A DNA stretch of 59,919 bases from an uncultured Candidatus Saccharibacteria bacterium (GCA_964425445.1 CAYRLY010000001.1:71537-131455); one strand, 5' to 3'. Positions 1 to 59,919 are shown, counted from the first letter of the stretch. Numbers and translations: made by a program. The notes: generated by a model from the sequence alone, not told the origin.

Positions 1-1
1 G

Positions 2-205
2 TTTAATTTAAAAAGTTCAAAAAATATTCAACTGTCAATTTTCTCCGAGATTGAAAAATCTAGGCGTATTTCAGAGGTGATGGATAAAATTGATGATGAC
101 TTTGGTGTTGGTTTTATCCATCCAGCGTCGGTTTTTTCTGCACGTGGTTCAGCCCCCGATCGTATCCCATTTGGTAAGCCGAGATATGACATTAGAAATT
201 TTTAG
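2..205 (+). CDS. 3' end of a Y-family DNA polymerase (DinB/Pol IV-like) gene, truncated by the window edge
   Basis: The frame is open from the window start to TAG 203-205. The tail ...QLSIFSEIEKSRRISEVMDKIDDDFGVGFIHPASVF... resembles the C-terminal end of DinB-type polymerases. Recognised by eye only. Confidence 0.4.
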   Translation, partial: FNLKSSKNIQLSIFSEIEKSRRISEVMDKIDDDFGVGFIHPASVFSARGSAPDRIPFGKPRYDIRNF

Positions 206-262
206 CTTTAATTTTATCAGTTTTTTTGTTAGTATCAGGTAAAAGGAACAAATGGAGAAAAT

Positions 263-1624
263 ATGAACCAACTGGGAAAGACTGAACGAGACCTGATCAA
301 AGCCAGAGAGGATAAGAGAAAGAAGCTCGAGGCGGCGGGTATTGAAGTTTATCCGGCAAAATCCGACAGAAATTATACGGTTAAAAAAGTTCTCGATTCC
401 CAGAAAGAATTTATTGCTGGGGGCGAAGATTTAAGACTTGCTGGGCGTATAGTTTCTCTTCGCGGTCATGGGGCGATTATCTTCGCTGATCTGGTTGATG
501 AGTCAGGTAAAATTCAACTTTTCTTCAAAAAGGACAATTTAGAAAATGATTTTAAAATAATTGAGCTTCTGGATATCGGTGATTTTATTGATGCGACTGG
601 AAAACTTTTTATCACTAAGGCAGGAGAGACGACGCTGGAAGTTTCCAAATTTAAACTTTTAACTAAATCTATGCGACCTTTGCCGGAGAAGTGGCATGGG
701 CTCACGGATGTCGAAACTCGTTATCGCGAACGTTATGTTGATCTGATAGTAAATCCAGAAGTTAAAGATCTTTTTTACAAGAGATCAAAAATAATTCAAA
801 CTTTGAGGAGTTTTCTCTCTGAAAATGGCTTTTTGGAAGTTGATACTCCGACGCTTCAGACGATCGCCGGTGGTGCTGTTGCCAAGCCTTTTATCACTCA
901 CTACAATGCTTATGATCGTGATGTTTATTTACGAATTGCGCCAGAGCTTTATCTTAAACGCCTAATTGTCGGAGGATTTGAAAAAGTCTTTGAATTTGCC
1001 CGATGTTTTCGAAACGAAGGAGTGGATGCGACTCACAACCCTGAATTTACAAATCTAGAATTTTACTGGGCATATACTGATTACGGAAAGCTTATGGAAT
1101 TTACCGAAGAGTTGATGCGCAATTTGGTCAAAGAGGTTTTTGGTAGACTCGACATTGAAATTGCTGGCGAAAAGATAGATTTTGGAGAAAAGTTCCCGCG
1201 AATAACTTTCGATGAAATGACCGGGGGAAAAAACACTGATGAAGCTTTTAAGGCCGCAGTTAAAAAGACGATCCGCCCAACATTTGCCATTGATCACCCG
1301 GTTGATATTTCACCATTAGCAAAAAGGAAGGATGTGAGCACCGTTGAGCGCTTCCAACTGATTTTAGGTGGTTTGGAAGTCGCCAACGCATTCTCAGAGC
1401 TAAACGATCCAGTTGATCAAAAGAAGCGTTTTGAAGAGCAGACCGAGCGAAAAGAAGATGGCGAGAAGCACCCATATGACGAGGATTTTATCAAAGCGCT
1501 AGAATATGGTATGCCGCCAACTGCCGGCTGGGGCATGGGAATTGACCGCATTGTCATGCTTCTAACAGGTTCAAAAACGCTGCGTGAAATTTTATTATTC
1601 CCATTTATGAAACCAGAGAAATAA
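263..1624 (+). CDS. lysS: Lysyl-tRNA synthetase, class II
   Basis: 453 aa with an N-terminal OB anticodon-binding region and a class II core (FRNEG, ...GMGIDRIVMLLTG). GGAGA lies upstream of the ATG. Confidence 0.93.
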   Translation: MNQLGKTERDLIKAREDKRKKLEAAGIEVYPAKSDRNYTVKKVLDSQKEFIAGGEDLRLAGRIVSLRGHGAIIFADLVDESGKIQLFFKKDNLENDFKIIELLDIGDFIDATGKLFITKAGETTLEVSKFKLLTKSMRPLPEKWHGLTDVETRYRERYVDLIVNPEVKDLFYKRSKIIQTLRSFLSENGFLEVDTPTLQTIAGGAVAKPFITHYNAYDRDVYLRIAPELYLKRLIVGGFEKVFEFARCFRNEGVDATHNPEFTNLEFYWAYTDYGKLMEFTEELMRNLVKEVFGRLDIEIAGEKIDFGEKFPRITFDEMTGGKNTDEAFKAAVKKTIRPTFAIDHPVDISPLAKRKDVSTVERFQLILGGLEVANAFSELNDPVDQKKRFEEQTERKEDGEKHPYDEDFIKALEYGMPPTAGWGMGIDRIVMLLTGSKTLREILLFPFMKPEK

Positions 1625-1644
1625 TTGAAAACTTAAGGAGCAAT

Positions 1645-2904
1645 ATGTTGGATATTGAAATTATTAGAACAAAACCGGAGGAAATCAAAAAAGCTATCGC
1701 CAGAAAAGGTGCTGATCCGGCTTTAATTGACGAAGTTATCCTTATTGATCGTAATCGCCGCCGGGTGTTATCAGAGCTTGAACGAGCACAATCAGAGCTC
1801 AATAAATCCTCCAAAGATATTGCTGGACTGCATGGCCAACAAAAAATTGATGCAATTAACCAGGCTTCTGTCTCTTCGGCAAAGGTCAAAGAGTTGAAAC
1901 CGGAGGCTGACGCAGCGCAAAAAGAATATACAGAAATTATGTTGCAAGTTCCCAATCCTCCGCTGCCTGATGTTGTTGATGGCCAGTCAGACAAGGATAA
2001 CAAAGTTAATAGGACTGTTGGCAAACCAAAAAAGTTTACCTTTAAAATCAAAGATCATGTCGAATTAGGTGAGGATCTGGACTTGATTGATATTGAGCGA
2101 GCAGGGAAGATTTCCGGATCACGTTTTTATTTTCTCAAAAATGAATTAGTTCAGCTCGAATTTGCTTTGGTCCAATATGCCCTAGACATTTTAGTCAAAG
2201 AGGGTTTTTCCCCGATGATTCCGCCGATACTTCTCAATCGTGAAACAATGACCGGTGCTGGTTATCTGCCCGCAGGTGAGGATGAAATTTATAAAAATCA
2301 AGATGATCTGTTTTTGGCCGGAACTTCAGAACAACCGCTTGCCGGATATCACAAGGACGAAATTTTGGAAAAAGGTGTATTACCACTAAGATACGCCGGA
2401 TTTTCCAGCTGTTTTCGTCGTGAGGCTGGCAGTCATGGTAAGGATGTTCGCGGAATTTTGCGTGCACACCAGTTTGACAAAGTTGAGATGTTTTCTTTTT
2501 GTGAGCCAAAGAATTCCGAAAAGGAGCATGAATTTCTGGTTTCTTTGGAGGAAAAAATTGTCTCTGGGCTGGGTCTCCCATATCAGATAATTGATATTTG
2601 TGCCGGTGATTTAGGGGCTCCGGCAGCGAAAAAATATGATTTAGAAACTTGGATGCCGGGTCAAGACCAGTATAGAGAAACTCATTCTTGTTCAAATTGC
2701 ACTGATTTTCAGGCGCGACGGCTCAATATTCGTTATCGCGACAAAGACGGCAAGGTTGCCGTTCTTCACACCTTAAACGGAACTGCTATTGCCATCGGAC
2801 GGATGTTAATTGCTATAATGGAAAATGGACAGAGAAAAGATGGTAGCATCGAAATACCGAAAGCGCTCCACAAGTATCTGCCCTATAAAGAGATTAAAAA
2901 ATAA
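1645..2904 (+). CDS. serS: Seryl-tRNA synthetase
   Basis: 419 aa with an N-terminal coiled-coil arm and a class II core (FRREAGSHGKDVRGILRAHQFDKVE, TLNGTAIAIGR). Confidence 0.93.
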   Translation: MLDIEIIRTKPEEIKKAIARKGADPALIDEVILIDRNRRRVLSELERAQSELNKSSKDIAGLHGQQKIDAINQASVSSAKVKELKPEADAAQKEYTEIMLQVPNPPLPDVVDGQSDKDNKVNRTVGKPKKFTFKIKDHVELGEDLDLIDIERAGKISGSRFYFLKNELVQLEFALVQYALDILVKEGFSPMIPPILLNRETMTGAGYLPAGEDEIYKNQDDLFLAGTSEQPLAGYHKDEILEKGVLPLRYAGFSSCFRREAGSHGKDVRGILRAHQFDKVEMFSFCEPKNSEKEHEFLVSLEEKIVSGLGLPYQIIDICAGDLGAPAAKKYDLETWMPGQDQYRETHSCSNCTDFQARRLNIRYRDKDGKVAVLHTLNGTAIAIGRMLIAIMENGQRKDGSIEIPKALHKYLPYKEIKK

Positions 2905-2925
2905 TATTTGTAAAACAGGAGGACT

Positions 2926-3300
2926 ATGGATATAAGCATTTCCACTAGGGGTGTGATTGTTACTGCTCGGCAGAAATCATACATAGAAAAAAGAATTTTA
3001 AAATTTAATAAATATTTGAAACATTTGAGCCCAGTTAAGGCAGCAGTCCAGTTGATTGATGACTCCGGACCAAATAAAACCGGAGTGACACAGACAGTAA
3101 AAATTGATCTTGATGCTCCGGGCTACGAACTTCATATTGAGGAGAAAAAGAATAACTTGATGAAGGCTTTTGCTAATGCTGTTAGCGCAGCGGAGAGACA
3201 AGTTAGAGATCAGCACAAGCAAAAAATCGAAAAGCGTCGTCGTGGAGTCAGCTTTGACAGCGTTGTTAATATATTCGGAAAATTTCGCCGAAAGAAATAA
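2926..3300 (+). CDS. hpf: Ribosome hibernation/ribosome-associated inhibitor family protein (HPF/RaiA-like)
   Basis: 124 aa. The pattern ...ARQKSYIEKRILKFNKYL... plus a basic tail is typical of the YfiA/HPF family. Confidence 0.75.
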   Translation: MDISISTRGVIVTARQKSYIEKRILKFNKYLKHLSPVKAAVQLIDDSGPNKTGVTQTVKIDLDAPGYELHIEEKKNNLMKAFANAVSAAERQVRDQHKQKIEKRRRGVSFDSVVNIFGKFRRKK

Positions 3301-3427
3301 ATTTTAATTGTAATAGTGATTATCTCGTGCTAAAATTAGTTCGAAGTTTATAAAGTTTAAAGTCCATAAAGTTCATGGAATTCTTTTGATTTATAAACTT
3401 TGAAAACTTTAAATTTTTGTCTCGACT

Positions 3428-6106
3428 ATGTCAATTTTTTCCAAATTTTTTTCTGACTCGAAACAGAAGGTAGTTAAGCGTTACCAGCCTTTTGTTGATG
3501 AAGTTAATGCTTTTGAAGCGGAGATCAAGAAGAAAAGTGACAAACAGCTCAAAGAGTACACTGTCCTGTATAAGAAAAAACTTGAGGATAAAAATCGGGA
3601 GCAACAAGAAAAAATTCTTGAAGGTATTATGCCGGAAGCGTTTGCCGTTGTTCGTGAAGTTTCCCGTCGTGTTTGGGGTGAGCGGCACTTTGATGTTCAG
3701 TTAATCGGTGGTGCGGTTCTTCATAAGGGCGAGATCGCCGAAATGAAAACTGGTGAAGGAAAAACACTTGTTGCAACACTAGCACTTTATCTCAATGCCC
3801 TTACCGGACGCGGCGTTCATCTAGTTACGGTGAATGATTATTTATCTCGCAGTCAGGGTGAAGGAATGGGTGAGATTTATAATTTCTTGGGTTTGTCGAT
3901 TGGTATTATTCAAAATCAACAGATCTCGTATAAATTTGAGAAGAAAAAGGACTACAAACATTATTCAGAAGCTGATGGTTCCAATTTAATTCCCTGTTCT
4001 CGCAAGGAAGCCTACGCTTGCGATATAACTTATGGCACCAATAATGAATTCGGTTTTGATTATCTTCGCGATAACATGGCACCAACCTTGGAACATTGCG
4101 TCCAGCGTGAACTCAATTATGCTATTGTCGATGAGGTTGATTCAATTTTAATTGATGAGGCGAGGACCCCATTAATAATCTCTGCACCGGCGGAAGAGTC
4201 AGCTTCGCTCTATCAGAAATTTGCAGCCCTAGTTCCAAGGCTAACCAAAGATCAAGATTATACCGTTGATGAAAAAGATCGGGCGGTAATGATTACTGAC
4301 GAAGGGATAAAAAAAATTGAGGAGGCGCTTGGTGTCACTAATATTTACGATCAAGACGGGATAATGCTTGTCCACCATCTGGAAGAGGCGTTGAAAGCAC
4401 ATGCTTTATTTAAAAAAGATAAAGATTATATTATCAAGGATGGTGAAGTGGTCATTGTCGATGAGTTTACCGGTCGGCTGATGCCTGGCCGTCGCTACTC
4501 TGAAGGACTTCATCAGGCGATCGAGGCTAAAGAGGGGGTCGAGGTTAAACGCGAGTCGCAAACGATGGCAACGATCTCTTTCCAAAATCTGTTTCGACTC
4601 TATAACAAATTGTCTGGTATGACCGGTACAGCAGCGACTGAAGCTGAGGAATTTTACAAAATTTACAAACTTGATGTGACCGAGATCCCGACAAATAAGC
4701 CGATGGTAAGAATTGATCGTCAGGATCAAATATTTAAGACTGAAAATGGAAAAATCCAAGCAATTGTCGCTGATATTGCCGAAAAACAGAAAATCGGGCA
4801 GCCTGTTTTGGTTGGCACTGTATCTGTTGAGAAAAACGAACAGATATCAAAAAGCTTGAAACGTGGCGGAGTAAAGCATGAAATACTTAATGCTAAAAAT
4901 CATGCCCGTGAAGCAAAGATCATCGCCAAAGCCGGTCAGCGCGGTGCGGTGACTGTTGCCACTAATATGGCTGGTCGTGGTACTGACATCAAATTGGGCG
5001 AAGGTATTGCTAAACTTGGCGGTCTATATGTAATTGGCACCGAGCGTCATGAGTCGCGACGAATTGATAACCAGCTTCGAGGACGTGCCGGTCGTCAGGG
5101 TGATCCTGGTTGTTCTCAGTTTTTTGTTTCTATGGAAGACGACCTGATGCGAATTTTCGGCGGTGATCGAATGAAAATGCTAATGGAACGTCTAGGTCTT
5201 CCTGAGGATGTGCCAATTGAAAATTCAATGATCTCTAAATCAATTGAGTCGGCTCAGAAGAAAGTTGAGGGACATAACTTTGACACTCGCAAGCATTTGG
5301 TCGAATACGATGATGTGATGAACTCACATCGCAAATATATCTATAGTAAGAGGCGAAAAGTTTTGGAGTCAGCGGCGAATAAAAGCGAAGAAATAAAGGA
5401 CGAAATTATTTCAATGGTCAAAGAAGAAGTTGAGGCGATGTTTGTTGCTTTGACTGATGATAAGGAAAAATTAAGAACGGAAGTTGAGGCGATTTTTGGT
5501 GAGGGGAAAATTAGGGAACTTTCACTTGACCAAATATTAAAATATATTGACGAAGAATATCAAAGACGCGAGAAAAGATTCGGCTCTCTTATTATGAGGC
5601 AGATCGAACAAGCAGTTTATCTGCGGAATATTGATATGCTTTGGGTCGAGCATTTGACGACAATGGAAGAGCTCCGAACTGGTATTGGTCTTCGTGGCTA
5701 TGCACAAACTGACCCACTAGTTGCCTATAAGCGTGATGCTTATCGCCTTTTCCAGAATCTCCTTGCGGCGATAAAATCTGGGGTAGTTAAAAATATTTTC
5801 CGGATTGAAATTTCAGCGCCACCACAGGTTAAGGAAGAGAGGTCACTTGAATATCAGTCACCTGACCCAAATGAAATTGGCGATCTTAAAGATGAAATGG
5901 AAGAAATTTCGGAAGAAAATACCAGTGGTTCTAAACAGGGCGGAGGAGTGACAACAGTGATAAGGCAGAAAGGAAAAACAGTTTATGACCGGATGGAACA
6001 ACCAACCGGTGAAACCCAGACGATAAAAAGTGCGGCACATATCGGTCGAAATGATCCTTGCCCGTGCGGAAGTGGCAAAAAATATAAAAAATGCTGCGGG
6101 AAATAA
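3428..6106 (+). CDS. secA: Preprotein translocase ATPase SecA
   Basis: 892 aa with MKTGEGKT Walker A, DEVDSILIDEARTPLIIS, and a C-terminal zinc finger CPCGSGKKYKKCCG. Confidence 0.96.
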   Translation: MSIFSKFFSDSKQKVVKRYQPFVDEVNAFEAEIKKKSDKQLKEYTVLYKKKLEDKNREQQEKILEGIMPEAFAVVREVSRRVWGERHFDVQLIGGAVLHKGEIAEMKTGEGKTLVATLALYLNALTGRGVHLVTVNDYLSRSQGEGMGEIYNFLGLSIGIIQNQQISYKFEKKKDYKHYSEADGSNLIPCSRKEAYACDITYGTNNEFGFDYLRDNMAPTLEHCVQRELNYAIVDEVDSILIDEARTPLIISAPAEESASLYQKFAALVPRLTKDQDYTVDEKDRAVMITDEGIKKIEEALGVTNIYDQDGIMLVHHLEEALKAHALFKKDKDYIIKDGEVVIVDEFTGRLMPGRRYSEGLHQAIEAKEGVEVKRESQTMATISFQNLFRLYNKLSGMTGTAATEAEEFYKIYKLDVTEIPTNKPMVRIDRQDQIFKTENGKIQAIVADIAEKQKIGQPVLVGTVSVEKNEQISKSLKRGGVKHEILNAKNHAREAKIIAKAGQRGAVTVATNMAGRGTDIKLGEGIAKLGGLYVIGTERHESRRIDNQLRGRAGRQGDPGCSQFFVSMEDDLMRIFGGDRMKMLMERLGLPEDVPIENSMISKSIESAQKKVEGHNFDTRKHLVEYDDVMNSHRKYIYSKRRKVLESAANKSEEIKDEIISMVKEEVEAMFVALTDDKEKLRTEVEAIFGEGKIRELSLDQILKYIDEEYQRREKRFGSLIMRQIEQAVYLRNIDMLWVEHLTTMEELRTGIGLRGYAQTDPLVAYKRDAYRLFQNLLAAIKSGVVKNIFRIEISAPPQVKEERSLEYQSPDPNEIGDLKDEMEEISEENTSGSKQGGGVTTVIRQKGKTVYDRMEQPTGETQTIKSAAHIGRNDPCPCGSGKKYKKCCGK

Positions 6107-6116
6107 AAGCAACTGG

Positions 6117-7052
6117 ATGAAAACAAAAAAGATTTTTTACAAAGACCAAGTTCTTGTTATTAATCAACGTGGTGGTGGGATTGCGGAGTACTATTTAAGC
6201 TCAGGATCGAAACGAACAGATATTATTTTTGGTTATAGCGACGAAGATAAATATGCCGGCAGCATGGGAGATGTTCTTTCTCCTTTTCCTGGCAGAGTTG
6301 AAAATGGTAAATACACTTTTCATGGTGAGAAGAATAAAATCGTTGGTCTTTCGGATCCAGGAAAAAATCCTTGTCATCCGTTTGTAAAATATCTTGATTG
6401 GGATTTGGAATTAATCGATGAGAATAATTTGCGGGCAAGACTGCAATTTGAAAACGGCTCCAGTCCTGATTATGGCTATCCATATTCGCTCAGTTACATG
6501 ATTGATTATGAGTTAAATAATTCCGGTCTTATTGTAAAAACACTGGTAAAAAATATTGGAGAAAAGGTAGCACCTTTTGGCCTCGGTTTCCATCCATATT
6601 TTTCTTTTTCTGGTCAGATCGATGAAATTAAATTGAAAATTCCAGCGAAAAAATTGGTAGATTTTGATCATGATTTAAAACCAACTGGTAAATTTACCGA
6701 GACTAGAGATTCAAATCTGGATTTTTCTCGGAATAAAAAAATTGGAAGTAAGAAAATTGATAATTGTTTTTTTGATCTTGATTTTGACCAAGACCGAGTC
6801 GCAAAAACCAAACTTACATCTTCCGATGGTATGAAAGAGATCACTATTTGGCAGGATAGTAATTTCCCCTACCTGCAGGTTTACACCGGAGACAAGATAA
6901 AAATCAGCCAATATTTACGACGGGCAATTGCAATTGAGCCGATGAGCTGTTGCGGTTATGCAGCCAATATTCCGAACATGGGCCTAATTGAGCTGCAGCC
7001 AATGAGCGAATTCTTCGGTTCTTGGGGTGTTAATTCCATTTTTAATCATTGA
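6117..7052 (+). CDS. Aldose 1-epimerase (galactose mutarotase-like) family protein
   Basis: The track ORF starts at 6030 inside secA. ATG 6117 (MKTKKIFYKDQ...) removes the overlap. GFHPYF and the overall beta-sandwich-like pattern fit the mutarotase superfamily. Confidence 0.65.
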   Translation: MKTKKIFYKDQVLVINQRGGGIAEYYLSSGSKRTDIIFGYSDEDKYAGSMGDVLSPFPGRVENGKYTFHGEKNKIVGLSDPGKNPCHPFVKYLDWDLELIDENNLRARLQFENGSSPDYGYPYSLSYMIDYELNNSGLIVKTLVKNIGEKVAPFGLGFHPYFSFSGQIDEIKLKIPAKKLVDFDHDLKPTGKFTETRDSNLDFSRNKKIGSKKIDNCFFDLDFDQDRVAKTKLTSSDGMKEITIWQDSNFPYLQVYTGDKIKISQYLRRAIAIEPMSCCGYAANIPNMGLIELQPMSEFFGSWGVNSIFNH

Positions 7053-7091
7053 AAAAAATGCTATAATACTATCAGTTAATCGAGGAGGGGC

Positions 7092-8663
7092 TTGAAAAGA
7101 GTTCTACTTGTAATAATGGATGGTTGGGGTCTTTCGCCTTTGAAGGAAGGTAATGCTACATATTCTGCGAAAACTCCGAATCTCGACTGGGTTTATGGTA
7201 ATTATCCCAAAACTGCAATTTCGGCCTCAGGCATTGATGTCGGTGTTTCTGCTGATGAGGTTGGCAATTCTGAAGTAGGTCACCTAAATTTAGGTTCTGG
7301 CCGAGTTGTCTGGGAGAGTTTGCCTAGAATCGACCAATCAATCGCCAAAGGTGATTTTGCTAAAAACAAAAATCTAATCTCGGTTCTAGATCGTGTCAGG
7401 TCAAGCGGATCGAGCCTTCATCTCTTTGGCCTTTGTTCGGCCGGAGGAGTTCATTCAAGTATAGATCACCTCTATGCTTTTTTGCGATCCGCCAAAGAAC
7501 GAGGGGTTGAGAAGGTATATATTCATATGGTGACTGATGGGCGTGATACTGCACCGAAGGTTGCTCTTGAGGATGCAAAATTAATAGAAGCAAAAATTGC
7601 TGAGATTGGTGCTGGAAAAATTGCAACAATTATAGGTCGATTTTATGCAATGGATCGTGATAAACATTATGAGCGAACCTCAAAATCTTATAATTTGATG
7701 GTTTTGGGGCAAGGTGATCAGTATAAAACAGCAGGAGAGGCGATCGAGGCAAATTATCGAGCCGGTGCCGATGATGAAAAAATCGGTGCATGTTTGATAG
7801 ATTCTAATGGAATGATTAGGCCTGGCGATGGCCTGGTATTTATTAACTTTCGCTCCGACCGCATGCGGCAAATGCTCTCAGCTTTTGAAAATGACAGTGT
7901 TTCAGAATTTCAACGACAGAAAGTTAGTAATTTGGCGATGGTTACGATGACCTCCTATTTTGCCGGTCAAAAAACTCCGGTTATATTTACTCCAATAAAT
8001 ATGGATAATGTTTTGGCTGATTGTTTAGAGAAAAATAATTTATCTCAATGCCATATAGCCGAAACAGAAAAATATGCTCATGTTACCTATTTTTTCAATG
8101 GCGGCGAAGAGAAACCGCATGATCATGAGGACCAAGTTTTAGTTGCTTCCCCAAGGGTAGAGAGCTATGATCAGGCGCCGGAGATGTCCGCCTTGTTGGT
8201 TAAAGACAAAACAATCGAAGCTATAAACAAAGATTACAGTTTTATTGTTGTGAATTTTGCTAATGGAGATATGGTTGGTCATACTGGAAATTTTGAGGCT
8301 ACAGTTAAGGCTGCTGAAGCTGTTGACGGCTGCATCGGCCAGATTTTGACTGCTGCTTCCGCTAAGGGCTTGGTTGTTATTATTACTGCAGATCATGGCA
8401 ACTGTGAGTTGATGATTAATCCGGCAAATAACGAAATTAACAAAGAACACACGTCCAGCCCGGTACCTTTTATCCTTCTTGATTTAGCTGAAAAACCGTT
8501 TACTCCGCAGTCAGGAACCGATTTTAACCATGAAACATTGTTGGAATATTCATCCACTCCATCTACCGGAATTTTAGCCGATGTTTCTCCCACGATCATG
8601 CAAATTTTGGGGGTTGCAAAGGCAGACGAAATGTCCGGTATAGATCTCTCGAATTTAATTTAG
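7092..8663 (+). CDS. gpmI: 2,3-bisphosphoglycerate-independent phosphoglycerate mutase
   Basis: 523 aa with MDGWG..., NSEVGHLNLGSGR and ADHGN motifs. TTG start after GAGGAGG. Confidence 0.9.
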   Translation: MKRVLLVIMDGWGLSPLKEGNATYSAKTPNLDWVYGNYPKTAISASGIDVGVSADEVGNSEVGHLNLGSGRVVWESLPRIDQSIAKGDFAKNKNLISVLDRVRSSGSSLHLFGLCSAGGVHSSIDHLYAFLRSAKERGVEKVYIHMVTDGRDTAPKVALEDAKLIEAKIAEIGAGKIATIIGRFYAMDRDKHYERTSKSYNLMVLGQGDQYKTAGEAIEANYRAGADDEKIGACLIDSNGMIRPGDGLVFINFRSDRMRQMLSAFENDSVSEFQRQKVSNLAMVTMTSYFAGQKTPVIFTPINMDNVLADCLEKNNLSQCHIAETEKYAHVTYFFNGGEEKPHDHEDQVLVASPRVESYDQAPEMSALLVKDKTIEAINKDYSFIVVNFANGDMVGHTGNFEATVKAAEAVDGCIGQILTAASAKGLVVIITADHGNCELMINPANNEINKEHTSSPVPFILLDLAEKPFTPQSGTDFNHETLLEYSSTPSTGILADVSPTIMQILGVAKADEMSGIDLSNLI

Positions 8664-8675
8664 TAAAATAGTGAA

Positions 8676-9362
8676 ATGGCAATGATTGAATTCCAACATG
8701 TGACTAAGAAATATTCCAGCAGCATTACTGCTGTTGATGATGTAAATTTTAAAATCGCCAAAGGCGAATTTGTTGCCTTAGTTGGTCCTTCCGGTGCTGG
8801 TAAATCGACCTTAATAAAAATGTTAATTCGTGAAGAGATGCCCTCTAGTGGCCGGATTTTGGTCGCCGAAAGAGATATTTTTCAGCTTCGCGAAAGAGAG
8901 CTACCTTATTATCGCCGAAAAGTAGGGGTGATTTTTCAGGATTTTAAACTACTTTCCAAAAAAACGGTTTATGAAAATGTTGCGTTTGCCTTAGAGGTTG
9001 CCGGAGTTTTCACCAGCATAATTAAAAAACGAGTACCAGAAATGTTGGCGTTAGTTGGATTGGAAAATCGTTCAAACGCACTTTCTGAAGAATTATCAGG
9101 CGGAGAGAAACAGCGCGTTTCGATTGCCAGAGCGCTGGTTCACGAGCCTAAGCTTCTGATCGCTGATGAGCCAACAGGCAATCTTGATCCGGTAAATTCG
9201 TGGGAGATTATGGAACTTTTATTTAAAATTAACAAGCAAGGGACGGTAGTGCTTTTGGCGACACATAACAAAGAGGTGGTTGACGCTATAAATAAAAGAG
9301 TAATTACAATGAAGGATGGTAGGGTTGTCAGTGATAAAGAAAATGGTAAATATATAATATAG
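8676..9362 (+). CDS. ftsE: Cell-division ABC ATPase FtsE
   Basis: Walker A GPSGAGKST, signature LSGGEKQR, Walker B LLIADEPTGNLD. It is followed directly by an FtsX-like permease. Confidence 0.9.
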   Translation: MAMIEFQHVTKKYSSSITAVDDVNFKIAKGEFVALVGPSGAGKSTLIKMLIREEMPSSGRILVAERDIFQLRERELPYYRRKVGVIFQDFKLLSKKTVYENVAFALEVAGVFTSIIKKRVPEMLALVGLENRSNALSEELSGGEKQRVSIARALVHEPKLLIADEPTGNLDPVNSWEIMELLFKINKQGTVVLLATHNKEVVDAINKRVITMKDGRVVSDKENGKYII

Positions 9363-9372
9363 ATAAAAGCAA

Positions 9373-10311
9373 ATGAAAAGTGGTAATGGGTTACAATTAT
9401 TCTTTATAATGCTTGGCCGAATTATTAAAATGTCGGTAGTCTCATTTTGGCGAAATAGATGGCTATCTTTGGCTACGACTTTGATAATAATTTTAACTTT
9501 GATAATAATCTCCGTTTTTTCTTTTATGGCACTTATAGTAAATAAAACCGCAACTTCATTGAGAGAAAAAGTTGATCTTGTTGTTTATCTGAAAGATAGT
9601 GATTCTGAAGAGCAGATCAGGGCGCTTCGAGAAATCATCGAGTCTCGACCTGAGGTTGAAAGTATAATATATGTTTCCAAGAAGGATGCACTCCTCAGGT
9701 GGCAAACGAGATATAATAATGATGAAAATTTAAAAAATGCCGTGACAGAGGACGACAACCCATTGCCCAGGAGTTTAGAAGTCAAGACAACCGAAGCTGA
9801 GCAAATTTCTACGATTGCGGAATTTTTGCAAAATGAGGATTACTCCCCACTGATTAGCCAATTAAGCTACGAAAAAAACAAAACACTTATTGATCGGTTG
9901 GTTAGCATTACATCTTTTATTAAAAAAGCTGGCAGCGGATTATCAATTTTGTTCATAATAATTTCTATTTTTGTTGTTTATAACGCAGTGAAAATTACAA
10001 TTTTTGCTAGATCGCAAGAATTGGAGATAATGCGACTTGTTGGTGCAACCGATTCTTATGTTAGATTACCATTTGTTTTTGAGGGAGTGATATATGGACT
10101 TCTGGCGGCTGTAGTAAGCTCGCTTATTCTTATCATTTCTTATAATTTTTTGAATTTGCCGCTTAGCAATTATCTGAATAATATTGGTTATGATGTTGGA
10201 GCGTTTATAAAAACTTCAGTTTTTCAGGTCGTTGGTTTGCAGTTTTTAATTGCATTGCTCTTAGGGATATTTTGTTCATTTTGGGCGACCAGAGAGCATC
10301 TTAGCAAGTAG
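9373..10311 (+). CDS. ftsX: Cell-division permease FtsX
   Basis: 312 aa with TM1, a large extracytoplasmic loop and three C-terminal TM segments. Gene order is ftsE-ftsX. Confidence 0.85.
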   Translation: MKSGNGLQLFFIMLGRIIKMSVVSFWRNRWLSLATTLIIILTLIIISVFSFMALIVNKTATSLREKVDLVVYLKDSDSEEQIRALREIIESRPEVESIIYVSKKDALLRWQTRYNNDENLKNAVTEDDNPLPRSLEVKTTEAEQISTIAEFLQNEDYSPLISQLSYEKNKTLIDRLVSITSFIKKAGSGLSILFIIISIFVVYNAVKITIFARSQELEIMRLVGATDSYVRLPFVFEGVIYGLLAAVVSSLILIISYNFLNLPLSNYLNNIGYDVGAFIKTSVFQVVGLQFLIALLLGIFCSFWATREHLSK

Positions 10312-10346
10312 ATTTTGATTGTTTTTATTATCATGATAGAATCATT

Positions 10347-11525
10347 ATGAGATATAGAGTGAAAAAAGAGATGAAAAATACAGTAAATAAGTTTGTTGCC
10401 GGTTTGATTTTGACCTTGGTGCTGTTTTTCCCGTACTTCGTTTTTGCTGCCACCACAAGCGATCTTTACAATCAACAAAGTTCAATAGAGCAAGAAAAAA
10501 AACAGCTACTCACGATTAAACAGCAAAAACAGATTGAGGCTTCCGGACTGTCCTCGGAAATCAAAAGCATTTCTTCAACTATAAACCAGGTCGAGAGTGC
10601 AATCTCTCAAACTCAGAGAGAAATTTCAGAAACTAACGCAAAAATTGATGAGCTAAAAATTCAGATTCAGACTGAAGAGGCAAATTTAGCTCGTGAAAAG
10701 GAAAAACAGGGGGAGCTTTTAGCCAACTGGTATATGGATGGTGAGGCCGGAATGATGGAGGCGGTAATCGGATCTGACTCTCTTTCAGAAATGATGGATA
10801 GAACGAGATATTATGAAGCAGTTAGAGTTCAAATTGATTCAATGATTGAGAAAATAAATACTCTTAAAACTCAATTGAGCCAGGCTAAAAGTGAACAGGA
10901 AACAAAAAAGTTAGAATTACAGAACAAGCGAGATCTTCAAAAAAGACAAGAGTCGGCACTTGAGGATCAGAAATATACAAAAGATAGGCTTTATAGCAAC
11001 ACAGTTTCTACTATCAACGAATTATCAGCAAAGATAAAAGAAGCAGAGCGACGTGAGGCGCAGGTATTAAATGAGATTTCCCGACTTTTAGCTTCTCGCA
11101 GCAAAAACTGGGGAGCTGAACGTGGTAAAGGGCAAAGAGTAAACACTGGTGATCTCGTTGGAACAATGGGGTCAACAGGTTATTCCACTGGCGCTCATCT
11201 TCATTTTGAAGTTCGCAATTCTGGCGGTGGCTTAGTTAATCCAAGAAGCGTAATTGGTTCAAAATATATTTGGCCAACCATTTCCCAGAGAGTAACCCAA
11301 GAGTACGGTTGGACCAGTTATGCTCAGCAGGGAGCTTATAACGGGGGAATACATACAGGAATAGATATCGGAGCCCAGACTCCTGGTGTTTGGGGTGATC
11401 CGATCTTCGCCGCTGGGCCCGGAGAGATTGTTTTGAAACAGTATTATGGTGGTTATGGTTATGCCGTTGTTATTCTTCATGATGATGATTGGGTAACCTT
11501 ATATGGTCATTTAGGTAGCGCATGA
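10347..11525 (+). CDS. Coiled-coil M23/LytM-family peptidase (EnvC-like), with the catalytic halves in permuted order
   Basis: Signal/TM segment, a long coiled coil, then GSTGYSTGAHLHFEV (HxH half) placed before GIHTGIDIG...YGHLGSA* (HxxxD half). It lies downstream of ftsEX. The start may be ATG 10371. Confidence 0.8.
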   Translation: MRYRVKKEMKNTVNKFVAGLILTLVLFFPYFVFAATTSDLYNQQSSIEQEKKQLLTIKQQKQIEASGLSSEIKSISSTINQVESAISQTQREISETNAKIDELKIQIQTEEANLAREKEKQGELLANWYMDGEAGMMEAVIGSDSLSEMMDRTRYYEAVRVQIDSMIEKINTLKTQLSQAKSEQETKKLELQNKRDLQKRQESALEDQKYTKDRLYSNTVSTINELSAKIKEAERREAQVLNEISRLLASRSKNWGAERGKGQRVNTGDLVGTMGSTGYSTGAHLHFEVRNSGGGLVNPRSVIGSKYIWPTISQRVTQEYGWTSYAQQGAYNGGIHTGIDIGAQTPGVWGDPIFAAGPGEIVLKQYYGGYGYAVVILHDDDWVTLYGHLGSA

Positions 11526-11541
11526 TAGTTTTTACCAAGCA

Positions 11542-12753
11542 GTGAAAGAAAACAAAAAGGTTAAAATTTGGATCAAGATAATATCAGCAGTTCTATTGCT
11601 TTTTTTTGTTTTTATCGTTGGCTATGCGATTGGTGTGAAAGAGGGCAGAGATTTTTTGCCGCCAAATAATGTTAAAAATGCTAACAATGGGTCAGAGGTC
11701 GATTTTTCTCTTTTTTGGCAAGCTTGGAACAAAGCTAGGGAGTTGTATATCGGACAATCTGTTCCGCAAGAGATGCTTTACGGGGCAATTTCAGGAATGG
11801 TGGCTTCTCTCGGTGACCCATATACAGTATTTCTTAAGCCTTCTGATAATGAAAAGCTAGCCGCTGATCTTTCTGGCGAATTTGAAGGGATTGGCGCTGA
11901 GCTGACTATTAAAAATGATGCAATCGTTGTTGTCTCTCCGCTTTCGGGCACTCCATCAGAAAAAGCTGGCATTAAAGCAAAGGATATTATTATAAAAATT
12001 GATGGCGAAAGTACGGAGGACATGTCTCTTAATCAAGCAGTAGATAAAATTAGAGGGGAAGCTGGTACCACAGTAAAACTCACCATTATCCGAACGAAAA
12101 TCGATGAACCGATTGAAATCTCGATTGTTAGAGAAAATATTGAAGTTCCAAGTGTTACTCTTAACACCGAAATCATTGAGGGCAAAAAAATCGCCATCCT
12201 GAAAATCATCCAGTTTGGCGATGACACTGTTCAACTTACAACTAAATATGCTCAAGAAATTTCGAGTTCTGATATTGATGGTATCGTGCTGGATTTGCGT
12301 AACGATCCGGGTGGGTACCTTGATTCTTCTGTCAAGATTAGTGGACTTTTTATTGAAAAAGGTTCAGTCGCAGTTGTCGAGGTTGACAAAGGGGGTGGAA
12401 GAAAGGAGTATAAAACCGATAATGAGCCGATCCTGAAGGATTATCAAATTGTTACTTTAGTAAATGGGGGAACAGCTTCAGCGGCTGAGATTGTTGCCGG
12501 AGCTTTATATGATCATGGTCGCACAAACATTATCGGTGAAAAAACTTTTGGCAAGGGAAGTGTTCAGGCTCTAGAACCTTTGATTTTTGGTTCGTCGCTA
12601 AAAGTAACTATTGCGAAATGGTTGACACCCAAAGGTAGTGAGATTGATGGAGTGGGTATAAAGCCCGATTTTGAGATAAAAAATGAAAATAGTGACGCTG
12701 ATTTGCAGCTGGAAAAGGCGAAAAGCGCATTGTTAGAAAAAATTAATAGATAA
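11542..12753 (+). CDS. ctpA: Carboxy-terminal processing protease (S41) with PDZ domain
   Basis: 403 aa with an N-terminal TM segment, PDZ (GIGAEL..., SPAEKAGIKAKD-like) and the S41 core (DLRNDPGGYL, GGTASAAEI, GEKTFGKGS). Confidence 0.87.
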   Translation: MKENKKVKIWIKIISAVLLLFFVFIVGYAIGVKEGRDFLPPNNVKNANNGSEVDFSLFWQAWNKARELYIGQSVPQEMLYGAISGMVASLGDPYTVFLKPSDNEKLAADLSGEFEGIGAELTIKNDAIVVVSPLSGTPSEKAGIKAKDIIIKIDGESTEDMSLNQAVDKIRGEAGTTVKLTIIRTKIDEPIEISIVRENIEVPSVTLNTEIIEGKKIAILKIIQFGDDTVQLTTKYAQEISSSDIDGIVLDLRNDPGGYLDSSVKISGLFIEKGSVAVVEVDKGGGRKEYKTDNEPILKDYQIVTLVNGGTASAAEIVAGALYDHGRTNIIGEKTFGKGSVQALEPLIFGSSLKVTIAKWLTPKGSEIDGVGIKPDFEIKNENSDADLQLEKAKSALLEKINR

Positions 12754-12765
12754 TTGGAGATATGT

Positions 12766-13212
12766 ATGAAAGTAGTTTTGATTTCAAATATTAAAAATAT
12801 TGGTCAAAAAGGTGATGAGAAAGAGGTTAAACCCGGTTTTGCTAGAAATTACCTCCTGCCTCGAGGACTTGCAGTATTAGCGGATAGCGTTGAGGCGACT
12901 AAAATTCTTTCCGAAGCGAAAAAGAAAAACGAGGAAAAAATCAAAAATGTGGAGAAAGCACAGATTAATTTATCAAAAATTACAGAAAAAGAATTTACAT
13001 TCAAGCGCAAGGCATCGAAGAGCGGTAAATTGTATGGTGGCATAAGTAAAAAGGAAATTTTAGAAGTAATTGAACAAAAAACTGGTGTGCAAATAGAGGA
13101 AATTTTTGGTGATTTTCCAATTAAAAATCTTGGTGAACATCAATTGCAGATCGATTCACCTGGAGGGGAAAATTTGGAACTCAAGATCGTTGTTGAAGCT
13201 GATGCTGGATAA
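12766..13212 (+). CDS. rplI: Ribosomal protein L9
   Basis: MKVVLISNIKNIGQKGDEKEVKPGFARNYLLPRGLA is the canonical L9 N-terminus. ATG 12766 follows GGAGA, so the track TTG 12754 looks like an over-extension. Confidence 0.9.
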   Translation: MKVVLISNIKNIGQKGDEKEVKPGFARNYLLPRGLAVLADSVEATKILSEAKKKNEEKIKNVEKAQINLSKITEKEFTFKRKASKSGKLYGGISKKEILEVIEQKTGVQIEEIFGDFPIKNLGEHQLQIDSPGGENLELKIVVEADAG

Positions 13213-13272
13213 AATTCGCGAAATAAATTATAATTTTATTAGGGCTACCGCTTAGTGCTATAGGAGGGGAAA

Positions 13273-15339
13273 TTGGTAGATATTAGTGCCAAGAGTTCAT
13301 CAAGCCCTTGGGATGAGCCGCTTGACGAAAAAATTAATGAGAAACCAAAAAACCCAACTGTTGTTGGTGATCTTGATTTTAACAAGCAAGCTGATACCCA
13401 AAAAGGTCAATCGGCCGAAGCTTTGAAAGTTCCTAATAAAGTTGAAGAAAAAGTCGGGGCGAAAATTGATGCAAAAGAGGTCGTTCCGCAGACTGAGGAG
13501 ATTAAAGTTAACAATCAGCAAACAATAACTCCACGGTCAGAAGAGAGTAATAAAACAAATCAACCTTCCGATTTTTGGCAGAGTGCGTATAGTCGCAGTA
13601 ACAATAATTCGAACGCGGGGAATCCTGCTCCGATACAAACAACTCCACAGCCGATGGAAACAATTTCGTCTCCGGTGGCACAGTCAGTTTCCAATCAGCC
13701 TAATAACCAACCTGTTCCTTCTCAGAGTAAGCCGACAGTTAATCAGTCTCGAGCGGTTGGACAAAGTAATAATTTTTATCAGCCGATTCCTTCGGGCAGC
13801 GTGAATAAAGCCATCGGAAAAACCGTGGCTGCCCAGACTAAATCACCACCGCCAAAAGCGCAAAAAATCCCGACCCCTAAGATACAAAAAATTAAAATAA
13901 TAATCACTGCAGCAGCCGTGGGCGTTTTTATGCTTTTTGTTGGTGGTATTTATCTAACTGAGGCTGGATTGATTTCAGTTGGTCTGGAAAAATTTTATGG
14001 TCTCTTGCATCTGGAAGCTATTTGGGGAGGATTGCCAAATAATTCTCAAAATGCACTCGCAATATCTGCCTCTGAGATGACAAAAAAAGATAGCTACAAA
14101 GTCACCGCAAATGCGACGATGATAATTAATCGCGGTGTGAAGTCTGATCTAATATCTCCAATTGTCGCAGCAGGAACATTTCCGGTTTTTGCTCTTAGAG
14201 ACCAGCAGATAGGAGAAGGGATTAAAGCAATTTTCGCAGCTGTAGATGAGGAATTTATTGAAAATGAATTAGTGGAAGATTTTGATCAATCCGAAGAATC
14301 CGACTTTTCTGATTCAGAAGCGGAAGACAGTTTGCCAGCAACTCCCACTCCCAGCCAGAGCAGTAGCCAAGAATCTCTCGATTCTACCAGTGCAACAAAA
14401 AAGAAGCCGACTGTGGAGGAATTTGAAGTAAATTTAACTTCAGGTTTTGATCATAAAGTTAGTGGGGCAAAAATAAATTTATCCTCAACAAGTAAGTCCA
14501 GTTCAACATTGGATTTAGTTTATTCTAGCGGTAAATTGTATGTAAAAACATCAAAAGATATTGTATTTGATCCGCTTATTTCTGGCAGTTGGCTGGCCTA
14601 TGACTTAAAGAAATTCAAAGATCCTTCTCCGTCTAATAAGTTTTGGTCCAGTAATTTCACCAATTCAGATTTTTCACTTGTCGGAAAGCGCGTAGGTAAT
14701 GAAACAATCTCTGGTGTCAGATGTTTCCGTTACTCGGCGATTGCGACTGTCGGAGAAGCATTATCCGATTTTGGCTTATCTTCCGATTCTCTTTCCAGTC
14801 TTGAGGTGGAATATTGGATTGGCGCTAAAGATCATTTAGTATACCAAATGAAAATCAAAGCGATCCCGACTTCGAAGTCGGCAATATCGAGGCTTGATAT
14901 CGTATTAAATTTCTCTGATTATGGTTCTGGCGACAGTGGTTTTATATTGCCAGCGACATCAACAACTGCAAATCTTGGGGCCAACACGATAGACGGCCAG
15001 CCAACAACTGCTGATCTAACAACTTCAGAAGCTCGTGATACAAAAAGAAAGTCAGACCTGGCTAATATTGCTAAAGCGCTTGATAGTTATCAAACAAATA
15101 CTGGGCAATATCCAATTTCTACAAACGAGAAAACATCCTCTTCCGCCGGCACTCTTTATAAGAGTCTTGTACCTAACTATATCACTCTACTACCCCTTGA
15201 CCCGCTTGACCCAACCTACTATTATGGATATGATTCAGATGGCAGGAGTTATACATTATCTGCAGTTTTGGAGGATGCCAATGACTCTGATGGTAGGAAT
15301 ATTGGCAACAAAAATATTTATTTTTTAAAGAGCCAGTAA
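13273..15339 (+). CDS. Membrane-anchored protein of unknown function with a C-terminal pilin-like globular domain
   Basis: 688 aa. It has a low-complexity Q/N/P-rich N-terminus and one TM segment (IKIIITAAAVGVFMLFVGGIYL). The C-terminus, EARDTKRKSDLANIAKALDSYQTNTGQYP, mirrors the motif of the pilin at 56758. Confidence 0.55.
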   Translation: MVDISAKSSSSPWDEPLDEKINEKPKNPTVVGDLDFNKQADTQKGQSAEALKVPNKVEEKVGAKIDAKEVVPQTEEIKVNNQQTITPRSEESNKTNQPSDFWQSAYSRSNNNSNAGNPAPIQTTPQPMETISSPVAQSVSNQPNNQPVPSQSKPTVNQSRAVGQSNNFYQPIPSGSVNKAIGKTVAAQTKSPPPKAQKIPTPKIQKIKIIITAAAVGVFMLFVGGIYLTEAGLISVGLEKFYGLLHLEAIWGGLPNNSQNALAISASEMTKKDSYKVTANATMIINRGVKSDLISPIVAAGTFPVFALRDQQIGEGIKAIFAAVDEEFIENELVEDFDQSEESDFSDSEAEDSLPATPTPSQSSSQESLDSTSATKKKPTVEEFEVNLTSGFDHKVSGAKINLSSTSKSSSTLDLVYSSGKLYVKTSKDIVFDPLISGSWLAYDLKKFKDPSPSNKFWSSNFTNSDFSLVGKRVGNETISGVRCFRYSAIATVGEALSDFGLSSDSLSSLEVEYWIGAKDHLVYQMKIKAIPTSKSAISRLDIVLNFSDYGSGDSGFILPATSTTANLGANTIDGQPTTADLTTSEARDTKRKSDLANIAKALDSYQTNTGQYPISTNEKTSSSAGTLYKSLVPNYITLLPLDPLDPTYYYGYDSDGRSYTLSAVLEDANDSDGRNIGNKNIYFLKSQ

Positions 15340-15348
15340 AGGAGTGAC

Positions 15349-15903
15349 ATGTCAGTAATATGGATTTTAGTCGTTGTAATTGCCGTGATTTTGTTCGGAG
15401 TTATTGCGATATTTAATCGTCTAGTTGGCCTAAAAAATCGTACCGATGAAGCCTGGAGCGATATTGACGTTCAGCTTAAGCGGAGATATGATCTAATCCC
15501 AAATTTGATAGAGACGGTAAAAGGTTATGCAAAACATGAAAAAGAGCTTTTTGAAAAAGTCACACAAGCTCGAACAGAGGCGATGAAGTCTAAAGGGCTG
15601 GTTGATAAGGCTAAAGCAGAAAATCAGATCACTGAGGCGCTAAAAAGCGTTTTTGCCGTGGCGGAAAATTACCCGAACCTAAAAGCAAATGAAAACTTTG
15701 TTGAGTTGCAGAAAGAGGTCACTGATACCGAGGACAAAATCCAGGCTTCCAGAAGATTTTATAATGCCAATGTCAGAGATTTGAATATCGCGATCGAGAG
15801 TTTCCCATCTAATGTTGTTGCTGGAGTTTTTGGTTATAAAAAGAGGGAGCTTTTCGAGCTTGAAGATGTTGGCGAGAGAAAAAACGTAGAGGTTAAGTTT
15901 TAA
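15349..15903 (+). CDS. lemA: LemA family protein
   Basis: 184 aa with an N-terminal TM segment and the typical LemA pattern (RRYDLIPNLIETVKGYAKHE, RRFYNANVRDLN). Confidence 0.85.
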   Translation: MSVIWILVVVIAVILFGVIAIFNRLVGLKNRTDEAWSDIDVQLKRRYDLIPNLIETVKGYAKHEKELFEKVTQARTEAMKSKGLVDKAKAENQITEALKSVFAVAENYPNLKANENFVELQKEVTDTEDKIQASRRFYNANVRDLNIAIESFPSNVVAGVFGYKKRELFELEDVGERKNVEVKF

Positions 15904-15920
15904 ATAGTATTAAAATAGGA

Positions 15921-16265
15921 GTGTTTATGCCAGAGGAGACAAAAACAGGTGGGAATGACCAAAATCAAATGGCCATGATCGCCCACCTTTTGGGTATTGT
16001 GATTGGCTTCGTTGGTCCGTTGATAATTTATTTAACAGCCAAAGACAAGCCATTTGTATATGAACAATCAAAAGAAGCATTAAATTTTCAAATCACAATA
16101 TTAATCGCATACATCGCCGCTTTCATGCTGTCACTAATTGGTATTGGTATATTTTTAACTCCGTTGGTTTGGGTTGCGAACGTAGTCTTTTGCATAATTG
16201 CTGGAATGGCTGCCAATAAGGGTGAAAAGTATAGATACCCATTTGCAATTCGCTTAATAAATTAG
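15921..16265 (+). CDS. Small multi-pass membrane protein (DUF4870-like)
   Basis: 114 aa with hydrophobic helices and the ...SKEALNFQIT... and ...YRYPFAIRLI patterns seen in DUF4870-type proteins. Assigned by eye. Confidence 0.55.
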   Translation: MFMPEETKTGGNDQNQMAMIAHLLGIVIGFVGPLIIYLTAKDKPFVYEQSKEALNFQITILIAYIAAFMLSLIGIGIFLTPLVWVANVVFCIIAGMAANKGEKYRYPFAIRLIN

Positions 16266-16278
16266 CTCGGAGGTCATC

Positions 16279-16569
16279 TTGAATTATAAAGAGAGGCTTA
16301 TCGCGTTTCTTTCCTATTTGTCTATTTTGTTTCTTATTCCGTTGAAACGCTTTAGAAAAAGTGAGTTTATTTATTATCATGCGAAGCAGGGGTTGGGACT
16401 TTTTATTTTCTCTATGATTATTATATTTCTCTTTTGGCTTCCAATAGTTGGTTGGGTAGCTGTTATGGCTTTTCTAGTACTTTGGTTCACCGGGATAATG
16501 AATGTTTTGACTGGTAAGAAGGAACCACTACCTGTAATTGGTCGAATTTCTGAGAAAGTGTCTATTTAG
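16279..16569 (+). CDS. Small multi-pass membrane protein
   Basis: 96 aa and mostly hydrophobic, with a YHAKQGL motif. It is probably related to the preceding ORF. Confidence 0.45.
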   Translation: MNYKERLIAFLSYLSILFLIPLKRFRKSEFIYYHAKQGLGLFIFSMIIIFLFWLPIVGWVAVMAFLVLWFTGIMNVLTGKKEPLPVIGRISEKVSI

Positions 16570-16613
16570 TTTTCAACCAAGTGCCTTTTGTTAAGAATAC
16601 TGGGCTTATTTTT

Positions 16614-17492
16614 ATGACTCTTTATACACAAGTTGAAACAAATAAAAGAAAAACGTTTTTCTACGTTTTTCTTTTTTTGGTCTTCATTATTCTTTTAGGT
16701 TGGATCTTTTCTTGGATATATGATTCTCAGATAATTTTGTATATCGCAATAATTATCAGTATTTCTCAGGCGCTTTCTAGTTATTATATCGGAGACAAAA
16801 TAGCCTTAGCTATCAGTCATGCAGTCCCAGCCGCAAGAGAAGAATATACGGAACTACATCGTTTGGTCGAAAATTTGGCTTTAACTGCTGGCTTGCCGAA
16901 GCCTGATGTATACATTATACCGGATGACGCCCCCAACGCCTTTGCTACCGGCAGAGATCCAAAACATGCTTCTATAGCGGTAACTAGGGGGCTGTTAAAC
17001 ATTCTTGAAAAAAAAGAGCTTGAGGGGGTTGTTTCTCACGAGCTGGCGCATATAGGTAATCGAGATTCACTTCTTATGGTGGTGGTTGTTGTTCTTGTTG
17101 GGGTGATTTCTATTCTGTCTGATTTTTTTCTCCGCATGCGTTTTTGGGGGCTCGGCGACAGTCGGGATAAAAATTCCTCTGGTCTTATGCTAATAATAAC
17201 ACTGGCAATTGCAATATTGGCGCCGATTGCTGCCATCTTGATCCAGTTGGCAATCTCTCGTAAACGAGAATTTATGGCTGATGCCAGTGGCGCATTATTG
17301 ACTCGATACCCCCAAGGTCTGGCTGGTGCCCTAAAAAAACTTTCTTCTGACAAAAGACAAATGAAATATGCTAATGATTCAACATCTCTACTTTATATCA
17401 GTAATCCGATGAAACGTAAATCCTGGATATCAAATTTGTTTTCGACTCACCCTCCTGCCGAAGAGAGAATAGCGTTATTGGAGAAAATGTAA
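16614..17492 (+). CDS. htpX: Zinc metalloprotease HtpX (M48)
   Basis: HELAHIGNRD zinc motif, four TM segments, and C-terminal STHPPAEERI. The start is ATG 16614 or GTG 16581. Confidence 0.85.
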   Translation: MTLYTQVETNKRKTFFYVFLFLVFIILLGWIFSWIYDSQIILYIAIIISISQALSSYYIGDKIALAISHAVPAAREEYTELHRLVENLALTAGLPKPDVYIIPDDAPNAFATGRDPKHASIAVTRGLLNILEKKELEGVVSHELAHIGNRDSLLMVVVVVLVGVISILSDFFLRMRFWGLGDSRDKNSSGLMLIITLAIAILAPIAAILIQLAISRKREFMADASGALLTRYPQGLAGALKKLSSDKRQMKYANDSTSLLYISNPMKRKSWISNLFSTHPPAEERIALLEKM

Positions 17493-17884
17493 TGTCAAAC
17501 CAAGGTTTTAGTAGTTCTCGCCAACTTTCATCAAACATTGAAATGCAGATTTCTGAAGTCGAAAAGATTATTAGGAAATTTTTTCAGTCGAAAGATTTTG
17601 ATCAAAAGAAAATTCTACAAGAGATTACAAATTTTCTTGGCGCTGAAAACGTTGACGAATCGATGTTGAATTTTGCTGTCAGACAATCAACAGAGAAAGC
17701 AAAAAAGCTTTTTGAACAAGAAAAAATTGACCAAATTGCGTTAAATGGCGCGATAAAATTGATAGTTGATTGGTCATTTATCAAGATAAAAGCAAAACAA
17801 AAAACTGAAACTAATGTGAAAACTGACGAGATTCAGATAGGCAGCAACAAACCAAAAGGGCCGAGTATTAGTTCTTTACTTTGA
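17492..17884 (+). CDS. Hypothetical protein
   Basis: 130-aa ORF whose ATG overlaps the htpX stop (TAATG). No family recognised. Confidence 0.4.
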   Translation: MSNQGFSSSRQLSSNIEMQISEVEKIIRKFFQSKDFDQKKILQEITNFLGAENVDESMLNFAVRQSTEKAKKLFEQEKIDQIALNGAIKLIVDWSFIKIKAKQKTETNVKTDEIQIGSNKPKGPSISSLL

Positions 17885-18457
17885 GGAAACGACTAACGAT
17901 CCACTGTTTTCATTAGCGTCATAGGTGAAAATTAAGTAATATTCGCTATTCTCCATATTCGCAATTTGACTTCCTCCAGAACTCATATTACCGGTTTCGC
18001 TCCAGCCGGATTTTTCTAATTCTGATGTGTAGCTATCATAGGCTCCACTTTTAACGTCGGTAAAACTGACACTCCAATTTGTGCTGTCGCCAGATGATGA
18101 CTTGGAGGATATTTCAATACTTCCATAGGTGAATTTTGGTACACTTGAGGGCATATCCTCAGGCCATTCGTTGTTGCCAGTCATCGAATATGAGCCATCT
18201 TCGGTTTCGATTGAAAAATCTTCACCTTCTGAATCTATATCGACTTTCCCACCAGTTGCCCCTTCGATTAACGATTCTGTTGTTTGTTCCGCAACCTTAT
18301 TTAGTAAAAAACGACTAACTAAATAACCACCAATCGACAAAATAGCTAAAACTACCACGACGATGATTATTATCGTCACTGCCGTTTTTGACCCTTTGTT
18401 TGAACTTTGGGTTTGTTGCGGCGCTGGTGTTTGTTGATCTGTCATTTTCCTCCTCAT
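17876..18457 (-). CDS. Hypothetical membrane-anchored secreted protein
   Basis: 193 aa with an N-terminal TM segment (AVTIIIIVVVVLAILSIGGYLV) and an S/T/E-rich ectodomain. It is convergent with the upstream gene. Confidence 0.5.
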   Translation of the reverse strand: MRRKMTDQQTPAPQQTQSSNKGSKTAVTIIIIVVVVLAILSIGGYLVSRFLLNKVAEQTTESLIEGATGGKVDIDSEGEDFSIETEDGSYSMTGNNEWPEDMPSSVPKFTYGSIEISSKSSSGDSTNWSVSFTDVKSGAYDSYTSELEKSGWSETGNMSSGGSQIANMENSEYYLIFTYDANENSGSLVVSSK

Positions 18458-18557
18458 TAATACTAATATTATCAGCTAATATTATCTCACAAATTTTACT
18501 AATTAAAAAATACACTTATCTGCTATAATTGAAACGTAAGTATTAGTTACAGGTAAA

Positions 18558-21102
<2,545 letters not shown>

Positions 21103-21105
21103 AAA

Positions 21106-21127
21106 TCCCACTCCTTGTGGAGTGGGA
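21106..21127. terminator. Hairpin between the convergent ligA and GC-rich orphan genes
   Basis: TCCCACTCC-TTGT-GGAGTGGGA is a perfect 9-bp stem. It is preceded by an A-run on the + strand. Confidence 0.6.
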
Positions 21128-21133
21128 CGGTAC

Positions 21134-21547
21134 TCACTTCCTACTTCTTGGGCGGCTTTTCGGCCTGCTCTCAACGAGATGTTTCTCGTATCTTGTTGGC
21201 CTGATCCTGAAGACGCGAAGTAGCGAGAGTCTCGCTTGGGGGTCGTAGCCATTGCCTCGTATGTGCTTAGCTATGGCACGTTTCGGTAAGTGCAGTTTGC
21301 TCCTGTTGACTTCTACAGAAAGCAACCCCTCGCATGGTCTGACCACTACAACTTCTCGGTGGGCGAGGACCGCGAAGCAGATCAGTTTTGCCTTTTGGTC
21401 GAACCAGGAATCTCGAAGTTCCTCATCGCCCTCTTCCTCGGCCTGATGTGCCCGATGGTTGGCTTCGGTGGCCAAGTCCATCAGGCCTTCGGCCGAAGAT
21501 ATTGCTTCGAGCGCGAAGTCTAATGTTCTGCTGGAGGTTCTGAGCAT
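21134..21547 (-). CDS. GC-rich orphan protein (137 aa)
   Basis: AGGAGG (rc of 21556-21561) lies 8 nt before the ATG. TATTGACA-type -35 elements are upstream at 21610-21626. Composition is strikingly GC-rich against the flanks. No family recognised. Confidence 0.55.
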   Translation of the reverse strand: MLRTSSRTLDFALEAISSAEGLMDLATEANHRAHQAEEEGDEELRDSWFDQKAKLICFAVLAHREVVVVRPCEGLLSVEVNRSKLHLPKRAIAKHIRGNGYDPQARLSLLRVFRIRPTRYEKHLVESRPKSRPRSRK

Positions 21548-21630
21548 GAATTCTGCCTCCTACATTGGGGGTGTGGCGTCATATAAATACTAATATTTGA
21601 TATATACTTTGTCAAAATTGTCAATAAATC

Positions 21631-21659
21631 TTGAATCATTTACCTCGTAGTGCTAGAAT
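21631..21659 (+). promoter_or_regulatory. Sigma70-like promoter for gatC
   Basis: TTGAAT-N17-TAGAAT. The gatC ATG at 21670 is only ~10 nt after the -10 box, implying a very short or absent leader. Confidence 0.4.
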
Positions 21660-21669
21660 ACGAATAAAT

Positions 21670-21999
21670 ATGATTGAAAAAAATAAAAAATCAGGAGATA
21701 CGTCCTGGGTGTTAAATGTCGCTCAGCTTGCTAGAATTGAGCTAAATAAACTTGAGCAAAAGAAATTTGCTGATCAACTTGGTGCAGTTCTTTCCAACTT
21801 TGAACTATTAAATAAAATCAATACTACAAATATAGAAGTAACTTCCCAAGTTGCTGGACTTTCAAATATTTTTCGCAAAGACGAGATAAAAAATCCGGCC
21901 GGGGGAAAAATCCGTGATGATCTTTTATCGAATTGTCCGCAAGTTGAGGACGGCTCCATTAAGGTTCCTGAAGTTTTTGATTTTGGAGGTAAAAAATAA
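21670..21999 (+). CDS. gatC: Asp/Glu-tRNA amidotransferase subunit C
   Basis: ...VLNVAQLARIELNKLEQKKFADQLGAVLSNFELLNKI... is a typical GatC. It lies directly upstream of gatA. The track TTG 21631 coincides with the promoter. Confidence 0.8.
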   Translation: MIEKNKKSGDTSWVLNVAQLARIELNKLEQKKFADQLGAVLSNFELLNKINTTNIEVTSQVAGLSNIFRKDEIKNPAGGKIRDDLLSNCPQVEDGSIKVPEVFDFGGKK

Positions 22000-22001
22000 A
22001 T

Positions 22002-23480
22002 ATGTCCGATTTGTTTAGATTATCAATAAAAGAAGCCTCTGAAGGCCTAATGTCTGGGAGTTTTAAACCGACTGAACTTTTAGATTCGGTGGTCAAAAGA
22101 ATCAAAACAGTTGAGCCAAACATTAACGCTTTTATTACAAAAACACTGGACACAGCCAGAGAAGAGGCAAAAAAATCTGATCAAAGATACGAAACCAAGA
22201 GAATACTTTCTGTTTTGGATGGAGTGCCAGTCGCAATTAAAGATGTTTTTTGCACTGAGGGTGTTAAAACTACTGCGGCCTCAAAAATTCTAGAAAATTT
22301 TATTCCGTCATATGACGCCACAGTGATAAAAAAATTGAAAGATGCTGGCGCAATAATTGTTGGCAAGGTAAACACCGATGAATTTACTATGGGATCTTCA
22401 ACAGAAAATTCTGCCTTTGGCGTAACTCATAATCCCTGGGATCTGAGTCGAGTACCTGGTGGTTCGTCTGGTGGTTCGGCTGCTGCTGTTTCTGCCGATG
22501 AATGTTTCTTCGCTCTTGGGACCGATACTGGTGGATCAATCCGGCAGCCATCGAGTTTTTGCTCTGTTACTGGTTTAAAGGTTACTTACGGTTTGATTTC
22601 AAGAAATGGTGTAATTTCTTATGCTTCATCATTTGACACAATCGGTCCAATCGCTAAAAGCGCTGCTGATGTAGCTTTAATTCTGAATGTCATTGCTGGT
22701 AATGATCCAATGGATTCCACGACTGTAAGAAGTAATTTGCCAGACTATTCATCATTTCTTAATAAAAAAATTAAAGGCAAAAAAATCGGTGTCCCAAAAG
22801 AATTTTTTGGCCAGGGTATAGATCCCGAAGTTAATAAAATTATTGAGAATTCACTAGAAACTTTGAAATCTCTTGGCGCTGAAGTTGAAGAAACAAGTTT
22901 GCCATCAACTGATTTAGCAATAGCAATGTATTATATTATCGCTAAGTCTGAGGCTTCATCCAATCTTGCTAGATACGATGGCATAAGATACGGAAAATCC
23001 GAAATTGAAAATCTAGAATCTAAAGTTAACAATTTGATTGAGCTTTATTTTAGTAATCGAACTCTAGGATTTGGTGACGAGGCTAAACGCTCAATTATGA
23101 TGGGGACTCATACTCTCTCGTCTGGCTATCACGACGCATACTATAAAAAGGCCTCCCAAATCAGAACATTAGTCAAAAAAGAATATGAGGAAGCTTTCAG
23201 AAAATATTATGCACTAATTACTCCAGTTTCGCCGTTTCCGGCGTTTAAAATTGGCGAAAAAATTGATGATCCGCTGACAATGTATTTGGCCGATGCTAAC
23301 ACCGTACCGATAAATCCTGCGGGCATTCCAGCGATGTCGGTCCCAGCCGGATTTACAAAAGAAAACTTGCCAGTTGGTATGCAGATAATTGGTCCACATT
23401 TCGGTGAGGGGCAAATTATTGAGGTTGCTGATGCTTTTCAAGAAGCAACAGATTTTCACAAAAAAAAGCCGAATTTATAA
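22002..23480 (+). CDS. gatA: Asp/Glu-tRNA amidotransferase subunit A
   Basis: 492 aa with the amidase signature GGSSGGSAAAVSA...GTDTGGSIRQPS. Confidence 0.94.
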   Translation: MSDLFRLSIKEASEGLMSGSFKPTELLDSVVKRIKTVEPNINAFITKTLDTAREEAKKSDQRYETKRILSVLDGVPVAIKDVFCTEGVKTTAASKILENFIPSYDATVIKKLKDAGAIIVGKVNTDEFTMGSSTENSAFGVTHNPWDLSRVPGGSSGGSAAAVSADECFFALGTDTGGSIRQPSSFCSVTGLKVTYGLISRNGVISYASSFDTIGPIAKSAADVALILNVIAGNDPMDSTTVRSNLPDYSSFLNKKIKGKKIGVPKEFFGQGIDPEVNKIIENSLETLKSLGAEVEETSLPSTDLAIAMYYIIAKSEASSNLARYDGIRYGKSEIENLESKVNNLIELYFSNRTLGFGDEAKRSIMMGTHTLSSGYHDAYYKKASQIRTLVKKEYEEAFRKYYALITPVSPFPAFKIGEKIDDPLTMYLADANTVPINPAGIPAMSVPAGFTKENLPVGMQIIGPHFGEGQIIEVADAFQEATDFHKKKPNL

Positions 23481-23516
23481 TTTGAATAATATTTTCACTA
23501 TCAAAGACAATCAATT

Positions 23517-24842
23517 ATGACAAAAAATAAGGTCATCAAAATATGCCAGGACGAAAAGATCAAATTTATCCATCTGCAATTTTCTGATTTAGATGGAGTT
23601 GTTAAAAGTGTTGAGATGCCTGTTTCCCAATTACCTGACGCACTTGATAACGGCAAATGGTTTGATGGTTCCTCGATAGAAGGTTTTGCTAGAATTGCTG
23701 AAAGCGATATGTTTTTAAAGCCAGATATCTCTACATTTTCCATTTTGCCCTGGAAAAATGGCGATGGATTAAAGTCAGCAAGAATTATCTGTGATGTAAT
23801 GACCCCGGATGGCAAACCATTCGACGGTGATCCGAGAGGAATTTTGAAAAGAAATTTGGACTATGCTTCAAAATATGGCTATGAATATAACGTCGGTCCA
23901 GAGTTGGAATTTTTTCTTTTCAAAAAAAATGATGACGGAGCGCTCGAATTAAATCCGCTTGACTCTGCTGGTTACTTTGATTTTTCTGCTGACTGGGCGA
24001 GTAGTGTTCGCAAAGAGATTTCAAATGCAGCAGAGGCAATGGGCATTGAGATTGAAACGATTCATCACGAAGTATCCAGAAGCCAGCATGAAATAGATTT
24101 TAAATATTGTGACGCGCTAAAAGCGGCTGACAATGTGATAACACTTAGATTTATTGTTAAGGCTGTTGCTGAGAAATTCGGATTGTATGCGACTTTTATG
24201 CCGAAACCGATTTTTGGGATAAATGGCAGTGGGATGCATGTTCATCAAAGTCTTGGCAAAAAAGGTAGAAATGTTTTTTATGATGCAAAAGATGAATACG
24301 GACTATCTAAAATTGCTAAAAGATTCATTGCTGGCCAACTTAAATATGCAAGTGGAATATGCATGATAATGTCGCCATTGGTAAATTCATACAAAAGATT
24401 AGTATCAGGGTTTGAGGCACCGGTTTATCTCTCATGGGCGAGAATAAATCGTTCTGCGCTTATTAGAGTTCCCAGGTTCATCAAACCAGAGGCTTGCAGA
24501 ATTGAACTTAGATCCCCTGATCCATCATGTAATCCGTATCTGGCTTTCTCCGCTATGCTAATCGCTGGATTAACCGGAATAGAAAAGCAGCTTATGATAC
24601 CAGATCCGGTTGAAGAAAATATTTACGAAATGTCAGATGCCGATAGAAAATTAAGAAAGATTCAAACCCTACCTGATTCCTTGGGAAGCGCAATCAAAGA
24701 ATTTGAAAAATCGGATATCGCCAGAAAATCTTTTGGTGATTATTGTTACAGCAGGTTGATCGATTCGAATAAAAAAGAATGGGATGATTATCGTCTGCAG
24801 GTTAGCAATTGGGAGATTGATCAGTATCTTGAAAAATATTAG
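23517..24842 (+). CDS. glnA: Glutamine synthetase type I
   Basis: 441 aa with FDGSSIEGF, KPIFGINGSGMHVHQS and NPYLAF motifs. Confidence 0.93.
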   Translation: MTKNKVIKICQDEKIKFIHLQFSDLDGVVKSVEMPVSQLPDALDNGKWFDGSSIEGFARIAESDMFLKPDISTFSILPWKNGDGLKSARIICDVMTPDGKPFDGDPRGILKRNLDYASKYGYEYNVGPELEFFLFKKNDDGALELNPLDSAGYFDFSADWASSVRKEISNAAEAMGIEIETIHHEVSRSQHEIDFKYCDALKAADNVITLRFIVKAVAEKFGLYATFMPKPIFGINGSGMHVHQSLGKKGRNVFYDAKDEYGLSKIAKRFIAGQLKYASGICMIMSPLVNSYKRLVSGFEAPVYLSWARINRSALIRVPRFIKPEACRIELRSPDPSCNPYLAFSAMLIAGLTGIEKQLMIPDPVEENIYEMSDADRKLRKIQTLPDSLGSAIKEFEKSDIARKSFGDYCYSRLIDSNKKEWDDYRLQVSNWEIDQYLEKY

Positions 24843-24850
24843 GAAATACT

Positions 24851-25498
24851 ATGGGCAAGAAACAGCGCGAAAAAAAAGAGCGAAAATTAGCTGAGATGGA
24901 AATAAGGCGTAATGAGCTTAAAAGCCACTCAGCTGATATCGAAATACTGAAAATTTTTAAATCTGTTGCATTTTATATTTATCTCATCTGCTTTTTGGCA
25001 ATAGCTGCCTATCCTTTTATTTATCAAAAATATATTCCTCACGGGAAATACGCGGTTCTTAACACCTCAATGGGAGAGATCAAAATCGAACTTTATAGAG
25101 ACAAAGCTCCAAAAACTGTTGATAATTTTGTCGATTTAGCAAGGAATAATTTTTACAAAAATATGATCTGGCATCGAGTTGTTAAAAATTTTGTTATACA
25201 AACCGGTGACCCGACCGGAACCGGCACTGGAGGTGCGGGCAGACAGATAGATGATGAGATTTCCGATCTCGCATTTATTGAAGGAACTGTTGGCATGGCT
25301 AACGCCGGTGAAAACACAAATGACAGTCAGTTTTTTATTACTACTGCTGATGTGCAAGAAACATTAAATGGAAAATATACCTCATTCGCTAGAGTGGTGG
25401 AGGGTATGGATATTGTTAAAAAAATATCGGAAGTTGAAATTGGCGAGGACGAAAAACCTCTTACGGATGTATTATTAAATGATGTTAAAATAAAATGA
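24851..25498 (+). CDS. Cyclophilin-type peptidyl-prolyl isomerase with an N-terminal membrane anchor
   Basis: FHRV-like core (WHRVVKNFVIQTGDPTGTGTGG, GTVGMANAGENTNDSQFFI) following a TM segment. Confidence 0.85.
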   Translation: MGKKQREKKERKLAEMEIRRNELKSHSADIEILKIFKSVAFYIYLICFLAIAAYPFIYQKYIPHGKYAVLNTSMGEIKIELYRDKAPKTVDNFVDLARNNFYKNMIWHRVVKNFVIQTGDPTGTGTGGAGRQIDDEISDLAFIEGTVGMANAGENTNDSQFFITTADVQETLNGKYTSFARVVEGMDIVKKISEVEIGEDEKPLTDVLLNDVKIK

Positions 25499-25929
25499 TT
25501 GCCAGAAAATCAAAAGGAAGCATTGAACAAAAAATTATAGTTGGTTTTTTTCGTGGTCTGTGGTGGCTGGTCAAGTTGCCGTTTTCTGGTTTTAAAAGAA
25601 AGCCGGGGCTTTCTGTTTCTGATCAACAATACCTGATTTCGAAAAAAAACGAGATAGAGGAGTTGCTTCATTCTGACAATCAAATCGAATTACGTCATGC
25701 AGTTATGGAGGCGGATAAGTTAATCGATTGGATACTGAAAAAAAAGGGTTATTCCGGGGTCACTTTTGCTGACAGATTGAGATCTGCAGAGAAAGATATC
25801 CCCGAGGATATTTACAATAATATTTGGCAAGGGCACAAGATCAGAAATCAGATTGCCCATGAAGATAGAGATATTAATTTAGAAATTTTAAAAGCTTCGG
25901 CAAAAAAAATACTCTCATATAATGGATAA
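25495..25929 (+). CDS. Hypothetical protein
   Basis: 144-aa ORF, translationally coupled (ATGA overlap) between the PPIase gene and gatB. No family recognised. Confidence 0.45.
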   Translation: MIARKSKGSIEQKIIVGFFRGLWWLVKLPFSGFKRKPGLSVSDQQYLISKKNEIEELLHSDNQIELRHAVMEADKLIDWILKKKGYSGVTFADRLRSAEKDIPEDIYNNIWQGHKIRNQIAHEDRDINLEILKASAKKILSYNG

Positions 25930-27358
25930 AAAGATGACTGATTTTAAGACTACAATTGGTTTAGAGATTCACGTTCAGCTAAAAACTGAAAGCAAGATGT
26001 TTTGTTCGTGTGATAACAATGCCCAAGATGCAGAACCTAATACTTTGATCTGTCCTGTTTGCCTAGCAATGCCAGGTACATTGCCTGTCGCCAATAAAGA
26101 AGCGATTGACATGACAATAAAAACTGGCCTAGCTTTTAACTCAGATGTTCCAGAAGAATCAAAATTTGACCGAAAACACTATTTTTATCCAGATTTACCC
26201 AAAGGTTATCAGATATCTCAGTATGACAAGCCACTTTGTAAGGGTGGAGAGATTCAAGTTGGTGATGAAACAATAACTTTAAATCGTATTCATCTCGAAG
26301 AAGATGCCGGAAAATTGACTCATCCTGTTGGGAAAAATTATTCTCTGGTTGATCTTAATCGGGCAGGAACACCACTTATGGAGATTGTGACAGAGCCCGA
26401 TATTAGCTCCCCCAGTCAAGCAAAAAAGTTCTTGCAGGAGCTTCAACTTGCCTTGCGCTATCTTAATGTTTCCGATGCCGATATGGAAAAGGGTCATTTG
26501 CGATGCGACGCAAATATCTCCGTTCAGAGAGGCGATAAATCGTCACCGATAATTGAAATTAAAAATCTTAACTCTTTTAAATTTGTCGAACAAGCTCTCT
26601 CTTATGAATCAAAAAGACTTTCTAATGATTATTCTAACTGGGAAGTAAAAAGAGTCAAAATTACTCGCGGATTTGATTCCCAAAAGGGTGTAACTTTTGA
26701 GCAGCGCCATAAGGAAGAGGCTGCTGATTATCGTTATTTCCCTGAGCCAGATATTCCACCAATAAAAATCGATAAAAAATATGTCGATCAAATTAGATCG
26801 CAAATGGTAGAGTTGCCTAGGAATAAAAAAGAAAGATATGTCAAAGTTGGGATTCGTCCAGATGTAGCAGATAAAATCATTTCAAATCCAAATATTGCGG
26901 AGTATTTGGAGACATCTGATATGCTTAAGAAGGAACTTGCCCACTTCATCTCTGAAGAAGTCACTGCTGCAATAGCAAAATCAAAAATCACTTTCGATGA
27001 GTATAAAAAACGGGTTCCAATTACTGCTATCGCTGATCTTTTAAATTTAGTTGGATCGGGAATGATCAGCAAAACTGCCGCTAAATCAATATTTTCTAGA
27101 ATGGTTGATACCGGCAAAAGTCCAAAAGAGATAATCGAAGAGAGTGACTCGGCGCAGATCAGTGACTCTGACGAACTTAATGCTATAGTGGCGGAAACAG
27201 TGAATAATAATCCGGATTTAGCTGAAAAATATCGTCTTGGAAAAACTCAGGTTCTTGGTTTTTTTGTCGGAGATATTATGAAAAAAACCAGTGGCCGAGC
27301 GAATCCCCAACTATTAAATAAATTGCTAAAGGAGTATCTAGATGGAAACAATAACTAA
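25922..27358 (+). CDS. gatB: Asp/Glu-tRNA amidotransferase subunit B
   Basis: 478 aa with IGLEIHVQL, Cys cluster CSCD...CPVCLAMPGTLP, HLEEDAGK and a YqeY-like tail. The start is 25922 or ATG 25934. Confidence 0.93.
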   Translation: MDKKMTDFKTTIGLEIHVQLKTESKMFCSCDNNAQDAEPNTLICPVCLAMPGTLPVANKEAIDMTIKTGLAFNSDVPEESKFDRKHYFYPDLPKGYQISQYDKPLCKGGEIQVGDETITLNRIHLEEDAGKLTHPVGKNYSLVDLNRAGTPLMEIVTEPDISSPSQAKKFLQELQLALRYLNVSDADMEKGHLRCDANISVQRGDKSSPIIEIKNLNSFKFVEQALSYESKRLSNDYSNWEVKRVKITRGFDSQKGVTFEQRHKEEAADYRYFPEPDIPPIKIDKKYVDQIRSQMVELPRNKKERYVKVGIRPDVADKIISNPNIAEYLETSDMLKKELAHFISEEVTAAIAKSKITFDEYKKRVPITAIADLLNLVGSGMISKTAAKSIFSRMVDTGKSPKEIIEESDSAQISDSDELNAIVAETVNNNPDLAEKYRLGKTQVLGFFVGDIMKKTSGRANPQLLNKLLKEYLDGNNN

Positions 27359-27926
27359 TGTCCTTAATTCTTTCTGGTTGCCAGTTTATAACTTCTTGCC
27401 GAAGTTACCGACATTAATTTTGATTGTATTACTTGGATATTTAATTATTCAGATAATTTATTGGATATTAAACCGCGCCTTAAAATTATCAAAGATTCCA
27501 CGAGCACTAATTGGTGTTATCGCTTCCCTTTCATTAATTATAATGTGGGTAATATTGTTTGCTGAAATTGCTCGGCAGCTTGGTATGGGTAGTTTGGCAG
27601 TAACAATTTCTGGTTCCTTGGCAGTTTTAGCTTTGGCACTGGCTTCCGGCGCCTCTGGACTGGCAGGTGATATAATTGCCGGTGTTTTTCTGGCCAGAGA
27701 CAGTGATTTTGAAATTGGCTTTCGTATAAGAATTGGTGGCATTGAAGGTATTATTCAAAAGATTGATATTAGAAAAATTCGCGTCGTTGATGATAAAGGT
27801 GATATCCATATCTTCCCAAACACGAAATTGGATAAAGAAGGATGGGTGATTGTTTCTCAGAATGTTGAAGACAACAAGGATGATTTGAAAAAAATTATTG
27901 CAAAAAATGAAGATAAACAAAAATAA
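27342..27926 (+). CDS. Small mechanosensitive-channel (MscS-like) family protein
   Basis: 194 aa with three TM helices followed by a beta-domain pattern (IRIGGIEGIIQKIDIRKIRVVDDKGDIHIFPN). Confidence 0.6.
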   Translation: METITNVLNSFWLPVYNFLPKLPTLILIVLLGYLIIQIIYWILNRALKLSKIPRALIGVIASLSLIIMWVILFAEIARQLGMGSLAVTISGSLAVLALALASGASGLAGDIIAGVFLARDSDFEIGFRIRIGGIEGIIQKIDIRKIRVVDDKGDIHIFPNTKLDKEGWVIVSQNVEDNKDDLKKIIAKNEDKQK

Positions 27927-27936
27927 AGGAGAAGTA

Positions 27937-29145
27937 ATGACAAAAATTGTCTATGAAAATAACGGTGAAGTAGAAATGAAAAAAAGCGTAAATCGTAGCA
28001 ACAAGTTCTGGAAGATTATTTGTATTATTGTCATCAGCCTAATTTTTGGTGCTATTAGTGGTGTTGGTAGTGTCATACTTTTGTCAAAAGACAACGGCGC
28101 GATTGCTAAAAAGATTGGTTTTAAGAATTGGGATAATTTATCAATTCCGATGACTGAAACAAAAAAAATTGTCATAGAAGAATCTGGTGCAATAGTAGAC
28201 ACCGTTGAAAAAATGTCTCCGGCTGTGGTTTCAATTGTTTCAAAATCAAAGATGCAAAATATTTTTGGTGATGTTGTAACTCAAGAGGGTGGTGGCACCG
28301 GTTTTATAATCACTAGCGATGGATTGATATTAACCAACAAACATGTTGTTTCAGACACTGGAGCTACATACTCAGTAATTTTATCAGATGGTAAAAACTA
28401 TGATGCAAAAGTGCAGTCGATCGATCCATTAAATGATTTAGCAGTGGTAAAAATTGAAGCGAGAAATTTGCCAGTTGTTGAATTGGGAGATTCCGATCAA
28501 CTGGTCGTTGGCCAATGGGTAGTTGCTGTTGGCAACGCCCTTGGTAAGTATCAAAACACCGTCACTGTTGGGATTGTGTCGGCCAAAGAGAGACAAGTAG
28601 AAGCAAGCGACCCCTCAAGCGGGAGTACTGAGAGTCTCCAGGGTATGTTGCAAACCGATGCGGCGATAAATTCTGGAAATTCCGGCGGTCCTTTGGTTAA
28701 TTTGCACGGTCAGGTTGTTGGTATAAATACGGCAGTTGCCTCAAATGCTCAAGGAATCGGTTTCGCAATTCCGATTAATGCAGCGAAAAAAGCAATTGAT
28801 AGTATCAAGAAATCAGGGAAAATTATTCGTCCTTATCTTGGCGTTAGATATTTGCCGATTACTCCTGATTTAGCTAAAACAAGCAACCTAAAATACGATT
28901 ATGGCGCTTTAGTAATTAAGGGTAATGGTTTGGGTCAGGTAGCAGTAATTCCTGGGAGTCCAGCTGACAAGGCCGGAATAGTGGAAAACGACATTATTCT
29001 TGAGATAAATGGTCAAAGAATTAATAGCGAGAGTAGCCTGTCAAGTTTATTGCAGAGACATGATGTAGGAAACACGATAACTCTAAAAATATTCCATGAT
29101 GATGGTGAGATAGATGTCAAAGTTACTTTGGAAGAAATGAAATAA
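27937..29145 (+). CDS. htrA: HtrA/DegP-family serine protease with PDZ domain
   Basis: TM anchor, trypsin-like core (TNKHV, DLAVVKI, GNSGGPL) and C-terminal PDZ. ATG 27937 follows AAGGAG and avoids overlap with the upstream gene. Confidence 0.88.
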   Translation: MTKIVYENNGEVEMKKSVNRSNKFWKIICIIVISLIFGAISGVGSVILLSKDNGAIAKKIGFKNWDNLSIPMTETKKIVIEESGAIVDTVEKMSPAVVSIVSKSKMQNIFGDVVTQEGGGTGFIITSDGLILTNKHVVSDTGATYSVILSDGKNYDAKVQSIDPLNDLAVVKIEARNLPVVELGDSDQLVVGQWVVAVGNALGKYQNTVTVGIVSAKERQVEASDPSSGSTESLQGMLQTDAAINSGNSGGPLVNLHGQVVGINTAVASNAQGIGFAIPINAAKKAIDSIKKSGKIIRPYLGVRYLPITPDLAKTSNLKYDYGALVIKGNGLGQVAVIPGSPADKAGIVENDIILEINGQRINSESSLSSLLQRHDVGNTITLKIFHDDGEIDVKVTLEEMK

Positions 29146-29173
29146 CTTTTTCTGGAATTGATTGGTGTTTTTT

Positions 29174-29201
29174 GCTGGCTCTCCTTACAAGGAGAGCCAG
29201 C
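29174..29201. terminator. Strong hairpin downstream of htrA, convergent with the small GC-rich gene
   Basis: GCTGGCTCTCC-TTACAA-GGAGAGCCAGC has an 11-bp stem and is followed by TTT on the + strand. Confidence 0.65.
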
Positions 29202-29219
29202 TTTAGTTCTGGACTCTTC

Positions 29220-29444
29220 CTATGCCACATGAGCAGAGGCCTTCTTCCGTTTTTTCGAGTGCGAGTCGAAGATCCTTTTGCGCTCCTTTCCGGTGATCCA
29301 GACCCCGATTTCGAATGGGTGTTCTACTATGAAGCAGCCTTTTGGACAAAGCAACAGTAGACCACTCACCTCTAGCCGGCAGCCTGGGTGTTTGGGACAA
29401 TATTCGGGCGCGTTGCGCCTGGCGAAATTGTCTGGTAGCGCCAC
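29220..29444 (-). CDS. GC-rich Cys-rich mini-protein (74 aa), possible zinc-ribbon
   Basis: GTG 29444 lies 10 nt after AGGAGG (rc of 29455-29460). Sequence: (M)ALPDNFARRNAPEYCPKHPGCRLEVSGLLLLCPKGCFIVEHPF...KKRKKASAHVA. It is immediately downstream of prmC on the same strand. The track's longer TTG start lacks an SD. Confidence 0.45.
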   Translation of the reverse strand: MALPDNFARRNAPEYCPKHPGCRLEVSGLLLLCPKGCFIVEHPFEIGVWITGKERKRIFDSHSKKRKKASAHVA

Positions 29445-29521
29445 TGTTGTCTCACCTCCTTTATACTGAGATGCCGCGCAGATCGATAGGAAGAGTTCGA
29501 TTTGAAAATACAATAAAACAA

Positions 29522-30370
29522 CTAATTTGACAAGATTGAGAGCAGTCTTAATTTATTAGATAAATCGATAAAAGTTTTTGTATCAGAATAGGTTTGTAGA
29601 GCGTATTCTTGAATTTTTTTAATATTTCTCGGATCCGCTTCAATCAGAATTTCACCGTTTTTTGCCAGGTGTTTTTTCGCTTGTTTTAAAAACCTTAAAA
29701 TTGTTGTTGCCCCATCTCTACCGGAGAATATCGCCTCTTTCGGTTCAAATCTAATTTCATCATTCCCTGATTCACCTTCAGGAACATAGGGCAAATTAGC
29801 AATGATCAAATCAAATTTGCCTCGAATATTTGAAAATAAATCAGATTTTTTAAAACTTATTTTTGTTTGATGTTTTTTGTTGTTTTTCTTTGCGACTCTC
29901 AACGCTTCATCTGAAATATCGGAAGCAAAAAATATAATTTTTTGGTTAATTGACGTAGTATTTTTTGCAATAGAAATTATGATATTTCCTGAACCTGTTC
30001 CGATATCCAAAATAGATAGTTCTCTGTTTTTGTTTGCCTCGATAAATTCCAGAGCTTTTTCTACAATTAATTCAGTTTCTGGACGAGGTATGAGGGTATC
30101 GGGAGAAACCTCAAAATCTAGACCGAAAAATTCTTTTTCCCCGGTTATGTAAGAGATGGGATAATGTGTAGAGCGTAATCTAACTATTTTTTTAATTCTT
30201 ACGATTTCACTCTTTTTTAGCTCACAATCAGGGTTTGAAAGCAAGAATTCGCGCGATTTTTTGGTCACAAACTCAAAAATTATTTGAGCATCTATTTCCG
30301 CGGAAGATATCCTATTTTCTTTTAGTTCTTTAACAGTTTTTTTATAAAAATCTAAGAAAGTATTATTCAT
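29522..30370 (-). CDS. prmC: Release-factor glutamine N5-methyltransferase
   Basis: 282 aa with SAM motif [11 protein letters not shown] and an NPPY-like motif (ANLPYVP). Its start overlaps the prfA stop. Confidence 0.85.
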
Positions 30371-31436
30371 CTTCTTGTGTATCTAGCAGACGCTTTTTGT
30401 CTTCTTCAATTAATGAGGAAATTATTGATTCCAAATCGCCGGCTAAAATTTTTGCTATACCGTGCCAGCTCTGATTTATTCGATGGTCGGTAATTCTGTC
30501 TTGAGGAAAGTTATATGTTCTGATTTTTTCGCTTCTGTCTCCGGTGCCAATCTGCGATCTTCGTTTGTCTCCCATTTCACGTTGCTTTTTTTCTTCTTCC
30601 AGAGCAAGAATTCTGGAGCGCAAAATTGACATTGCTTTATTTTTGTTTTTTAATTGAGACTTTTCATCCTGGCAGGTGATTACCATGCCGGTTGGCAAGT
30701 GAGTAATCCGAACGGCTGAATCAGTGGTGTTTACTGATTGCCCTCCGGGACCGGATGACCGGAAAACATCAACTCTTATATCCTCGGGTCTGATTTCAAC
30801 ATCCGCTTCTTCTGCTTCAGGAAGAACAGCAACTGTAATTGTTGAAGTATGAATCCGACCTGATTTTTCTGTTTCCGGAACTCTCTGAACTCTGTGTACT
30901 CCTGATTCATATTTCATCTTGGAATAAACATTGTCGCCTGATATTTTAAAAGCAATTGATTTTATTCCACCGATTGACGAATTTTGCGAATCAAGTATTT
31001 CTATTGTCCAGAGATTATTTTCTGCATAGTGACTATACATGCGAAAGATTTCGGCGGCAAAAAGCTCCGATTCGTCTCCACCAGCAGCCGGCCGAATCTC
31101 AATAATCACATTTTTTTGATCATTTGGGTCTGCCGGAATTAAAAGCAGATGAAGCTCTTTTTCAAGAATTTCCTTTTCCTTTTCTAAGTCGACTAATTCA
31201 AGCTTGGCGATTTCTGCTAATTCTGGTTCGTCAGAATAAATAATCTCCTGATTTTCAGAAATATTTTTTACAATATTGAAATAGCGTTCGATTTTTTTTG
31301 CATCATTTTCTAAATTTGTCTTTTCTTTTGAAAGCTTAGAAAGTTTTTCCGAATCAGAAAGATTTGCTGGATCTGATAGCTCTTTCTCCAAAAGTTTATA
31401 ATTTTCCAAAATTTTTTCTAATTTTTCTTTCATCAT
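30363..31436 (-). CDS. prfA: Peptide chain release factor 1
   Basis: 357 aa with GGQ motif [23 protein letters not shown] and the RF1-type region [17 protein letters not shown]. Confidence 0.93.
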
Positions 31437-31489
31437 TTTAAAAAACCAGTTTATATTTAATAACTGGTTTCATTATACCTTAAATTTGA

Positions 31490-31732
31490 TTAGCTATCTT
31501 TGTTCTCAGTTGTTTTTTTTGCCTTGAACTTTTCAGCGGCGGCAACCCTGGCTTTAAATTTATCAACTCTGCCAGCGGTATCAATGAGTTTTTCCTTGCC
31601 GGTAAAATATGGATGACAGGCAGAGCAAATTTCAACCTGAATATCTTTTGTTGTTGAATTTACCTCAAAAACATTGCCACAAGAGCAGGTAACAGATGTT
31701 TTTTCGTAATTTGGATGAATATTTTTTTTCAT
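31490..31732 (-). CDS. rpmE: Ribosomal protein L31 (Zn-binding type)
   Basis: MKKNIHPNY...CSCG...[10 protein letters not shown] is canonical L31. Confidence 0.9.
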
Positions 31733-31755
31733 AACAAAAATAGTTTATCAGAATA

Positions 31756-31784
31756 TTGATATTTATGCAAGGGTGTGCTAGAAT
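31756..31784 (+). promoter_or_regulatory. Sigma70-like promoter for rpsB-tsf-frr
   Basis: TTGATA-N17-TAGAAT, about 100 nt upstream of rpsB. Confidence 0.45.
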
Positions 31785-31815
31785 TAATTCGTCAAGAAAA
31801 AAAATTAATTTCACA

Positions 31816-31857
31816 CGCCTCTCTAGTACTTCTTCCCCCAAGGGGGATTGTGAGGCG
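31816..31857 (+). promoter_or_regulatory. Structured rpsB 5' leader (nested hairpin)
   Basis: CGCCTC (31816-21) pairs with GAGGCG (31852-57). This encloses a CCCCC-AA-GGGGG hairpin (31835-46) and abuts the SD. S2 autoregulation through a leader structure is known in other bacteria. Confidence 0.3.
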
Positions 31858-31881
31858 GAGGATAAAAGAAGGAGAATGTAA

Positions 31882-32616
31882 ATGTTTTCTACGCCAACTC
31901 TTAGCGAAATGCTCGCTGCTGGGGTTCATTTTGGTCACAAGAGAGCCAGATGGAATCCAAAAATGGAAAATTTTATTTTTACCACCAAAAATGGTGTTTC
32001 AGTAATCAATTTGGAGAAAACCAAAGAGATGCTGGAGAAGTCTTTGGAATTTTTATCCAAAGAAGTTTCTGAAGGCAAAAAGGTGATTTTTGTTACTAGC
32101 AAAAGACAGGCGAGAGAGATTGTCAAAGAAGCGGCAATTTCTTGCGGCATGCCCTATGTTGTTGAAAAATGGCGTGGTGGCACAATCACCAATTTTTCAA
32201 TTATCTCTGAAAACTTTAAAACTTTGAAAAAGTTAAAAGATCAGATCTCTTCACCGGAATTTTCTAAGCTATCGAATATTGAACAAAATCAAGTCAAAGA
32301 GAAAGCGGAAAAAATTGAAAGATTTTTCGGTGGTATTTCAGAATTAAAAAAGAAGCCTGATATTTTATTTCTGATCGGATCACATGATGAAAAAATTGCT
32401 CTAAAAGAAGCAAAATCAGAAAATATTCCCACGGTTGCTCTTGTCGATACAAATGCAAATCCAGAGGAAGTTGATTGGCCGATACCATCAAATGATGATG
32501 CGACCAAAGCAATAAAATTAATGGTTGAAACGATAGCAAAGACAATAGCTGAAAGCAAAAAGACTGAAGCGGAAAACACTGTTGCTGCCGAATCGGATAA
32601 AAAGAATAAAGAATAA
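31882..32616 (+). CDS. rpsB: Ribosomal protein S2
   Basis: LLAAGVHFGHKRARWNPKM is canonical S2. AAGGAG lies upstream. Confidence 0.94.
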   Translation: MFSTPTLSEMLAAGVHFGHKRARWNPKMENFIFTTKNGVSVINLEKTKEMLEKSLEFLSKEVSEGKKVIFVTSKRQAREIVKEAAISCGMPYVVEKWRGGTITNFSIISENFKTLKKLKDQISSPEFSKLSNIEQNQVKEKAEKIERFFGGISELKKKPDILFLIGSHDEKIALKEAKSENIPTVALVDTNANPEEVDWPIPSNDDATKAIKLMVETIAKTIAESKKTEAENTVAAESDKKNKE

Positions 32617-32637
32617 GTTAAATTTTTTGGAGGTAAT

Positions 32638-33228
32638 ATGAATATTACAGCAAAAGATATTGCATCAATTCGAACAAAAACTGGGTTGCCAATGATGGAA
32701 ATCAAATCTGCCCTGATTGAGGCCGGTGGCAATGAAGAGCGTGCACGGGAAATTCTTCGCAAGAAAGGATTTTCGAAATCGGAGAAAAGAGCCAATAAAG
32801 AAACTAAATTCGGTGTTGTTGATTCCTATGTCCATGCCGGAAGAATTGGAGTTTTAGTTGAAGTTCTTTGTGAAACTGATTTTGTGGCGAAAAACGAAGA
32901 TTTTAAAAATTTCGCTCACGAAATATCCCTACAAGTTGCCGCCACTGCCCCTTCGTATGTAAGCGAAGATAACATTCCGACTGAAATAGTGGAAAAAGAA
33001 AGGAAGCTTTTCACCGAAGAGGCAAAAAATTCAAGCAAGCCGGACAATGTCATTGAAAAAATTGTTCAAGGGAAATTAGAAACATATTATTCTGAAATTT
33101 CTCTGCTTTCTCAGCCTTACTTTCGAGATCCGAAAAAAACTGTTTCCGATCTGTTAAATGAAATTATTGCCAAGACCGGCGAAAAGATTATCGTATCAAG
33201 ATTTGCGCGCATAGAACTCTCTTGTTAA
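32638..33228 (+). CDS. tsf: Elongation factor Ts (short form)
   Basis: 196 aa with the UBA-like N-terminus (IRTKTGLPMMEIKSALIEAGGNEERAREILRKKG) and VEVLCETDFVAKNEDF. Confidence 0.9.
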   Translation: MNITAKDIASIRTKTGLPMMEIKSALIEAGGNEERAREILRKKGFSKSEKRANKETKFGVVDSYVHAGRIGVLVEVLCETDFVAKNEDFKNFAHEISLQVAATAPSYVSEDNIPTEIVEKERKLFTEEAKNSSKPDNVIEKIVQGKLETYYSEISLLSQPYFRDPKKTVSDLLNEIIAKTGEKIIVSRFARIELSC

Positions 33229-33249
33229 AATAATTAAAAAGGAGAGAAA

Positions 33250-33810
33250 ATGATTGCGAGTGAAATTATCAAAAGCATCGGGTCGAAAATGGATTCGGTT
33301 ATTTCGCTACTCGATTCTGACTTGAAAAATATCCGCACAGGCAGGGCAAATTCCGCTTTGGTTGAAGATATTGTAGTTAATTATTTCGGTGTTGAAACAC
33401 CACTAAAGCAGTTAGCTTCGATCACAATTCCTGAAGCGACTCAAATTGTTGTTTCCCCTTGGGACAAACAATCTTTGGGTGATATCGAAATAGCTTTAAA
33501 AAATTCCGAGTTGAATTTGTCGGTTACTAATGATGGAAAATCTGTTCGTGTTAGTTTGCCGCCAATGACTGGCGAAAGAAGAGAGGAGCTTTCAAAAATT
33601 GTCAAAAAACATGGTGAAGATTCCAGAGTAGCAATTCGCAACATTCGTGGTGAGGCCTGGGAGCAGATTCAAAATGGATTTAAAAAGGGAGAGATTACGG
33701 AAGATGACAAATATAAAGGCGAGAAAGATCTAAATGATTTGATCGATCAAAAGAATAAGGAGATTGAGATCAGGGTTGAGTCTAAGATTAGTGAACTATC
33801 TAAAATCTAA
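33250..33810 (+). CDS. frr: Ribosome recycling factor
   Basis: 186 aa with LKNIRTGRANSALVEDI..., LPPMTGERREEL and IRNIRGEA. Confidence 0.92.
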   Translation: MIASEIIKSIGSKMDSVISLLDSDLKNIRTGRANSALVEDIVVNYFGVETPLKQLASITIPEATQIVVSPWDKQSLGDIEIALKNSELNLSVTNDGKSVRVSLPPMTGERREELSKIVKKHGEDSRVAIRNIRGEAWEQIQNGFKKGEITEDDKYKGEKDLNDLIDQKNKEIEIRVESKISELSKI

Positions 33811-33816
33811 TTTTTT

Positions 33817-34902
33817 ATGTTTTTAACAGTTATATTATTTATCTTCATACTTGGAGTTTTGATCTATGTTCATGAACTAGGACATTTTGTTGCGGCAAAA
33901 ATCAGCGACATTAAAGTAGAAGAGTTTGCTTTTGGTTTCCCCCCAAAAATTTGGGGTAAAAAATTGGGCGAGACTGAATATCGGATAAATGCTATTCCAA
34001 TTGGTGGTTATGTCAAAATGCTTGGTGAATCTGAGTCAAGCAACAGTAGCAGATCATATTCTCGTAAGGGCCCCTTTTCCAGGGCAATGGTATCAGTTTC
34101 TGGTGTAATAATGAACTTTATTTTGGCTTGGTTAATTTTAACCGTTGGTTTTTCTGTTGGTATGACATCACTTACTTCATCGCCTGATTCGATACCAGGA
34201 GAAAAGGTAAAAGCGTCAATTGTTGCTGCGTCGGTAATTGAAAATTCTCCAGCGAATACCGCGGGGATTGTTCCCGGGGATATTTTGCAAAAAGGAATTT
34301 ACAACGGGCAAGAGATGGCTTTTAATTCCACCGATGATCTTTCAAACTTTACTCATGCCAACAGAGGTAGAGAAGTGGATATTGTATTTAGGCACAATGA
34401 AGAACAGAAACTAACAAATATTTCTCTTGCGGGAGAAGGTAATTCACCTTTGGGAGTCGAAATTATTGACAATTCGTCAGTCAAGGTCAAATGGTATATG
34501 GCGCCGATCGTTGCTTTCCGCGAGATCATTAGAGTGATTGAAGTTTATGTTACTTTTCTTGTGACTTTTTTCCAGCAGCTTTTTAGTCAAGGTGAAATTT
34601 CCAAAGAAGTTGGCGGACCGGTGGCAATATATATGCTTACCGGAATGGCGGCAAAAGCCGGAGTGATGGTCGTTGCACAATTAATTGCGATTCTTTCCAT
34701 TAGTTTAGCGATAATAAATATCTTGCCCTTCCCTGCTCTTGATGGTGGAAGATTATTGTTTATTGTTCTAGAAAAAATATTTCGGCGCAAAGTTGTCAGG
34801 GAAAACGTAGAAAATATTATACACATGGTTGGCTTTGCACTAATTATTCTATTTGCAATTGCAGTTACCTACAAAGATGTTATGCAATTTATAATTAAAT
34901 AA
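33817..34902 (+). CDS. rseP: Site-2 protease (M50, RseP-like) with PDZ
   Basis: HELGHF zinc motif at the N-terminus, a central PDZ-like segment, and C-terminal LNILPFPALDGG. Confidence 0.82.
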   Translation: MFLTVILFIFILGVLIYVHELGHFVAAKISDIKVEEFAFGFPPKIWGKKLGETEYRINAIPIGGYVKMLGESESSNSSRSYSRKGPFSRAMVSVSGVIMNFILAWLILTVGFSVGMTSLTSSPDSIPGEKVKASIVAASVIENSPANTAGIVPGDILQKGIYNGQEMAFNSTDDLSNFTHANRGREVDIVFRHNEEQKLTNISLAGEGNSPLGVEIIDNSSVKVKWYMAPIVAFREIIRVIEVYVTFLVTFFQQLFSQGEISKEVGGPVAIYMLTGMAAKAGVMVVAQLIAILSISLAIINILPFPALDGGRLLFIVLEKIFRRKVVRENVENIIHMVGFALIILFAIAVTYKDVMQFIIK

Positions 34903-34907
34903 TAATT

Positions 34908-36134
34908 ATGAAAGCAACAAAATTATTTTTTAAAACTCGTAAAGAATCGCCAAAAGATGCGGATTCGATAAATGCTAATTTTCTGGTTCGTGGTGGTTAT
35001 ATTCAAAAACATATGTCGGGAGTTTATGGTTTGTTGCCACTTGGGCTAAATGTTTATCGAAAAATTGAAAATATTATCCGTGAAGAAATGGACTCAATTG
35101 ATGGTCAGGAGATATTAATGAATGTTTTGCAACCCCGGGAACTTTGGGATGAAACCGGTAGATTTTCAGAAATATCTGAAATAATGTATCAATTTAAGGA
35201 CAAAAGAGGTAAGGATATTGGTTTGGCTCCAACTCATGAAGAACAGGTGACCGATATCATAAGACATCATATAAAGTCATACAAGGATTTGCCAACCTCT
35301 CTTTATCAAATTCAAGTCAAATTCCGAAATGAACCACGGGCAAAATCAGGACTTTTGCGTGGGCGGGAATTTATGATGAAGGATATGTATAGTTTTCATG
35401 CCGATGAGAAAGATTTTGAAAGCTATTATAAAAGAGTTGGAGAAAAATACTTAGAAATATTCTCAAAAATTGGATTAAAAGCGAAATATGTTGCTGCTGA
35501 CGGCGGAATTTTCTCGAAATATTCTCATGAGTTTCAAGTAATCAGTCCTACCGGCGAAGACACAATTTATTATTGCAATAAATGTGATTTTGCTGAAAAT
35601 AAAGAAATTTCTAAGGTTAAAAATGGTGATAAATGCCCAGAATGCTCCGGAGAAATCGTTGAAGCGAAATCGATTGAAGTTGGTAATATTTTCCCGCTCA
35701 AGAACAAGTTTTCTTCAGCTATGGGAGCAAAGTTTGTTGATAAAGATGGAAGTGAAAAAGATTTGCTTATGGGCTGCTACGGTATTGGTTTGACCCGAGC
35801 TTTGGCGGCAATTATTGAAGTCTATTTTGACCAAGAAAAAAATATGATGATTTGGCCAGAACCGGTCGCTCCCTACAATGCCGAAATTATCTCTTTGAGT
35901 AAAGATAAAGAAGCCGAAGAATTATACAAAAGAATCGAAGATAAAACCGAGGTTCTTTATGATGACCGAGATATCTCTGCTGGTGAAAAATTTGCCGATG
36001 CCGATTTGATTGGGGCGCCTAAAAGAGTTATCGTTTCAGAGAAATCGACAAAATCAGGTGGGGTTGAATTAGTTGATCTAAAAACGGGTGAGAATCAGAT
36101 AGTCGAAATTGAAAAAATTGCTACGGTTCTATAA
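34908..36134 (+). CDS. proS: Prolyl-tRNA synthetase, short form lacking the INS editing domain, with a CxxC...CxxC insert
   Basis: 408 aa with class II motifs (FRNEPRAKSGLLRGREFMMKDMYSF; GCYGIGLTR) and the insert YYCNKCDF...KCPECSG. Confidence 0.87.
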   Translation: MKATKLFFKTRKESPKDADSINANFLVRGGYIQKHMSGVYGLLPLGLNVYRKIENIIREEMDSIDGQEILMNVLQPRELWDETGRFSEISEIMYQFKDKRGKDIGLAPTHEEQVTDIIRHHIKSYKDLPTSLYQIQVKFRNEPRAKSGLLRGREFMMKDMYSFHADEKDFESYYKRVGEKYLEIFSKIGLKAKYVAADGGIFSKYSHEFQVISPTGEDTIYYCNKCDFAENKEISKVKNGDKCPECSGEIVEAKSIEVGNIFPLKNKFSSAMGAKFVDKDGSEKDLLMGCYGIGLTRALAAIIEVYFDQEKNMMIWPEPVAPYNAEIISLSKDKEAEELYKRIEDKTEVLYDDRDISAGEKFADADLIGAPKRVIVSEKSTKSGGVELVDLKTGENQIVEIEKIATVL

Positions 36135-36445
36135 ATATCTAAAATGAAAAAGCCACCCATGGCGGGTGGCGGTGGTCTATCACTCTTCGTGAAGTTTGAG
36201 TAATTTTTGTATTCTAGCCAGCCGGAATTTACTGTTTGGTCGTTTGTTTCTGTTTCCTGTTCGCTTTCAGCTGATATTTGTTCTTCATCAGTTTCGATTG
36301 ATTCATCATTTTCTGCACTAATTTTTTCTTGCTCTTTGAGTTCTTTATTGTGTTTCCAAAAGCGATAACCGTCGTAACTTCCGCTAGCTAGTATTAACGT
36401 GCCAAGAATCACTAAAACGATAATTAAAATTGTTTTCTTCGACAT
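36095..36445 (-). CDS. Hypothetical small membrane-anchored acidic protein (3' end uncertain)
   Basis: MSKKTILIIVLVILGTLILA... is a signal anchor followed by an E/D-rich region. The ORF reads through the proS hairpin and 40 nt of proS, so the true C-terminus is doubtful. Confidence 0.4.
   Translation of the reverse strand: MSKKTILIIVLVILGTLILASGSYDGYRFWKHNKELKEQEKISAENDESIETDEEQISAESEQETETNDQTVNSGWLEYKNYSNFTKSDRPPPPAMGGFFILDIYRTVAIFSISTI
36152..36170 (+). terminator. Hairpin just after the proS stop
   Basis: GCCACCC-ATGGC-GGGTGGC, preceded by an A-run. Confidence 0.45.
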
Positions 36446-36530
36446 CTTCCCTCCAAAATTATAATTAATTAACTTAATTATAAATCAATTATTAGTTATA
36501 ATGAAATTACTAATTTAAATTAGGAGGCCG

Positions 36531-36902
36531 GTGACTAAAAAACTTGAGATTTACAAATGTGAAGTTTGTGGCAATATTGTCGAATTGGTTCATGCAGGTC
36601 AAGGTGAATTGGTTTGTTGCGGTCAGCCGATGGTTAGGCAGAATGAAAAAACTGATGAAGAAAATTTGACTGAAAAACACCGACCGATAATTGAATCGGG
36701 TGAGAATACGAAGGTCAAAATCGGATCAGTTTCTCATCCGATGGAAGAGGGGCACTATATTGAATGGGTTGAGGTAATTTTTGGCAAGAACGTTTGTCGC
36801 CATAATTTTTCACCCGGCGATAAAGCCGAGAGTGTCTTTTGTTCTAAAAAACCTGATTACGCTAGAGTCTATTGTAACATTCACGGCCTTTGGAAAAGTT
36901 AG
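36531..36902 (+). CDS. dfx: Desulfoferrodoxin (2Fe superoxide reductase)
   Basis: N-terminal desulforedoxin motif CEVCGNIVE...CCGQPM, SOR centre ligands (H...H...C..H: HPMEEGHYIEW, CNIHGLW). GTG start after AGGAGG. Confidence 0.85.
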   Translation: MTKKLEIYKCEVCGNIVELVHAGQGELVCCGQPMVRQNEKTDEENLTEKHRPIIESGENTKVKIGSVSHPMEEGHYIEWVEVIFGKNVCRHNFSPGDKAESVFCSKKPDYARVYCNIHGLWKS

Positions 36903-37024
36903 TATTTTTTGTAAAACATTAATCTTTTTTATTAGCACTTTTTAATTTCTGTGAAGGTTGAAAAATTTGGATAATTGGTCAATAATAAAATTAGAAGTTT
37001 TTTAAGCAAAAAATAGGAGTGCAT

Positions 37025-38950
37025 ATGCCAGTTGAAGGTGGTCCGGGGCCAGAATTTATGGGTAAGTATGAATTACACAAAACTCCAGAAGTTGAGCACT
37101 CGGTGTCTAGACTTCGAAGTCATGGGAAGAAAGTCGAAGAAACCAAGTCTGGTCGTGTCGGTGCTCATTTTGGATTGATAGAAAAAGCCCTACGGATTGA
37201 TCGCAAGCATTTTGTCGGTGATGTAAAATCTGATTTGACCCAAGAATTTACCATTAATTTACAAAAAGAAGACGGCTCCGAGGACGACGAAAAAATTAAT
37301 CAATTAGTTCAAGGTCTATTTGAATCGGAAAAAGAAATTCTTCGTCAGCGAGGTATGGGTGCTGAGCTTGAGGAGTATGGTGATGTTCCAAAGCCGGAAG
37401 ATTTTGAAAAATACAAACAACAAATTCGCGATAAAAAAGTCGAACAGGAAAAAACTCTTGGCGTATGGGTTGATTACTTGGGAGATGAAGAGGCTGACTA
37501 CTATCCTGTTTGGTTTAAATATTTAGCCCTTAGAAGTTTGCAGAAAATGGGCAAACGGGACCGCGATACTGGTGACTATTCCAAACGATCAGCAAATACT
37601 TTGCAGCCGTTTCCCGATTTGTCCCGTGAAGCGCTTGCCAGAACTTTGGATGCCATTAAAGCGATGCAAGACAAAAACACTCTTCTTGATTTCGAAAAGA
37701 TTAACGATTACTCGGATGATGAACTTCATGCAGTGGCAGAACTTGACAAAGCTGCTGTAAAAGGTGATTTTGCTAAACTTTATGCCCATTTTCAAAATGA
37801 GATTGAAAAAGAGCGTCGCGAGCGCGGTGAAAATACTGCCGGTGAGTGGAGACATTTTGCTCAAGGAAGCGATCCGAATATTTTAGTTTCAACACTTGCG
37901 GGGAAGGGGACGGAATGGTGTACTGCCGGTTTGGATGTCGCCAGTAATCAATTACAGCGAGGTGAGTTTTGGATCTACTACACTTATGACCAAGACAAAA
38001 ACCCGACTGACCCCAGGGTAGCAGTTTTCCTTATCGGTGGTCAGATTTCGGAAGTTAGAGGTGTATATGGCAAGGATCAGGATTTGGAATTGGATTTTGT
38101 CGATATAGCTAGAGAAAAATACAGCGAATTTCCCGGAAGTGAAAAATATGAGAAAAAAGATCGCGATATGAAACAGCTGACTTTAATTGATCGCAAATCT
38201 AAAGCTGACGAAGAATTATCAAAAGACGACTTAATTTTTCTTTATGAAATTAACTCAAAAATCGAAGGTTTTGGTCACGGTGCTGACCCGAGGGTAGTCG
38301 ATATTTTAAAAACACGCGATCCTAAAGCCGATGCGCCGTTGGCGTTGGATTGCCGACCGGAAGAAATAGCTTGGAGCGCCGACCAAATACAAGAAGAAAC
38401 CAAATCATACATCGGTCCTCTATTTCCCGGTATTTTTAAGCTACAAAATCTTGAAAATATCTACACCTCTTTTCCCGAAGGTAAAATTCGAAAAAGCGAT
38501 TTGGAGATTGGCGGAAAAACCAAGGAAGAGCTGGTGCAGGAGCTAAAAAACAAAAACCAATGGGCGCTGGACATGATTAGTAGTCCAGACTTTACACCAC
38601 TGGAAGGTCCAGAACAAATTACAACTATTCGATTGAGAGTTCGAGATCTCGGTTTTCCAAATGGCGCTACTACCGATCAAATTTACGCCAAAGCAGAAGA
38701 ATTTGGGCTTGAACTCTGTCCAGCTGAAGTCGGTCCGCATCAAAGATTAAAAGATCAAGAGCAACCTCTGGGAGACTGGTACAGAATCGCTATGAAGCAA
38801 ATTGCGGACCGGGACTTCATTCCTTGCGTCTTCAGTCTGCGTCACGATGAACGTGGTCTGGGGCTGTACTACAGCAATGCCGAGCCGGCGGACGAGTGGG
38901 GTCCGAACGGCGGGTTTGTGTTCCGTCTTCGTCAAGTTTCTGAATCTTAA
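37025..38950 (+). CDS. DGR target protein (641 aa) with a C-terminal variable region
   Basis: ATG 37025 lies 6 nt after AGGAG. No signal peptide or TM segment is visible. The C-terminal ~45 aa (IADRDFIPCVFSLRHDERGLGLYYSNAEPADEWGPNGGFVFRLRQV) are encoded by the VR. Confidence 0.85.
   Translation: MPVEGGPGPEFMGKYELHKTPEVEHSVSRLRSHGKKVEETKSGRVGAHFGLIEKALRIDRKHFVGDVKSDLTQEFTINLQKEDGSEDDEKINQLVQGLFESEKEILRQRGMGAELEEYGDVPKPEDFEKYKQQIRDKKVEQEKTLGVWVDYLGDEEADYYPVWFKYLALRSLQKMGKRDRDTGDYSKRSANTLQPFPDLSREALARTLDAIKAMQDKNTLLDFEKINDYSDDELHAVAELDKAAVKGDFAKLYAHFQNEIEKERRERGENTAGEWRHFAQGSDPNILVSTLAGKGTEWCTAGLDVASNQLQRGEFWIYYTYDQDKNPTDPRVAVFLIGGQISEVRGVYGKDQDLELDFVDIAREKYSEFPGSEKYEKKDRDMKQLTLIDRKSKADEELSKDDLIFLYEINSKIEGFGHGADPRVVDILKTRDPKADAPLALDCRPEEIAWSADQIQEETKSYIGPLFPGIFKLQNLENIYTSFPEGKIRKSDLEIGGKTKEELVQELKNKNQWALDMISSPDFTPLEGPEQITTIRLRVRDLGFPNGATTDQIYAKAEEFGLELCPAEVGPHQRLKDQEQPLGDWYRIAMKQIADRDFIPCVFSLRHDERGLGLYYSNAEPADEWGPNGGFVFRLRQVSES
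38802..38937 (+). repeat. DGR variable region (VR)
   Basis: Ungapped alignment to 39261-39390 at an offset of 459. By hand count there are 24 mismatches, 22 opposite TR adenines. Confidence 0.9.
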
Positions 38951-39260
38951 ATTTTTAATTACTTTTCCCCTTTTGAACCTTTGATTTTTTGAAACTTTGG
39001 AATTTTGCTACAATAAAAACAGATTGATTGAATCGCCCGGTTAGCCTTCGACCTGCTCAGGCCAGGCGGCCTGGTGAAATCTCTCTGGCAAATATAAATT
39101 GAGAGCACAAATGGTTACGACTGTTTATGGAGTGGTTTGTATCTTGTCCAAAAAAAGAGAAACTTGGTCTTTTGCGCTCGGGGATTTACGATCCCGAATA
39201 AGATACAGCCGGACGATTTTTTTGATCTCGTCGGCAGTGGCGCGGATGGCGTAAAAGACG

Positions 39261-39396
39261 TTTGCGAACCAGAACTTCATTCCTTGCGTCTTCAATCTGA
39301 ATCACGATGACAATGGTCTGTGGCTGAACAACAACAATGCCAAGCCGACGAACAAGTGGAATCCGAACAACGAGTTAATGTTCCGTCTTCGCAAGT
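39261..39396 (+). repeat. DGR template repeat (TR)
   Basis: Non-coding copy with a stop (TAA 39251-53) just upstream in the VR-equivalent frame. It is rich in AAC/AAT codons: FANQNFIPCVFNLNHDDNGLWLNNNNAKPTNKWNPNNELMFRLRKF. Confidence 0.9.
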
Positions 39397-39435
39397 TCTT
39401 CTTTTCCGTACCTCAGCGAGCTCGGTATAAACTAG

Positions 39436-39828
39436 CTACAAGGTGCGGTTTTTCTTTTGCAGATTTGTTAAACTTTTCTTCCAACCTCCAAGCATTTTCC
39501 CGGCTTCTTCGAGTTTAGCTGCCAATTCTTCGAAATGCTTGTTTGATATCAGCTGGCCTTCCCATGCAACAGAAATCAAATATTTTAATTTGTCTAACAC
39601 GAAAATACATTTACCGATATTTTCGTTTTTGCTCTCTTTGGCGCTAAAATATGTAGTGTAGGATAGTTCAATTAAATCAAGAAATCGGTCATCGATTCGC
39701 TGGCCGATTGTAAAACGGCAGGGCTTAGCAATATGAGGAACAACCGACAGCCAATACAAATACCCCTCTTTGATTTTAACCAAAATCGAGGGGTTGTCTC
39801 GAGAGAGAGAGTAAAATGGCTTCACCAT
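39436..39828 (-). CDS. avd: Avd-like accessory variability determinant (four-helix-bundle protein)
   Basis: About 130 aa, helical, with ...PHIAKPCRFTIGQRIDDRFLDLIELSY..., ...EEAGKMLGGWKKSL and a basic tail, as in DGR Avd / 23S-IVS four-helix-bundle proteins. The start is ambiguous (39867, 39828 or TTG 39783). Confidence 0.8.
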   Translation of the reverse strand: MVKPFYSLSRDNPSILVKIKEGYLYWLSVVPHIAKPCRFTIGQRIDDRFLDLIELSYTTYFSAKESKNENIGKCIFVLDKLKYLISVAWEGQLISNKHFEELAAKLEEAGKMLGGWKKSLTNLQKKNRTL

Positions 39829-40809
39829 AGTTTTAATAATATCACTTCTTTTGAAAACTTGCTTCAAAGCTGGCGCGAGTTTTTGTCCGGCAAGCGAAAA
39901 AGAAAGGATGTAGCTCGGTTTTCTTTAGATTTGCTGGGAAATTTGATGACCTTGCATCTAGATTTAAAAAACCGAACTTACCGTCATGGCGGGTATACTC
40001 CATTTAAAATCAACGACCCGAAACCCCGAGAAATCCACAAAGCCTCAGTTCGCGATAGATTGGTCCACCATGCGATCTGTCGGATTTTATTTACATATTT
40101 TGAAAAACATTTTGTTTTCAACTCATTCTCCTGTCGAAAGAAAAAAGGCACTCACCGGGCCATGAATCGGTTTCGAAGTTTCGCAAATATCGTTTCAAAA
40201 AACAACACTCAAACCTGCTGGGTATTAAAATGCGACATCAAGAAATTTTTTGCCAGCATTGATCAGAGCATTTTGATGGAGATTTTAGCTCGGCATATTA
40301 AAGACCAAAATACTTTGTGGCTATTAAATGAAGTTATCGGCAGTTTTAATTCCGACGACAAAATCGGGATTGGTCTTCCGCTTGGCAATTTAACCAGCCA
40401 ACTCTTGATCAATGTTTACATGAATGAATATGATCAGTTTGCGATGAGAAATCTGAAAGCCAGATACTATGTCCGGTATGCCGATGACTTTGTAATTTTA
40501 TCATCAAATCGCTTGGAACTTGAAAAACTATTGCCAAAAATATCTGAATTTTTAACTAACAAATTAAAGCTCAAACTGAACTACAATAAAGTCGAAATTC
40601 GAACTTTAGTTTCAGGCGTTGATTTTCTAGGTTGGATTCATTTTCCCGATCATCGAATCCTACGAAAAGCAACGAAACGAAGAATGGTGAGAAGAGTTGT
40701 TGAAAATCCGAAAAACGCAACTTACCAATCATATCTAGGAATTATTTCTCATGGCAATAGCCAAAAAACTAGGCGTGAATTAAATAATCTGTATTTTTCC
40801 AAGCAATAA
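39733..40809 (+). CDS. DGR-type reverse transcriptase
   Basis: 358 aa with FENLLQSWREF, INDPKPREIHKASVRDRLVHHA, the DGR-typical LPLGNLTSQ and the catalytic YADDFVIL. ATG 39733 is the only canonical in-frame start upstream of the RT core. Confidence 0.9.
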   Translation: MRNNRQPIQIPLFDFNQNRGVVSRERVKWLHHSFNNITSFENLLQSWREFLSGKRKRKDVARFSLDLLGNLMTLHLDLKNRTYRHGGYTPFKINDPKPREIHKASVRDRLVHHAICRILFTYFEKHFVFNSFSCRKKKGTHRAMNRFRSFANIVSKNNTQTCWVLKCDIKKFFASIDQSILMEILARHIKDQNTLWLLNEVIGSFNSDDKIGIGLPLGNLTSQLLINVYMNEYDQFAMRNLKARYYVRYADDFVILSSNRLELEKLLPKISEFLTNKLKLKLNYNKVEIRTLVSGVDFLGWIHFPDHRILRKATKRRMVRRVVENPKNATYQSYLGIISHGNSQKTRRELNNLYFSKQ

Positions 40810-40889
40810 TTTTTTCAATCTTAGTTAAAGCAGATAACTTAAGGCGGTGTGATTGAATTTTTTTCTGATCAAGCGTATTATGTCTGACG

Positions 40890-42167
40890 ATGAACATAAA
40901 TGAGAAAATAAAGAAATTAGCAAGGGGGGAGATTGCCACTCTACCAGGTGTTTATATTTTTATCGATAAAAAAGGCGATATTCTCTATATTGGCAAAGCG
41001 AAAAATCTTCGAAGTAGGGTGAAATCATACTTTGTTCGCTTGGAAGAACTGCGAGAAAATCGTTCCGAAGCAATTTTTCAAATGGTTAATAAAATTAATC
41101 AGATAAAGATTTTTCCGACTGATTCAGAAATCGAGGCTATACTTTTAGAAGCTGAGCTAATCAATAAGCAAAAACCTAAATACAACAGCAGACAAAAAGA
41201 TGACAAAAGTTTTTATCTGATTAAGATTGACAAAAAAAAATATCCCAATGTTGAACTTGTTAGATCAAGAAATATTAGTTCAAAAAAAAGAGATATCATT
41301 TATTTTGGCCCTTATTACTCTGGTGATTTAGTGAAAAAAGCATTGAGGATTCTGCGAAAAATCTTTCCTTGTGCAAATTGTTCTCAGACAAAGTTTTTGC
41401 GACAAAGCAAGATAAAGCGGGCATGCCTTTATGGTGATTTAAATTTATGTTTATCACCATGTATCGCTATAGAAAAAGAAAGTCTGGAGCAGCTAGATTT
41501 TTTGATTGATTTTTTGCGGGGTAATAAGAAAAAAATCATTAAAAATCTAGAGAAAAAAATGTTTAATTTAAGCAAGGAAAAAAAATTTGAGCATGCGAAA
41601 ATTTTGCGCGACAAAATTTTCGCATTGTCTCATTTAAACCGTTATCCACTTGGTGTTAAGGACAGTTTTTCCGATTTTCAGAATTTTGCCAATTTCCCAA
41701 GAATTGAAGCTTATGATATTTCAAATATTAGTGGAGATTTTGCTGTTGGTGCAATGACCGTTGCCAGTCTTGGTAAAATTGATAAAAAAGAATATAAGAA
41801 ATTTAAAATTAAAACCATTAATGAACAAAATGATATCGCAATGACTGCAGAAATTATTGAAAGGCGCTTAAAAAATGACTGGCCAAGGGCAAATCTAATA
41901 ATAATTGATGGGGGAGTATCACATCTGAGAGTTGTGTCTAAAATTCTGAATAATTTAGAGCTAAAAATTCCTGTAGTGGCGATTGCCAAGGGAATTGATC
42001 GCAAAAAGGATGAACTACATTTTTCTGATCCGGAAGTGGCAGAGTATTTCAAGGGCAACAAATTTTTAATGATGCTAATAATTGAGCTTAGAAATGAGGC
42101 ACATCGTTTTTCTCAAAATTACTACAGAACTCTTCATCGAAAAGGTTTAGCAAATGAATTTATCTAA
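40890..42167 (+). CDS. uvrC: Excinuclease ABC subunit C, short form without the C-terminal (HhH)2 domain
   Basis: 425 aa with GIY-YIG (PGVYIF...ILYIGKAKNLRSRV), a UVR-like helix pair and the RNase-H-like endonuclease domain (RIEAYDISN...IIIDGG). It ends right after the endonuclease domain. Confidence 0.8.
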   Translation: MNINEKIKKLARGEIATLPGVYIFIDKKGDILYIGKAKNLRSRVKSYFVRLEELRENRSEAIFQMVNKINQIKIFPTDSEIEAILLEAELINKQKPKYNSRQKDDKSFYLIKIDKKKYPNVELVRSRNISSKKRDIIYFGPYYSGDLVKKALRILRKIFPCANCSQTKFLRQSKIKRACLYGDLNLCLSPCIAIEKESLEQLDFLIDFLRGNKKKIIKNLEKKMFNLSKEKKFEHAKILRDKIFALSHLNRYPLGVKDSFSDFQNFANFPRIEAYDISNISGDFAVGAMTVASLGKIDKKEYKKFKIKTINEQNDIAMTAEIIERRLKNDWPRANLIIIDGGVSHLRVVSKILNNLELKIPVVAIAKGIDRKKDELHFSDPEVAEYFKGNKFLMMLIIELRNEAHRFSQNYYRTLHRKGLANEFI

Positions 42168-43182
42168 GACTTTTAAAAAATGGTGGTATTCTCTGGCTTT
42201 TGATCCAGCAGATCCTAGATATGGACGGGGCGACATTAAAATAGCTGCTATTGGCGGGGGGACCGGACTTTCCAATTTGTTGCGCGGACTAAAGAAATAT
42301 TCCAAAAGTATCTCGGCGATAGTTGCAGTTTCTGATTCTGGAAGAAGTTCAGGTGTAATTAGAAAAGTGTTTAAAATATTGCCACCAGGTGACATTCGAA
42401 AATGTTTGGCAGCGTTTTCCGACGACTGGCAGGAATTTAGTGATCTTTTTGAATTCCGATTTCCCAAGGGGAGCGGTTTTTTGACTGATCATTCACTTGG
42501 CAATATTTGGATTGCGGCACTGTCAAAGAAATATAATTCCTTTGAAAAGGCAATTAGGTCCTTGCACCGGATGCTTAATGCAGTTGGCGTTGTGTATCCA
42601 TCAACGCTAGATGACGTGCAAATTGCTGCTCGTTACAACGATGGATCAAAAGTAGTTGGCGAAGACAAAATTCCATTGCAGCGCAAACAGATCAAAAAAG
42701 TTTTTTTTACTAAAAGAAAAGTTGCTCCATATAGACCAGCGGTCAAAGCAATTTCCGAGGCGGATATAATAATTATTGGTCCGGGCAGCCTATTTACCTC
42801 AATAGTTCCCAATTTATTAATTCCTGGCATTGTAAAAGCGATAAAAAACAACAAAAAAGCAATCCGGGTTTTTGTTGTAAATATTTCAACCGAAAGAGGC
42901 GAAACAGAAAATTTTTCAGTGCCAGAACATATAAAAGCGATAGAAGAACACGCAAAGGAGAAAATATTCGATTACATTTTGGTTAACAATAAAATTGTTC
43001 GCAGATCAAAGAAAGTAGCGGAAATCGGAGAGATAAATAATATCACTTTCGATCTCGATAAATTTTCTGATTATCGAATAGTAAAAAAGGATGTAATTGA
43101 CCGTAAATTCCCTCTTTATCATGACAGGGAAAAATTAGCGAAAGAATTAATATTGTTGTATAATGAGGTCAGAAGAAAATAA
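42154..43182 (+). CDS. yvcK: YvcK/CofD-like gluconeogenesis-factor family protein
   Basis: IAAIGGGTGLSNLLRGLKKY...AIVAVSDSGRSSG and IIIGPGSLFTSIVPNLL are family hallmarks. Confidence 0.85.
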   Translation: MNLSKTFKKWWYSLAFDPADPRYGRGDIKIAAIGGGTGLSNLLRGLKKYSKSISAIVAVSDSGRSSGVIRKVFKILPPGDIRKCLAAFSDDWQEFSDLFEFRFPKGSGFLTDHSLGNIWIAALSKKYNSFEKAIRSLHRMLNAVGVVYPSTLDDVQIAARYNDGSKVVGEDKIPLQRKQIKKVFFTKRKVAPYRPAVKAISEADIIIIGPGSLFTSIVPNLLIPGIVKAIKNNKKAIRVFVVNISTERGETENFSVPEHIKAIEEHAKEKIFDYILVNNKIVRRSKKVAEIGEINNITFDLDKFSDYRIVKKDVIDRKFPLYHDREKLAKELILLYNEVRRK

Positions 43183-43195
43183 TGAAAGGAGTGAC

Positions 43196-43456
43196 ATGAA
43201 CGAGCCAAGCAAGGGGAAGGTCATTGGTGAAATCACCCACTACTTTCCACATGTTTCTGCGGCTGTTGTCAAACTCACCGGTGCTTTAAAAGTCGGCGAT
43301 CGTGTTAAGATCGTCGGTGGCGGGAATGAGTTTGAGCAAGAGGTTACTTCGATGCAAATTGATCGTAGCCCGATCGAGGCGGCAAAAAAAGGTGACGAAG
43401 TTGGGCTTGAGGTCACGGAAAAAGCCCGCGAAGGTTACAAAGTCTACATTGTATAA
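43196..43456 (+). CDS. Small EF-Tu-domain-2-like beta-barrel protein (translation elongation factor-like protein)
   Basis: 86 aa: GKVIGEITHYFPHVSAAVVKLTGALKVGDRVKIVG...EQEVTSMQIDRSPIEAAKKGDEVGLEV. ATG 43196 lies 5 nt after AGGAG. Confidence 0.6.
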   Translation: MNEPSKGKVIGEITHYFPHVSAAVVKLTGALKVGDRVKIVGGGNEFEQEVTSMQIDRSPIEAAKKGDEVGLEVTEKAREGYKVYIV

Positions 43457-43494
43457 TAATTAGTTGGAGGGGCTCCATATTTGGAGTTTGATTT

Positions 43495-44238
43495 ATGCGT
43501 CGACCGCTAGTGATCGCAAACTGGAAGATGTATACGAGCTTTTCTGACGCCGTTGTTTTGTCGACGGCAATTCGTGATGGTGTTGAAAATATCTCTGGAT
43601 TAGAAATTATTCTTTGTCCACCAGCAGTCTGGCTGACGGAAATTGCCCACATTATTCATAAAAACATCAATCATCTATCTCTTGGCGCTCAGAATATTCA
43701 TTATATGAGCGAAGGTGAATTTACCGGAGAGATATCTGCCCCGATGATTAGAGATATCGCCAAATATGTCATTATTGGTCATTCAGAAAGAAGAAAAAAT
43801 TTTGACGAAGATTTGCCGATAATTTCCAGGAAAGTGGCTGCAGCAATTGATGCCTCTCTTTCTCCAATTATTTGTGTTGGAGAAAAAAAACAAAGCCAAG
43901 GTTCGGCCTCTGAGGTTGTGAAGGAGCTAAAAGAGGAAATTTCTGACATCAAGAAAGAGGATTACAAAAATCTAATAATTGCCTATGAGCCGGTTTGGGC
44001 AATAGGTTCAGAAGAGCCGGCTACCCCCGAATATGCCGCAAGAATTATTACTGCCCTTCGTGAAGTTGTTCATTTTGAAACTCCAATACTCTACGGCGGT
44101 AGTGTAGACGCGGCGAATGTTTATAAATTTGTTAGCCGACCGGAGATTGACGGAGTTTTAGTCGGTCGAAGTGGTTTAAAGGCAAAAGAATTTATCAAAA
44201 TTTGTCGGATAGTTGCTGAGTATAAAAAAATTGTATAG
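43495..44238 (+). CDS. tpiA: Triosephosphate isomerase
   Basis: 247 aa with ANWKM, IIGHSERR, AYEPVWAIG and YGGSV motifs. Confidence 0.93.
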   Translation: MRRPLVIANWKMYTSFSDAVVLSTAIRDGVENISGLEIILCPPAVWLTEIAHIIHKNINHLSLGAQNIHYMSEGEFTGEISAPMIRDIAKYVIIGHSERRKNFDEDLPIISRKVAAAIDASLSPIICVGEKKQSQGSASEVVKELKEEISDIKKEDYKNLIIAYEPVWAIGSEEPATPEYAARIITALREVVHFETPILYGGSVDAANVYKFVSRPEIDGVLVGRSGLKAKEFIKICRIVAEYKKIV

Positions 44239-44253
44239 TTTTTTTGGAGGGAT

Positions 44254-45249
44254 ATGGCAAGATTAGCGATAAATGGTTTCGGTAGAATCGGTCGGGCAGC
44301 TGCAAAGATTGCTCTTGATACCCCCGGTTTTGATTTAGTGGCTGTCAATGATTTAACTGATGTAGAAACCCTTGTTTCTCTGCTTCGCTATGATTCTGTT
44401 TATGGAATTTATGACAAAAAAATTGAAATATTCAATAATTCAATAAATATTGATAGTAAAAAAATTCACTTTTATCAAGAGAAAGAACCCAAAAATTTGC
44501 CATGGCAAGCACTGGGGATAGATGTAGTTATTGAATCAACGGGAGTTTTTTTAACAACTGAAGAATGTAGCGATCATATTTCGGCTGGCGCAAAAAAAGT
44601 TGTCATGTCGGCTCCGGCTAAGGATGACCAAACCCCGACTTATCTGATCGGTGTAAATGAAGATCAATATCAGGGTGAGAAAATTATCTCAAACGCTTCT
44701 TGCACAACAAATTGTATTGCTCCAATAATAAAAATCTTGAACGATAAATTTGGTGTTAAACAGTCTTTGATGACCACGATACATTCATATACTGCCGATC
44801 AAAATTTGGTTGATGGTCCGCATAAAGATCTGCGGCGAGCTAGAGCAGCGGCGATTAACATCGTGCCAACAACTACTGGAGCGGCAAAATCTGTAGCAAA
44901 AATTATCAAAAATCTCGATAATAAGTTTGATGGGCTATCTATACGGGTGCCAACGCCTATTGTCTCAATCGCTGATATCGTTGCGGTACTGGAAAGACCA
45001 ACGACTATTGAAGAAATCAATAATGAATTTGAGAAAATTTCTCAGGGCGGCTTGAAAAACATTTTGGCAGTTACTGATGCTCCTGTTGTTTCCAGCGATT
45101 TTATTGGAAATGAGATGTCGGCAATAATTGATTCTTCTTTGACCAATGTTGTTGGTGGCAATATGATCAAAGTTGTTGCCTGGTATGATAATGAATGGGG
45201 TTATTCAAAAAGATTGGTGGAAATAGCGAGTTTGATTTCTCATAGTTAA
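44254..45249 (+). CDS. gap: Glyceraldehyde-3-phosphate dehydrogenase, type I
   Basis: INGFGRIGR, the active site SNASCTTNC, and WYDNEWGYS. Confidence 0.94.
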   Translation: MARLAINGFGRIGRAAAKIALDTPGFDLVAVNDLTDVETLVSLLRYDSVYGIYDKKIEIFNNSINIDSKKIHFYQEKEPKNLPWQALGIDVVIESTGVFLTTEECSDHISAGAKKVVMSAPAKDDQTPTYLIGVNEDQYQGEKIISNASCTTNCIAPIIKILNDKFGVKQSLMTTIHSYTADQNLVDGPHKDLRRARAAAINIVPTTTGAAKSVAKIIKNLDNKFDGLSIRVPTPIVSIADIVAVLERPTTIEEINNEFEKISQGGLKNILAVTDAPVVSSDFIGNEMSAIIDSSLTNVVGGNMIKVVAWYDNEWGYSKRLVEIASLISHS

Positions 45250-45258
45250 AACATTGTC

Positions 45259-46251
45259 ATGGATATCATTAAAGCTTTGAAGGAATCCGGGCTAGTCGGT
45301 CTTGGTGGTGCTGGTTTTTCGACAGCAGCCAAATGGCAAGCAGTTAAAGATTCTTGCGAAAAAAAGCGGTTTGTTGTTTGCAATTTATCAGAAGGAGAGC
45401 CTGGAGTTTTTAAAGATGAATTTGTAATTCAGCGCCATCTGTCGAAAATGATATCCGGCATAGAAATCGCTGCTGAATTTGTTAATGCTCAAAAATCATA
45501 TATTTTCTTGAATGATAAGTACAAATACTACCAAAAGAAAATTGAGAAAAATTTGAAAGGCAAGAAGATTGAAGTTTTCATCGATAATGGTCGGTATCTA
45601 TGTGGCGAAGAAACAGTAATGCTTCAGGTAATGGAGGGCAAAACTCGTCAACCAAGACTTAAACCACCTTATCCTACGAACAGCGGTCTTTTTGGTTATC
45701 CGACATTAATTAATAATGCCGAAACTTTTTACAGGGTTAAACTAATAGCTGACGGTGATTATCAGCCAAAAAGATTTTATTCATTGTTTGGTGATTATAT
45801 TCCAAAAAAAGTTGTAGAAAGCGATCTAAGTTCTACTGTTGAAGAGATAATTAATTCAGAGAAAATTTTATCCAAAATTAAATTTGCTAGGATTGGAGGT
45901 CTTTCCGGCTGTTTTTTACCAAGAAGAGAATTTAATAAACAGATTACCGGCACCGGATCAGTAGAAATATTTGGCAAAAGACGGAATGTTTTTAACGCTC
46001 TCTGCCAATCAATAATATTTTTAAAAAATGAATCTTGTGGAAAGTGTACACCTTGTAGAGAGGGCATATATCGAATAGCAGAGGAGTTAAATAACATTTC
46101 TGAATCAAAAAGCCTGTGGGATAAAGAAGAAATTTTCTCAAAAATTAAATCTATAGCCGAGGCTGCAAAAGAAAGCAGTTTTTGCCCTCTTGGAGCTTCG
46201 GTTGCTAACCCGGTTATTAGCGCAATAAATTTATTTCCCGAGGATTTCTAG
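45259..46251 (+). CDS. NuoF/HydB-like NAD(P)H-binding FMN/[4Fe-4S] flavoprotein (short form)
   Basis: GLGGAGFSTAAKW, CNLSEGEPGVFKDE, YLCGEETVM, NNAETF and ESCGKCTPCREG...FCPLG. Only 330 aa, so it lacks the extra N- and C-terminal Fe-S domains of bifurcating HydB. Confidence 0.85.
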   Translation: MDIIKALKESGLVGLGGAGFSTAAKWQAVKDSCEKKRFVVCNLSEGEPGVFKDEFVIQRHLSKMISGIEIAAEFVNAQKSYIFLNDKYKYYQKKIEKNLKGKKIEVFIDNGRYLCGEETVMLQVMEGKTRQPRLKPPYPTNSGLFGYPTLINNAETFYRVKLIADGDYQPKRFYSLFGDYIPKKVVESDLSSTVEEIINSEKILSKIKFARIGGLSGCFLPRREFNKQITGTGSVEIFGKRRNVFNALCQSIIFLKNESCGKCTPCREGIYRIAEELNNISESKSLWDKEEIFSKIKSIAEAAKESSFCPLGASVANPVISAINLFPEDF

Positions 46252-47993
46252 TGACAAAGTCGTTTGAAGTCAAATTAAATAGCAAAAAAATTACCGCATT
46301 GGATGGCGAGAGTGTTCTAGATCTTGCCAAGCGTAATAATTTTCACATTCCAACTCTCTGTCACCACTCTGATTTGAAGCCAAATGGTAGTTGTCGTCTT
46401 TGTTTGGTTGAAGTCTCGTGTAATAAGGGAGAATTTGTTGTTACAACTGCATGTAACACGAGTGTGGTAGAGGGTATGGAGATAAAACTGGATACGCCCA
46501 AGGTAAAGAGAATTAGAAAATTGAATCTTGAAATGCTTCTTTCTGATCATATTCAAAAGTGTAGTGATTGTAATTGGAAATATGATTGTGAATTAAAAAA
46601 ACTTGCGAAGGAATTTGGAGTTTCTGAGTCGAGATTCTCTGAGAGAAGAAGAAAATTTAAAATTGATTCGAAAACCCCATCGATACATTGGGATTCTTCA
46701 AAATGTATTGAATGTGGAAACTGTATATCGGCCTGTCAACAAATTACTGGACTTGATATTTTAAAAACTGAGTATCGAGGATCCTCAATCGTTTTTGGTC
46801 CAAAAGATGGAAAAAGTTTTGCAGACACAAATTGTGTTTTCTGTGGCCAGTGCATTTTACATTGCCCGGCGGGATCGCTCCAGGAAAAAACTGAACTTCC
46901 AGAGGTTGAAAAACTACTTGAAAAAAAGAATAAAAAAAATATTTTAGTTGCACAGTTCGCACCGTCGACCAGATATTCAATTGGCGAACTTTTTGGTTTA
47001 GAGCCCGGGATAAATCTTGAAAAGAAATTAATTACCGCTTTAAAACATATCGGTTTTGACTATGTTTTTGATGTTAATTTTGGCGCTGATATTACGACCC
47101 TTGAGGAGGCTGCTGAATTGATAGAAAGGCTTGAGTCAAAAAAAAATCTGCCGATGTTCACGTCTTGTTGTCCAGCTTGGGTTAGATATGTTGAAATTTT
47201 TCATCATGAGTTAATACCAAATTTAACAACCACAAAATCGCCAACTCATTGTTTGGCCTGTACGGTTAAAAGTTTCTTTGCTAAGAAGATAAAAGTTAAC
47301 CCCAAAAGAATAATTAATGTTGCGATAATGCCTTGTGTCGCTAAAAAATATGAGGCAAAATTACCAGAGCTAAAAGAGTCTTACAATCCAGAAATAAACC
47401 ATTCTCTTACAGTCCGAGAGATAGGTAGGTTAATTAAAAAACACAATTTGGATATTGAAAATTTAGCTGATAGTGATTTCGATTCACCACTAGGTAATTC
47501 AAGTGGCGCGGGAACTATTTATGGGGCTTCTGGTGGGGTGATGGAGTCGGCTCTCAGGACTGTTTCCTCGCAATTGTCAGATGGCAAGATAAATAAAATT
47601 GATTTTTCCGAGGTGCGTGGCCTTGATGGAATCAAGTCAGCAGTTGTCGAAATCGATGGGATTAAGCTTGAGGTTGCAGTTGTCTCTGGGCTCAAAAATG
47701 CTGCAAAACTAATTAAAGATTTAAAATCTGGGGTTGTGAGATATAATTATATTGAAGTGATGGCTTGTCCAGGTGGTTGTCTTGGTGGCGGTGGCCAACC
47801 AATTCCAACAGAAAGTAAAATACGTGAGAAGAGAAAAGCTGGTTTCTATACTGATGACAAGGAAAAACCAATTAGAAAAGCCCATGAAAATAGTGATGTT
47901 AAAAAATTATATTCAGGATTAGATTCTAAACCACTGGAGGGTAGGGCTGGTCGTTTGTTCCATCGCAAATTTACGAAAAGAAGAAAAAAATAG
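46251..47993 (+). CDS. hydA: [FeFe]-hydrogenase catalytic subunit (HydA-like)
   Basis: N-terminal 2Fe-2S (C..GSCRLC), two 4Fe-4S motifs (CIECGNCISAC, CVFCGQCILHCP) and H-cluster motifs FTSCCPAWV, MPCVAKKYE, EVMACPGGCLGGGGQP. The GTG start overlaps the upstream stop. Confidence 0.92.
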   Translation: MTKSFEVKLNSKKITALDGESVLDLAKRNNFHIPTLCHHSDLKPNGSCRLCLVEVSCNKGEFVVTTACNTSVVEGMEIKLDTPKVKRIRKLNLEMLLSDHIQKCSDCNWKYDCELKKLAKEFGVSESRFSERRRKFKIDSKTPSIHWDSSKCIECGNCISACQQITGLDILKTEYRGSSIVFGPKDGKSFADTNCVFCGQCILHCPAGSLQEKTELPEVEKLLEKKNKKNILVAQFAPSTRYSIGELFGLEPGINLEKKLITALKHIGFDYVFDVNFGADITTLEEAAELIERLESKKNLPMFTSCCPAWVRYVEIFHHELIPNLTTTKSPTHCLACTVKSFFAKKIKVNPKRIINVAIMPCVAKKYEAKLPELKESYNPEINHSLTVREIGRLIKKHNLDIENLADSDFDSPLGNSSGAGTIYGASGGVMESALRTVSSQLSDGKINKIDFSEVRGLDGIKSAVVEIDGIKLEVAVVSGLKNAAKLIKDLKSGVVRYNYIEVMACPGGCLGGGGQPIPTESKIREKRKAGFYTDDKEKPIRKAHENSDVKKLYSGLDSKPLEGRAGRLFHRKFTKRRKK

Positions 47994-48004
47994 TTTGGAG
48001 AAAA

Positions 48005-48358
48005 ATGACGAAAAGAAGAAAAAGTTTAATGGTTGCTGTTTGGGCAATTGTAATAATTATTATCACCGGGACAGTATTTTATCACTATGTTGAAGATTGG
48101 AATTGAGTTGACTCATTTTATTTTACAACCATCACAATGACAACAATAGGATATGGCGATTTATATCCAACTCATAATGTTTCAAAAATTCTGACTTCTC
48201 TTTTCGCTGTCGCTACCATCCCGATAATATTTTTTGCTTTTGCTGTTGTTGCAGAGAATTATTTCGAAAAAAGATTACAGAGCTTATTGTCACGTGAATC
48301 AAAAAAAGAAATCAAAGAAATTGAACGAATTGAAAAAAATAATATTCAAGAAAAATGA
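48005..48358 (+). pseudogene. Two-TM K+ channel gene interrupted by one in-frame TGA (48104-48106)
   Basis: ATG 48005 gives MTKRRKSLMVAVWAIVIIIITGTVFYHYVEDWN-TGA-VDSFYFTTITMTTIGYGDLYP... in one continuous frame. TM1 lies before the stop; the pore helix, TTIGYGD filter and TM2 lie after it. Confidence 0.7.
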
Positions 48359-49488
48359 AAAGCATTAGAGAGATCGATTTGACTGGGAAAAGAGTTTTTT
48401 TACGCGTTGATTGGAATGTTCCTCTTAGTCAGGATAGTATTTCGGACGATTATCGAATATCTGCTACGATTCCAACAATAAAATATTTACGTGATAATGG
48501 TTGTAGAATTATCATAGGCACTCATGTCGGGCGTCCTGACGGGGAGATAATCCCAAGTTTATCAACAAAAATTTTGGCTCAAAGGTTTTCACTGTTAGCA
48601 AAATTTCCTGTATCGGCCACCGATTATATTATTGAGTCAAATGTAAGAAAACATATTCTAAAAATGAAAAAGGGTCAAATACTGGTGCTTGGAAATTTAC
48701 GTTGGCAGCCAGAAGAGGAACACAATAATCAAGCTTTTGCTCAGATAATCTCTGGTTACGGAGAACTTTATGTTAATGATGCATTTGCGGTTTCCCATAG
48801 GGCTCACGCTTCGGTTGAAGCAATTACAAATTTTTTGCCAAGTTATCCAGGATTTTTACTTGAAAAAGAAGTAGCAATGCTTTCAGCTTTAAGCGCTAAC
48901 CCCAGACACCCTTTAGTTTTAGTTTTAGGCGGTGCAAAAATTAAAGATAAAATTGGGTTAATCAGAAAATTTGTCGATAAATCTGACAATATTATTGTTG
49001 GCGGCGCGATTGCTAATACTATCAGATATTTTTTAGGTGAGAAGGTCGGTGCTTCAATTAAGGAAACCAATTGTGAAGCAATAGTTGAAGAGATTATTGA
49101 TATTGCCAAAGATAAATTAGTTCTACCCGTCGATGATAAAAAGTATATTATGCCCGACGGACGTTTTTCAGTTTTGGATATTGGGTCTAGATCGGTAGAA
49201 AAATTTGCTCAAATTATATCAAATGCTAAAACAATTTTCTGGAATGGAAATATGGGTATGAGTGAAAAGGATGGATTTTCGGCAGGAACACTTGGAATAG
49301 CGCAATCGATCGCTAAGAATCCAAATGTTACGATCGTAGCCGGGGGAGACACGGTCGGATTTGTCAGAAAGAACAATTTGTATAATAAATACAAATTTGT
49401 TTCAACTGGCGGAGGCGCTACGATAGAATTCCTGGCTGGTAAAAAGTTGCCTGGTCTTTTGGCTTTAGGTTATTATGAAGATAGTTAA
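48355..49488 (+). CDS. pgk: Phosphoglycerate kinase
   Basis: 377 aa with RVDWNVP, HVGRP, VLGGAKIKDKI and STGGGA motifs. Confidence 0.93.
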   Translation: MKSIREIDLTGKRVFLRVDWNVPLSQDSISDDYRISATIPTIKYLRDNGCRIIIGTHVGRPDGEIIPSLSTKILAQRFSLLAKFPVSATDYIIESNVRKHILKMKKGQILVLGNLRWQPEEEHNNQAFAQIISGYGELYVNDAFAVSHRAHASVEAITNFLPSYPGFLLEKEVAMLSALSANPRHPLVLVLGGAKIKDKIGLIRKFVDKSDNIIVGGAIANTIRYFLGEKVGASIKETNCEAIVEEIIDIAKDKLVLPVDDKKYIMPDGRFSVLDIGSRSVEKFAQIISNAKTIFWNGNMGMSEKDGFSAGTLGIAQSIAKNPNVTIVAGGDTVGFVRKNNLYNKYKFVSTGGGATIEFLAGKKLPGLLALGYYEDS

Positions 49489-49511
49489 TAACTAAATATT
49501 CTAAGGAATCT

Positions 49512-50342
49512 ATGTTTATATCACTACGTGAATTGTACAAAATGGCAGAAGAAAAAAATGTTGGTATTGGCGCGTTTAATACTAATAATTTAGAAATTAC
49601 TCAAGCGATAGTATCTGCTGCCGAAGAATTGTCTTTGCCCCTTATTGTTCAAACTACTCCAGGAGCAATCGAATACGCTGGAATAAAGGAGCTATTTGGG
49701 ATAGTAAAGACTTTGATAGATGAGTCAGCTGTTCCACTGACTATTCATCTAGATCATGCCAAGGAAATTGATTTAATTAATCGATGTCTTGATATTGGCT
49801 ATAAATCGGTGATGTTTGATGGGTCAGATTTGCTATTTGAAAATAACGTATCTGAAACTAAAAAAGTCGTTGATTTAGCTCATAAATACGGTGCTTTGGT
49901 TGAAGGTGAAATCGGTGTTGTTGGCAGAAGTGAAGAAGGTAGAGAAAAAGTTTTGCAAAAATACACTGACCCTGATCAGGCGGTTAATTTTGTTAGATTA
50001 ACCGGAGTAGATGCGCTAGCTGTTTCGATTGGTAATGTACACGGTGGTCCGACGAAAGAAAAAATCGATCTTGATTTATTGAAAAAAATTGATCAAGTGG
50101 TTGATGTCCCACTAGTTCTTCATGGTGCCTCCGGTTTGGGCAGAAGCGATATTGTTCAAGCAATAAAATTTGGTATTAGAAAAATTAACATCGACACTCA
50201 AATAAAAAGATCTTTTAAAAAAGGTCTGCAGGAAAATATTGATGACCCCGATAAAGATTTGCGCGATTATCTTTCAGACGCTAGAGAAGATGCTGAAAAT
50301 ACAATAAAAAAGTATTTAAAATTATTCAATAATATCGAGTAA
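49512..50342 (+). CDS. fba: Class II fructose/tagatose-bisphosphate aldolase
   Basis: 276 aa with GAFN..N.E, LHLDHA, FDGS, GNVHG and LVLHGASG motifs. Confidence 0.88.
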   Translation: MFISLRELYKMAEEKNVGIGAFNTNNLEITQAIVSAAEELSLPLIVQTTPGAIEYAGIKELFGIVKTLIDESAVPLTIHLDHAKEIDLINRCLDIGYKSVMFDGSDLLFENNVSETKKVVDLAHKYGALVEGEIGVVGRSEEGREKVLQKYTDPDQAVNFVRLTGVDALAVSIGNVHGGPTKEKIDLDLLKKIDQVVDVPLVLHGASGLGRSDIVQAIKFGIRKINIDTQIKRSFKKGLQENIDDPDKDLRDYLSDAREDAENTIKKYLKLFNNIE

Positions 50343-50346
50343 AAGT

Positions 50347-51381
50347 ATGAAATTGTATGACATTGTGACAATAGGTGATTGCTTCGAAGATATATTTATA
50401 TTTCCAGAAGATGGAAAAATTATTGATGACAGAGTTTTTTTAGGGGGCAAGGGATTATGTTTTGGTTACGGCGATAAAGTTCCAATTGAAAATATCATTT
50501 ACCAAGTCGGTGGTTGCGCGGCAAATACAGCAGTTAACTTTTCCAAACTAAATTTAAGTGTTGGAATTATCTCTGCTGTTGGAAAAGATAGCCAGGGAGA
50601 AAAAACAATTCAGTACTTAGAAGATTCTGGTGTTGACACCAAAATGGTAAAGCAAAAAAAAGAATCTAACAGTAATATTTCAGTGATTTTAAGTTTTAAG
50701 GGCGACAGAACAATATTCACTTATCACGGAGTCAATGAGCTATCTGATTATGTCCCAACAAAAAGTCTTAACACTAAGTGGATATATCTTGGACCGTTAG
50801 CTGAAAAATCAGAAATTGTTGAAAATAGAATTATTGAAATAATTGCAAAAAAAGGCAGTGGGCTAATATGGAACCCTGGAAGCCGACAAATCAGTCGAGC
50901 TGTCAAGGAATTAATCCCGTTGTTGAAACTCTGCAACATCTTATTTGTTAATAGGGAAGAGGCATACCAGCTTTCTGATATGTCAAAGAAATCAACAATA
51001 GAAGATGTCATGAAGTTTGTTTATTCTTTGGGTACAAAAGTAATTATCGTCACTGATGGCGCAAAAGGAGCGAAAGGTTATGATGGCCAGCGCTTTTATA
51101 ATATCGCATCGTCTGGGGATAAAAGAGTGGAAGCGACTGGAGCTGGTGACGCTTTCGCTAGCACTTTCGCTGCCAATATTATCAAGAATTCACCTGGTGG
51201 CAAAAATCAGGGATTTGTGCCGGATCGAGATTTAATTGAAAAATCACTCAAATACGGAGTCATCGTTTCCGGTTCGGTTGTTGGCAGCGTTGGAGCTCAA
51301 ACTGGTTTGTTAAGTTCCGCGGAAATTATCGAAAAAGATAAAAAATTGGTAAAAATTGAAGCATCAATATATACTAAATAG
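50347..51381 (+). CDS. PfkB-family carbohydrate kinase
   Basis: GGCAANTAV near the N-terminus and the C-terminal GAGDAFAS anion-hole motif. Substrate not assignable from sequence. Confidence 0.75.
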   Translation: MKLYDIVTIGDCFEDIFIFPEDGKIIDDRVFLGGKGLCFGYGDKVPIENIIYQVGGCAANTAVNFSKLNLSVGIISAVGKDSQGEKTIQYLEDSGVDTKMVKQKKESNSNISVILSFKGDRTIFTYHGVNELSDYVPTKSLNTKWIYLGPLAEKSEIVENRIIEIIAKKGSGLIWNPGSRQISRAVKELIPLLKLCNILFVNREEAYQLSDMSKKSTIEDVMKFVYSLGTKVIIVTDGAKGAKGYDGQRFYNIASSGDKRVEATGAGDAFASTFAANIIKNSPGGKNQGFVPDRDLIEKSLKYGVIVSGSVVGSVGAQTGLLSSAEIIEKDKKLVKIEASIYTK

Positions 51382-51425
51382 TAAATAAAAACAAAAAGAG
51401 TATGCTTTAAACTCTTTTTTATTTT

Positions 51426-51818
51426 ATGAAAAGACATCTTGCAATTTTTATCGGATCAGCGATAGATGACATTATTTCTGGAAAAAAAACGATCGAAAGC
51501 CGCTTTAGCCTCGGGCGAGTTTTGCCGTACGGACAAATTTCCAAAGATGATGAGATTCTGTTGAAAAAATCTGGCGGTGACGTAATTGGTAGAGTGATAG
51601 CCGATAATGTTTTATATTACGACAATTTAACTCCGGAGTCGATCGCAATTTTGCGTAAAGAATACAGCAAAGAATTATGTGTCGATGATGATTTTTGGCA
51701 AAGAAAATCAAGCAGCCGTTTCGGAACCCTGATATTTTTAAAAGCTCCTGAAAGATTTTTAGTTCCAATTAAAATTAATAAAAAAGATCGTCGTCCTTGG
51801 ATAGTTTTGGAGAAATGA
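51426..51818 (+). CDS. ASCH/PUA-like domain protein
   Basis: 130 aa. The pattern ...ISGKKTIESRF...DEILLKKSGGDVIGR... resembles ASCH domains. Assigned by eye. Confidence 0.5.
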   Translation: MKRHLAIFIGSAIDDIISGKKTIESRFSLGRVLPYGQISKDDEILLKKSGGDVIGRVIADNVLYYDNLTPESIAILRKEYSKELCVDDDFWQRKSSSRFGTLIFLKAPERFLVPIKINKKDRRPWIVLEK

Positions 51819-51823
51819 AAAGG

Positions 51824-51844
51824 CCGTGAACTGGTCGTTCACGG
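51824..51844. terminator. Hairpin shared by the convergent genes
   Basis: CCGTGAAC-TGGTC-GTTCACGG has an 8-bp stem. It contains the stop codon of the minus-strand mini-gene. Confidence 0.55.
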
Positions 51845-52081
51845 TCGGGACCGGTAGCCGAAGACCCTGGGGTCGCGGCTAATGTGTATGTTGGTGATGT
51901 CGTTGACGGACAGCTCCTCGAAGTTGTCGGCACCGTCGGTGATGACAACGCTATGATCGCCGTTGTAACTGGCGATGTAGCAGGGAATCCGCCGTCCGTC
52001 CTCAGTGAACACCACCGTCTGCTCGTTGCCGGCTGTCGCCACCTCTCGGCAGATGTACTCTTCTGACGCCCGGAACTTCAT
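51839..52081 (-). CDS. GC-rich orphan mini-protein (80 aa)
   Basis: ATG 52081 lies 9 nt after GGAGGTG (rc of 52091-97). Sequence: MKFRASEEYICREVATAGNEQTVVFTEDGRRIPCYIASYNGDHSVVITDG... One 60-nt line hand-counted at 36/60 G+C, against about 35% in the adjacent line. Confidence 0.5.
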   Translation of the reverse strand: MKFRASEEYICREVATAGNEQTVVFTEDGRRIPCYIASYNGDHSVVITDGADNFEELSVNDITNIHISRDPRVFGYRSRP

Positions 52082-52109
52082 GGTGGCATTCACCTCCATC
52101 GTAATCACT

Positions 52110-52156
52110 ATCGTATAATATCGTATATCGTATAAAATTGTATGTCAATATTGACA
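52110..52156. promoter_or_regulatory. Divergent promoter/operator region: three ATCGTATA repeats plus a 14-bp palindrome carrying back-to-back -35 boxes
   Basis: ATCGTATA occurs at 52110, 52120 and 52127. TGTCAATATTGACA (52143-52156) is a perfect palindrome that reads TTGACA on both strands. Confidence 0.45.
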
Positions 52157-52218
52157 GCATGTGAATAAATTTGATTTAATATTTTTGTTAGCCCTGAATT
52201 ATAAAAATTAGGAGTTTT

Positions 52219-53067
52219 ATGGCTCAAGAAAGAGAAAAATTAACTGTTACGATTAAAAAAGAGCTCTTCAAAAAAATCGATGAAGTTGTCGACGGCAAAA
52301 AAATTAGAAATAGATCTCATGCAGCAGAATATCTAATTGAGGCCGGTCTGGGAATAGGAAAAATTAAAAAAGCCATTCTTCTTGTTGGTGGCGAGGGTAC
52401 CCGCCTGCGACCATTCACGTTAGAGCTTCCTAAGGCGATGCTCCCGATTCATGATAAGCCGATGGTTTTACATGTTTTGGAGCAACTAAAATCACATGGC
52501 GTAAATGATATTGTCATGGCGATCGGTTATAAGGGAGAAAAAATTAAAAATTATTTTGGAGATGGCCATAATTTTGGCCTTTCTATAAAGTATGTTGAAG
52601 AGAAAAAACCACTTGGTACTGCCGGACCGCTCCGTTTGGCTAAAAAGTATTTAAAAGAACCTTTTTTTATTGTTTGGGGTGACATTTTATCTCATCTTGA
52701 TTTAAGTGATTTCATGAATTTTCACAAAGAGCACGGTGGGTTAGCGACAGTTGCCCTAACGACCGTTTCTGACCCATCACGCTACGGAGTGGCAATGCTC
52801 AAAGGTAACAAAATCATCGGTTTTGTAGAAAAACCGGAAAAAGGAAAAGCTCCAAGCAATTTGATAAATTCCGGTATGGCGATAATGGAGCCGGAGGTAA
52901 TTGGTGGGTACGTACCGAAAAAAGGTAAGGCGATGGTAGAGTATGACATTTATCCTAAGTTAGCGCTCGAAGGTAAACTTTTTGGCTATCCTTTCCAAGG
53001 GCAATGGTTTGATACTGGGACTCATGAGGCATATGAAAAAGCAATAAAAGAGTGGAAAAGCAAATAA
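52219..53067 (+). CDS. Sugar-phosphate nucleotidyltransferase with an N-terminal ribbon-helix-helix (CopG-like) extension
   Basis: Residues ~6-45, KLTVTIKKELFKKIDEVVDG...NRSHAAEYLIEAGL, form an RHH pattern. The NTP-transferase core follows (LLVGGEGTRLRPFT...KAMLPI..., GTAGPL). Confidence 0.8.
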   Translation: MAQEREKLTVTIKKELFKKIDEVVDGKKIRNRSHAAEYLIEAGLGIGKIKKAILLVGGEGTRLRPFTLELPKAMLPIHDKPMVLHVLEQLKSHGVNDIVMAIGYKGEKIKNYFGDGHNFGLSIKYVEEKKPLGTAGPLRLAKKYLKEPFFIVWGDILSHLDLSDFMNFHKEHGGLATVALTTVSDPSRYGVAMLKGNKIIGFVEKPEKGKAPSNLINSGMAIMEPEVIGGYVPKKGKAMVEYDIYPKLALEGKLFGYPFQGQWFDTGTHEAYEKAIKEWKSK

Positions 53068-53092
53068 AGTTTTAAAAAAATTAGTTCTTAAG

Positions 53093-53120
53093 AAAAATGC
53101 CTGTTTCTCAGGCATTTTTC
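53093..53120 (+). terminator. Intrinsic terminator
   Basis: AAAAATGCCTG-TTTCT-CAGGCATTTTT, a hairpin with a T-run. Confidence 0.75.
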
Positions 53121-53190
53121 TATTGACATAAGTTAAATAAAATGTAATAATTTGTTTGTTACTTGAATACAGAATTAAGGAGGTTTTTGC

Positions 53191-53334
53191 GTGTGCACTG
53201 AATATGATGGTCCCTTTGGGGCCGAGATCACTGACGTGCCTCCTGTTGAGTTGCCTCCCATACGGGAGATGACACCACAGGAGTGGGGGGAGTACTGCCG
53301 GCTCATGAATGAGCTAGTCGAGGCTGGCGGCTAA
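53191..53334 (+). CDS. GC-rich orphan mini-protein (47 aa)
   Basis: TATTGACA promoter-like box at 53121-28. AAGGAGG (53177-83) lies 7 nt before the GTG. Sequence: (M)CTEYDGPFGAEITDVPPVELPPIREMTPQEWGEYCRLMNELVEAGG. Below the ORF-track length cut-off. Confidence 0.4.
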   Translation: MCTEYDGPFGAEITDVPPVELPPIREMTPQEWGEYCRLMNELVEAGG

Positions 53335-53357
53335 AGCCGCCAGCGACATGAAACACA

Positions 53358-53384
53358 ACGCCCCGCATCCGCTGGGCGTTTTTC
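53358..53384 (+). terminator. Intrinsic terminator after the mini-ORF
   Basis: ACGCCC...GGGCGT stem followed by TTTTT. Confidence 0.65.
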
Positions 53385-53477
53385 TATTTTTGTTTAATTC
53401 AATATTTTAGTCGTCATAATTGATATCTCTCTCTGATTTTGTTAGAATTACTTTCAAGTCATTAATTTGGAGACGAA

Positions 53478-54677
53478 ATGGAAATTAGCTCTACTAAACT
53501 AGAAAAATCAAAATATAAAATCAAAGTAAAAGTAGAAACCAAAGAGCTGCTTGATTATTTTAAAAAACAATATGAAAAATTATCTCCGGAAGTTAAGATC
53601 TCTGGGTTCCGGCCTGGTAAAGCGCCGCGTAAGTTGATCGAGGAGTCTATCGGTCAAGCCAGACTTTTGTCAGAATCTGTAGATTTTGCAATTCAGAATT
53701 CTTATGTCGAGGCGATAAAACAAGAAAAATTAGTCCCGGTTTGTGCTCCCAAGATTGCAATTTCGAGTTATCCAACTTGGGGCCTGGAAGAATCAGAGAT
53801 CAAAGATCCTCTAGAATATGAGGCAGAATTTGAAGTGATGCCGAAAGTTGAACTTAAGGATTATTCAAAAATCAAAATCAAGAAAAGAGAAATTAAAAAA
53901 GTTGAAGATTCAGATATTGAAAAGGTTTTAACTCATCTACGGCGACAGAAGGCAACTTTTTCTGAAATTACAAGAAGTGCAAAAAAGGGCGACAGGGTAG
54001 AGATCTCCTATGAAGGATCAATTAAAGGTGTGAAAAAAGATGCGATGACAGCTAAAAATCACCCATTGGTTTTAGGTGATGAAACACTAATACCTGGTTT
54101 TGAAGATCAGGTTGTTGGTATGAAAAAAGGGGAAAAAAAGAAATTTGACATTACTTTTCCGACTGATTATCGTGCCAAGGATTTTGCCGGCAAAAAAGCG
54201 GACTTTGAAATTGAACTGGTTGATATTAAAGAAATGAATCTCCCGGAGCTTGATGAAAAATTTGCCGAGAGTTTCGGCCACAATAAAATTACCGAGCTAA
54301 AAGAGGCGATAAAAAAGAGCCTACACACTGAGCTGGAGCAAAAAATAAATTCTGAAATTGAAAATGAGTTGATTGAAAAAATGCTCCCCCTGCTCAAAGT
54401 TGATGTTCCTGAAAGTTTAACTGAACAAGAAATCGACAGAACAACTGCTGGGATGGAGGAGCAAATAAAATCTCGGGGTTTATCTTTTGACAAATATTTG
54501 GAGAGCATAAAAAAGACCAGAGAGGATTTTCGTAAAGAGATCAGGCCAACCGCTGAGAGAAACGTTCGCATCGGTTTTTTGCTCGGCAAGATTATCGAAG
54601 AACAAAAAATTGATCATACAAATCCACAAGCGGGCCGGCTTGCTCTCGACCATTTGAAAAGTAAATTAATTAAATAA
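53478..54677 (+). CDS. tig: Trigger factor
   Basis: 399 aa with the N-terminal ribosome-binding motif GFRPGKAPRKLIE, a central FKBP-like domain and a C-terminal helical arm. Confidence 0.9.
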   Translation: MEISSTKLEKSKYKIKVKVETKELLDYFKKQYEKLSPEVKISGFRPGKAPRKLIEESIGQARLLSESVDFAIQNSYVEAIKQEKLVPVCAPKIAISSYPTWGLEESEIKDPLEYEAEFEVMPKVELKDYSKIKIKKREIKKVEDSDIEKVLTHLRRQKATFSEITRSAKKGDRVEISYEGSIKGVKKDAMTAKNHPLVLGDETLIPGFEDQVVGMKKGEKKKFDITFPTDYRAKDFAGKKADFEIELVDIKEMNLPELDEKFAESFGHNKITELKEAIKKSLHTELEQKINSEIENELIEKMLPLLKVDVPESLTEQEIDRTTAGMEEQIKSRGLSFDKYLESIKKTREDFRKEIRPTAERNVRIGFLLGKIIEEQKIDHTNPQAGRLALDHLKSKLIK

Positions 54678-54687
54678 GCGGGGTAGA

Positions 54688-55911
54688 GTGGGGAGCACAT
54701 TCCTTTGGTTTTTTAGACATAAGGATTTCTCAAAGTTGTGGTTGTCGCAGATTTCTTCTCAAGTAGCGGCAAACATGTTAACTTTCGCTTTGATTTTGCA
54801 TATTTACGATCTAACAAAAAGTCTAACGACCATCTCGCTTGTGATGATCGCTTCTGCCATCCCCTCTGTAATTCTGGGACCTTTCTCTGGCGTTGTCACG
54901 GATAAATTTCGCTACAAAAATGTCTTAATTTATACCTTGCTTTTAAGATTTTTTGTTGTTCTGCTTCTGATACCAGCAGCTCATAATACTTTGGCAATTT
55001 TGGAGATTATTTTTATTATGTCAGCAATCGGCCAATTTTTTGCACCGGCGGAGCTTTCGACTATTCCTTTGATTATTCCAAAAGAGCGCTTGGTTGGAGC
55101 AAATTCAATATATATGACAACAATGTACGGGGCGCTGATTGTTGGCTACGGGCTTGCTGGTCCGCTGCAAGTAATTCTTGGCTCGAAAGTGCTTTTTTTG
55201 TTGATTGCTTTTCTTTTTGCTCTGGCGGCAATCTCTGTTTTTTCAATGTCAAATTTTGATAAAAAAATCGTTTCTCAGATAGATATATTAAAAGTTGCTA
55301 CTGGAATAAAAAATGTTTGGGCAGCAACTAAAATTGGTATTAACTATATTACAAAAACCAAAGGCGTGGTTTTGCCAATGATAAAATTAGCCGCTGGCTG
55401 GGCGATGCTTGGCGCATTTATTGTTGTTATGCCCGGTTTTGCCGAGGATTCTCTCGGAGTTTCGGCAAAACTAGCTGGCCCATTACTCATTGTACCGGCT
55501 GGTTTTGGGATGTTGATCTCGGCCTACTATCTAAATAAATATAAAAATATTAATAAGAGCGCGACAATAAACAGTAGCTTTGTAATTTCTGGCATCTCTC
55601 TTTTAGTTTTGTCGATTTATTCATATATTGGTTTCTCGACTGTGTTAATACTGGTTGCGATATCCCTCATGATTATTATGGGTTTCTCTGCTGCCAACGT
55701 TTATATCTCTTCGCAAACTATACTCCATATAAATACCGAAAGTGATATGCGTGGTCGAGTTTTCGGCGTTTCTTCGATGCTGATTAATTTAGCACTCTCG
55801 CTACCTGCTCTTTTTGTCGGTGGAATCGCTGATCTAACTTCGCCGGTTTTTACAATGATTTTGGTCTCGGTAGTTGTGATAATTTATGGATCTTCTTTGT
55901 TCTTTGAGTAG
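54688..55911 (+). CDS. MFS transporter
   Basis: 407 aa with about 12 hydrophobic segments. GTG start. Confidence 0.78.
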   Translation: MGSTFLWFFRHKDFSKLWLSQISSQVAANMLTFALILHIYDLTKSLTTISLVMIASAIPSVILGPFSGVVTDKFRYKNVLIYTLLLRFFVVLLLIPAAHNTLAILEIIFIMSAIGQFFAPAELSTIPLIIPKERLVGANSIYMTTMYGALIVGYGLAGPLQVILGSKVLFLLIAFLFALAAISVFSMSNFDKKIVSQIDILKVATGIKNVWAATKIGINYITKTKGVVLPMIKLAAGWAMLGAFIVVMPGFAEDSLGVSAKLAGPLLIVPAGFGMLISAYYLNKYKNINKSATINSSFVISGISLLVLSIYSYIGFSTVLILVAISLMIIMGFSAANVYISSQTILHINTESDMRGRVFGVSSMLINLALSLPALFVGGIADLTSPVFTMILVSVVVIIYGSSLFFE

Positions 55912-55913
55912 GG

Positions 55914-55942
55914 TTTACAAAATCTTATAAAAATGTTATTTT
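55914..55942 (+). promoter_or_regulatory. Promoter-like element upstream of the GC-rich RNA candidate
   Basis: TTTACA-N17-TATTTT. The predicted start falls at about 55948, at the 5' arm of the closing stem. Confidence 0.35.
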
Positions 55943-55944
55943 AG

Positions 55945-56110
55945 GCTTGCGTTACGGGCTGGTATGTAAGGCGCCAAAACCAGATCGCGTCTGCTTTCTA
56001 GCAGGGGAGATTCGGTGCTCCCAGCGATGTGTGCCCCGGATCACCTTCCCCGTGAGGCTCACCGTAGCGTGACGGCCGGCGGCTCCGCCTTTCCGGGCGG
56101 AGCCGCCCAA
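55945..56110 (+). ncRNA. Candidate structured small RNA of unknown class
   Basis: GC-rich 165 nt with no SD-led ORF. Nested helices are 55950-57/56062-69, 55959-63/55979-83, 55984-88/56024-28, 55991-95/56000-04 and 56005-09/56018-22. There is also a 12-bp terminal hairpin, 56078-89/56096-107. Confidence 0.35.
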
Positions 56111-56136
56111 CTATTTAAAAAGTTTAAGGAGTTTGG

Positions 56137-56721
56137 ATGACATATTTAGTACCAACAGTAATTGAAAAATCTGATTTTGGTGAACGAGCTTATGACATTT
56201 ATTCGAGACTATTAAAAGATCGAATTATTTTCCTTGGTGGCCCGATTGATGATGCAGTTGCCAACACAGTCGTTGCCCAACTTCTGTTTCTCGAATCAGA
56301 GGACAAGGATAAAGATATTGAAATGTATATCAACTCTCCGGGTGGTTCAGTGACGGCAACTTTGGCGATAATTGATACGATGCACTATATAAAGCCTGAT
56401 GTTTCAACACTTTGTGTCGGCCTTGCCGCCTCAGGCGGTGCTTGGGTGCTTTCTTCCGGTGCAAAGGGTAAGAGATTTTCTTTACCAAATTCTGACATGA
56501 TGATTCACCAACCGCTTGGCGGTACTGAAGGTCAGGCCTCTGACATTGCTATCACTGCTGAGCACATAATCAAAACCAAGAAAAATTTGATTAAAATCAT
56601 GGCGAAAAATACTGGTCAACCAGAGAGTCGAATCGAAAAAGACTTGGATCGAGATTTCTACATGTCAGCTGATGAGGCGAAAAAATATGGGCTGATCGAC
56701 AAAGTGGTTAATAAGCGCTAA
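56137..56721 (+). CDS. clpP: ATP-dependent Clp protease proteolytic subunit
   Basis: 194 aa with YINSPGGSV, the GLAAS(G)G catalytic Ser region and MIHQP. AAGGAG lies upstream. Confidence 0.95.
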
Positions 56722-56757
56722 TTCATATTCGCGTGCCAAGGTGTTAAAATATAGGTA

Positions 56758-57396
56758 ATGAAAAAACGAGGGGAGCTGGGCAAAATAAAAATGTCTTTTA
56801 CCTTAATCGAGATACTGATTGTGGTCTCTATCATTTCTATTGTTTCGGCAATAATTTTTGTCAATGTTCGCTCCAGCCAGTCAAGGGCCAGGGATACTAG
56901 GCGCGTGGCCGATCTTGAAGCTCTAAATAATGCGATACAGATGTATTACCGCGAAAACGGTCATTTCCCCAGTTTGCCAGAAAATTGCGGGGTTTATTCA
57001 GAAGATTACAGCTGGTATTCAGCGGTTAGCTCTAAAGATGCGCCGAGATGGGTTAGCGCTGCTGCAAGGGCAGATTGCGTAGATGAAAATTTTATTCTCG
57101 GTCTTTCACCAGATTTTTTGGCTTCATTGCCGAGTGATCCAGGGCCAGAATTTAAGCTATCGGGTCTCGATGCTCGCGGAATAGTATACATTCACACTTT
57201 GTCTCCTGCCCCTGACAGGAGAGAGTGCTATAAACTTTTGTTGTACTATCCAGAGAATCGCAATAATCAAAGATATCGAAGCTTGTGGGACCAGGTACGA
57301 GATGGTGGAACTGACAGCAACGCTCTTGATTATTCGGAAAATAATCCAGATATTAAAGCTTGGTCGCTATATTCTCCCGGTTGCGCAACTTATTAG
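56758..57396 (+). CDS. Type IV pilin-like protein with an atypical leader junction
   Basis: ...KIKM-SFTLIEILIVVSIISIVSAIIF has the conserved hydrophobic N-terminal helix with Glu5, followed by SRARDTRRVADLEALNNAIQMYY. There is no Gly at -1. Confidence 0.7.
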   Translation: MKKRGELGKIKMSFTLIEILIVVSIISIVSAIIFVNVRSSQSRARDTRRVADLEALNNAIQMYYRENGHFPSLPENCGVYSEDYSWYSAVSSKDAPRWVSAAARADCVDENFILGLSPDFLASLPSDPGPEFKLSGLDARGIVYIHTLSPAPDRRECYKLLLYYPENRNNQRYRSLWDQVRDGGTDSNALDYSENNPDIKAWSLYSPGCATY

Positions 57397-57452
57397 TTTT
57401 GACTAAAGATCAATAATAGAGTATATACTATTATAGTTTTAAAATTTTATTG

Positions 57453-58529
57453 ATGGCGAAAGATCCACGAACAACAAAATTAGCGAAGTTAGTCGTCAAC
57501 TATTTTCTCAAGGTAAGGGATGACTCCAGCGTGATTATATCTGCTTCAACCGAAGCGGCTGATTTTGTTACTGCGCTTTATAAAGCTGTTTTAGAAGCCG
57601 GTGCTCACCCGACGCTCCGCTTGACGCTTCCCGGTCTTGGTCCAATATTTTACAAATATGCCAAAGAACACCACATAAAAAAATTCCCGGACATTTTTCA
57701 GTACACAGTAAAACGTGCTGACTATTTTATTGGTGTTGATACAGAAAATAACACCAGGGAGATGACTAATGTTGATCCGAAAAAAATGACTGATAGACAG
57801 ATCGTCACCAGGCCGATCACTGATTATATTGTTAATGAAAGAAATAAAATTCGTCGCTCAACTGTCGGGTACCCATGTGTCGCGTTGGCTCAGGAGGCAG
57901 AGATGTCGCTTGATGAATACGAAGATTTTGTTTTTGCCGCTTGTCTGCAAAACTGGAATAAGCTCGGCAAAGAAATAAAAAAGATATTAAAAAAATTTCA
58001 GAAAGGCAAAGAGGTTCATCTTTTGGGTCGCGGAGTTGATCTAAAATTCGGGATACATGGTGATAAAGCTAAAGACGATTTGGACGGTGACAACATCCCT
58101 TGCGGAGAGATTTTTATGGCTCCTGTTCGCGAAAGTTTGGAAGGTTGGATCAAGTTTGATTATCCGGCGATTGAATCAGGCAAAGAGGTAACGGATATTC
58201 GTCTGGAATTTAAAAAGGGCAAGGTGGTTAAATTTAGTGCCTCAAAAAATAAGAATTTTCTCAAACAGATGCTTTCAACAGATAAAAATGCCTCATATGT
58301 CGGTGAGTTTGGTATCGGGATGAATCCAAAAATTAAGAAATTCACCAAAAATTTACTTTTTGACGAAAAAATTGGTGGGACAATTCATTTGGCGCTTGGT
58401 ATGGCTTACAAGGAAAATGGTGGTGGTAATCGCTCGGCAATTCATTGGGATATTGTTAAGGATATGCGTCGAGCAAAGATTATTCTCGATGGCAAAATTG
58501 TGCAGGAAGAAGGTAAGTGGTTGCCTTAG
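57453..58529 (+). CDS. M29-family aminopeptidase (AmpS/PepS-like)
   Basis: About 358 aa. The pattern ...GEIFMAP..., GTIHLALG... and AIHWDIV is typical of the aminopeptidase T/S family. Confidence 0.82.
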   Translation: MAKDPRTTKLAKLVVNYFLKVRDDSSVIISASTEAADFVTALYKAVLEAGAHPTLRLTLPGLGPIFYKYAKEHHIKKFPDIFQYTVKRADYFIGVDTENNTREMTNVDPKKMTDRQIVTRPITDYIVNERNKIRRSTVGYPCVALAQEAEMSLDEYEDFVFAACLQNWNKLGKEIKKILKKFQKGKEVHLLGRGVDLKFGIHGDKAKDDLDGDNIPCGEIFMAPVRESLEGWIKFDYPAIESGKEVTDIRLEFKKGKVVKFSASKNKNFLKQMLSTDKNASYVGEFGIGMNPKIKKFTKNLLFDEKIGGTIHLALGMAYKENGGGNRSAIHWDIVKDMRRAKIILDGKIVQEEGKWLP

Positions 58530-58540
58530 AACGTTATCTG

Positions 58541-58569
58541 TTGACAGAAATATTATTTTCGTCTATATT
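58541..58569 (+). promoter_or_regulatory. rRNA operon promoter
   Basis: TTGACA-N17-TATATT, about 210 nt upstream of the 16S 5' end. Confidence 0.5.
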
Positions 58570-58777
58570 TTATATACATAAGTCGTAACAATTTAGATAT
58601 CAACAAAACAAATTGTTTCAAACGCTGAAACAATCTTGTGTTGTCTTTAAGTTGTCATGTGTACTTTAACAGCTAAATAGTGGTAATTTTCGTCGTCAAT
58701 TCTTCTCGAAGTTTGTTTTTAACAAACTATCGAGAAAAAACTTTTGAATTTTTTGGAGCTAATTCAAGCTCACATTT

Positions 58778-59919
<1,142 letters not shown>

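Follow-up and report, generated by a model that had tools for sequence, protein, structure and literature searches.

The window analyzed here, a stretch of 59,919 nt from an uncultured Candidatus Saccharibacteria bacterium, raises the question of whether positions 37,025 to 40,809 encode a complete diversity-generating retroelement (DGR), and of how the RNA that carries its template is organized. Completeness had been claimed in the original prediction, made from the DNA letters alone, and every defining part is indeed present and intact (Table 1). We consider it highly probable (about 0.85) that an intact chromosomal DGR of a CPR-specific lineage occupies the locus, and we propose a template-RNA mechanism for it.

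Table 1. Features of the DGR locus, in window coordinates.
Feature	Position	Strand	Remarks
Target gene, 641 aa	37025-38950	+	ATG 37025; ORF open from GTG 37019
C-terminal VR-bearing domain	38486-38947	+	Weak C-type-lectin-like fold; domain model
VR	38802-38932	+	Last 44 codons of the target's variable region; differs from TR at 25 sites
VR 3′ flank CAAGTT	38933-38938	+	Common to TR after a 1-nt offset; putative IMH-like boundary
Promoter-like extended −10 element TGcTACAAT	39006-39014	+	Putative role for the template RNA
Stem-loop SL-A	39033-39077	+	Compensatory changes in 5 stacked pairs; consensus loop cUACGg
Stem-loop SL-B	39087-39148	+	Long, irregular; UACG-type cap; 5 stacked segments with compensatory changes
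P0 5′ strand AAAAGAG.AACUUG	39153-39166	+	Ends in near-invariant ACUUGG, a candidate priming site
Three-way-junction domain	39167-39259	+	P1, P2, P3; RNAalifold on 35 loci
P1, 12 bp	39167-39178 with 39248-39259	+	Three-way junction
P2	39182-39186 with 39190-39194	+	A-rich strand next
P3	39208-39211 with 39232-39235	+	Plus variable extension
TR	39262-39392	+	Non-coding; 39 adenines
P0 3′ strand CAAGUU.UUCUUUU	39392-39405	+	First base is the last TR base
Terminal hairpin and U-run	39406-39448, then 39449-39458	+	Terminator-like; avd stop codon inside, on the other strand
avd (accessory variability determinant)	39436-39867	−	ORF of at most 143 aa; opposite strand to TR and RT
DGR reverse transcriptase (RT), 358 aa	39733-40809	+	5′ end overlaps avd ORF head-to-head

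The variable repeat (VR) and the template repeat (TR) align without gaps over 131 nt at an offset of 460. Of their 25 mismatches, 22 face adenines of the TR (17 A>G, 3 A>T, 2 A>C), a bias with P = 1.4e-11 (hypergeometric) that bears out, on careful alignment, the adenine specificity described in the original prediction. The repeat reported there is real and its match ungapped, but it had been placed at an offset of 459, where 94 of 136 positions mismatch; at the true offset 108 of 136 positions are identical, and the next best offset gives 43. The TR coordinates proposed at that stage (39261-39396) were one base off and the length of 136 nt slightly excessive, and the count of 22 adenine-facing mismatches was exact although the total is 25 and not 24. 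The peptide readings of TR and VR were both exact, as was the richness of the TR in AAC or AAT codons (13 such codons). All but one of the 39 TR adenines (38/39) occupy the first or second position of a codon. The bias recurs in related loci, where 38 distinct TR/VR pairs have 748 of their 782 mismatches at TR adenines.

The three remaining mismatches (38851 C>A, 38861 T>G, 38932 C>T) include one, the second, that turns a mostly conserved Trp into Gly. Immediately 3′ of position 38932 the VR has one additional base, after which CAAGTT is common to both repeats; the TR/VR pairs of related loci likewise show a constant difference at the first base beyond the copied segment. The CAAGT of this VR flank is the complement of an invariant ACUUG in the template RNA. 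Only one VR is found in the whole window. No GC-rich inverted repeat lies directly 3′ of the VR, a region that is AT-rich with CTTTGA-like repeats, and the GC-rich hairpin nearest the VR (39059-39074) belongs to SL-A of the template RNA. An IMH with a GC-rich inverted repeat 3′ of the VR occurs in 34% of curated DGRs and is not needed for membership of the class.

The start of the target at ATG 37025, as predicted, is backed by homologues whose first residues are MPVE or MSVE. The protein had been described as unrecognized, and it has no Pfam, NCBIfam or PHROG match; what had been overlooked is that it belongs to a very widespread CPR family, present across the CPR in at least 521 species genomes and conserved throughout save for the last ~45 residues. 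The closest relatives are from Berkelbacteria and other Patescibacteria, and in a sister cluster (P0003) identity is 99.1% over the body of the protein and 65.6% in the VR, in keeping with natural diversification. No hydrophobic segment is seen in the target (maximum Kyte-Doolittle 19-residue mean, 0.79), which is a soluble and apparently cytoplasmic CPR protein. Its AlphaFold model has a pLDDT of 89, and the model of the VR-bearing domain a pLDDT of 87.5 and a pTM of 0.83. The best Foldseek matches of this domain in the PDB are all C-type lectin CRDs, at weak scores (E 0.03-0.3, TM ~0.45, probability up to 0.82), and known DGR variable proteins are absent from these matches; the model weakly suggests a C-type-lectin-like domain. 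In related DGR loci the same domain recurs on different N-terminal regions.

The predicted RT motifs LGNLTSQ (within GLPLGNLTSQ) and YADD are both present, and invariant across relatives. The best solved relative of the RT is that of the Bordetella phage DGR (bRT, 8ub7; E = 1.8e-48), 25 orders of magnitude ahead of group II intron RTs (E = 1.5e-23). The RT also matches RVT_1 (1.5e-24), its sole significant Pfam domain (DUF6671 is marginal at E = 0.041, below the cut-off), and phrog_1423 (2e-105). Its catalytic Asp residues align with those of bRT, as do the equivalents of bRT Arg74, Ile181 (here Leu217) and Gln187. By its motifs, size and closest relatives, and with no maturase or endonuclease domain, the predicted protein qualifies as an RT of the DGR type. 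An Avd-like gene nearby had also been predicted correctly, its antisense orientation having been overlooked. Avd accompanies most DGRs, though not all. Its product matches Pfam PF22296 bAvd above the gathering score (2.5e-12, 47.7 bits; cut-off, 40 bits), PHROG phrog_3206 ("Avd protein of DGR"; 1.8e-16) and NCBIfam NF033474 under its 80-bit cut-off (1.1e-15, 57.9 bits). The likely avd start is ATG 39828 or TTG 39783.

It had also been overlooked that the intergenic stretch separating the target gene from the TR encodes a conserved, apparently undescribed structured RNA, with covariation across 86 loci. A search of Rfam at E values up to 10 yielded no match to it, and neither a structured RNA 5′ of the TR nor a TR-enclosing helix is described in the literature covered, which did not include the main study of CPR DGRs (Paul et al. 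2017, Nat Microbiol). In the P1-P3 domain, 93% of cells are paired and the covariation score is 0.69, compared with 34-50% and 0.11-0.17 in slid controls. A covariance model of this domain matches 55 independent RT-selected loci, and the element is found, always on the RT strand, in 53/53 RT-selected metagenome loci with sufficient upstream sequence. The P0 strands were compared as duplexes: cognate pairs average −7.1 kcal/mol and non-cognate pairs −5.0, and 0 of 2,000 permutations attained the cognate mean. No covariation supports the inner P0 pairs (ACUUG with CAAGU), in which ACUUG is invariant, and many loci have AAACU or CAACU as the TR flank, which breaks one of these pairs. The distance from P1 to the TR start is 0-2 nt in 24 of 35 loci, and 2 nt here.

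Both ends of this RNA carry transcription-like signals. Upstream, the alignments contain a conserved promoter-like block (TTTTTGnTAyAmT); 62 of 86 loci match this pattern, mostly at 137-148 nt 5′ of P1, as against 30 of 86 after shuffling. The extended −10 element of the studied locus is a match to the consensus only, and a simple −35/−10 promoter scan missed it. Downstream of the TR, 75 of 86 loci have a hairpin and U-run whose stem sequences are very different from one another, with GGTTTTTCTTTT nearly invariant in this region. The terminal hairpin looks like an intrinsic terminator, and could also be an Avd-binding stem-loop; no separate conserved structure was detected further 3′. At the studied locus, SL-A bears a GC-rich insertion that includes the 39059-39074 hairpin.

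We compared this organization with that of the Bordetella phage BPP-1 DGR (mtd-avd-TR-brt), whose RT and Avd are both homologous to those found here. The two elements share a TR of ~130 nt, a C-terminal VR on a lectin-like fold (a weak match here), a 12-bp duplex directly 5′ of the TR with an adjoining duplex at the TR 3′ end, and a short stem-loop followed on the same strand by an A-rich segment. The phage RNA consists of the avd 3′ end, the TR and a spacer 3′ of the TR (the Rfam-type RT-10 motif). Here, in contrast, the strand resembling the spacer is found on the 5′ side of the TR, two additional stem-loops precede it, and a BPP-1-type 3′ spacer is absent: the RNA ends right after the TR in the terminator-like hairpin and U-run, beyond which lies antisense avd. 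The studied element also differs in having no GC-rich inverted repeat 3′ of the VR, and in its cellular host and apparently cytoplasmic target, where BPP-1 diversifies a phage tail fibre. The phage RNA runs in the order Sp53-56, Sp59-70, Sp71-78, A79-81 (bioRxiv 10.1101/2023.10.23.563531), and the studied RNA keeps this order as P0 inner strand, 12-bp P1 strand, short stem-loop and A-rich strand. Given this shift to the 5′ side with the phage order kept, we read the RNA as a circular permutation. We suggest, tentatively and at slightly less than even odds, that DGRs of this CPR lineage may use a circularly permuted, self-contained RNA of ~440 nt that has a promoter and a terminator to itself, an arrangement not described before. 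This reading draws on topological analogy rather than homology of sequence, the RNA having no detectable similarity to the phage spacer.

A somewhat less probable, still serious alternative is that the RNA 5′ of the TR acts as a stability, processing or regulatory leader and is no rearranged equivalent of the phage spacer, with priming provided by elements 3′ of the TR, such as the terminal hairpin or avd-antisense RNA, in line with the canonical model, or by the 3′-OH of a nicked template. Stem-loops just 3′ of the TR, together with upstream/downstream duplexes, have been reported for CPR DGRs from no more than 40 nt of upstream and 100 nt of downstream sequence (bioRxiv 10.1101/2023.10.23.563531). 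This favors a leader, and the terminal hairpin here could be such an Avd-binding stem-loop. The published nicked-template priming model (PMC5703328) and the inner P0 pairs without covariation also speak for it. Against a leader stand the agreement of strand order with the phage RNA, the coincidence of both TR boundaries with P1 and P0, and the 3′ side itself, where the hairpin gives way to the U-run and antisense avd coding sequence with no further conserved structure detected.

Under the permuted arrangement, we propose the following mechanism. An RNA of ~440 nt would be transcribed from near the extended −10 element to the hairpin and U-run. Covariation of its helices, the inner P0 pairs excepted, shows that the RNA folds with P0 and P1 clamping the two ends of the 131-nt TR, which is looped out. 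RT and Avd would bind this template RNA. By analogy with the phage template:primer duplex and "cPRT Stop" duplex, cDNA synthesis would be primed in cis at the TR 3′ end, beside the invariant ACUUGG at the P0/P1 junction, and would halt at P1. The RT would misincorporate opposite the 39 template adenines, which is where the adenine-specific signature is observed, and the cDNA would then replace the VR, a transfer and replacement presumed from the DGR class. Such replacement could recode up to 24 codons, or about 3e22 possible proteins, and would give the conserved soluble target a hypervariable face on its C-terminal, weakly C-type-lectin-like domain.

If the permutation is true, the primer strand, the stop-duplex strand, the stem-loop and the A-rich segment of the spacer equivalent would all lie 5′ of the TR, preceded by two UACG-capped stem-loops and carried to the TR 3′ end by a covarying long-range helix. 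RNA helices would then set both the 5′ and the 3′ limits of mutagenesis, and the single base at which TR and VR constantly differ would be the first one left uncopied. The complementarity of the invariant ACUUG to the VR flank CAAGT would also hint at RNA-guided target recognition.

The element could also be the relic of a DGR once active and now silent, its VR the frozen trace of past mutagenesis, which we regard as unlikely. The three non-adenine mismatches are in keeping with such silencing, and the loss of a mostly conserved Trp in the VR means that some decay is possible. Many relatives have decayed (targets without an RT, RT or avd fragments, a shortened TR), and the protein collection contains a single VR version of this exact locus. 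However, the RT, Avd, the TR and every RNA helix remain intact here, the RT catalytic residues are conserved, and the locus scores 132 bits under the RNA covariance model, the third best of all loci. Non-A differences are also found in 23% of curated DGRs (PMC5758913).

In a third alternative, the 3′ end of the gene would simply have been duplicated and have diverged, beside an RT from another retroelement such as a group II intron, retron or defence system; this is extremely improbable and is refuted by the RT affinities given above and by the adenine bias, which recurs in 38 independent pairs. NCBIfam, which has no DGR RT model, gives as its best match a group II intron RT/maturase (TIGR04416) and scores Drt and retron models lower still, but all of these scores are far below the cut-offs (141 against 300 bits for TIGR04416; 58.7 against 235 for the retron model), and Rfam finds no intron or retron RNA. 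Group II intron RTs share related fingers and palm (E about 1e-23) and an N-terminal extension with the studied RT, which differs in its LGNLTSQ motif and in having neither a maturase/X or endonuclease domain nor an intron RNA.

DGRs had been stated to be known already from small-genome uncultivated lineages, correctly so (CPR DGRs, PMC5758913). The locus runs target, TR, avd (antisense), RT, with TR and RT on the same strand. As this layout is that of the published Architecture B3, TR-(avd)-RT, which makes up 90% of the CPR DGR set (Wu et al. 2018, PMC5758913), we take the element to be a further member of a known CPR DGR type. Gene order, orientation and CPR host are the same, as are a domain-less target without a transmembrane segment, adenine-specific mutagenesis and AAY-rich TR codons, and we see no essential difference between the two. 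Architecture B3 CPR DGRs are probably the "DGR clade 2" of Roux et al. (2021, PMC8144416), a clade confined to Patescibacteria; judging only by its CPR host and by a target without recognizable domains, the studied RT would fall in the same clade. Roughly 45 of 80 related genome loci have the same target/TR/(avd)/RT layout, and in some of them TR, avd and RT are inverted together as a block.

The 3′ end of the 641-aa target gene and the non-coding template repeat form a variable repeat/template repeat (VR/TR) pair (see table). A scan of VR/TR offsets revealed a sharp single optimum at 460 nt (108/136 identical, next best 43). The original prediction had used an offset of 459, at which the alignment fails (94 mismatches/136), a one-base coordinate slip. 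It had also given an ungapped match of 136 nt, which holds over 131 nt and is slightly too long as stated, as one additional VR base is inserted after 38932, followed by CAAGTT common to both repeats. Realignment at 460 keeps the predicted adenine specificity: 22 mismatches face an adenine of the TR (A>G in 17, A>T in 3 and A>C in 2 cases), as had been counted, out of a total of 25 rather than 24 (P = 1.4e-11, hypergeometric, 39 adenines in 131 positions). The three non-adenine changes are 38851 C>A, 38861 T>G and 38932 C>T. Thirty-eight of the 39 TR adenines occupy codon position 1 or 2, and the 24 variable codons allow about 3e22 possible proteins. The TR is rich in AAC/AAT as described (13 codons), and the peptides read earlier from TR and VR are exact. 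A search of the whole window found no further VR. Codon 38861-38863 is GGG (Gly) in the VR and TGG (Trp) in the TR; most family members have Trp here (GLWL motif).

Among 80 genome loci retrieved for the target family, about 45 have a VR/TR pair of 129-142 nt with almost exclusively adenine-site mismatches, and in these the avd stop codon, on the opposite strand, comes within 11-55 nt after the TR, with the reverse transcriptase (RT) gene beyond it; a few loci have the TR-avd-RT block inverted as one unit relative to the target. Summed over 38 distinct VR/TR pairs, 748/782 mismatches fall at TR adenines. The other loci (about 35/80) contain the target without a diversity-generating retroelement (DGR) or with remnants only. 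As both the target - TR - (avd) - RT layout (PMC5758913) and a Patescibacteria-restricted DGR clade whose targets have no recognisable domains or transmembrane segments (Roux et al., PMC8144416) are already published, the window element belongs to a known kind. Within the CPR DGR lineage it is ordinary, and in itself no surprise: DGRs are enriched in CPR genomes, where one is expected and this gene layout is the norm.

The best solved relative of the RT is the Bordetella phage BPP-1 DGR RT (bRT; 8ub7, E = 1.8e-48), with group II intron RTs at 1.5e-23. In the 8ub7 alignment the catalytic aspartates and the equivalents of bRT Lys29, Arg74 and Gln187 match, and Leu217 lies opposite bRT Ile181. 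The hallmarks LGNLTSQ and YADD noted from the sequence are present and invariant, GLPLGNLTSQ and YADD being unchanged across ten relatives. Assignment to the group II, Drt or retron type was rejected, the corresponding NCBIfam models scoring far under their cut-offs; NCBIfam has no DGR RT model. An N-terminal extension (MRNN..P.QI.LFD..(ER)n) is kept in 8/10 relatives. The predicted Avd-like gene is also present, with a match to PHROG 'Avd protein of DGR' (1.8e-16) and one to NCBIfam DivGenRetAVD that is under cut-off. Its antisense orientation had gone unnoticed; apart from this and the coordinate slip, the DGR had been both observed and interpreted correctly. The avd and RT ORFs overlap head-to-head by up to 135 nt (39733-39867). 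Both frames are open through the overlap in many loci, and a (GA)n tract lies within it at 39795-39810.

Features of the DGR locus (window positions)
Feature	Position	Strand	Basis or remark
Target ORF	37019-38950	+	likely start ATG 37025
VR	38802-38932	+	131 nt, ungapped vs TR
Extended -10-like block	39006-39014	+	TTTTTGnTAyAmT; conserved, upstream of SL-A
SL-A	39033-39077	+	covarying; UACG-type consensus loop
SL-B	39087-39148	+	covarying; UACG-type consensus loop
P0, outer part	39153-39159 with 39399-39405	+	covariation screen
P0, inner part	39161-39166 with 39392-39397	+	per-locus duplex folding
P1	39167-39178 with 39248-39259	+	12 bp; RNAalifold
P2	39182-39186 with 39190-39194	+	RNAalifold
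P3	39208-39211 with 39232-39235, plus variable extension	+	RNAalifold
TR	39262-39392	+	131 nt, 39 adenines
Terminal hairpin and U-run	39406-39458	+	directly 3′ of P0; per-locus folding
avd	39436-39867 at most	-	Pfam bAvd above cut-off
RT	39733-40809	+	RVT_1, sole significant Pfam domain

The 311 nt from the target stop codon to the TR are a conserved structured RNA and not a spacer. In an alignment of 35 loci the 150 nt upstream of the TR are strongly conserved, and RNAalifold predicts a three-way junction (P1-P3) with compensatory changes in 21/24 pairs. As an independent test, a covariance model built from this alignment was run on 80 metagenome loci (L086-L165) chosen by RT similarity alone. 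The model matches 55 of the 80 (E down to 1e-32), and every match shares the strand of the RT and lies 540-700 nt 5′ of it. Wherever the upstream sequence is long enough (53 loci), the RNA element is there; the 27 loci without it all have 600 nt or less of upstream sequence. The window itself contains one match (39118-39271, 132 bits). Paired cells make up 93% of the model-fitted alignment, vs 34-50% with partners slid, and the covariation score is 0.69, vs 0.11-0.17. When the intergenic region, or the TR with its flank, was folded as a single sequence, z-scores were near 0; the RNA was revealed only by comparing loci. It matches no Rfam family, whether the gathering threshold is applied or E values up to 10 are allowed, and no description of it was found in Rfam or in the literature searched, Paul et al. 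2017 and the Wu et al. supplement lying outside that literature. In one related locus (L017), a run of N (masked) breaks the RNA region about 100 nt past the target stop.

To find further helices, we screened 86 distinct full-length sequences all-against-all for stacked, two-sided covariation, both properties being required since G-U and one-sided variation dominated a looser screen. This screen recovered P1-P3 and one further helix, P0, which encloses the junction domain and the entire TR. Per-locus folding shows matched P0 changes across loci (e.g. GAAGC/GCUUC and UAAGC/GCUUA), and cognate duplexes average -7.1 kcal/mol vs -5.0 kcal/mol for non-cognate ones, a cognate mean reached in 0/2000 permutations. 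Where P0 meets P1, the sequence ACUUGG hardly varies. As the inner P0 pairs are without covariation support and one of them is broken in many loci, P0 does not fix the priming nucleotide. Within SL-A, the window has a GC-rich insertion (39038-39072) including the hairpin CAGGCC-AGGC-GGCCUG (39059-39074); among the three other loci displayed (L002, L011 and L036), only L002 has it in common.

The region 3′ of the TR was folded locus by locus, since the hairpin arms were misaligned in the MAFFT alignment used for RNAalifold. A terminal hairpin followed by a U-run is found in 75/86 loci with very different stem sequences, and it spans the avd stop codon of the opposite strand. A consensus promoter/terminator scan picked up neither this hairpin nor the extended -10 element. 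We infer the ends of the transcript, and with them a self-contained RNA of about 440 nt. Because stem-loops are reported downstream in CPR DGRs by the phage study discussed next, the terminal hairpin may bind Avd, either in addition to acting as a terminator or in place of it.

In the Bordetella phage RNP, Sp53-56 and the TR 3′ end form the template:primer duplex and, two nt further, Sp59-70 pairs with the segment just 5′ of the TR in an 11-12-bp 'cPRT Stop' duplex; the spacer strand continues with a short stem-loop and then adenosines in A-minor contacts (bioRxiv 10.1101/2023.10.23.563531). The phage TR loops out between both duplexes and the cDNA stops just short of the stop duplex; for CPR DGRs the same study, based on short flanks, reports stem-loops on the downstream side together with upstream/downstream duplexes (bioRxiv 10.1101/2023.10.23.563531). 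An alternative model of priming invokes a nicked template (PMC5703328).

As in the phage, one strand of the CPR RNA carries in succession the inner strand of P0 (AACUUG), the 5′ strand of P1 (12 bp), P2 and a conserved A-rich segment, AAAUAAAAUACA. Unlike in the phage, where the spacer lies 3′ of the TR, this spacer-like strand lies 5′ of it. The CPR TR loops out between the 3′ strands of P1 and P0, and the CPR RNA would be a circular permutation of the phage RNA machine, a reading to which we give a probability of roughly 0.5 (0.45-0.55) of being both correct and undescribed. Consistent with it are the nearly invariant ACUUGG and both limits of VR/TR homology, which starts 0-2 nt after P1 in 24/35 loci and stops at the CG preceding the P0 3′ strand. 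The next base constantly differs between the repeats, and as it is usually A in the TR and almost always C in the VR, it does not reflect random mutagenesis. A circular permutation would also explain why an antisense avd occupies the place of the phage spacer. The template RNA structure predicts the start and stop of reverse transcription, and suggests that the RNA logic solved in the phage is conserved but rearranged in CPR, which is directly testable in a small RT-Avd-RNA reconstitution. The locus is a clean, fully annotated and covariation-supported example of a CPR-type template RNA; its value lies in this resolved anatomy and in the identification, as a DGR target, of a protein family that is very widespread among CPR.

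The target family is among the most widespread CPR-specific proteins without an assigned function, with at least 521 genomes encoding it when each species is represented by a single genome. Full-length homologues number more than 120 at E < 1e-128, without exception from Patescibacteria (CPR); the closest named one, at 75% identity, is a hypothetical protein from Berkelbacteria. Homologues start with MPVE or MSVE, in agreement with the predicted ATG at 37025 and length of 641 aa. Conservation extends over the whole protein up to the final ~45 residues; these are hypervariable whichever members are compared. The target matches no Pfam family, even when 19 members are searched at E up to 5, no NCBIfam or PHROG family, and nothing in a profile search of PDB sequences; GNAT/MYST matches are weak (E about 1), and no PcfJ-like domain, as reported from some CPR targets, was found. 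It has neither a hydrophobic segment nor a signal-like N-terminus, and appears to be cytoplasmic. The AlphaFold model is confident (pLDDT 89), and Foldseek searches of PDB and BFVD with the full model gave nothing significant. For the C-terminal 174 residues modelled separately (pLDDT 87.5, pTM 0.83), the best Foldseek PDB matches are all C-type lectin CRDs, weakly (E 0.03-0.3, TM about 0.45, probability up to 0.82); a lectin-like scaffold for the VR is plausible from these models and not established. The family, with and without DGR, provides a handle on the ligands of cytoplasmic CPR DGR targets, left open by surveys.

Another target is found in 39/53 of the RT-selected metagenome loci. Seven share with the target family only the C-terminal 70-230 residues (most 120-170), and the VR domain thus behaves as a module. 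Since most targets in these loci differ or share the VR domain alone, the RT, Avd and RNA form a unit that is combined with various targets.

In the protein collection the window's target occurs as a single VR version. For a sister cluster (P0003) 80% identical to it, we compared 15 members drawn from different samples. Identity is 99.1% in the body and 65.6% in the last 52 columns, and 33/53 variable columns lie inside the VR. Such a pattern is what an active DGR leaves in a population, seen here in a relative and not at the window locus.

Stages of DGR decay beside the same target family are seen in L010, L019, L041, L044 and L067 (also L020, L047 and L056). L010 keeps an intact RNA element and a 66-nt TR without avd or RT; in others, avd or the RT is reduced to fragments, or the RNA element is weakening. 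The target 3′ end and RNA element are in exact tandem duplication in L025 (6618-6898 and 9724-10004), and L134 has the RNA element twice (931-1084 and 3300-3446) upstream of one RT. A 2.3-kb stretch of another assembly (L001, 1439-3781), comprising the desulfoferrodoxin gene and the target gene body, is identical but for 1 nt to window 36492-38803, with about 75-82% identity on either side. The right breakpoint is exactly the VR start, and L001 has its own diverged TR matching its own VR (22/23 mismatches at adenines). The mosaic has two readings: either recombination exchanged the VR-TR cassette, or the assembly is chimeric at the hypervariable site.

G+C is 0.40-0.47 over the target gene, RNA and TR vs 0.30-0.35 in flanking genes (36900-39500 vs 40500-42000), and the cassette neighbours are desulfoferrodoxin/UvrC in the window and LigB/Der in a Berkelbacteria genome. 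This G+C contrast and the differing neighbourhoods suggest mobility of the cassette among CPR genomes. The 60-kb window, in which no tRNA gene was found, ends within a bacterial 16S rRNA gene (58777-59919, truncated). Directly past the target stop (38951-39004), CTT(T/A)GA-like motifs recur about every 10-11 nt. They remain with the target when the TR-avd-RT block is inverted and are present also in DGR-free homologue loci; candidate roles are a homing signal, an UP-like element and a regulator site.
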